The notes under the pieces are model-generated. The model saw only the letters and a program-made list of their open reading frames with translations, searched no databases and had not been told where the DNA came from. Source: a virus (Duplodnaviria; Caudoviricetes). From it: a stretch of DNA of 34,542 bases. Positions 1-34,542 of the stretch are shown piece after piece. A program made the translations under genes and the position numbers. The stretch spans positions 1 to 34,542 of the IMG/VR virus record IMGVR_UViG_3300030330_001107, one strand, 5' to 3'. Each line of letters begins with the position of its first letter. Positions within the stretch are counted from its first letter, which is position 1.

Positions 1-61
1 TATTAGATGCTTCATCTAATTTAACTCTCTCTATCTCTAGCATTCTTTTCATAATTCTTAA

Positions 62-103
62 CTCCTTATGTATTAAATATAACAGCTAATGTCATATTTA
101 CAA
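62..103 (-). promoter_or_regulatory. Putative sigma70 promoter and RBS for the Mom-like/int operon, with operator at 80..94 (copy at 34300..34341)
   Basis: On the - strand: TTGTAA-16bp-TATATT with an extended TGn. AAGGAG (62..67) precedes the ATG at 52 (=34290). Confidence 0.5.
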
Positions 104-117
104 GGTCAAAACAGAAA

Positions 118-139
118 AAAATGGGTACAAAATGAGTAC
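118..139 (+). repeat. attP arm-type integrase binding sites (tandem 11-mers)
   Basis: AAAATGGGTAC-AAAATGAGTAC on one side of the tRNA core. A matching pair lies at 339..360. Confidence 0.75.
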
Positions 140-181
140 AAGATATATTTTTAAGAAATAAAATTTTAGGTTGGAGAGGTG

Positions 182-194
182 TAAAGTATTGATA
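182..194 (-). promoter_or_regulatory. IHF binding site in attP
   Basis: TATCAATACTTTA matches the IHF consensus WATCAANNNNTTR and lies between arm and core. Confidence 0.6.
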
Positions 195-210
195 TAGTTG
201 AGTTTTTTAG

Positions 211-261
211 TGGTGACCCCTACGGGATTCGAACCCGTGTTGCCGCCGTGAAAGGGCGGTG
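211..261 (-). mobile_element. attP core: 3' half of tRNA-Glu(TTC) (copy at 34449..34499)
   Basis: The - strand reads CACCGCCCTTTCACGGCGGCAACACGGGTTCGAATCCCGTAGGGGTCACCA: anticodon arm with TTC, T-arm GTTCGAATC and CCA end. There is no D-arm or 5' acceptor strand upstream. It lies next to the int operon on the circle. Confidence 0.9.
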
Positions 262-281
262 AATTTACGTCATCTACTACC

Positions 282-294
282 CAAACAGTTGATT
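282..294 (-). promoter_or_regulatory. IHF binding site in attP
   Basis: AATCAACTGTTTG matches WATCAANNNNTTR. Confidence 0.6.
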
Positions 295-338
295 TACTTG
301 AGCATACTACCCAGTAATTCCCACCCATACCCCATCAA

Positions 339-360
339 AAAGTGGGTACAAAATGGGTAC
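339..360 (+). repeat. attP arm-type integrase binding sites (tandem 11-mers)
   Basis: AAAGTGGGTAC-AAAATGGGTAC, the same motif as 118..139. Confidence 0.75.
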
Positions 361-362
361 AG

Positions 363-464
363 TTAAGATTTGTTTTTACCCATTAAAGATTTGTTTTTTT
401 TCTTACCTTTTTTCATAGGTTTTTTTTTGGAAGGTGTGCTTCCATATGATGATTTGCCGTACAT
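363..464 (-). CDS. 33-aa Lys-rich peptide (not in ORF track)
   Basis: Hand translation: MYGKSSYGSTPSKKKPMKKGKKKNKSLMGKNKS. It starts 3 nt after the 62-aa gene stop, with AAGGA upstream. Confidence 0.6.
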   Translation of the reverse strand: MYGKSSYGSTPSKKKPMKKGKKKNKSLMGKNKS

Positions 465-467
465 ATT

Positions 468-656
468 TTATCCTTTCATTTTTTTCATAATTGACATTGC
501 TTTAGATTTAGCACCTTTAGATAAATCTTTTGCATGATAAACTTGTTTAGAACTAGCATTGTGTGTCTTGCCAGTATGAATAGCACCACCAGGCATCTTA
601 TGTACCTCACCTTTATATGGTTTGCCATCTCTAAAAAAATGAATTCCTTCTGCCAT
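468..656 (-). CDS. Small basic hypothetical protein (His-rich motif HKMPGGAIHTGKTH)
   Basis: ORF track. AAGGAG RBS; lies in the late operon. Confidence 0.75.
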   Translation of the reverse strand: MAEGIHFFRDGKPYKGEVHKMPGGAIHTGKTHNASSKQVYHAKDLSKGAKSKAMSIMKKMKG

Positions 657-668
657 TATATTCTCCTT

Positions 669-929
669 CTAAGTCCATTTAGTTTTGTTTGCCCAATAAG
701 CTGCACTCATCACGCCCTTATCGATATTCTTTTTATGTCTAGCCTTAAAACTCTTTTGTCGTTTGGTGGGCGTTTTATCGCCACTAACGCCTTGTTGCCC
801 AAACCTAATTGTTTTTATTTTACTTCCTGACTTTGCAACAACCATATGACTTTTGGTTGGATGATTTGGTGTTCGTTTAGGTTTGTTGTAGCCACTAAGT
901 TTAAATCTTTTTAAAAGACTTGCACTCAT
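669..929 (-). CDS. Small basic conserved phage protein (IRFGQQG...KSFKARH...SAAYWA; DUF5754/DUF6321-like)
   Basis: ORF track. Motifs recalled from marine phage late genes. Confidence 0.7.
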   Translation of the reverse strand: MSASLLKRFKLSGYNKPKRTPNHPTKSHMVVAKSGSKIKTIRFGQQGVSGDKTPTKRQKSFKARHKKNIDKGVMSAAYWANKTKWT

Positions 930-1096
930 GTTGAACGTACTGATCCCATCTTAGCTGCTTTCTGAGCGAATTGTGATCCACCCATTTTAGTCATGGTGCC
1001 ATAAACATATCGATCTGCTGCTTTACCTTTAAGACCTTTTTGTTTAGCTTTCGCCATCAAAGATTTTTCTAATTTTTCTTTCATCATGCCAGGCAT
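926..1096 (-). CDS. 56-aa basic hypothetical protein (not in ORF track)
   Basis: MPGMMKEKLEKSLMAKAKQKGLKGKAADRYVYGTM...GSVRST. It fills the gap exactly, with TAATG and ATGA overlaps. Confidence 0.75.
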   Translation of the reverse strand: MPGMMKEKLEKSLMAKAKQKGLKGKAADRYVYGTMTKMGGSQFAQKAAKMGSVRST

Positions 1097-1341
1097 TATA
1101 CTCTCCTATATTGTCTTGTTTTTTTCATGATTGATTCAGGTTGTTTAGAAAACTGTTTACCAGCCTTCTTAGCTTTTCTTTTAGCAGCTGTAGTTGCAGC
1201 ATATTCAGCTGGTGTTAATGCTTTTATGGCAGCTGTGGGTAAATATCTTTCTCCAGTTACACTTGATTTTTTACCTGACTTTGTACGCCACTTTTGATCT
1301 CCCCAGCTTTTAAGACTTTGCTGTGATTTTGCCAAACTCAT
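1096..1341 (-). CDS. Small basic protein, DUF5872-like C-terminal half
   Basis: QQSLKSWGDQKWRTKSG...ERYLP motif. Confidence 0.7.
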   Translation of the reverse strand: MSLAKSQQSLKSWGDQKWRTKSGKKSSVTGERYLPTAAIKALTPAEYAATTAAKRKAKKAGKQFSKQPESIMKKTRQYRRV

Positions 1342-1505
1342 TTATAACCACCACCTCTAGCTTTATAGGTTTTAGCCAAGAGTTGTGCTTTCCTGGCTGA
1401 CCATTTACCAGCTGCGGTACCGTGAGTAGCTCGACCTAAAATAGATTTATATAATCTTTTTCTCATTGTTGGTTTGGTGTAATTACCAGCTGCGTTAACT
1501 GCCAT
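1338..1505 (-). CDS. 55-aa basic protein, DUF5872-like N-terminal half (not in ORF track)
   Basis: MAVNAAGNYTKPTMRKRLYKSILGRATHGTAAGKWSARKAQLLAKTYKARGGGYK. ATGA overlap with the next gene. Confidence 0.75.
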   Translation of the reverse strand: MAVNAAGNYTKPTMRKRLYKSILGRATHGTAAGKWSARKAQLLAKTYKARGGGYK

Positions 1506-1950
1506 AGATCAAACCTTTCTGATAACCAGTATCTCGATTGTAAGTTAATGTTTCTTTTCTAGGTTCATGAACATAACTGCAATGAACCCAGCCTGAGTTT
1601 TTGTCCGTTGGTTTATAGCATTCCAAAATCAACTGATCGAATGGTAGGTTACTTTCTATCCACCTGGCTAAATCATAATTGTCTATACCTGATACCTCAA
1701 AGTCAGCTGCCTGACCTTTGGCGTGTTGACTTTTAACTGTAGATCCAACAGCTACACATAATTCAGGTGATCTATATCCACTAGAAACAATGAATGCACC
1801 AAACTTATCTCTAATAGGTTGCAGAATATTTTCAGCTAATAGTTTTAAATTTTCTATGTGTTCTTTTTCAGGATAGTTATCTATACCTTTTCTTTCAGCT
1901 GTCTGACTTTTAATCATTTCAGCCAAGGTAAAATTTGTTGATAGTTCCAT
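1495..1950 (-). CDS. Endolysin, peptidase M15 family (Zn peptidase)
   Basis: SSGYRS, SQHAKGQAAD and WVHCS Zn-binding motifs. Confidence 0.9.
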   Translation of the reverse strand: MELSTNFTLAEMIKSQTAERKGIDNYPEKEHIENLKLLAENILQPIRDKFGAFIVSSGYRSPELCVAVGSTVKSQHAKGQAADFEVSGIDNYDLARWIESNLPFDQLILECYKPTDKNSGWVHCSYVHEPRKETLTYNRDTGYQKGLIYGS

Positions 1951-2330
1951 TATTTTTTTTTCCTAAACTTATCCACACCTTTCAATCCTAGTCCAGCTAG
2001 AATTGTGACGTATAAAACATTTTGATACCAATCAGGTAATTCATTTAATCTATCAAAACCTTGTTTAACTATGTCTTCCATACCAGGAATGAAAACTAGT
2101 ATTACTGGGATAAGAACTATAATTGTAATAATCTCATCTTTCCAAGAGTTCTGAGTGCTCTGTGCCATGATAAGTTCCCACTTACTATCATGGGTGGCAG
2201 CTGTCTTCATTACCTCTGCTTCAGCTTCTGCTTTAGCTTTGGCAACAGCAGCTTTGCCTTTTGTTTCCTCAAGCTTTCTATCTAAAAAAGATGTAGCTAA
2301 ATTAGCTAACGGCGTAAGAAATTGTATCAT
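1950..2330 (-). CDS. Holin-like membrane protein (3TM holin type)
   Basis: SWKDE motif followed by hydrophobic segments and a basic C-terminus; coupled to the endolysin. Confidence 0.65.
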   Translation of the reverse strand: MIQFLTPLANLATSFLDRKLEETKGKAAVAKAKAEAEAEVMKTAATHDSKWELIMAQSTQNSWKDEIITIIVLIPVILVFIPGMEDIVKQGFDRLNELPDWYQNVLYVTILAGLGLKGVDKFRKKK

Positions 2331-2647
2331 TTTTTACTCTTATCCATCCAAGCAGTTGTACCCATGTATGTTCCAACAATACCAGCTCCACTTATATAGA
2401 AGAGCGAACTTATCTCTGCTAGAGCTTCCACCCTGGGAATAGGAATTACAAACTGTGCAGCTGTAAATACACCCATACCAATTAGTGTATATCTCGCCAT
2501 TCTAAGCTGTGCTAAATTTTTTCTTAATCGACTTTCGTTCTCTTTAATTTCTTTGGCTAATTTTATTTCCTCATTTGTAATTTCATTGTCTTTATTAAGA
2601 TCATAAGAATCAATTATAGATCCTTTTTGTAATTTCTTTTGTGCCAT
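2327..2647 (-). CDS. EF-hand-like, 2-TM membrane protein of the lysis cassette (start re-called to MAQKK)
   Basis: DLNKDNEITNEE loop and two hydrophobic helices. The ATG at 2647 overlaps the upstream TAA. Confidence 0.6.
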   Translation of the reverse strand: MAQKKLQKGSIIDSYDLNKDNEITNEEIKLAKEIKENESRLRKNLAQLRMARYTLIGMGVFTAAQFVIPIPRVEALAEISSLFYISGAGIVGTYMGTTAWMDKSKK

Positions 2648-2847
2648 TAAAATAACCTCGTGCCTTTGTTTACTAGAGTGGCTTTGCATAAACATTCATA
2701 TTTACGCACCTGATCCCCAAGTTGCACTACCTGACCATGCAATCTTTTTTTAAAATAATTACAATTATTTACATTAGAAAATTTTATATCTCCACTATAT
2801 TGTAAAGGATCTGTCATAAAACACATTAATATAAATGCAGCTTTCAT
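2647..2847 (-). CDS. Small Cys-rich, possibly exported hypothetical protein
   Basis: Hydrophobic N-terminus, 4 Cys, overlaps both neighbours. Confidence 0.6.
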   Translation of the reverse strand: MKAAFILMCFMTDPLQYSGDIKFSNVNNCNYFKKRLHGQVVQLGDQVRKYECLCKATLVNKGTRLF

Positions 2848-3323
2848 CTACTTTCCTTATATAACCAAGCAAGCATAAAAATAAATCCAACAACTGTAAG
2901 AAATAATACTATCCAGCCTATAACTTCCCATATCTTGCGGATCATTTCTTGTCTTTCATAAATCTCTTTTTTTCGCTGTAGCCTAATCTCCTTTTCCATT
3001 TCTAAAATTTGGTTCCATGAATTGGCTCCATAGTGAAAATTCAAAAATGACTTGAGTTCCTGACGTTGTGCTTCTAACTTTTTCTTTGCGGTAAATGCTT
3101 CAATAGCACTTGCTTCTATCTCTTTGCCTTTAAATAATTTACGAAGTGGTGAAGCATTCTTCGCAGATTTTTCTGCATTATCAACATCTGAAACCGCTGA
3201 CATCCAACGGCTCAAATCTTTGCCCATTGATTCTATTTCTCGACCAGCCATAAAACCAGCACGAATTGCACCAAAAGCTTTGGAAGCTGCTGTAATGGCA
3301 AGCCCAATTGATGCTGGATCCAT
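2844..3323 (-). CDS. Hypothetical coiled-coil protein with C-terminal TM helix
   Basis: ORF track. TM segment VIGWIVLFLTVVGFIFMLAWL. Confidence 0.75.
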   Translation of the reverse strand: MDPASIGLAITAASKAFGAIRAGFMAGREIESMGKDLSRWMSAVSDVDNAEKSAKNASPLRKLFKGKEIEASAIEAFTAKKKLEAQRQELKSFLNFHYGANSWNQILEMEKEIRLQRKKEIYERQEMIRKIWEVIGWIVLFLTVVGFIFMLAWLYKESR

Positions 3324-3353
3324 TTAATTTTTTTCCTATTTTATAACTATTGA

Positions 3354-3893
3354 CTAGACTTTTATTTCTTGTGCCATAATAAAACTAATACCTCTTTCAA
3401 AAGCAGAGTTATCTGTATCAGTTGCTGTTTTATTTAAATGCCATACAGCATTAGTACTTATACCTGATTGAACTGCTATTTTGTAAGTAATTTGAGAAGT
3501 AGAATTAGGTTCATCGTGATGAGCATAAAAAACAGTTTCAGGAGTACTTGCATAGTCTGTATGATAAAAAGACATGGAAGGAGCCATGATACCTACATTT
3601 CTGTTACCAGCAACTGGTGCTTTTAAATCAGTTGAACCACGTCTAAACATAAAATTTACATTGTGTGCACCATTGGCACTTACCTCACCAAAAACTTGTC
3701 CAGTTAAAAATATAATACTATTTGAAAATTTAGGAGTTATATTTACAGACAAACCAGTCATATCTACAACTTGATAACTTGTCATGGTAATAGTGTCTGT
3801 TGTACTAACAACTGTCTTTTGTGTCTGTATAACACTTCCACTAGGTAAAGAACTTAAACCACTTCCACCAAAATTTAATTTTGTTAATGCCAT
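3354..3893 (-). CDS. Tail fibre/spike module (beta-sandwich head)
   Basis: LPSGSVIQT, LSVNITPKFSNS and ITYK...FIMAQEI pattern typical of marine phage fibre tips. Confidence 0.7.
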   Translation of the reverse strand: MALTKLNFGGSGLSSLPSGSVIQTQKTVVSTTDTITMTSYQVVDMTGLSVNITPKFSNSIIFLTGQVFGEVSANGAHNVNFMFRRGSTDLKAPVAGNRNVGIMAPSMSFYHTDYASTPETVFYAHHDEPNSTSQITYKIAVQSGISTNAVWHLNKTATDTDNSAFERGISFIMAQEIKV

Positions 3894-3896
3894 ATT

Positions 3897-4403
3897 CTAT
3901 CCTACTAAATGTCCACTAAATGAGCTTGTTCCATTAACTGTCCACGCAGTATCTACACTTGAAGATGCAGTAACTTGTATTGTATCATTGGCAGATAAGC
4001 TAAAAGTTTCTGATGGAGTATATGTTTGATATAAAACAGAAGCAGTTCCATAAATTGTATATGTTGCACCAGCATTTTGTGCATTTTTTCTCATTCTTAC
4101 AGTAACAAAACCACTTCCTATACTATCAACCCTTATATTTGCTGTTACATGATAAATTCCAGTTACTGGAACTGTTATTGTACCACTACTTAAAGTACAA
4201 CCACCTTGTAAAAAAAAATCATTGCCAGTTGTTTCATCAAATCCTATGACATTCTGTGTAGTAGCTGTTCTTGATTCTGATGAAGCAAGACTAATTCTCC
4301 AAGCTGGTATAACGGATCGATTTACAACACCATTACTGTTAATACTCAAAGCTGAAGTACCACTACTGTTCTGAATATTGTTTACTTTAATTATACTTGT
4401 CAT
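3897..4403 (-). CDS. Tail fibre module, C1q-like head
   Basis: ITVPVTGIYHV ... SFSGHLVG C1q-like signature. Confidence 0.75.
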   Translation of the reverse strand: MTSIIKVNNIQNSSGTSALSINSNGVVNRSVIPAWRISLASSESRTATTQNVIGFDETTGNDFFLQGGCTLSSGTITVPVTGIYHVTANIRVDSIGSGFVTVRMRKNAQNAGATYTIYGTASVLYQTYTPSETFSLSANDTIQVTASSSVDTAWTVNGTSSFSGHLVG

Positions 4404-4406
4404 AGT

Positions 4407-4958
4407 TTATCCTACTTGTTGAAATGTACATTGTGTTCCATTATCACCAGTATAAAGGCTTGTACTGCCTTGAACATAAACATGAAATGCAACTCTTTGT
4501 GTAGATACATCTGTTATTTCAATAAGTGACTGGCAAAAAGAAGTTGCCCAACCACCATCTGTCCATATTCCAGTTAAAGATCTTGTTAGTTTACTATAAT
4601 TATTACCACTATCTGAGGAATATTTTATCTGTCCTCCAGTATAAGTTCTGTTGCCACCACTAGCTTGACATTGAAATTGAGCCTGAATTAAAAATTTACC
4701 AGTATGAGGAAATGTAAATATTCCACTACTGTGTGTCATTGATGCTCCTAGTGTTGTATGTGGTGCAGATAAAGTTGTCCAATTAGTTATTAACTCTTGT
4801 CCTGAAACTGTTACATGGTCAGCTATCTTAAACGAAGCAATAACCATTTTTGATGGAGTCATTGTACCATTGCTATTTACTGTCATAGCAGTATTAGTAC
4901 CAGTACTATCTTTTATATTAGCGACTTCTAAGTTTGTTGCATTTATAATTCCACTCAT
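4407..4958 (-). CDS. Tail fibre module, C1q-like head
   Basis: SSGIFTFPHTGKFLI signature. Confidence 0.75.
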   Translation of the reverse strand: MSGIINATNLEVANIKDSTGTNTAMTVNSNGTMTPSKMVIASFKIADHVTVSGQELITNWTTLSAPHTTLGASMTHSSGIFTFPHTGKFLIQAQFQCQASGGNRTYTGGQIKYSSDSGNNYSKLTRSLTGIWTDGGWATSFCQSLIEITDVSTQRVAFHVYVQGSTSLYTGDNGTQCTFQQVG

Positions 4959-5476
4959 TATGAATCCACCTTATAACCATAAATTCTTGATCTGAATGTG
5001 CCAGTATTTATTCTGCCACCACCTCCACCAGAATGATCTGCACATGAAACATTAAATTCGATTGTATCACCAACAGCTAGTACAATAAGTTTTTCAAGAA
5101 TTAAACTTCCAACTCTTGTATATCCTTGATTTGAATTATGTGCATATTGTTCTTCAGCTGTAATTGATCCATTTTTATACATAGTAATTGCATAAGATTC
5201 ACCATCTCCACCAATACCAGCAAAATCAATTTCTACTTGAGCTTTTATTATATAAGTTCCACCTTGATCACTTGGAACTGTAAATGTTTGTCCGTTCCAT
5301 GCAGAATCTGTATCTATTTCATTTAAAGTAAATCCAGTAAGAGTTGTGTTTGCTCCTCTGCTTAATGTAATTAAAGCAGATGGCTCTCCATAAAAATGTA
5401 CCATCTTTTTATTACTTATAGTAACTTTACCATTACTAGTCTTTGGCTCTATTGTATCTACAAATATTTTAGACAA
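4958..5476 (-). CDS. Tail fibre module, C1q-like head
   Basis: FTVPSDQGGTYII, LAVGDTIEF and GYKV motifs. Confidence 0.75.
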   Translation of the reverse strand: MSKIFVDTIEPKTSNGKVTISNKKMVHFYGEPSALITLSRGANTTLTGFTLNEIDTDSAWNGQTFTVPSDQGGTYIIKAQVEIDFAGIGGDGESYAITMYKNGSITAEEQYAHNSNQGYTRVGSLILEKLIVLAVGDTIEFNVSCADHSGGGGGRINTGTFRSRIYGYKVDS

Positions 5477-5933
5477 TTGTTAACACTCCATTTACTGTTA
5501 AGGTTTTACCATTATCAATAGTAATATCCCCAGCAACCATTGCTCTTTCAGATGTACCTATTGTTATGTTATCTGATATTGTTGCATCATTTATTCTTAG
5601 AGGATCACGAAACAATGTAGTCGATAGATGTGTACCTTGTACTGATCCAGTTGATGGTACACCACTAGACAAAGCACTACCCATCACAAGTATGTAATCG
5701 ATAACATCACTTGCTGATAATGTTTCTGTAAAAATAATCTGTGATCCTGATATATTAAAAGCATCTTGTGGTGCTTGTGTTACACCATTGACAGACACAA
5801 TACATTGCTCAGTTGTTCCAGGTGCGAAAGCTGCACCATTTCTTTGTAAGTTAAATGTGTTAGTTGCACTTGTAGTTATGGCATCTAATTTAATAAACTC
5901 ACCAGTAATATTTTCTCTACCTACATAGGGCAT
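5469..5933 (-). CDS. Tail fibre connector/branch protein
   Basis: MPYVG start, VSVNGVTQAP domain, C-terminal TLTVNGVLTIV. Confidence 0.7.
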   Translation of the reverse strand: MPYVGRENITGEFIKLDAITTSATNTFNLQRNGAAFAPGTTEQCIVSVNGVTQAPQDAFNISGSQIIFTETLSASDVIDYILVMGSALSSGVPSTGSVQGTHLSTTLFRDPLRINDATISDNITIGTSERAMVAGDITIDNGKTLTVNGVLTIV

Positions 5934-5936
5934 AAT

Positions 5937-6227
5937 TTATTCCTTTGGTTTCTCTGGAAACTTAAAATCTTTATCATTCATGCTTTTAAATTTCTTAGTT
6001 ATATCTCTTAGTTCTTGTCTATATGTTTTCCATTTAGTTGGCATGGTTACATCTGAGTTTCCCATATAGTCTGTTTCAGACAATAATGAATTTCTTTGAC
6101 TTCTTAGTTCAGCCAACTCTCTATCAGCTTTTCCATCATTCCATGCTTTTTCTTCAGCATCTCTTGCTTTCTCTTCTTTCGCTGTGAATTTTATTCTTTG
6201 ACCATCTCGTAATTTATATCTTGCCAT
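5937..6227 (-). CDS. Tail fibre assembly chaperone-like protein
   Basis: LRSQRNSLLSETDY...WKTYRQELRDIT...FPEKP motif. Confidence 0.75.
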   Translation of the reverse strand: MARYKLRDGQRIKFTAKEEKARDAEEKAWNDGKADRELAELRSQRNSLLSETDYMGNSDVTMPTKWKTYRQELRDITKKFKSMNDKDFKFPEKPKE

Positions 6228-6811
6228 TATTTTATCCCAAATAACTTATATTGAATTCTAGTTATATTTCCATTTGCAGGAAAATATTTAATAGCACTTG
6301 CTCTAGCTAAATTATTAGCTTCAACAGTATGACAACCTCCACCAACCCATGAGCCAGAACCACCATCTTTAGATTGAGTAGTTTGAAAATTCATTACGTT
6401 AGCTACATCTGTTCTTCCATAATTATTTAAATATATTTGATGACCAAAATATTTAGTAAGTCCTGAACTATGCATAAGAATCATAAAAGCATAAGCAGAG
6501 TTAGCATTTACTTGATTATTTGTCTGATCTAATAATTTACTTTGAGTTGTATAATCACTTGTATCAAAAGAACTTTGACCCTCTCTTTTATGTTGAAGAC
6601 ACCAATTTGATGAACTACTGTGATCCCCTAAAGCTGTTAATTCTAAATAATAACTATCATAGCCAGTTGGTAATGTTATTTCAGTACTTGTTACAGTTGA
6701 AGCTGAATAAACATTTGCAATTAAATCATATCCAGTACCACTAACAGTACCAGTAAAAGCAAAGGTATCTGCTAAGTTCATTGATTCTGCTTGTATCTTA
6801 CTTAATGCCAT
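6227..6811 (-). CDS. Tail fibre module
   Basis: MALSKI start, YDSYYLE and C-terminal YKLFGIK; same head type as the neighbouring fibre. Confidence 0.7.
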   Translation of the reverse strand: MALSKIQAESMNLADTFAFTGTVSGTGYDLIANVYSASTVTSTEITLPTGYDSYYLELTALGDHSSSSNWCLQHKREGQSSFDTSDYTTQSKLLDQTNNQVNANSAYAFMILMHSSGLTKYFGHQIYLNNYGRTDVANVMNFQTTQSKDGGSGSWVGGGCHTVEANNLARASAIKYFPANGNITRIQYKLFGIK

Positions 6812-6813
6812 AA

Positions 6814-7761
6814 TTAACTCTCATTTAATCCATAAAGCTGTGTAACTGCTGTATTAATATTTCCTCCATTTCCATCAGTAATAAAGAATATTGCATTTAT
6901 CATTGATGTTCTTGTTGCTGAATTTATATATCCAGCACTTCGTGTTTCATATACATATCCATCATTTCTAAATTCAAAAGCATTAAATCTTACAACTAAA
7001 ACTTTGCTTCTTTCTTCTGCTGTGTTACCAGTACCAGTTATTTCTATACTTGCATTACACCCTAAAGCAGTTGCACTATTAGAAGCATTTTTAAAAATTC
7101 TAAAACCAGTTGATGAGTTATCACTTCTAGTATCAACTGTTCCGTTATCTAACCTAATGGAAGTAGACTGTTGCCATACATGAGCAAGTGCATTACTACC
7201 ATTATCTACACTAAATCTTAAATCTAGATCTACTGCATTTGTTGCTGGTACAAAATTATGAATTAAAATCTTATATGAATTATACGAAGATGTTATTTTA
7301 TCATTAAAAAATCCTATACTTGCACCATTGCTAGAAGCATTACTTGCAATTGTATATTCTTTTCTTTGTAAAAAAGTATACATAGGTGTGTCTACTGCTC
7401 CACTTGCTATTTGTGCAGAGGTAACTGCATTATTAGCGATCTTAGCAGTTGTTATAGCATCATCAGCTATCTTTGCAGTACTAACACTACTATCTGATGG
7501 CACAGTTGTTTGTACTGCTCTTGCTAAATAAATAACATAAATATCGTCTGAGTTAGACACACTACCAGTAAGTGAAACTGTTGTGCCATTGACAGTATAA
7601 GCTTCTGTAGGCTCTTGTCGTACATTGTTTATATACAATGCAATGTCATTAGCATTAGCTACTGCATGAGTAAGTGTCAGACTTGTACCACTTGCACCAG
7701 TTAAGTCTTGCTTTAAAAGACTTGTAAATGCTGTGTCTACTGGGTTTCCTATATATGCCAT
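6814..7761 (-). CDS. Tail fibre protein with 10-aa (V/I)TxAKIA repeats (start re-called to MAYIGN)
   Basis: LYINNVRQEP domain and SVSTAKIADDAITTAKIANNAVTSAQIA repeats. The ATG at 7761 overlaps the upstream TAA. Confidence 0.75.
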   Translation of the reverse strand: MAYIGNPVDTAFTSLLKQDLTGASGTSLTLTHAVANANDIALYINNVRQEPTEAYTVNGTTVSLTGSVSNSDDIYVIYLARAVQTTVPSDSSVSTAKIADDAITTAKIANNAVTSAQIASGAVDTPMYTFLQRKEYTIASNASSNGASIGFFNDKITSSYNSYKILIHNFVPATNAVDLDLRFSVDNGSNALAHVWQQSTSIRLDNGTVDTRSDNSSTGFRIFKNASNSATALGCNASIEITGTGNTAEERSKVLVVRFNAFEFRNDGYVYETRSAGYINSATRTSMINAIFFITDGNGGNINTAVTQLYGLNES

Positions 7762-8411
7762 TAGCTTATTGCATCCACTCTTGAAACCCAAACATCCAGG
7801 CTTGTTACTGTACTCGATTGAAAAAACATTCTATCACCACTTTGGACAACTAGCTTTGCACCGCCATCTAAAACTTGTAAGGCACTATTAGCTGGTATTG
7901 GTGCATCTTTAATTAAATAATGAACATCCGTAACTGTGATCTGACCTCCATGATTTGCATGATTGCCACAATAATAATATAAGGTAGACGGAGTAGAAGA
8001 GGACACAACTACAGTTAAAGTATTTGCACTTGAATCTCTTGTAACACCAGTTGTGTATTCAGACCCACCACCATGAGTTCCATCAGAAGTTGTAGACAAT
8101 GAAAATGGATGTGCTGACGGATAACTAAAAACGTATGTAAAACCTTTTAACAATGTGATATGAGGTCTGACTACACCATCAAGTAAATATTGACTTGATA
8201 CTACTGTAACTGTAATTGCAAAAGGATCACCAGTATTACCAGTAAATGCACTTGATGTCATAAAACAAGAAGCTGTTATGGCATTGTCTGTTTTGTTTGC
8301 CATATGAATACCAATGATTGTATTGTCGCTGCCAAAGTCAGATCCATTAGGTATGTCCTGGGCAATTGTGCCAATATTGGTTATAAAGTTTCTTTCAAAA
8401 TCTTGTGCCAT
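7761..8411 (-). CDS. Tail-associated protein with inserted cupredoxin-like domain
   Basis: The conserved frame (MAQDF...IKDAPIP...DGGAKLVVQSGD) is interrupted by AHPFSLSTT...LYYYCGNHANHGG. Confidence 0.7.
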   Translation of the reverse strand: MAQDFERNFITNIGTIAQDIPNGSDFGSDNTIIGIHMANKTDNAITASCFMTSSAFTGNTGDPFAITVTVVSSQYLLDGVVRPHITLLKGFTYVFSYPSAHPFSLSTTSDGTHGGGSEYTTGVTRDSSANTLTVVVSSSTPSTLYYYCGNHANHGGQITVTDVHYLIKDAPIPANSALQVLDGGAKLVVQSGDRMFFQSSTVTSLDVWVSRVDAIS

Positions 8412-8420
8412 TTTTTACTC

Positions 8421-9770
8421 CTATAATGCAACAGACATTGCTATAGAGAACCCAGCTGAAGCACCGCCGCCTTCGACAGCAACCCATGCGGATCCGTTAT
8501 AAAATTTTAATTTTTGATCATTAGAATTGTAGTATAGGTCACCAGCTTCTAAAGCAGATCCATCCAAGTCTTGTGTTGGATCTGAAGATGATGCTCCAAG
8601 ATAAACATTGTCAAATGATGCTTTTGATGCAGCAGCTTGTTCTGCATAATACTTTGCAGAATATAATCCAGTATTTCCTATTGTTGTGTTTGTAGCAAAA
8701 CTATTACCACCACCTAATGCCCAGTTTTTCGCAGATCCAGCATTAATTGTTGAACCGCTTACAGCATAAGCTTTTGAACTAAACTCACCTGAACTATCAA
8801 CGGCACCAGGATTTATTGCCCATTCTTTTGACGCACCAACCTGGTTTGTAACTCCAGTACCACCCAAAGCGTGTGCTTCAGAACTAAATTTACCAGTACC
8901 AGCTACAACTTCACCAGTTGTTTTAGTTGCAAAATCCTCTGCAAGCTGTACGTTTACTATTGCATTGGCAGCTGACGTTGCACTTGCAGCAGCTGCGGTC
9001 GCACTAGTTGCAGCAGCTGTTGCAGAAGTAGCAGCATTATTAGCAGACGTTGTTGCACTAGCCGCATCAACTAATAAAGTGTATTTTGCACTATTAGCAT
9101 TTGTTGTAAGAGGTTGTGAACCGCTAGATGTATGAGCACTATTAACAATAAATATATTATTGGTGCTTGTGTCTTTTACAATATCTCTTTCAGCATAAGC
9201 TGTACTAGCTGCCCAGTTACCTCTTGATGTTCCAATGGCAGTAGTGATTGTAATTTCACCAGTACTATCAAAGGACAATATTTTATTTGCACGATCAGTA
9301 GCACCAACAGTAAATTCTGTGCTAGTCATTGTGTTTGTTCTTGATATTTTTAATGATCGATCAATAGCTTCTTGCAGCTGTTGAGCAATCATTGTAATTC
9401 TATCGAGAGCGTTTTCATGACTTTCAGCTGGGAATGGGTCATTTTCTACATAATCAGTTCCCTGAGTAAGCGTTAAGTTTCTTCTAATTAAAACTGTTTC
9501 GCCACTTTGCGGTCTTTTGTCAGATGATGAAAAGTGTGCGTCACTTGCATTTCCAGTATTAAATTTAAATAAAACATTACCACCATTTGCATTACCAGCA
9601 TTTGTAACTATGTAATCTGTATCTAAAATTTTTACTGTTTCAGTACCAGTTGCAGCTCTAACTATTACAGTTAAATCACCATTAGCAAATATTTTAAAAC
9701 CGTAGGCAAAGCTGTGTTGTGTACCATTACCTGAATAACTATTCTTGGTTGTGGTGCTTGATATTGTCAT
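8421..9770 (-). CDS. Proximal tail fibre (T7 gp17-like N-terminal anchor)
   Basis: YSGNGTQHSFAYGFKIF, ALDRITMIAQQ and an Ala/Thr-rich stalk. Confidence 0.85.
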   Translation of the reverse strand: MTISSTTTKNSYSGNGTQHSFAYGFKIFANGDLTVIVRAATGTETVKILDTDYIVTNAGNANGGNVLFKFNTGNASDAHFSSSDKRPQSGETVLIRRNLTLTQGTDYVENDPFPAESHENALDRITMIAQQLQEAIDRSLKISRTNTMTSTEFTVGATDRANKILSFDSTGEITITTAIGTSRGNWAASTAYAERDIVKDTSTNNIFIVNSAHTSSGSQPLTTNANSAKYTLLVDAASATTSANNAATSATAAATSATAAAASATSAANAIVNVQLAEDFATKTTGEVVAGTGKFSSEAHALGGTGVTNQVGASKEWAINPGAVDSSGEFSSKAYAVSGSTINAGSAKNWALGGGNSFATNTTIGNTGLYSAKYYAEQAAASKASFDNVYLGASSSDPTQDLDGSALEAGDLYYNSNDQKLKFYNGSAWVAVEGGGASAGFSIAMSVAL

Positions 9771-9781
9771 TTATTTCTCGA

Positions 9782-12700
9782 TTAATTGTAGTTTTTTATA
9801 TATTGATTTTGTTGAAAACTTTTACTTAGTTCTTCGTTACCTGGCAAAGATAACATCAAAGGTATTGCCGCTTCGTAAAACAAATCTTCTGCATTTTCTA
9901 TCATTTTTCTTCTACCGTCATCGTCACTTCTTAAATAAAAAGGATTTATCATTAATATTTTTAAATAATCTCTAAATGTGTACATACCGCTGCCACTTGA
10001 TCCCTTGGCTTTAAGTCTTAACACAACTTTATTTTTTGCAAGATTAGTTAGTTGACCTCTTCTTATGTCATCCAAAGCCACACCTTTTATTCTTGTTTTT
10101 TCCTCAGTAAGAGGTGCACCTAATCTAATAAGCTCTTTATGATAGGGTTCAATTTGTTCTTCACCATAAGACATTCTAAATGGCGTAATGCTGTTCCAAA
10201 CGGCTAACAATGGATTAACACTAAACGGAACACCACGCTCTTTTTTATAACCAAGCATATCATATTTATAAGCATATTTTTCTTCTATGCCTTTAACATA
10301 AGGTATAGTCATAACTTGCTGGTTCCATCCGTAAGCAACTGTGTCATAAAAAAATGTAGCAGCTGAATCACCATCAATATTCTTTTTAGTTCCAACTAAA
10401 GAATATGGTGTTGACTTTAATGGATTGTCTGTATTTTGACTATCTTCATAAAGTTTTTGTACGTCCTTTACAGAATAATATAAAGAAGGTATCGCTGGTG
10501 ATTTTCTAGGTATAATCTTACCTTGACCATCAACGCCCTCTTCTTCATCTGTCAATTTTCTTATATTTCTTACTGCACTACTAAAAGGTATTGGAGCTAT
10601 TCCAATCATGCTTCCTAAAGGACTATCAATTACAAGTGAAGGATCACCATAATCAAATGCCCTTATAATAGATCCTAATCCTTGCAAAAAAGGTAAATCT
10701 CTAAAATACTCAGCTGTTGCAAGTGTAGCTGCTGAAGCTAAATCTAATCGATCTTCAGGATCATAAAACATTGTTTGATTTTGAGCTGTACTAGCTGCAA
10801 TACCTAAAAATGCACTTACTGGCTCCAAACCTTGATAAGAAACATAAACAAGTCTACCATTTGGCAATCCAGTTTTTTCGTTATACATAGGCAGCGGATC
10901 TCCATCTTTATCAGTTGGAAAATCTTCTGCTCTAAAAACTAAACTGTAAGGCTGCCAACCAGGCGGTAACATTCTTTGTGCTTGTTTATCTCTTGGATAA
11001 GATCCAGTTAATTGACCATTTAATGCATATTCATGAAACATTGCTAGTGTCATTGAACCTAAAGACATCTTGCCTAAAGCTCTTTGTTGTGCCCTTGCAC
11101 CATTTTGTCCAAGTATATTTTTTCTTATTGTGCCACCAAAAACCATTGAAACTGCTCCAACTAAAGGGTGACCTTCACCTAGACGAAGTATACTATTTGT
11201 TGGTGCTTTAGCAAAAGGCATTAAGACTCTACCTGGAAAGTATTTTCGTATACCTTTAGTAAAACCACCAAGTAGTCCGTCACCCAAGTCAGTTGTCATC
11301 GTCACATATCGAGCTGCATTATCTAATTCATCAGATTTATATTTAGGATCTAGTAAAACCATCATAGCATCATCAACACTATCATCTACAGATTTACCTT
11401 TTGCCCTAGAATTTCTAGCTGTTCTTACAGCTTGTTCATAAATTTCACCACGACTTGATATAACTCGCCAAAAATCATCAGCAGCTTGTAAAGCCGTACC
11501 AGGATAACGTATTAGTTTACCAATTAAATCAATAGCTTTGCCTGGTGCCCCTGAAATATTAAGTGTTTCAGAATCAATAGCTCTATAATTAGCATTTTCA
11601 ACTTTGTTTAAAATATCAGCTGGTACACCAGTTTTAAAAGTTTTGCCCATAACAACATAAGCATCTCTTAAAGATTTAGAATAACCATATACTCTTGCAA
11701 ATAAATCTTCAAAGAAAACTCCTTCAGGGTTTACTTCTTTGCCAATTAACCTTTGACCAGTACGAACTGTTGTACCAATACTTGCTCCTATAATATCTGC
11801 CATCAAGTTAAAAGACATAAACAATGGCGTAGCCAACATATTTTTTAAATGTGTAGGTGCCCAACTCAATAAACCATTTACATATACTTCTTGCCAAATA
11901 TTACCTAATTTTTGATACCATGCACCAAATACATATTTATTTGCATTTGCCTGACCGCCTTGTTTTAAAGCATCTAAATAGCCTTTAGCCATTTGAGTTG
12001 CTAATTTAGATCCACCACTTTCATCAAGAATAACTTGTGCTTGTACAGCTGGTATATCTGTACCAGTTGGTATATTGAAAGATTGTAATGCTCTAGCTAT
12101 TTCTGTTTGAGCACCTTTAGCCTTCATTTGTATTCCAGCATGAATAGACATTTGTCTTCTAAATTTGACTAAGTCATTTGGACTACCATCCCCAGCATCA
12201 ATTTTTTTTGCAAGTTCTTCTAATTTTTTTGCAGAATTTTGTAATAAAATCCTTACAGCTGTCATTTCTTCAGCGTTAAGAAGTTGACCACTTTTTTTAT
12301 TTAAAAGTTTTTTTGTAAGACCTATTTCATCCGCAAGTAACCCTTGAGCTGTATCAAGCGTTTCTTTATTTGTTTTGATACCTCTTTTTTCCAGCTCTTG
12401 AGGATTTTTATATATTTCGCTAATAGTGTTGATAGCTCTGTTAACATCTGAACCACTTTCAAAATTATTAAAATTAAAATCTAAACCAGTATCACCTGAC
12501 AATAAGTTTTTATCTTTTATCTCTAGGTAATCAAGTGCATCACCTTCATTAGACAAGCCAGTTTTAAATCCTTGTGAAGCTTTTTTAGCTGATTGATTTA
12601 CTTCTACGTCAGCAGCTTCTTTTGCCAGTTCAACAACGTCCTCTTCAGGATCAATCGCTGTTTTAGCACTAAACCCAGCTTTTTTAAATCTTTCTGCACC

Positions 12701-12994
12701 TTCTTCCGTTAAAACTTCAGGCGTTAATTTTTCTTGTACTGATTTATACTTTTCACCTTCACCAAGTAAACCTTCAGTACTTGGTTCAGGAACTCTTGTA
12801 GTTGTGTCACCTTTTGACACAGAGCTGCCCATACTTGATTTGTCTTGTCTTTTTAGTATCTGACCTAAAGTGCCAATAATTTCTTTGCCTAATCCAGCTA
12901 CCTGGACATTATCACTTTTGTTAGGTCGTGTACTAGCAAAATTAGTTACGCCAGTTTCTGACGCATTTGCGACTTGTTCTTCAACGGTTGCCAT
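9782..12994 (-). CDS. Large internal virion/ejection protein (T7 gp16-like position)
   Basis: 1070 aa; NGLLS..TH..N, PF..PTN and G.LTG..P..GWQPYS motifs; syntenic position. Confidence 0.75.
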   Translation of the reverse strand: MATVEEQVANASETGVTNFASTRPNKSDNVQVAGLGKEIIGTLGQILKRQDKSSMGSSVSKGDTTTRVPEPSTEGLLGEGEKYKSVQEKLTPEVLTEEGAERFKKAGFSAKTAIDPEEDVVELAKEAADVEVNQSAKKASQGFKTGLSNEGDALDYLEIKDKNLLSGDTGLDFNFNNFESGSDVNRAINTISEIYKNPQELEKRGIKTNKETLDTAQGLLADEIGLTKKLLNKKSGQLLNAEEMTAVRILLQNSAKKLEELAKKIDAGDGSPNDLVKFRRQMSIHAGIQMKAKGAQTEIARALQSFNIPTGTDIPAVQAQVILDESGGSKLATQMAKGYLDALKQGGQANANKYVFGAWYQKLGNIWQEVYVNGLLSWAPTHLKNMLATPLFMSFNLMADIIGASIGTTVRTGQRLIGKEVNPEGVFFEDLFARVYGYSKSLRDAYVVMGKTFKTGVPADILNKVENANYRAIDSETLNISGAPGKAIDLIGKLIRYPGTALQAADDFWRVISSRGEIYEQAVRTARNSRAKGKSVDDSVDDAMMVLLDPKYKSDELDNAARYVTMTTDLGDGLLGGFTKGIRKYFPGRVLMPFAKAPTNSILRLGEGHPLVGAVSMVFGGTIRKNILGQNGARAQQRALGKMSLGSMTLAMFHEYALNGQLTGSYPRDKQAQRMLPPGWQPYSLVFRAEDFPTDKDGDPLPMYNEKTGLPNGRLVYVSYQGLEPVSAFLGIAASTAQNQTMFYDPEDRLDLASAATLATAEYFRDLPFLQGLGSIIRAFDYGDPSLVIDSPLGSMIGIAPIPFSSAVRNIRKLTDEEEGVDGQGKIIPRKSPAIPSLYYSVKDVQKLYEDSQNTDNPLKSTPYSLVGTKKNIDGDSAATFFYDTVAYGWNQQVMTIPYVKGIEEKYAYKYDMLGYKKERGVPFSVNPLLAVWNSITPFRMSYGEEQIEPYHKELIRLGAPLTEEKTRIKGVALDDIRRGQLTNLAKNKVVLRLKAKGSSGSGMYTFRDYLKILMINPFYLRSDDDGRRKMIENAEDLFYEAAIPLMLSLPGNEELSKSFQQNQYIKNYN

Positions 12995-13005
12995 GAAATT
13001 CCCAT

Positions 13006-13031
13006 AAAAAAAGGGATGTTCATAACACCCC
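13006..13031 (-). terminator. Intrinsic terminator just upstream of the 1070-aa gene
   Basis: GGGGTGTT-ATG-AACATCCC followed by T7. Confidence 0.75.
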
Positions 13032-13044
13032 TACTATATATAGT

Positions 13045-13073
13045 CTTATACCAAATTTTAGGACATTTGTGAA
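13045..13073 (-). promoter_or_regulatory. Putative sigma70 promoter
   Basis: TTCACA-17bp-TATAAG with TG extended -10. Confidence 0.45.
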
Positions 13074-13078
13074 TTTTT

Positions 13079-13312
13079 TTATACTAAACCCATCTGACCA
13101 TCATTTTCAATTTCGTTATTATCTTGGAACATTTCAGGCAATGCTGCTATTTCTTCAGCTTCTAATTCAGAAGGCACATCACCATTGTAAACTAACTCTA
13201 AATAATTCTCTTTTGTTAATGGTATGTCATACTTTTTCATAAGAGCTATAAAACCATCCTCATTGTTCCCAGGCTGGTTTTTCGATACCTCCAGTTTCTC
13301 TTTCAATTCCAT
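13079..13312 (-). CDS. Small acidic protein, candidate inhibitor/immunity partner
   Basis: 77 aa with 18 D/E vs 6 K; IPLTKENYLELVYNGDVP...E..ALPE. It overlaps the upstream gene by 53 nt. Confidence 0.65.
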   Translation of the reverse strand: MELKEKLEVSKNQPGNNEDGFIALMKKYDIPLTKENYLELVYNGDVPSELEAEEIAALPEMFQDNNEIENDGQMGLV

Positions 13313-15335
13313 TTATAACCTCATCTAAAGATAATTCATTATTTCTATATTTATACCATAAACTGTCAATTGCTTCTACTTTTTTTGGTGATTGTTTCAA
13401 TGTTGATGGAAATAATCCTCTTACAGCTTCCCAGGTAATTGATTGCATCTCTCTTGGCAAAACACCTCTTTCAGCTGCTGCTCTTCTATAGGCTTCTGCA
13501 TAAATACTATATAAACCTTTGATACCATTTACTTTTGAATTTTTAGCTGCACCATTCCAATCAGGTTTTTGCTCTTTAACTGTAGGAGAGGTTCCAAAAT
13601 TATGATTTACAATTGTATGTTTGCCACCAACTGGTCTAAGAGTAGCAGCTGCAACTGCGTGTGTATCAATTGTCACGTCACCGTTTTTTGAATTTGGATC
13701 AACTATATTATTATAAAAACTTCTAACCTTGTGTGCATCACCTAAAGCTCCTGATATAATTGCTTTGTCACCATTACTTTCTAAAGCAAGAATTGCGTTT
13801 TTAATCATAACATTAGAGTTCCATGCTGCTTTTGCATTTACATCTTTATCTGTTTTTACAACATCTCCAAAGTTACCTTCAGGCGTTATTATTTTAAAAG
13901 ATCTATCATTGAAGGCTTCGTCATATATTCTCACCCATATTGCTTTTTCTTCAACTGTTTCTAATTCACTAAATTTTTTGCCATCGATAGCATCTAATAG
14001 TTTTTTGTATTGAGGTTTACCAAATTTTTCTAAACCCATTGCTCTCATTTTGGCATCGTAGACAAAATCTTTTTTATTAGTGACAATATCTAATGTTCGT
14101 TCTGCAAGCGAAACATTCATATACCAATCTTTTTGCGGTGATAAAGCTGCTAACACACCGCTTGCTGATTGTAATGAAACACCATATTTATTACTAAAAT
14201 CTTGTGCAATTTTATTTGCACCTACATACCATAACTTTGACCTATTTCGTGTAGCTGGTGGAACTTTATCAAACAAATAAAGAAGATTATTTTTTGCATG
14301 ATTAATATAAGTTTCAGCTATTTCATCAGTTGATTTGTTCGTTATTTCACTTACTTTTAAATTAGGATAATCACTTATTATTTTAATGTTATGATCAAAC
14401 TGTGCTTTATTTGTTTTGCTTTCAGCTAGTCCAACAGACAAATAATTTTTAATAGGATCTTCAGTTCTGTTAACTGCTTGTGGGTTTCTTGGTGAAATAA
14501 GTATATCTGCAATTTTGCTACCTACACCAGCTTCTGCATCACTTGTTGCAACAGATCCAGCTACTAAACCTCCACCAGTTAAAGCTTTTTTCCAAGGTAC
14601 TTTTCTACCTATTTTAAAAGCAGTTTCAAGTAAACCACCTATCGCCATGCCTTCTAAAGATGACTTGGCAAGTTTGACAGCTTCAGGATCATCTTCATAT
14701 TTTTCAAATAGACCGCCTAACATTTCTCTAAAAGCGTTTGTGTCTTCTTCACTAACGCCTTCAGGATTTGAAATAAGTTGCCCTACTAAAGTTTGATCAT
14801 CTGCGTTAAATGCAGTAGCATCAGCTATACCGCCCCACATTAATGACCTGGTAAAAGCGTTTGCATTTGTAGCTAATTTTACAAAACTTGCAGCTGGTAT
14901 TGCTGTAGTACCAAACTGTGAAATAGCTTCTGACAATTGACCAGTAATTTGATTATCATAAGGTTTAGATAAGTAATCGTTAAATTTTGTATTAAGACTA
15001 GATGGTATTAACTGATTACTAATATCTGTTATAGCCTTTATCCCACTTTGTAAAAAATCACTACCCATAACTGGATTTTGAATGTCAAAACCTAATTTAT
15101 TTAATCCAGCTGCTACAATATCAAATGGAGCACCTACGATTGTAGCAAGATTATAAGGTGTTTCTGTCATACCTTTTACAGCACCTTTTACACTTGCACG
15201 ACCAATAGTATCTAAATAACCTTCTTTTTCTTGAGGAGGATCAACTAAATTTACAGTTGGTGAGATATCAAAGTATGATGCTGTTTCAGCAAGTTCATAT
15301 TGGTTTTCTACTTCATCTAAATTATATTCGCTCAT
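13260..15335 (-). CDS. Internal virion protein fused to a HhH-GPD glycosylase-like domain (DUF7178-like)
   Basis: The N-terminal ~275 aa is ejection-protein-like, with Gly/Ala hydrophobic helices. The C-terminus has WY, LAALSPQKDW, LGDAHKVRSFYNNI, VTIDTHA and MQSITW. Confidence 0.7.
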   Translation of the reverse strand: MSEYNLDEVENQYELAETASYFDISPTVNLVDPPQEKEGYLDTIGRASVKGAVKGMTETPYNLATIVGAPFDIVAAGLNKLGFDIQNPVMGSDFLQSGIKAITDISNQLIPSSLNTKFNDYLSKPYDNQITGQLSEAISQFGTTAIPAASFVKLATNANAFTRSLMWGGIADATAFNADDQTLVGQLISNPEGVSEEDTNAFREMLGGLFEKYEDDPEAVKLAKSSLEGMAIGGLLETAFKIGRKVPWKKALTGGGLVAGSVATSDAEAGVGSKIADILISPRNPQAVNRTEDPIKNYLSVGLAESKTNKAQFDHNIKIISDYPNLKVSEITNKSTDEIAETYINHAKNNLLYLFDKVPPATRNRSKLWYVGANKIAQDFSNKYGVSLQSASGVLAALSPQKDWYMNVSLAERTLDIVTNKKDFVYDAKMRAMGLEKFGKPQYKKLLDAIDGKKFSELETVEEKAIWVRIYDEAFNDRSFKIITPEGNFGDVVKTDKDVNAKAAWNSNVMIKNAILALESNGDKAIISGALGDAHKVRSFYNNIVDPNSKNGDVTIDTHAVAAATLRPVGGKHTIVNHNFGTSPTVKEQKPDWNGAAKNSKVNGIKGLYSIYAEAYRRAAAERGVLPREMQSITWEAVRGLFPSTLKQSPKKVEAIDSLWYKYRNNELSLDEVINGIERETGGIEKPAWEQ

Positions 15336-16987
15336 TGAAGGCTTACCTCATCTACTTTAAATTTTTCGTACAATTCAAATTTTCTTTTCATACCTCTTGC
15401 AAACAAGTCTGATGATGGAAAAAGTGTTGGATTGTTTTTTATATAATCTTTTGCAGATTGAAATGGTTTTTGTGGATCGTATAATATTTTATTTGTCATC
15501 AAAGTATTTGCAGAATCAATCTCATCAATCAGTCCTTGCTTCATAAGTTTTCTAAAATCAATTTCTTTTTTAGCGTAAATATTTTTTGCTTCTTGTATTG
15601 TGTTTCTGTAGTTAAGTGGTTTTCCATCAGCAAGTTGTTTTTGTTTCCATGCAAACAATTCATCTTTTGCAGAATCAAATAAAAGCTGTAAGTTTTTACC
15701 AGCTATTCCTGATGCATCTGAATTTTCATTATAACTTAATTTTGTTCTAAAAAAGTCTACAGCTTCTTTGTAACCTTGAGCTTGTTCAGCACGAAAGTTT
15801 GCTGAATATTTTTTATAATCACCATCGCTTAATCCAGGAGCTGTTATTTTAAGCAACTCAGCCGTTATTGAATTAGTACGGTCAGCATTTTCCATAGTTT
15901 CTATGGCTGAACGATCTGATTTGTCTGAACCTTTTGTTGTAACTTTTTCGATACCAAGCAACACCTCTACACTTTTTCTTTGAGCTGTAGTTTTATAGTA
16001 ACCTCTTGACATTAACTTTTTATGATTTTCTTTAGCTATTGTTAAGTCATTTGCGTTATCAACATCAACATTTATTATTTTAGCAAATAAAGCATCATCA
16101 ATTTTTTCTTTTTCTTCTTCCGCTTCTTTTAATAAGTTTGTTCGATCTTCATCAAACTCTTCTGCTGCTTTTAAAATTTTATCTCTCAATTTTACTTTGT
16201 CTTTTACTAAACCCATTAAAGTATTCAGCATGACATTGTCACTTTTGCCATCCACAATTTCCATACCAACTGCTAGTGCACTTGGTGATTGTTTCATTTC
16301 TTTCAGGACTAATCCATCAATAGCTATTTCTGCGGACGTATCAAATTGTGTTGAATATTCTTTTTCTTTAAAAGTGCCACTAGTAAGAGCTTCAAGTAAA
16401 ATGCCAGGCTGGTTTTTATTTACTGAAAATATTTTTTTAAATGCTTCATTTTTATCACCAAAGGTTTCTGCGTTTATAATCGTTTGCACATTTTTATCAA
16501 TTTGAGATGAAACATTTGCTTTATTTATTTCGACTATACGTTTGTTGTTTTCTTTAGTGTAATCAATAAAAGCTGCACTAAAAACATTTTGACCAACTAG
16601 ACTAAATTTAGCTTTTGATTTATTTGATGTTAGATAAGGCTGCTTTGTAATTGGATTTATTTTCAATCCACTTTGATACTTTCTTAAAAGTTCTTGCATA
16701 GATTTTTTTGCTTTTCTTTCAGCAGTAACTGGATTGTCTTCTTTTAAGGCTTTAGTTTTTATTTCTTGCAATTCAGTTGTCAAAGCTTTTTCAGCAACAT
16801 CAACTTCTGTAGCTGTTTCTATCTCAAGCTTCTTCATCCCTATTTCTGTGACAACATCCGCAATATTACCAATAGTTCTTGCCACAGCTGTAGCTGCACT
16901 TGGATTAAGTGATGCTGTTAATAGCCGTCCGCCACCTCTGCCCTGGAGAGATAATCCTGATTGTCTTTTGTAGGTGGGTACTCTCAT
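15332..16987 (-). CDS. Internal virion protein (gp15-like)
   Basis: MRVPTY start, helical charged composition, synteny. Confidence 0.65.
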   Translation of the reverse strand: MRVPTYKRQSGLSLQGRGGGRLLTASLNPSAATAVARTIGNIADVVTEIGMKKLEIETATEVDVAEKALTTELQEIKTKALKEDNPVTAERKAKKSMQELLRKYQSGLKINPITKQPYLTSNKSKAKFSLVGQNVFSAAFIDYTKENNKRIVEINKANVSSQIDKNVQTIINAETFGDKNEAFKKIFSVNKNQPGILLEALTSGTFKEKEYSTQFDTSAEIAIDGLVLKEMKQSPSALAVGMEIVDGKSDNVMLNTLMGLVKDKVKLRDKILKAAEEFDEDRTNLLKEAEEEKEKIDDALFAKIINVDVDNANDLTIAKENHKKLMSRGYYKTTAQRKSVEVLLGIEKVTTKGSDKSDRSAIETMENADRTNSITAELLKITAPGLSDGDYKKYSANFRAEQAQGYKEAVDFFRTKLSYNENSDASGIAGKNLQLLFDSAKDELFAWKQKQLADGKPLNYRNTIQEAKNIYAKKEIDFRKLMKQGLIDEIDSANTLMTNKILYDPQKPFQSAKDYIKNNPTLFPSSDLFARGMKRKFELYEKFKVDEVSLQ

Positions 16988-17464
16988 TTAAGCCATCGCA
17001 TAAGTTGTAAATGCTTTTCCAACAGCACCTATCTTCATTGCTTTTGCAGTTTGTTTAGCTTCATACAATGCTAGTTGCCCACGCAACCTGGAGTTAACTG
17101 CATTCTCTTTATAATCTGATGCAGTTGCAGCTGCCTTTCTTAATTCATTTTGATTATCAATTTCAAAATTCAATGCATTATCAAGAAGAACATCTAAAGC
17201 TGTACCGCTGATTGCAACATTGTTTTTTCTCATTGACATAGCAGAATAGTCGTTGAGTGCTCTGAAATCATTTCTAAACTTTACAGCTTCTCTAGACGCA
17301 TCAAACAATGCCATCTCCGCCTTTTGCTCTGACACCAGGGCGTTCCTATCTGCTATTTGTTTGTTATATCGTCCAACGTCTTTCGTGCCTTCAGCGGCAG
17401 CGAAAGTAGCAGCTGTAGATACACCAGTACCTATTGCCATTAAAGTAGCAGCTTCTAATCCCAT
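16988..17464 (-). CDS. Internal virion protein (gp14-like)
   Basis: Ala-rich hydrophobic N-terminus, SGTALDV motif, synteny. Confidence 0.7.
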   Translation of the reverse strand: MGLEAATLMAIGTGVSTAATFAAAEGTKDVGRYNKQIADRNALVSEQKAEMALFDASREAVKFRNDFRALNDYSAMSMRKNNVAISGTALDVLLDNALNFEIDNQNELRKAAATASDYKENAVNSRLRGQLALYEAKQTAKAMKIGAVGKAFTTYAMA

Positions 17465-17904
17465 TATGTCACCTTTGAAAATAAAATATGATCTCTGCCA
17501 TCAGGACTGAACTTCCTGACAACACCTTCTTTTTGCATGCCTAAAAACTTTATCCATCGATTAGCTTTATCCCAATCACTTCTGACATGAGCTTGCACTC
17601 GATGTAATTTATTTAAAGACATTAAATTATTTAAGTACTTGCGAATAGTTTTAGTTATTATAACTGGATATTGATTTACATAATCTGTTCCCAAAAACCA
17701 CGCTTCTCCTACATTTTCCCATATAGGATATATCCCACCACACGCAACTATATTACCATTTATTACACCAGTAAAAGCCATGTTTTTAACAACCATCCCT
17801 TCTACAAACCTAGATACTTCTATAGGTGGTCTAATCTTTTCATCATTAACATCACCGCCTAAAATTTCTTTTGCGTGGTCAGCTTCAAAATCAACAATAA
17901 TCAT
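17464..17904 (-). CDS. GNAT-fold protein (T7 gp13-like position)
   Basis: ACGG..W..VGEAW, HRVQAHV and LGMQKEG motifs. Confidence 0.7.
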   Translation of the reverse strand: MIIVDFEADHAKEILGGDVNDEKIRPPIEVSRFVEGMVVKNMAFTGVINGNIVACGGIYPIWENVGEAWFLGTDYVNQYPVIITKTIRKYLNNLMSLNKLHRVQAHVRSDWDKANRWIKFLGMQKEGVVRKFSPDGRDHILFSKVT

Positions 17905-20168
17905 TTATCAAATACAGATACTGTTGGAAATATTGCCAATATTGTTAAAGGTAAAGGCTGACTTTGTTCAATCACAATCGTTGCGTCTTCATCATAACCA
18001 CCTCTGAATTCTACTTTTTTATCACCAGTAAATAAAGGTATAGCTGTGTCCATGTCATCCCCTGAATCTCTAAAAGGTACAATGTCAAGTTCACTTGATG
18101 ATGTACCTACTTTTAAACCTACAGATCTAAATAATCTTACTGTAACCTCAGATATTCTTTTTATTTTGCCCTGGGCACTACCTAGAGCAGAACCTGAATC
18201 AATTCTGAGTGTTTCAACCTTACTTGTAAAAGGTAATCCTATATGTGCTTTTGTAACGGATCTTTGTAAAGTTACAGCTCCTGAACTTACTGTTACATTA
18301 GGATGAATAGAACCATTAGCTAAAACTGAAACAGTTTGTCCTTCTAAATGATTTAGACCTGATATTGTAGTAGCAGCTGATCCGCTATAGGTTAATCCTG
18401 AATCCACAAAGAAAGCGTTGCTAACATCAGTACCAAAATCAAAACCTGATAATCGCTCAACATATCTTTTTGTTGCTCCATTAATTGTTCTTTTTACAAT
18501 CATGTAAACTTCATCTTCATCAACATCACCTGGTATAACAGCTATAGATTCAACAATGGCGTTTCCTGAACCAAACACACCACCAATAATATGTCTGTGC
18601 CAGGCAACAACTTGTTCTTCTCTTCTATAAGTCATACATGACAACACGCCATCTGTACGAACTGTCCAAGCCACACTATCAGGCTCTTGCTGATAGGCAA
18701 AAGCTGTGATGCCGCCTTCAGTAATATGTTCTGCCAGTATAGTCATGTCAGGTGCTACATAACTATCTGATTCATTACTAAACACCAGTTCACGCAATTT
18801 ACGTTTTGCACGCTGTAAAAACAATGTCGCATTACCTACTTGCATAGGCTGTATATCAGCTGATCCATAGGTTGTTTGTTGTTTAATCTGAGTGTTGTCA
18901 GGTTTTAATGGTTCATCAAATCCTGAAGCTCTTACAACAAATTCACCACCACTTGTGCCAACAATCAGCTGCCGTCCTGATGCCAGGTACCTAATGACAT
19001 TAACTTCATTTGATCCTATCGTATAAACCAATCCATCATCAGGATTTGTGCCACGCTCAAAGTTTTCAAAATCACCACTTTGAGAAAAGAATATTGTTTG
19101 TGGTTGCTGTGACGTACCAGCGAATACAAGCCGCTGCTCATAAAAAGCAACTGCTCTTGGAAACCCAGTTGTATTTGAAAAAGCACCTAAAGAAAAATTA
19201 CTATCTGCAATAAGATCACCTCGAAGTGTTTTATTACTTCCAGCACTTTCATTTGCTAAATCAATACCTGGTGCAAGTGTTATCACAGTATCAGTAACAT
19301 CTACAATTAATCGACCTGAACCATTATTACTTGACGAACTACTAATGGTAATCTTCATACCATTTTCAAAACCTTGAGTTATAAAATCTCCAGCACTATC
19401 TTCTATACGGTCATTATGTTCTAACCCAGTACTGTCAGGATCTCCTTCATGAAAGGATATTGTGTTTGCGGTATACGATGGCATTAACTCAGAGCGTCCA
19501 TCTTCTAATTCTTGAACAGCAGCTGTTACTGTTGTCGCATTAGTAAAAGCTGTGATTTTAGCAAAACCTTTATGAAGTTTAACTAATCTTCCAACATCCG
19601 TTGAAACAAATGTATCAGCACTTGCAGTTATTGTAACATTACCAGTTCTAGCACTAGCGGTTAATGTAGTATCTGTTAAATTCTGATCTAACATTGCACC
19701 ACGCTGCAAAACAACTTCATTGATTGTCCATGCTGTATGACTTGTCCTGGTCAATTTTCTTGGTGAATGATCAGGATGAGCAATGTACATTACGTCAGCT
19801 GTTTGTGCGAACTTTATTCCGTCAAGTTGTGCTGTTGTATAAGGTGTTGCAAACTCAACTGGACTACCACCTGATACCACAATTCCGCCATCTTTATAAA
19901 CTCTAAAATATTGATTTCCAAATTCTAATATATAGGCTTGTTCAACATTAAATTGAAAGGGTATTAATCTTGTCTTAGCTGAACTTGTTTTTACCTCACG
20001 AATAAATTGTGTGCCAGGTCTTCTGCCTAAACCACCATGAGGTTGTACTAAAAAATTTTCTACAATTTGTGCGGCATTGTCATAACGCCCTAGATCAGTA
20101 CGTCCTGATAATCTAGGCGTAATTTCACCAGCTGTAAAATTTTGTTTAGCAAGTGTAACTTTTGCCAT
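17901..20168 (-). CDS. Tail tubular protein B / nozzle (gp12-like)
   Basis: NFTAGEITPRL.GRTD, RRPGT, FAQTADV and AWHRH motifs. Confidence 0.9.
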   Translation of the reverse strand: MAKVTLAKQNFTAGEITPRLSGRTDLGRYDNAAQIVENFLVQPHGGLGRRPGTQFIREVKTSSAKTRLIPFQFNVEQAYILEFGNQYFRVYKDGGIVVSGGSPVEFATPYTTAQLDGIKFAQTADVMYIAHPDHSPRKLTRTSHTAWTINEVVLQRGAMLDQNLTDTTLTASARTGNVTITASADTFVSTDVGRLVKLHKGFAKITAFTNATTVTAAVQELEDGRSELMPSYTANTISFHEGDPDSTGLEHNDRIEDSAGDFITQGFENGMKITISSSSSNNGSGRLIVDVTDTVITLAPGIDLANESAGSNKTLRGDLIADSNFSLGAFSNTTGFPRAVAFYEQRLVFAGTSQQPQTIFFSQSGDFENFERGTNPDDGLVYTIGSNEVNVIRYLASGRQLIVGTSGGEFVVRASGFDEPLKPDNTQIKQQTTYGSADIQPMQVGNATLFLQRAKRKLRELVFSNESDSYVAPDMTILAEHITEGGITAFAYQQEPDSVAWTVRTDGVLSCMTYRREEQVVAWHRHIIGGVFGSGNAIVESIAVIPGDVDEDEVYMIVKRTINGATKRYVERLSGFDFGTDVSNAFFVDSGLTYSGSAATTISGLNHLEGQTVSVLANGSIHPNVTVSSGAVTLQRSVTKAHIGLPFTSKVETLRIDSGSALGSAQGKIKRISEVTVRLFRSVGLKVGTSSSELDIVPFRDSGDDMDTAIPLFTGDKKVEFRGGYDEDATIVIEQSQPLPLTILAIFPTVSVFDK

Positions 20169-20758
20169 TATAACCTCGATGCAAGGAAGATATTACTTTC
20201 TGCTACAGTTAGACTTGATTCATTATTAAGTGTTGCTGGTGTACCTTCATTAGCATCGACAAACCGTGCTTCAACAAGTTTAGCTTTGTACATTGTATTG
20301 AGCTGCACCATAAGACTTGCTGAGTTAACTAGACCGTAGGCAATGTCAGATGCAAGTCGAGCTACAATTGTTTCAACAAGCAGCTGATCATATTCGTTTG
20401 GATCCTCAACTCTTGCTACATATAAAACTTTTACTTCATCTGAATTGACTAAAATTTTGCGTCCTTCAATTTTGTAAACTAAATCTTGATCTTGAAGTTG
20501 CAGAACTCTTAGACAATACGGATCATTGGGAAGGCTAAATTGTTTGGAAAAATCAAAGGCTGGTGTTTCTGTATCAGGTGCTAATGTTGCTCTTCTTAAA
20601 AGGCAGTTCCAAGGGTGTGATCTAAAAGTTGCATCACGGACAAAAGCATATCTTTGATTACAAATACGAGCTGACTTACTATCTTCAGTAAGATCTAAGA
20701 TATTAGACGCACCAATTAAATTTAATGCTGAATTACATATATCGACTACACTTGGCAT
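20168..20758 (-). CDS. Tail tubular protein A / adaptor (gp11-like)
   Basis: VDICNSALNLIG...HPWNC motifs. Confidence 0.9.
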   Translation of the reverse strand: MPSVVDICNSALNLIGASNILDLTEDSKSARICNQRYAFVRDATFRSHPWNCLLRRATLAPDTETPAFDFSKQFSLPNDPYCLRVLQLQDQDLVYKIEGRKILVNSDEVKVLYVARVEDPNEYDQLLVETIVARLASDIAYGLVNSASLMVQLNTMYKAKLVEARFVDANEGTPATLNNESSLTVAESNIFLASRL

Positions 20759-20775
20759 ATAAAAACTCTTTTGTT

Positions 20776-20799
20776 AAATGGGGCAGCCTAAACTGCCCC
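20776..20799 (-). terminator. Hairpin after the capsid genes (T-phi-like, weak U tract)
   Basis: GGGGCAG-TTTAGG-CTGCCCC followed by ATTT. Confidence 0.6.
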
Positions 20800-20812
20800 T
20801 AGAGGATTATGA

Positions 20813-21274
20813 TTAATCTAATGCGTAAAGCATTGTTAATTCGATGGTACCAGTAGCAGCTGCACCAGCAAGGGTGACAGTTACTGGGTATCCATCTTGA
20901 TTAGCATCAATTTCAATTCCTGATCCTAATGCTAATGTTGCTGCTACATCAGCTTTACCAGCTGAAGCGGAAGAAGCTGCTGCCTTAAATTCATCTGCAT
21001 CTAAAGCAACTGCTGTTCCAGCAGCGTTAGTGTAGGCTCCATGACCTACAGCTAAAGTTGTGCTTGATCCCAACGCATCATGTGCAAGTGAACCACTAAT
21101 GATTCTAGCACCGTCAGGTAGGATAAACATTTCTATAACATCACCAGCTGAAAGTGATGATGCTTCGAACACGCCATGAGCAATACGAACTCTGCCACCT
21201 AATTCGTTAGCTTTGTTCTTTACGGAAGGAACCGCTCTAGCGTTAGTTCTTTGAGTACTAAATACTGTTGCCAT
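20813..21274 (-). CDS. Capsid decoration/minor structural protein
   Basis: Ala/Gly-rich beta protein directly after the MCP (GDVIEMFILPDGARI). Confidence 0.65.
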   Translation of the reverse strand: MATVFSTQRTNARAVPSVKNKANELGGRVRIAHGVFEASSLSAGDVIEMFILPDGARIISGSLAHDALGSSTTLAVGHGAYTNAAGTAVALDADEFKAAASSASAGKADVAATLALGSGIEIDANQDGYPVTVTLAGAAATGTIELTMLYALD

Positions 21275-21285
21275 TTATCTCTCCC

Positions 21286-22149
21286 TTACTCTTGACACGC
21301 AATTTCTATTACTTTTTCTTCTTCCATACGAGTTGCCCCCATGGTCATACAGTAATAGACTTGTGTTGCGTAAGACTTATCTGCTCTTTGGTCGATCCTA
21401 GCTTGAGGTTCTTTTCCAAGTGCAACCTTCATTCCGTCAGTTGCCCAAGCAAATATTCTTCTGTTAGAACTTCCATCAACTGGTAATCTGTTTGATACGA
21501 TGAAATTAAAGCCAACGAAGGATGTAACGGCTCCGCTTGCTAAAGCTCTCACAGTATTAAAATCAGCACTAGTGACAGTTGTTGTGTTTAATAGATCGCT
21601 GATCTGCTTTGGTGATACAACGATATATCTCTGAATTGATGGATCGACAGAATTCTCATCGAGCTTCTGCTTTGCTTCAATCAATTTAGCTACGGTCAGA
21701 CCAGCTGATCCATGTGCTATTTGATTTGAAGCTGGAAAAGAGGTTGTACTTCCACCGTCCTTACCAGTTTTTGCATCACCAAAAAAAGCTGCAATGATGA
21801 CATCGTCCATTTTTCTGCCCATAGCAGCAGCAGCTGCCCTGGCATAAGTTGATGTAGGATCAATCAATAATCTGATTTTATCCTGATCATCCACCAAAGT
21901 GGCGTATTCATAGTCAGCCATTGTGACCATACGTCTTTGATGTGGTGTTTCAATCAACGGTGTATCCGCATTTCTTGTTGTTCTTTCAACAGCTGCGGTT
22001 GAACCTACTTGATCGAAAAACGCTTTCTCACCGTTAACAGTTTCAACATCTACGGTGTTTCGTAGAAGTGATCCCATTTGCTGTGAGAGAAGCTGCACAT
22101 TCGCTGAAAATTGATTTACGAATGCGGTAGTTATCTGATTCGCAGACAT
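21286..22149 (-). CDS. Major capsid protein (start re-called to MSANQ)
   Basis: FVNQFSANVQLLSQQMGS, AMGRKMDDVII and GATRMEEEKV motifs; GGAG RBS. Confidence 0.9.
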   Translation of the reverse strand: MSANQITTAFVNQFSANVQLLSQQMGSLLRNTVDVETVNGEKAFFDQVGSTAAVERTTRNADTPLIETPHQRRMVTMADYEYATLVDDQDKIRLLIDPTSTYARAAAAAMGRKMDDVIIAAFFGDAKTGKDGGSTTSFPASNQIAHGSAGLTVAKLIEAKQKLDENSVDPSIQRYIVVSPKQISDLLNTTTVTSADFNTVRALASGAVTSFVGFNFIVSNRLPVDGSSNRRIFAWATDGMKVALGKEPQARIDQRADKSYATQVYYCMTMGATRMEEEKVIEIACQE

Positions 22150-22187
22150 AACTTTCTCCATTAAATTAAGGTTAAAATTTCTACGAT

Positions 22188-22298
22188 TGGCTATCTGCTT
22201 ACGCAGACCATCTATTACTTAGGGCAACTACTCCACCTTACGCAAAGGTTTGTGCTGTGGGGCAAACGCTTATCCACAGATTTACCCAGTTAAGGGTA
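22188..22298 (-). ncRNA. Candidate structured RNA leader upstream of the MCP (4 hairpins)
   Basis: Stems at 22283..22298, 22255..22279, 22235..22249 and 22188..22210 (GTAA loop). Confidence 0.45.
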
Positions 22299-22301
22299 TT
22301 T

Positions 22302-23147
22302 TTATGCAGCATCTCCAGTTAATATTTCTTGGAGCTGTAACGCACGCTGAACTGATCTTGCATGGTCAGGATGATTTTTATCCCAGTATGCTGTGTTGCC
22401 AGGTGCTCTGATAGAATTAAGCTCTCTTTCTGCTTCTTCTAAAGCAATACCTGGTACACTATCACGACCTGAGAAACTATCCTCACCAATCTTTTCACCA
22501 ATAAAATCACCAATGTTTGCAAACATTTCAATAACTTTTGGATGATCTCCAAGGCGTGTGCCATCTGCTAATTGTAATTCTATAATATCATCTGATGCTG
22601 TACCTTCAGGAACAAAGTAATCGACCACATCATTGCTTGTATTTAACTTTGCCTGGTATTGATCACCCCATTCTTTTTTTAAATCTGCTTCTATACCAAG
22701 TTGTATTTGTTCGATTTGTTCATCAGATTTATCTGTAGCTGATCCAACATATTCTCCATACTCAGTAAAAATGCCTACAGCTTGTTGTTGTGTCAAACCG
22801 TGTTTATGTGCCATTTGCCTAAAAAAATCTACACCTTCTTCACCAATTGTTTCTGATGGTTTTATTTCATAACCGTCAGGTGTATCAGGTCTTCCTATCT
22901 TGGAATAAAAAATATTCATTTCATCTTCTGTTGTATACTTGCCAGGTATAACAACTTTATCTGCACCTACCATTTTTTGTGCATTGATCAAAGATTTAGC
23001 CATGCCATTGATACTGGTATAACTGGCTAGACTTGGATCATTTCTTAATTCTTCGTCTATATGTTCTTTAAAATTGAATTCTGTTGTTTCAGACGTTGCT
23101 TGCCCAGCATCTACTGGAGCATCCGCTACCTGAGTTTCTTCAGACAT
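22302..23147 (-). CDS. Capsid scaffolding protein
   Basis: Acidic; GRPDTPDGY, LKKEWG and YWDKNHPDH motifs; lies between portal and MCP. Confidence 0.85.
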   Translation of the reverse strand: MSEETQVADAPVDAGQATSETTEFNFKEHIDEELRNDPSLASYTSINGMAKSLINAQKMVGADKVVIPGKYTTEDEMNIFYSKIGRPDTPDGYEIKPSETIGEEGVDFFRQMAHKHGLTQQQAVGIFTEYGEYVGSATDKSDEQIEQIQLGIEADLKKEWGDQYQAKLNTSNDVVDYFVPEGTASDDIIELQLADGTRLGDHPKVIEMFANIGDFIGEKIGEDSFSGRDSVPGIALEEAERELNSIRAPGNTAYWDKNHPDHARSVQRALQLQEILTGDAA

Positions 23148-23364
23148 TTATTTCTCCTTGGTTAAGTTGTTTATTATCTTTAATTACGCCGTGTAAAAAA
23201 ATCACGACAGACCGCTGACCTTCACGGAATATTGTCTCATCGCTGTTAGGAACAAAGGTTGTTGTTTGAAAACTAAATCTTTTTTCTAAATCTTCTAAAA
23301 CAATTCGTCCTTCAGGAGTAGAAAACAATTCTTTATAATTTTTTTTTAGATCTTCAGGGTTCAT
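23140..23364 (-). CDS. Bbp19-like small protein
   Basis: YKELFSTPEGRIVLEDL...FREGQRSV motif. Confidence 0.75.
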   Translation of the reverse strand: MNPEDLKKNYKELFSTPEGRIVLEDLEKRFSFQTTTFVPNSDETIFREGQRSVVIFLHGVIKDNKQLNQGEINV

Positions 23365-25019
23365 TGACCGCCACCTACAATATCAAGAACAGCTTCTTGT
23401 GTTTCAGGACTTACATCATCGACAGCTCTAATACCAGGTGCAGCTTCACCAGCTGCCTTGGCAAGCATAGCTTGTTGTTGTGCCGCAGCCATTTGTTCTT
23501 GTGCAGCTTGTTTAGCTTCACGCAATGAAGCCACTTCATCTTCACCACGAACAACAGAAGCTGGTACACCAGTTGTTTTAATAATATGTTTGGCAAGACC
23601 ATCAACATCCAAGTAATCAACAACATTAGGATCAACTTGCATAAGTGGTGCAAGAAACTGAAACAACTCAAGTGATGCTTGTATATCGCCTTGTCTTTGT
23701 GCTTTGGCTAATGGTGATACATATTCAATATCAATTTCATTACCGCCCATTGTATCAGGTGCAACCTCAAAACCTTTTTTCCTGGAGATTAAATTAAATA
23801 TTCTATCAATCAAAGGTCTAAGTAATTCTGATTGCAGCCTACCAGTAAGTGGTGCCAGTATCCTCATTTTTTCAGATGACTTTTGTATGACCTCAGTTGC
23901 GGTCATTCCTGGTCTATTGCCAGTAATAAGTTGATCAACATAAAAAGCAGCTCTTATAGCTGTTCGTCTTTGCTCAAGTTGGTTCTCTCCTACTGGATTG
24001 TTTGCCCCTATATTCAGCGGCTCAATTCGATCCCTCGTGCCTGATCGATAAAAATTTAAACCACCAGGTACAGTTCGTACTGGTAGAATAAAACCATCAT
24101 CAGGAACAAGAAGGGGAGGATGTATCTGCAATTGAGCCGCCTGGATAACCGCTTTTGACATTTCATTAACCATTTTAATATCAGCTAATGCTGTCATAGC
24201 TGGTGACCTTCCATAGCCATTTTCATAAGATGATTTACGGAAGCGTGGCACCATATACGGAAACTCATCAAATCCACTTTCAGATATAATCTTTTTAGAA
24301 TCAGGATCTAAATATATTGACGCAATAGGTTTATTCTTAGCATCAATCTTTACAGTATCTCTTTCATATCTTGGCATGACAATATGAAGCAGTTCAATCA
24401 TGTCATACGGATCATCTTGAGATTTTTTTAATATTTTCTGACTTACATTCTCTTCGCCAAATTGTGATACCGCAGCTCTAGCTGCTATTTTAAATTCTCT
24501 AAATACAGTATCGACACGACCAAATTCATCTTCTGATACATAACATTCTGATATATGCCTGGTTGAAAATCGAAGGGTGCCCTCTTTATCCGTGTCAACA
24601 AACATTACGCCAGTTCCAAAAGTGACCAGGTCAGAATATAATTCATGAATAGCTTCATGAAAGTTTGACCGCCCTATCTCAACATACATAACGTCCGTTG
24701 CACGTTCTAACCATTCTTTTGAAACATCATCTGTTTCAAACTCATCGTCTGTATATCTCAAACTAAACCAAGGCGTACCTGAGTTCGTCAACATACCGTG
24801 CATACTTGATGCCATTAATTCAGCTGCAAATTGTGCGGTGCCATCAAAAATACGCTCTGAGTTTTTATCACCTGGCGTTCTTTTCTTTGTGATGTTCCCT
24901 TTATTGGGAGCAACAAAGTCACCAATTTCTTGCCAATGACTTTCCCAGTTACTTCGATATTGTTTAAGGCTGCCAAACCTTTTCATCAATATGGCAGCTC
25001 TTTGATCTACTTCAGCCAT
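23361..25019 (-). CDS. Portal (head-tail connector)
   Basis: YGRSPAM, MTATEV and IEYVSPLAKAQ motifs of T7/BPP-1-type portals. Confidence 0.95.
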   Translation of the reverse strand: MAEVDQRAAILMKRFGSLKQYRSNWESHWQEIGDFVAPNKGNITKKRTPGDKNSERIFDGTAQFAAELMASSMHGMLTNSGTPWFSLRYTDDEFETDDVSKEWLERATDVMYVEIGRSNFHEAIHELYSDLVTFGTGVMFVDTDKEGTLRFSTRHISECYVSEDEFGRVDTVFREFKIAARAAVSQFGEENVSQKILKKSQDDPYDMIELLHIVMPRYERDTVKIDAKNKPIASIYLDPDSKKIISESGFDEFPYMVPRFRKSSYENGYGRSPAMTALADIKMVNEMSKAVIQAAQLQIHPPLLVPDDGFILPVRTVPGGLNFYRSGTRDRIEPLNIGANNPVGENQLEQRRTAIRAAFYVDQLITGNRPGMTATEVIQKSSEKMRILAPLTGRLQSELLRPLIDRIFNLISRKKGFEVAPDTMGGNEIDIEYVSPLAKAQRQGDIQASLELFQFLAPLMQVDPNVVDYLDVDGLAKHIIKTTGVPASVVRGEDEVASLREAKQAAQEQMAAAQQQAMLAKAAGEAAPGIRAVDDVSPETQEAVLDIVGGGQ

Positions 25020-25022
25020 TGT

Positions 25023-25262
25023 TTAACCATACATTCCAGGTCTTTTATTCTGACCTAATAAACTTACTTTTTCTGTTGGTGCTTCCTCAAGCAAACCCTG
25101 ACCACCAGTTACCCTAGCTGCCATTTGACCTTTCTTTTTAGCCTGAGTTGTTTTTACACGCTGCTGCTCTTTTGTACCTTGCGGCGTTACCGTAGGTTTT
25201 ATTGGCGGCGGTGGTGGAGGTGGCGGCGGTGGCGGTGGTGCTTTTGGTCTTAAAAATCCCAT
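25023..25262 (-). CDS. Small polyproline-containing protein
   Basis: Run of 12 Pro; TGGQGL...KVSLLG; lies upstream of the portal. Confidence 0.75.
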   Translation of the reverse strand: MGFLRPKAPPPPPPPPPPPPIKPTVTPQGTKEQQRVKTTQAKKKGQMAARVTGGQGLLEEAPTEKVSLLGQNKRPGMYG

Positions 25263-25263
25263 A

Positions 25264-26547
25264 TCATGCTCCTACTTGTGAAAAAGGGTTGTATTCCATC
25301 TCAGCGTGAATCTGAGGTGGTCGTACATTTTTTGCTGTTTCTTTTATACCGCAAGCTAAATACCTAAATGCATCAGCATAATGAGATGACCAATCATGAA
25401 CTGGTGTTGTTCTGAATGTCCTGGCTCTTTCATTATATCCACGATGATATTGTCTTAATGCATCTAAACCTAATTTACATTTATCTGCATCAAACCAACA
25501 CCTGGGTATTAACATCTGTGCGGCGTGTATTCCGTCTTCTAATGGCAGCTTTGGAACAACCCTAAAATTTAATCCTAAATCCCAGGCTATTTCTCTTCTT
25601 GATTTTCCTGATCCAAGTTCACGCACCTCAATATCATGGGGTGCATAGTGCTCACCATATAAATAATTTTTACTTGTCAAAACCTGAACGTAGTGCGGCA
25701 ATCCCTCACCACGATTTTCATAACAATCTATAACATGAATAGCTCGACCTATAGATTGCGTAAACCATATTGCCGTACTATCACCAATACCTAAATCCCA
25801 AAAGGTATCAACCTTTACTGTAGGATCATAAGGCACCTTCGATATACGACCATCTTCCATAGCTACTTCTAATTCTTTACCAAAGATAGTGCCTGGTACA
25901 TTCGCAACCCAACTACACTCATACTCTTGAGCGTACTGGTCATTGGTCATAGCTTCTTTAGCACTTCTTAATTCAGTAGCATTTAATATCGCTGTATCAC
26001 TTGCCTTATGTATTGCCGTGTACCAGCCATCACTTTTGACAGCGTGTTCATACATCTCAAAAAAAGCATTCTGCCCTTTTGGCGTGCCTACAAAATAACA
26101 AAAACCTTCACGGTCAGATAGAGCTGGTCTAATTATCTCAGGAAATACCCTCTCAGGCATATCCGCCACCTCGTCCATGAAACAACCATCAAGGTAAATT
26201 CCACGAAGGGCATCAGGATTTTCTGCTCCCAGCAAGCTTATACGTCCACCATTAGGTAGATCACATCGCAATTCTGTTTCATGAAACTTAATACTAGGTA
26301 TTCCACCAGCAAACTGTTTCAAATAATCCCATGCAACTGCTTTAGCTTGCCTATAAGTAGGTGCCAAGTAAGCATATCTAGGTGCCTTCTTTTCACATAA
26401 TACAGCTGCTCTTAATAAATGATTGATAGCCATTACCGTTTTACCCATCCTTCGATGACATACAATCACGCCCCATCTATACTGCTCCAGGTTTTCATGC
26501 AACTTAGCCTGAAGTGTTCTAGGTTTATAAGGTATTACAATCTGCAT
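25264..26547 (-). CDS. terL: Terminase large subunit
   Basis: Walker A HRRMGKT, Walker B FMDE, GTPKG, nuclease WDLGIGD and SHYADAFRY. Confidence 0.95.
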   Translation of the reverse strand: MQIVIPYKPRTLQAKLHENLEQYRWGVIVCHRRMGKTVMAINHLLRAAVLCEKKAPRYAYLAPTYRQAKAVAWDYLKQFAGGIPSIKFHETELRCDLPNGGRISLLGAENPDALRGIYLDGCFMDEVADMPERVFPEIIRPALSDREGFCYFVGTPKGQNAFFEMYEHAVKSDGWYTAIHKASDTAILNATELRSAKEAMTNDQYAQEYECSWVANVPGTIFGKELEVAMEDGRISKVPYDPTVKVDTFWDLGIGDSTAIWFTQSIGRAIHVIDCYENRGEGLPHYVQVLTSKNYLYGEHYAPHDIEVRELGSGKSRREIAWDLGLNFRVVPKLPLEDGIHAAQMLIPRCWFDADKCKLGLDALRQYHRGYNERARTFRTTPVHDWSSHYADAFRYLACGIKETAKNVRPPQIHAEMEYNPFSQVGA

Positions 26548-26801
26548 GCGTGTTAGACACTCTCTAATCTGTATTTATGTATATAGAAACTGTGCCTGGT
26601 CTTTGGGTATATAGGGGTTTGCTGTACAGAATTTGCACCTTTTTTTGTGTACATATTGTGTACAGTAGGTCATCTTTCTATAAATAATTGACTACCACCT
26701 TACGATTCCTTTTTCCAGGGCATCGACCTACAAAGTCGTTCAGCTGGGTATCGATCTTCGTGCGTGTAGCTAGGACAACAGAGGATGTGTTATATATATA
26801 A

Positions 26802-27215
26802 CTATCCTACTTTAACTTCACCATTATCCCAGCTCAAAGTAATACTATTATCTACAGCAACACTTGGTTCATCCTTCTTATCTCGAAGACCATAAGGCTG
26901 TATTCTAGCTAACGTCCATTTAAGAGTATCAATCTCTAAACGTCTTCTTTGTACTTCAGCATTGAGCAATCTATTATCTACACTTTCAGGTAAAGGCTGC
27001 ACAGCTAGATCATTAATATAATCTGAATAATACTCAGCTTGTAGAACTCTACCTTTACGATAAATTTCCCACAGCTCATCATCATCCTGAACAGCTCTAG
27101 TAATAGATCTATAGCTTGGCATACCTTTTGTTTTACAAATAGTAACCAGGCTTTCACCACAAGCTAAACGGTTAGCTATGTTTGTCATCACTACTTTGTT
27201 GACTATCTTTGCCAT
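26802..27215 (-). CDS. terS: Terminase small subunit (start re-called to MAKIV)
   Basis: RLACGESLVTICKTKGMPSY HTH and RRLEIDTLKW motif; lies upstream of terL. Confidence 0.8.
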   Translation of the reverse strand: MAKIVNKVVMTNIANRLACGESLVTICKTKGMPSYRSITRAVQDDDELWEIYRKGRVLQAEYYSDYINDLAVQPLPESVDNRLLNAEVQRRRLEIDTLKWTLARIQPYGLRDKKDEPSVAVDNSITLSWDNGEVKVG

Positions 27216-27223
27216 AAAAAACC

Positions 27224-27257
27224 TTGCACATTGGACAAACAAACTTATCCAATGCAA
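27224..27257 (-). promoter_or_regulatory. Hairpin abutting the terS RBS
   Basis: TTGCATTGGATAA pairs with TTGTCCAATGTGCAA (13 bp, 2-nt bulge). Confidence 0.5.
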
Positions 27258-27360
27258 TTTTACATCGCTCACAAAGCAATAATGTCTGATTGTCTTTTTC
27301 TGTCATGACACAATATCTAGTGCCATTTTAATATAAATATGCCATATTTCATGTCATTCG

Positions 27361-27753
27361 TCATCTTTTATTAATCTTATAATACAACTTTATCAATGCA
27401 TCTTGGTATCTTCTTCTTACTATTCTATGATCATTTAACCGCAATATCCTGGCAATCTTAGTCCATTGTATCCCTCTATCACGGTATGCAGCTGAGTGTG
27501 CAACTGCCCAAACAAGCTTTCTATCAGGCACATCCATCAATGCCAGGTAGTCTGCAATCTGATCATACTTTGTAATCTGTGCAGCTGTAGCTGACACTCT
27601 CATTTCACTTTTACCATCCCAACCATAACTACCCCATTCATTAACGTAGTCCATCCAAAAAGACATTTTCTGCTTTCTAATAGCTGGTGGTAGCTTTCGA
27701 TCAGTTTCAGCTGCTTCCAGGAACTGGTCGTGCAACTGTTCTATATTTGTCAT
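27361..27753 (-). CDS. Putative late transcription regulator (DUF6362-like, C-terminal HTH)
   Basis: FLEAAETDRKLP...RKLVWA...WTKIARIL; last gene before terS. Confidence 0.55.
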   Translation of the reverse strand: MTNIEQLHDQFLEAAETDRKLPPAIRKQKMSFWMDYVNEWGSYGWDGKSEMRVSATAAQITKYDQIADYLALMDVPDRKLVWAVAHSAAYRDRGIQWTKIARILRLNDHRIVRRRYQDALIKLYYKINKR

Positions 27754-28123
27754 ACTTTTTTTCCATCTCTAAAATAAAATCAAGCTTTTCATAATAGGAC
27801 GCTGATTGTAGTCCAATGATAATATCTTTGTAATTTTCAGTAGAAAAATTGGGTCGCATCATTCTGAGAATACGATCTAAACGAAACTGCATTTCATTGA
27901 CCTTGGCTTTCTCTTTAGCCAATCGATAATTCATATTGAAATTTTTAGCTGTCTTTTTTATCAGGTGGTCAACAGTAAACTTTACTGTAGACTTTGCTTT
28001 TTCTTTATTATTTTTATTTTGGAGGACATTGTCATGTATACATTGTTGTAAAGTATGTAGTAAACTTTGCTGTATAGACTGTCTGCTTACGATTTTATCT
28101 TTTGATTTTTTTTCGTCAATCAT
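27707..28123 (-). CDS. Hypothetical protein (replication-gene position)
   Basis: ORF track; overlaps both neighbours. Confidence 0.6.
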   Translation of the reverse strand: MIDEKKSKDKIVSRQSIQQSLLHTLQQCIHDNVLQNKNNKEKAKSTVKFTVDHLIKKTAKNFNMNYRLAKEKAKVNEMQFRLDRILRMMRPNFSTENYKDIIIGLQSASYYEKLDFILEMEKKYDKYRTVARPVPGSS

Positions 28124-28398
28124 TTTTTTTCTTCCAATGCACCAGCTATATATTTGTAGTTCCCACCATCTACTGCATGATCCCTTTTATATCCTCCTAC
28201 ATCCCACCTGGAGAACTTTAACTCAGCTAAAATTTTTGCAGCTTCAGCTGGTGTAACATCCTCTTTTAACTTTTTTGATAACGTCAATGTGATTCGTATT
28301 GCAAAATTTGTAAATACTTCTTCATAGTTTCCATATTCTTTTCCACGCTGCTTTAGTATCTCTACAGCTTCTTTTGCTATTTGTTGTGGACTACTCAA
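28120..28398 (-). CDS. DUF6378-like small all-alpha protein
   Basis: RGKEYG...F..A...LKFSR...D..VDG.NY pattern. Confidence 0.65.
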   Translation of the reverse strand: MSSPQQIAKEAVEILKQRGKEYGNYEEVFTNFAIRITLTLSKKLKEDVTPAEAAKILAELKFSRWDVGGYKRDHAVDGGNYKYIAGALEEKK

Positions 28399-28702
28399 GA
28401 CCTAGCTCCTTCAAAGTAAAATTATCTTCATCATCAAACTCATCAAAGTCATCATACTTAGGCTTTGGTGTCTTTTTACGCCGTACAGACCTGGTCTTTA
28501 ATCCAGGTACCTTTATGTCATTCACCATTTGATTAGGTGCTCTACGCAGCTTATTTAGATCCAAAAATTCCTGAAGTCTTGTTTCTATAGTATAAAATGA
28601 GTGTTTGCAGCTCATACATACCCTTCTGCGTTTCACCTGGTTATTTTCATAGGCTCGACTATCTTTGACCTGAGTAGGTTTTTTGCAAACGGTACAGTTC
28701 AT
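28391..28702 (-). CDS. NrdR-like zinc-ribbon protein (no ATP-cone)
   Basis: CxxC..TQVKDSR...KRRRVCxxC..F.T.E motif with an acidic tail. Confidence 0.75.
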   Translation of the reverse strand: MNCTVCKKPTQVKDSRAYENNQVKRRRVCMSCKHSFYTIETRLQEFLDLNKLRRAPNQMVNDIKVPGLKTRSVRRKKTPKPKYDDFDEFDDEDNFTLKELGLE

Positions 28703-29121
28703 GCACCCATACCTTGAAGCATTCGTTCAATTAACTTGGCTTGACTATTCTCTTTCAGCTCAATTAAATTTGATAAAAAAATTTTTAACTTTGAAATATT
28801 ATCAATCACAGCAACAGCTGCTCCAGTATCTTCAAGTTTCTTATGAACTTCTTTTTGTATAGGTGTAGCTCTACCGCCTGGTCTTTTAAGTTCTAAGAAT
28901 ATTGAACACGGTGTACCGTTCCAAAAATACCTTGTAGGCACAAATAAACATAGATCAGGAAAGCCTGACTTCATGCCCATCGTCTTCATTTTAACATGAT
29001 AGTTAATGTGTTTTTTTCCTTCATTAGGTGAGTGATGAAAGAAACACCCATCAGGTAAAGATGCATCTAACCATCCAACAACAAACTTATGGAACTGATA
29101 CTCTGAGATTTTTTTTACCAT
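28699..29121 (-). CDS. VRR-NUC domain nuclease (HJ resolvase-like)
   Basis: HSPNEG, GFPDL and FLELKRPGG...Q motifs. Confidence 0.85.
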   Translation of the reverse strand: MVKKISEYQFHKFVVGWLDASLPDGCFFHHSPNEGKKHINYHVKMKTMGMKSGFPDLCLFVPTRYFWNGTPCSIFLELKRPGGRATPIQKEVHKKLEDTGAAVAVIDNISKLKIFLSNLIELKENSQAKLIERMLQGMGA

Positions 29122-29330
29122 CTTTGTGCAGTATAAAAATCATTAGGTGTAACTGCTCCGTCAGTAACTGTCATAATTGCCACCATAAATTTTGAGTTTG
29201 GTATCATGTGATCTTTATGACTTTTTGGAAGACAATATCGCCTTGCAACTGTAGCGTGAGCAACACCAATCAGCTTTGCTAGTTTGCTGTAACTTATATT
29301 ATTTTTATCTTTGTATTCTTTTAATGTCAT
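29115..29330 (-). CDS. cro: Cro-like HTH regulator (start re-called to MTLKE)
   Basis: SYSKLAKLIGVAHATVARRY HTH and T.GAVTPNDF; divergent from the repressor. Confidence 0.75.
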   Translation of the reverse strand: MTLKEYKDKNNISYSKLAKLIGVAHATVARRYCLPKSHKDHMIPNSKFMVAIMTVTDGAVTPNDFYTAQRW

Positions 29331-29337
29331 ACACAAC

Positions 29338-29406
29338 ATTATATATATTTGACATTCACGGTCAATACGGTTAATAATTTATTTTACAGTATAACAGTAA
29401 ATGACA
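29338..29406. promoter_or_regulatory. cI/cro switch: cro promoter and two operators
   Basis: - strand TTGACC-16-TATAAT (29365..29338); + strand TTGACA at 29349; operators at 29350..29364 and 29392..29406. Confidence 0.7.
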
Positions 29407-29417
29407 TAGGGGATTAT

Positions 29418-30044
29418 ATGCTTCGTGATACAATAAAGATGATGGGTACAAATAATAATTTAAAAAAGTATATTAAATCAGCTGGTATGTCGCACGCAGA
29501 GGTTGCTGAACAAAAAGGCATTGCACCTGAAAGTCTGTCAAGACATATATCAGGTCGATCACAATTTAGTATTCAAGATGCTATGGACTATGCAGAAATT
29601 TTAAACTGTGATCCAAGTGTTCTTTTATTTGAGCCAACTAAAGTTAAGGTGTACGGCACGGTAGTTGATGCACATACAGTAACCATGAAAAATGCATCTG
29701 ATCCTGAACAATTTATAGCAAGTGGTTTTAGATTCCCACCTTTTGTTGGAGCATTTTTAGATACTCGAACTGACTATAATATTTATTTACAAGGATGTAT
29801 TAATTTTGTTGATATAAGACCAATACAGAATCAAATGGTACCGCAATCATCATTTGGGAAAAATTCAATTATAAAATTATCTAATGGTAAAGTACTACAA
29901 AGATGTATATATCCCAATCCTGATAAAACTTTTACTATTGTTTCTTACAGCGGTAAAGTTGAAACAAATCAAAATTTAGTCTTTGCTTGTCCAGTACTTA
30001 GTCGAGTTGAAAGACCTGAATTATTAGGTGTTGAAATTATTTAA
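29418..30044 (+). CDS. cI: CI-like XRE HTH repressor (start re-called to MLRDT)
   Basis: MSHAEVAEQKGIAPESLSRHISG HTH; GGGGA RBS; divergent from cro. Confidence 0.75.
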   Translation: MLRDTIKMMGTNNNLKKYIKSAGMSHAEVAEQKGIAPESLSRHISGRSQFSIQDAMDYAEILNCDPSVLLFEPTKVKVYGTVVDAHTVTMKNASDPEQFIASGFRFPPFVGAFLDTRTDYNIYLQGCINFVDIRPIQNQMVPQSSFGKNSIIKLSNGKVLQRCIYPNPDKTFTIVSYSGKVETNQNLVFACPVLSRVERPELLGVEII

Positions 30045-30099
30045 TTGACATAATTAACAGTATCTGTCTATTATCTTGTAAACCCAAGAAAGATAGACA
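30045..30099 (+). promoter_or_regulatory. Early promoter with operator and overlapping hairpin
   Basis: TTGACA-18-TATTAT; operator at 30055..30069; inverted repeat TGTCTAT..TCTTG/CAAGA..ATAGACA. Confidence 0.65.
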
Positions 30100-30112
30100 A
30101 AGGTGGTTAGTT

Positions 30113-31039
30113 ATGACAGAATTCCCAACAGTTCCTAAGTGGGCAACATCAAAAAATTATATTTGGCATAGTAACCCTGAGAGTAGACCATTATGTCGCA
30201 CTTACTTTGATAAGTGTGTTACTAGACCTAAATTAGATTTAGCCTGGTCAATTTTAAAAGGTGATAAACAAGGTGATAGAGAACTAGCACAAAACCAAGT
30301 AAAACTTTACAGCAATGATGCGGCGAAAGCAGCAGCTGGTCGTATTGTACAAAAGTTATGTGATGATTATCTTGTAACAAACAATGCAGATACAATTGAA
30401 GATGCAATAGCAGCTGGTCGAGAACTTTTCTCAGAGTATACACCAAGGGATTGGGATGATGACAAAGATAGATCACAATTAGATCTATGCATTATGAGTT
30501 ATTCAGATGTATTTAAAAATGCTATTGAAGGAATAACTGAAGCACAAAATAAATTAAGATTAAATAAACTAACTGGTGAACAAGACTATATGTTTCAGGT
30601 GCCAGGTTTATCATTAGAGTATTTTGGCAAGCCTGACTTTAACGGTCAGATAGAACTTAAAACAACCTGGTCAAGTGTAGCAAATACCAAATCAGGCAAG
30701 AGAACAACAAGCATACCATCGCAGCCTAAATGGTCACACTTGTGCCAGGTGGCTGGATATTGGGCAATGAAGCAGCAACCGCAATCAATTGTTTACGCCA
30801 ATGAAAATGGCTATCGAGTATTTGATGAAAGCAATTGTGAAAGACTGACAGCGGATGCATTAAAAAATATTTGGAATCACATCGTGACCAAATGTCGAAT
30901 TAGAGAAAATCAACTAAAAACAGCTGAAACTGTACATGACCTTATACATTTGGTCGAGCCTGACTTTAGCCATATGTGGGCGTGGGATGTACATCCTGAT
31001 GTATTAGCAGAAGCAAAACAATTATGGGGGTTTGTATGA
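30113..31039 (+). CDS. PD-(D/E)XK exonuclease-like recombination nuclease
   Basis: GKPDF..IELKT and HLCQVAGY motifs. Confidence 0.75.
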   Translation: MTEFPTVPKWATSKNYIWHSNPESRPLCRTYFDKCVTRPKLDLAWSILKGDKQGDRELAQNQVKLYSNDAAKAAAGRIVQKLCDDYLVTNNADTIEDAIAAGRELFSEYTPRDWDDDKDRSQLDLCIMSYSDVFKNAIEGITEAQNKLRLNKLTGEQDYMFQVPGLSLEYFGKPDFNGQIELKTTWSSVANTKSGKRTTSIPSQPKWSHLCQVAGYWAMKQQPQSIVYANENGYRVFDESNCERLTADALKNIWNHIVTKCRIRENQLKTAETVHDLIHLVEPDFSHMWAWDVHPDVLAEAKQLWGFV

Positions 31040-31182
31040 ATAAAAAGTATTTAAAATTAGCATTCCTTGAAGCTAATAAAGACGCAAAAAAATATATGAA
31101 TGAGTACTTAAAACTAATAGTTGAAGTGCTTGGGTTTTTTATGATTTGTGGTTTTATGCTTTTTCTTTGGATAATTACATGA
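31036..31182 (+). CDS. 48-aa membrane peptide (not in ORF track)
   Basis: MNKKYLKLAFLEANKDAKKYMNEYLKLIVEVLGFFMICGFMLFLWIIT, with ATGA overlaps at both ends. Confidence 0.7.
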   Translation: MNKKYLKLAFLEANKDAKKYMNEYLKLIVEVLGFFMICGFMLFLWIIT

Positions 31183-31517
31183 ATCAAATCAGTATGTTTG
31201 AAGACCTGGATTTACCCAGGAATGTTAGAGAAGCTAGGTTTGTAGAATTTCATAAACAAAATCCTATTGTTTACAAGTTATGGGATAGATTTACCAGGGA
31301 ATGTATATCAAGAGGTATGAATAAAGTTGGTGCAGCTTTAATCATGGAGCGTATCAGATGGGAAACAAGTGTTGCTATCGAGGACGCTAGACCTGACGGT
31401 CAAAAATTAAAACTTAATGATCATCATAAAGCCTACTATTCACGGTTATGGATGAAGAATAACCCACAATACAAAGGCATATTTAATACAAGAGGAGTTG
31501 AAGGTAGTGGAGTTTGA
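31179..31517 (+). CDS. Conserved phage hypothetical protein (start re-called to MNQIS)
   Basis: FH..NP.VY..., ERIRWE and LND...YYSR motifs. Confidence 0.7.
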   Translation: MNQISMFEDLDLPRNVREARFVEFHKQNPIVYKLWDRFTRECISRGMNKVGAALIMERIRWETSVAIEDARPDGQKLKLNDHHKAYYSRLWMKNNPQYKGIFNTRGVEGSGV

Positions 31518-32112
31518 TAAGATAATTAATCACATAAAAAATGTAAATAAAACTGATATTAAAGGTAAGTCATATACAACAGTTGCAACCAGGGTAGAAA
31601 TTTTTAGAAAATTTTTTGGTTACGATTATTCAATTAATACAGAATTATTAGTTGATGATGAAAAAAGAATTTTAATGAAAGCGTCTATAATTAATAAAGA
31701 AGGTAATGTTATAGGTACTGGTCATGCTGAAGAAATAAGAGGGTCAGGATTTTTTCCACAAGGGGATAAAAGAAACATTAATACAACATCAGCTCTAGAA
31801 AATTGTGAAACATCATGTATAGGGCGTGCTCTTAGTTCTTTATCTTTACATGGCGGTGAATATGCTTCTGTAAATGAAATAGAGATAGCACAAAACAAAG
31901 AGAAAAAAATTAATGATAAACCAAAATTTGATTGGAACAAATGGGTAGATGATCAGATACAAAAAGTAAATCAATTGAATTCTAGTGGTCTTACTAGATG
32001 GACGGCAGATGAACAAGACAACCTTGTTGAACTAAGCAAAGTAGACAAAGGTCTACATTTAAAATTATTTAAAACATATAAAGAAAGGAAAGAAAATGCC
32101 AGGAGCACCTAA
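31498..32112 (+). CDS. Single-strand annealing protein (Rad52/Sak-like)
   Basis: IKGKSY..V..RV..FR, TGHAEE and ENCETS.IGRAL motifs. Confidence 0.65.
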   Translation: MKVVEFDKIINHIKNVNKTDIKGKSYTTVATRVEIFRKFFGYDYSINTELLVDDEKRILMKASIINKEGNVIGTGHAEEIRGSGFFPQGDKRNINTTSALENCETSCIGRALSSLSLHGGEYASVNEIEIAQNKEKKINDKPKFDWNKWVDDQIQKVNQLNSSGLTRWTADEQDNLVELSKVDKGLHLKLFKTYKERKENARST

Positions 32113-32419
32113 TTTTAAAAACAGTAAGTTGAGATTGTTGGATAGTATAAATTCAACAGATCAAATATCAGTAGCATTTTGGTTAAACATTGATAACCCT
32201 GAGTTATCTGAGCAGCTTGAAAAGTATTATGCAACGGCTGGTAAAACACCAAGCATACAGCTGCAAAAAAAATTAATGAATGGATACGAAACCGTAGCAA
32301 GTGCAAATTTATTTTTGTCAGATGAAAAGAAAGCTATGTATCAATCACAAAGTAGCGAACCACCAAGAGATCAAACAATAGTAAACGGAGATAATGATGA
32401 CGGTTTCCCTGGAGCATAA
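32096..32419 (+). CDS. SSB-like protein
   Basis: Follows the SSAP and ends in an acidic DNDDGFPGA tail. Confidence 0.5.
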   Translation: MPGAPNFKNSKLRLLDSINSTDQISVAFWLNIDNPELSEQLEKYYATAGKTPSIQLQKKLMNGYETVASANLFLSDEKKAMYQSQSSEPPRDQTIVNGDNDDGFPGA

Positions 32420-32621
32420 AACTTTATTTAGACCTAAAGAAGTTGCTATAAGATTTTTTGGAAACTTTAATGATACAAATCGAAAAAAAATCTACCGCTG
32501 GATTCATAACGGTGTAATAAAAACTATTGGAGATGGTGGAAGATTATATATTCCTAGAGCTGAAATAGAAAGAATAGAAGCTCATCTTGATGCTACTAAT
32601 GATGTAAAGGTGGGGAGTTAA
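32394..32621 (+). CDS. xis: Excisionase (MerR-like HTH)
   Basis: RPKEVA...KIYRWIHNG.I...GGRLYIPRAEIER; convergent with int. Confidence 0.7.
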   Translation: MMTVSLEHKTLFRPKEVAIRFFGNFNDTNRKKIYRWIHNGVIKTIGDGGRLYIPRAEIERIEAHLDATNDVKVGS

Positions 32622-32635
32622 ACCCCACCATACAT
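32602..32635. terminator. Hairpin at the xis/int convergence
   Basis: GGTGGGG-AGTTAAA-CCCCACC with an ATGTA/TACAT extension; both stop codons lie in the loop. Confidence 0.55.
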
Positions 32636-33766
32636 TGCTTCAGCAGCTGCTGATCTAGCCTTGTCTTGTTTAGCATCATTCTTAACATAATGACCATACT
32701 GACGATAAGTAAAATCAGGTGTACCGTGCCCCATAAGAGCTGCTACAGTAGACCAATCTTCACCTAAACTAGATAACTGTACTGAAGCATAAAAGTGTCG
32801 CATATCACCCCATAAAATCCTATCAACACCAGCTGCTTCACAAACTCTTCTAATTAACTTATCAAGCATCTTCTGCATTTTAGGTGTGCCGTTAGAACTA
32901 GCAAAAACTAAATCATAATCAGAACTAAATCTAGATTGTAATCTTAGCTGCTTGAGTTGGTTCATAGTGACCTGGTCAACTGGTATAGATCTCTTACCTC
33001 TTTTAGTTTTAGGTGCACCAATATTTAATGTTCCATGCTTTACTGCACCTTCAACATTTATAAGATTGTTTTGAAAATCTATGTTGCTCCAGTTCAATGC
33101 ACGCAGCTCACCTTGTCTTACACCAGTTGCAAGAGCTGTAATGACCATACACTTGTCAAATAAACTTTCAGAAGCTAAACCCTTACTGACAATCTTTTGA
33201 ATTGTTTCAGGCTGTATTCTTGGTGCTCTATCAGAAATAGTAGATGACATACCCAATGTAACTTTATCCATTACATTGATTGATGCCCAACCTTTACGAA
33301 CACAATAGTTAAGAAACATTTTTAAAAACTTAATTCTTTTCTCAGCTGTAGCTTTTGATTTACCTTCAGCATGAATACCTCTAAGCAATGCTTTAGAAAT
33401 TTCATCTTTGTTCTCTTGCTTCATAATACTTAAATCATGATTCTTAAATGACTTGCCATCGATCTTGATAGCCAAAGTAATTTGAAATGATCTCAAGAAA
33501 TCTTTGAAAAAAGATAATGAAACTTCTTTGTCATCCTTCCTGGTTTCTTGAAACTTAATAAATGTATCCGCCGCATCTGATACTTTTACAACATCAACTT
33601 TTTCTGCAATGGCACCAGTAAGAAATTTAGCCTTTAATAATTCAGCTTCTTTAAGAGCAGCTGATTTAGTGGAAAAGTTTCCATATTTGTTTCCTAAACC
33701 AACTCTTCTTGCATCTATTATCCAATGCTTCCTTGCACCCCAGTAATTAACCTTTAAATCTTTCAT
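32618..33766 (-). CDS. int: Tyrosine integrase
   Basis: TGVRQGEL (R), PKT (K), MRHFYAS, LMGH and YGH (Y) catalytic motifs. Confidence 0.95.
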   Translation of the reverse strand: MKDLKVNYWGARKHWIIDARRVGLGNKYGNFSTKSAALKEAELLKAKFLTGAIAEKVDVVKVSDAADTFIKFQETRKDDKEVSLSFFKDFLRSFQITLAIKIDGKSFKNHDLSIMKQENKDEISKALLRGIHAEGKSKATAEKRIKFLKMFLNYCVRKGWASINVMDKVTLGMSSTISDRAPRIQPETIQKIVSKGLASESLFDKCMVITALATGVRQGELRALNWSNIDFQNNLINVEGAVKHGTLNIGAPKTKRGKRSIPVDQVTMNQLKQLRLQSRFSSDYDLVFASSNGTPKMQKMLDKLIRRVCEAAGVDRILWGDMRHFYASVQLSSLGEDWSTVAALMGHGTPDFTYRQYGHYVKNDAKQDKARSAAAEAMYGGV

Positions 33767-34290
33767 TATGCTACCTCTCTAACTGATTGTATCCATTGTA
33801 AAGCTGGTTTAGTATTCTCACCAAATGATCTATGATCATAACTACCACTAGGGCTTTCACCAATAACCCAGGTCAATAATCCATCATCACTTTTAGGTTT
33901 AGAAATTTTTTGTAATACAAACCCACAAGCTAATAATGAAGCTCCACTTTCATAAGGTCTAGTGTAAGTAACAACACATTTGTAACCCAATGCAAAACAA
34001 GCATTAACCGCTTTTCTTAAAAGAAAACTTGATACATTATTTCCTTCTTCTAGATCAGGTCTCACAACACAACGTCTAATTTCAACATGATCTCTTCTCT
34101 GTGACCATGCATGGCTTGAACAATTATCCACAGTTACAATACCTAAATAATCATCTGAAGGATTGTATCTATCAATAACACCAATAGTAAATTTATGTCT
34201 TTTTAAAGGCTTACTATGTCTGTGATATTTTAAAGTATAATTAGATGCTTCATCTAATTTAACTCTCTCTATCTCTAGCATTCTTTTCAT
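33766..34290 (-). CDS. XF1762/Mom-like GNAT-fold putative DNA-modification protein
   Basis: YHRHSKP, EIRRCVV, NVSSFLL and GYKCVVTYT..ESGASLLACGF motifs. Confidence 0.6.
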   Translation of the reverse strand: MKRMLEIERVKLDEASNYTLKYHRHSKPLKRHKFTIGVIDRYNPSDDYLGIVTVDNCSSHAWSQRRDHVEIRRCVVRPDLEEGNNVSSFLLRKAVNACFALGYKCVVTYTRPYESGASLLACGFVLQKISKPKSDDGLLTWVIGESPSGSYDHRSFGENTKPALQWIQSVREVA

Positions 34291-34540
34291 AATTCTTAAC
34301 TCCTTATGTATTAAATATAACAGCTAATGTCATATTTACAAGGTCAAAACAGAAAAAAATGGGTACAAAATGAGTACAAGATATATTTTTAAGAAATAAA
34401 ATTTTAGGTTGGAGAGGTGTAAAGTATTGATATAGTTGAGTTTTTTAGTGGTGACCCCTACGGGATTCGAACCCGTGTTGCCGCCGTGAAAGGGCGGTGA
34501 ATTTACGTCATCTACTACCCAAACAGTTGATTTACTTGAG
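34240..34540. repeat. Right copy of 301-bp terminal repeat (contains attP core copy 34449..34499)
   Basis: Identical to 2..302. Confidence 0.95.
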
Positions 34541-34542
34541 TA

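Follow-up and report, generated by a model that had tools for sequence, protein, structure and literature searches.

A swappable cassette of a DUF7178 domain with predicted HhH-GPD fold and a +1-frame partner gene: a candidate injected effector-inhibitor pair in a podovirus

The MuF polymorphic toxins are close described counterparts of the locus analysed here. According to Jamet et al. 2017 (PMC5576092), a small ORF follows 89.4% of the muf toxin genes, and delivery together with the DNA has been proposed. Our locus shares with them a virion gene as carrier, a variable C-terminal enzyme, a small ORF behind it and a (probably) temperate phage. It differs in that no MuF domain is matched, the carrier lies in the internal-virion block of a podovirus and not near the portal gene, the effector has a predicted glycosylase fold (glycosylases are not mentioned in the main text of that paper), and the partner overlaps the carrier gene or is nested within it in the +1 frame. 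Beside the MuF toxins, Iyer et al. 2017 (PMC5512222) predict packaging and injection for polyvalent phage proteins with LPD38, LPD22, InPase, ART-PolyVal and SLT domains; their main text contains neither the word 'glycosylase' nor 'overlapping'. Relatives of our locus embed the enzyme domain in such giant virion proteins of 1,000-4,000 aa, where the partner is entirely nested within the carrier gene, in the +1 frame and with its own ribosome-binding site, whereas the protein studied here has only two parts.

With regard to the enzyme, the domain resembles Ogg2, AGOG and OGG1, as far as described in PMC3397491, in its fold, the absence of an iron-sulfur cluster, the lysine and aspartate, a histidine at D+2 and a Q/D-x3-W/F pocket. 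It differs from them by an identity of 12%, a K-D spacing of 21, an insertion of about 90 aa, a C-terminal extension, the missing Pfam match, the virion context and a dedicated partner. The Dag1/Dag2 defences of bacterial integrons (10.1101/2025.10.29.685425) are, by description, likewise HhH glycosylases acting in conflict, with K, D and D-x3-W and a guanine-type substrate; in contrast, our domain is phage-borne, likely virion-delivered and accompanied by a partner. Pfam DUF7178 itself is a family of unknown function, a full-text literature search for its name gave no match, and the form described here is a long, virion-borne one with a partner. Searches of the openly readable literature gave no description of the form in virion genes, of its partner or of the cassette swap. 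What the window adds is the exchange of alleles together with a cognate partner, the linkage seen in both directions and the assignment of the pocket residues.

The window, i.e., the whole stretch of DNA analysed, is a 34.5-kb marine podovirus in which terminase, portal, capsid, tail-tube, fibre, HTH and integrase genes are recognised. Its capsid protein is 67% identical to that of Pelagibacter phage HTVC010P, and the phage is probably temperate. The window features given with coordinates below lie on the minus strand. The 691-aa gene (13260..15335) combines a carrier N-terminus with a C-terminal DUF7178 domain of predicted HhH-GPD fold and sits among internal virion genes between the tail-tube and fibre genes, which is the ejection-protein position of podoviruses. 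Downstream follows a 1070-aa internal virion protein (9782..12994) that matches PHROG 6651 'internal virion protein' and is common to the A- and B-type relatives introduced below; a 158-aa flanking gene matches PHROG 418 of the same description. The 551-aa upstream gene (15332..16987) is, by position only, a probable internal virion protein, with no family match in PHROG and other family searches.

The carrier N-terminus (aa 1 to about 271, 14524..15335) ends at an AEAGV junction and is common to relatives with another C-terminus. Its roughly 275 aa gave no family match in PHROG and further family searches, and neither it nor cassette B has a match among cultured phages. Since the 551-aa gene and these 275 aa match nothing, the ejection-protein label rests on position. 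The initial annotation had placed the gene between gp15-like and gp16-like neighbours; this label rests on position, as the 1070-aa and 158-aa genes match PHROG 6651 and 418, whereas the 551-aa gene matches nothing. It had also called the N-terminus membrane-active, for which we found no backing, i.e., no strong transmembrane helix and a best 19-residue hydropathy window of 1.31. PADLOC and NCBIfam searches returned no relevant match. Given the gene position and the polyvalent neighbours of its relatives, the enzyme is probably packaged and injected.

The 77-aa partner A (13079..13312) shares 53 nt with the large gene and is read in the +1 frame of that gene; both ORFs, their overlap and the 18 D/E (vs 6 K/R) of the small protein were confirmed from the sequence as originally described. 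A GAGGT ribosome-binding site (13318..13322) lies within the large gene, 5 nt ahead of the partner's ATG. The protein has no family match. What is conserved is a core of about 46 aa (aa ~18-63), with Y, E and P as the best-kept residues. The net charge of this core is negative in 62/66 clusters (mean -5.2), mostly due to the C-terminal half, which could reach a DNA-binding surface. The acidity agrees with the earlier comparison with DNA mimics such as Ugi, but the kind of best-kept residues in the core and the location of the covarying sites on an insertion (see below) give mimicry no support.

To count co-occurrence, 196 loci (9 partial or truncated ones dropped, some contigs present twice) were grouped into 88 clusters at 70% identity. 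A partner homologue is found in 66 of the 88 domain clusters, and 22 lack one by profile. On the level of single loci, the partner profile matches 70 of 80 domain loci: the partner is fully nested in a longer ORF in 44 and overlaps the ORF end in 23, while two copies lie some 3.5 kb downstream and one is on the opposite strand. Of the linked partners, 65/67 are in the +1 frame. An independent motif scan of all IMG/VR contigs yielded 89 partner hits that all adjoin the domain, i.e., 88 have it within 2.5 kb by profile and the remaining contig begins in the domain's last helix. The suspected co-occurrence of the two genes is thus supported.

A strong Shine-Dalgarno sequence precedes the +1-frame ATG in 32/61 clusters (77 candidate ATGs) compared to 3/565 control ATGs, and a +1-frame stop is often found immediately 5' of the partner ATG. 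Because strong Shine-Dalgarno sequence and ATG recur at shifting positions, we consider the partner to be separately translated. In ten non-independent pairs of close relatives, 125/192 base changes fall on the third codon position of the +1 frame, with 53 amino-acid changes in the +1 frame vs 141 in the outer frame. The outer frame over nested partners encodes an unconserved linker rich in G, S, R and P. In lambda Rz/Rz1, the lysis spanins, the gene for a partner protein is likewise nested in a +1 frame; the unconserved linker over the nested gene sets the present system apart from them. Taken together, the comparative data show the partner to be a real gene with its own start, under selection and occurring only beside the DUF7178 domain.

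The reverse dependence does not hold. Among the 22 clusters without partner by profile, seven carry divergent +1 ORFs and one is very distant, which leaves 14. That is, at least 14/88 clusters have K and D intact and no partner A nearby, among them a complete 37-kb genome with no partner match; the cultured phages CRP-738 (of Roseobacter) and zth2-2 also carry the domain without partner. For 7 of the 14, a SAM-lyase-like domain stands in the partner's place. Partner-bearing and partnerless domains do not differ in any active-site column. From these linkage counts it follows that the partner needs the enzyme, while the enzyme can do without the partner, and the 14 clusters with an intact site count against an obligatory immunity role. 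On a quick tree, the partner would have been gained or lost 8 times, with no direction read from it.

We also compared the locus with relatives that share the carrier N-terminus. Where these are of type B, the DNA similarity breaks off near 14524 and is found again from 13080, which is the partner stop codon. Given these two borders, enzyme and partner were exchanged as one block, which blastn and junction alignment delimit as cassette A (13080..14523). The 28 homologues of the N-terminus split into 12 with cassette A and 16 with cassette B, each with its own small gene, which bears out the idea of swapped C-termini behind homologous N-termini. The cassette B enzyme is a distant homologue of our domain (hhalign probability 87.5, with matching K and D), such that the only two alleles seen, A and B, are mutually distant homologues. 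Behind the glycosylase, all complete B loci carry a tandem ferredoxin-like domain that resembles phage SAM lyase, with conserved residues as given in PMC7877911. The partner of cassette B is again in the +1 frame, is unrelated to partner A and was found in 71/79 B loci, the other 8 being cut by the contig end. No cross-pairing was observed, i.e., partner A is present in none of the B loci and partner B in none of the A loci. As partner B comes after the SAM-lyase-like domain, it may not belong to the glycosylase. A conserved N-terminus, an exchangeable C-terminal enzyme and a cognate small gene, i.e., the genomic features of polymorphic toxin-immunity systems, are found here.

For 177 paired sequences we computed inter-protein mutual information, where the pairs A449-Y28 (z 6.5) and E462-L24 (z 6.4) stand out. 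After reweighting and dereplication their z-scores are 5.4 and 5.9, compared to maxima of 3.4-4.7 in re-paired controls; the sample is small (78-177 related sequences). Both domain sites lie within the insertion of about 90 aa (aa ~420-510, 13806..14078), not at the catalytic residues. The signal suggests a contact between domain and partner via the first helix of the latter, and we regard binding of the enzyme by the partner as likely on this basis, where inhibition and activation look alike by covariation. The insertion is missing from two short, partnerless DUF7178 proteins. In a post hoc comparison, a hydrophobic residue occupies position 462 in 61% of the 66 partner-bearing clusters vs 2/14 partnerless ones, with an enrichment of several basic residues on the surface; these differences are suggestive only.

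With regard to family, aa 326-691 (13263..14360) match Pfam DUF7178 (PF23802) and PHROG 3842 (E 9e-30, 104 bits vs a gathering threshold of 27) as a long form. The family is very large, with 6,283 representatives at E<=0.001; in one bacterial phylum it is present in 2/401 genomes, both times within long ORFs. An AlphaFold2 model of the domain, built from 42 sequences, has a pLDDT of 92.7. In a structure alignment against 48,161 chains, ranks 1-22 are all taken by members of the HhH superfamily (Z 9.7-4.6), headed by Ogg2 Tm1821 (Z 9.7, rmsd 3.9, 186 aligned residues) and followed by AGOG (7.8), QNG1/DUF2419 (7.6, ranks 3-4), EndoIII (7.0) and then MagIII, MutY, OGG1 and AlkA, while the first chain outside the superfamily has Z 4.0. 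For a helical protein, a Z value of 9.7 is not high, and it is the unanimity of these ranks that speaks for the fold. Foldseek against the PDB gave nothing at E<=0.001 for the domain (AGOG at E 0.66). Given the agreement of ranks 1-22 and a Foldseek result that is non-significant by itself, we predict an HhH-GPD-superfamily fold.

On the sequence level, PDB searches with the domain found no match, and neither did the Pfam families HhH-GPD, Ogg-HhH and PF22175 (Ogg2). Profile alignments of the long domain are non-significant both for EndoIII (E 0.21, hhalign with only 3 sequences) and for Ogg2 (E 0.32), while a profile of two short DUF7178 proteins reaches E 7.8e-5 against Ogg2. The ESM Atlas gave sub-threshold leads only (0.77-0.78), to clusters with 17% Ogg-HhH or 10% AGOG. 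The HhH fold guess is not wholly new, since gp22 of Microbacterium phage Cece, a short DUF7178 member, carries the GenBank annotation 'glycosylase'.

The active site was assigned from motif order and weak profile alignments. The motifs listed in the initial annotation are present, i.e., LAALSPQ at aa 395-401 (14133..14153), LGDAHKV from aa 531 and IDTHA from aa 556. S399, P400, Q401, W404 and N407 are kept in 97-100% of partner-bearing clusters. K536 (13728..13730) is the predicted Schiff-base lysine; it is invariant and aligns with the EndoIII lysine in the non-significant alignment mentioned above. D557-T558-H559 (13659..13667) would provide the catalytic aspartate and a phosphate-binding histidine, by comparison with PMC3397491. 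As had been proposed, both catalytic residues are retained: K536 and D557, i.e., the K..D-T/S/V-H pattern, as well as H559 are kept in 254/254 homologues, these being the best matches by similarity, and the pattern is invariant across 42 aligned loci. The K-D spacing of 21 recurs in 251/254 homologues. Q631-x3-W635 (13431..13445), which aligns with the LDLYLW helix of Ogg2, is the predicted guanine-face reader and stacking residue and is kept in 249/254. As described, OGG1 Q315/F319 and Ogg2 D194/W198 read N1 and stack on the base (PMC3397491), and Dag1 requires D184/W188 (10.1101/2025.10.29.685425).

The absence of an FeS-cluster motif was noted correctly: the 691-aa protein contains no cysteine, and the motif is found in 0/89 sequences checked. 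No 4Fe-4S motif, no cysteine and no Pfam or profile match rule out membership in EndoIII (Nth). The annotated EndoIII-like HhH-GPD assignment thus stands for the fold (ranks 1-22) but not for closeness to EndoIII, since Ogg2 is the best match and the EndoIII profile gives nothing significant; likewise, the proposed fold check succeeded in the wider structure alignment and not in Foldseek on the PDB. Because a Q-x3-W pocket of guanine type accompanies K and D, the domain is Ogg2/Dag1-like rather than EndoIII-like. It is nearer to Ogg2, AGOG and Dag1 than to EndoIII and a member of neither EndoIII nor Ogg2 proper. The inferred activity is that of a bifunctional glycosylase acting on a guanine-type base, and the protein is very probably an active HhH glycosylase.

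Given these observations, we favour a swappable two-gene cassette on a likely ejected virion protein that encodes an injected glycosylase/AP lyase effector and its small inhibitor, with a probability of about one half. Here, the late operon would make carrier-enzyme and partner together, and the partner would bind the enzyme and keep it silent as long as it is in the producer cell. After packaging and ejection of the carrier, the freed enzyme would excise guanine-type bases and nick resident host or competitor DNA. That binding is inhibitory is somewhat more likely than activation or another effect, judging from the layout, the charge and the analogy to MuF toxin-immunity pairs. That the enzyme would need a partner expressed with it points to a substrate that the producer DNA contains as well, which would make resident host or competitor DNA the target. 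The phage bears an integrase and is probably temperate, which limits the damage that an injected enzyme may do: lysogeny would suffer from a toxin that attacks DNA indiscriminately, and this counts against the effector reading. The MuF toxins raise the same issue (PMC5576092). With regard to its kind, the cassette is likely an injected polymorphic effector-inhibitor pair akin to MuF toxins and polyvalent proteins.

The best surviving alternative, which we nevertheless consider unlikely, is a modification-dependent weapon or counter-defence that excises 7-deazaguanine-type bases or host-added guanine adducts from competitor or marked DNA, with the partner as cofactor or specificity subunit. Dag1 shares the K...D...D-x3-W layout and cuts 7-deazaguanine DNA (10.1101/2025.10.29.685425), yet this likeness is drawn from descriptions and not from direct sequence comparison. 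A SAM-lyase-like anti-restriction domain in all complete B loci and in half of the 14 partnerless A clusters would fit, as would the lack of a base-modification family match among the window ORFs scanned. On the other hand, a partner made late and without evident packaging route would miss the next cell, and short stand-alone DUF7178 proteins occur without partner (2/2 checked).

Slightly less likely still is injected repair, where the domain would remove 8-oxoguanine accumulated in extracellular virion DNA and the partner would be a regulator or chaperone that prevents nicking during packaging. The top fold matches, Ogg2 and AGOG, are 8-oxoguanine glycosylases, their pockets agree with Q-x3-W, lysogeny would not be harmed and genomes without partner are viable. 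However, cassette exchange among close relatives and fusions to conflict domains suit an arms race better, and there is no Pfam Ogg-HhH match. In Ogg2, a C-terminal lysine reads 8-oxoguanine; our chain extends 56 residues beyond W635 and ends in WEQ, such that an Ogg2-type C-terminal lysine is absent.

It is improbable that the domain is no glycosylase at all and that its HhH fold instead binds DNA, or modifies it as a transferase, to shield the genome on entry, with the partner in a structural role. Sequence similarity to true glycosylases is at noise level, QNG1/DUF2419, which is no DNA glycosylase, takes fold ranks 3-4, and the phage aGPT-Pplases, amino acid:DNA transferases, perform base transfer with an HhH fold (PMC8989533). 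Against this, the five residues K, D, H, Q and W remain at glycosylase positions, and the catalytic Cys and Glu that aGPT-Pplases (clade 2) require according to the same source are unmet in a protein without cysteine. Finally, the reading of the small ORF as an extension that the large protein gains by +1 frameshifting, which the near-uniform +1 frame of linked partners and the database protein P0071 with its in-frame fused partner (1/254, possibly an assembly error) might indicate, is rejected as very improbable given the partner's own Shine-Dalgarno sequence and ATG at varying positions, the +1 stops often right before it and the unlinked copies on the opposite strand or far downstream.

Returning to the injected effector with a small inhibitor, its generalisation is more tentative than the reading itself: podoviruses might carry widespread polymorphic injected guanine-excising glycosylases in ejection and polyvalent proteins, each with a cognate inhibitor overprinted in the +1 frame of a linker and surviving domain shuffling. 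If true, polyvalent virion enzymes in general would have their immunity encoded by nested linker genes, and no natural protein inhibitor of an Ogg-type glycosylase whose gene lies next to that of its target would have preceded partner A. Bacterial anti-phage glycosylases were recently shown, and the cassette would be their phage-side, virion-delivered counterpart. The cassette now has borders, alleles and a cognate partner, and a testable function is proposed for the very large DUF7178 family. Either a small protein that inhibits an Ogg-type fold or a glycosylase that acts on a new derivative of guanine would be of use as a reagent. The nesting of the partner is a possible reason why annotation misses small +1-frame genes in giant virion genes; the cultured Rhodobacteraceae phage LS06-2018-MD07 has such a nested partner gene, which is unannotated.

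Cassette B (L262:5814-7974 and loci L286-L364), the alternative C-terminal block that close relatives have behind the shared carrier N-terminus, combines a distant DUF7178-like domain, in which K in PKT.NF, D in TID.W and Q-x3-W are present, with a second domain of 240 aa that is tandem ferredoxin-like and resembles phage SAM lyase. The latter scores Z 7.6 against 6zm9 while efflux-pump porter domains score higher (Z 8.3-9.7), and its PF23780 match is weak; G, E and Q are invariant in it. The cassette B partner (about 59 aa, +1 frame) differs from partner A, the 77-aa acidic protein of the window's cassette, and is nested in 20 loci.

By motif, a SAM-lyase-like domain also lies immediately C-terminal to DUF7178 in 7/14 A-type clusters that keep the predicted catalytic K and D without partner A (L083, L170, L176, L180, L192, L199, L203). 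Among these seven, only L176 has Pfam support (E 0.0003). A further nested +1 ORF, common to L176 and L199, lies 3' of this domain.

The partner A profile misses divergent acidic +1-frame ORFs, which occupy the partner A position in L193, L194, L195, L187, L191, L177 and L201. Elsewhere, partner A and the enzyme are encoded convergently, on different strands (L022, L156, L157, L160, L161, L185, L423).

Ahead of the cassette junction, window 14524-14600 encodes a basic segment, a hydrophobic segment rich in Gly and Ala, and then A-E-A, a pattern that resembles a signal-peptidase or protease site. It precedes DUF7178 in 15/152 homologues, 12 of them near-identical.

Stand-alone DUF7178 versions (443-460 aa, partner A present) occur on large viral contigs of 266 kb and 608 kb (L020, L023), outside any evident virion block. 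Short DUF7178 proteins of 207-228 aa (L085:1270-1956; L084:2914-3537) have neither the ~90-aa insertion nor partner A; in Anabaena phage A-4L, the short gene is third from the left genome end.

The window further encodes a capsid protein (21286-22161; 67% identity to Pelagibacter phage HTVC010P) as well as HTH repressor-like (29349-30044) and integrase (32618-33766) genes, and the latter two suggest a temperate phage. Past the tail fibre, nine ORFs of 96-325 aa form a run (2844-8411) that includes a C1q/TNF-like ORF (3897-4403) and a tail assembly chaperone ORF (5937-6227).
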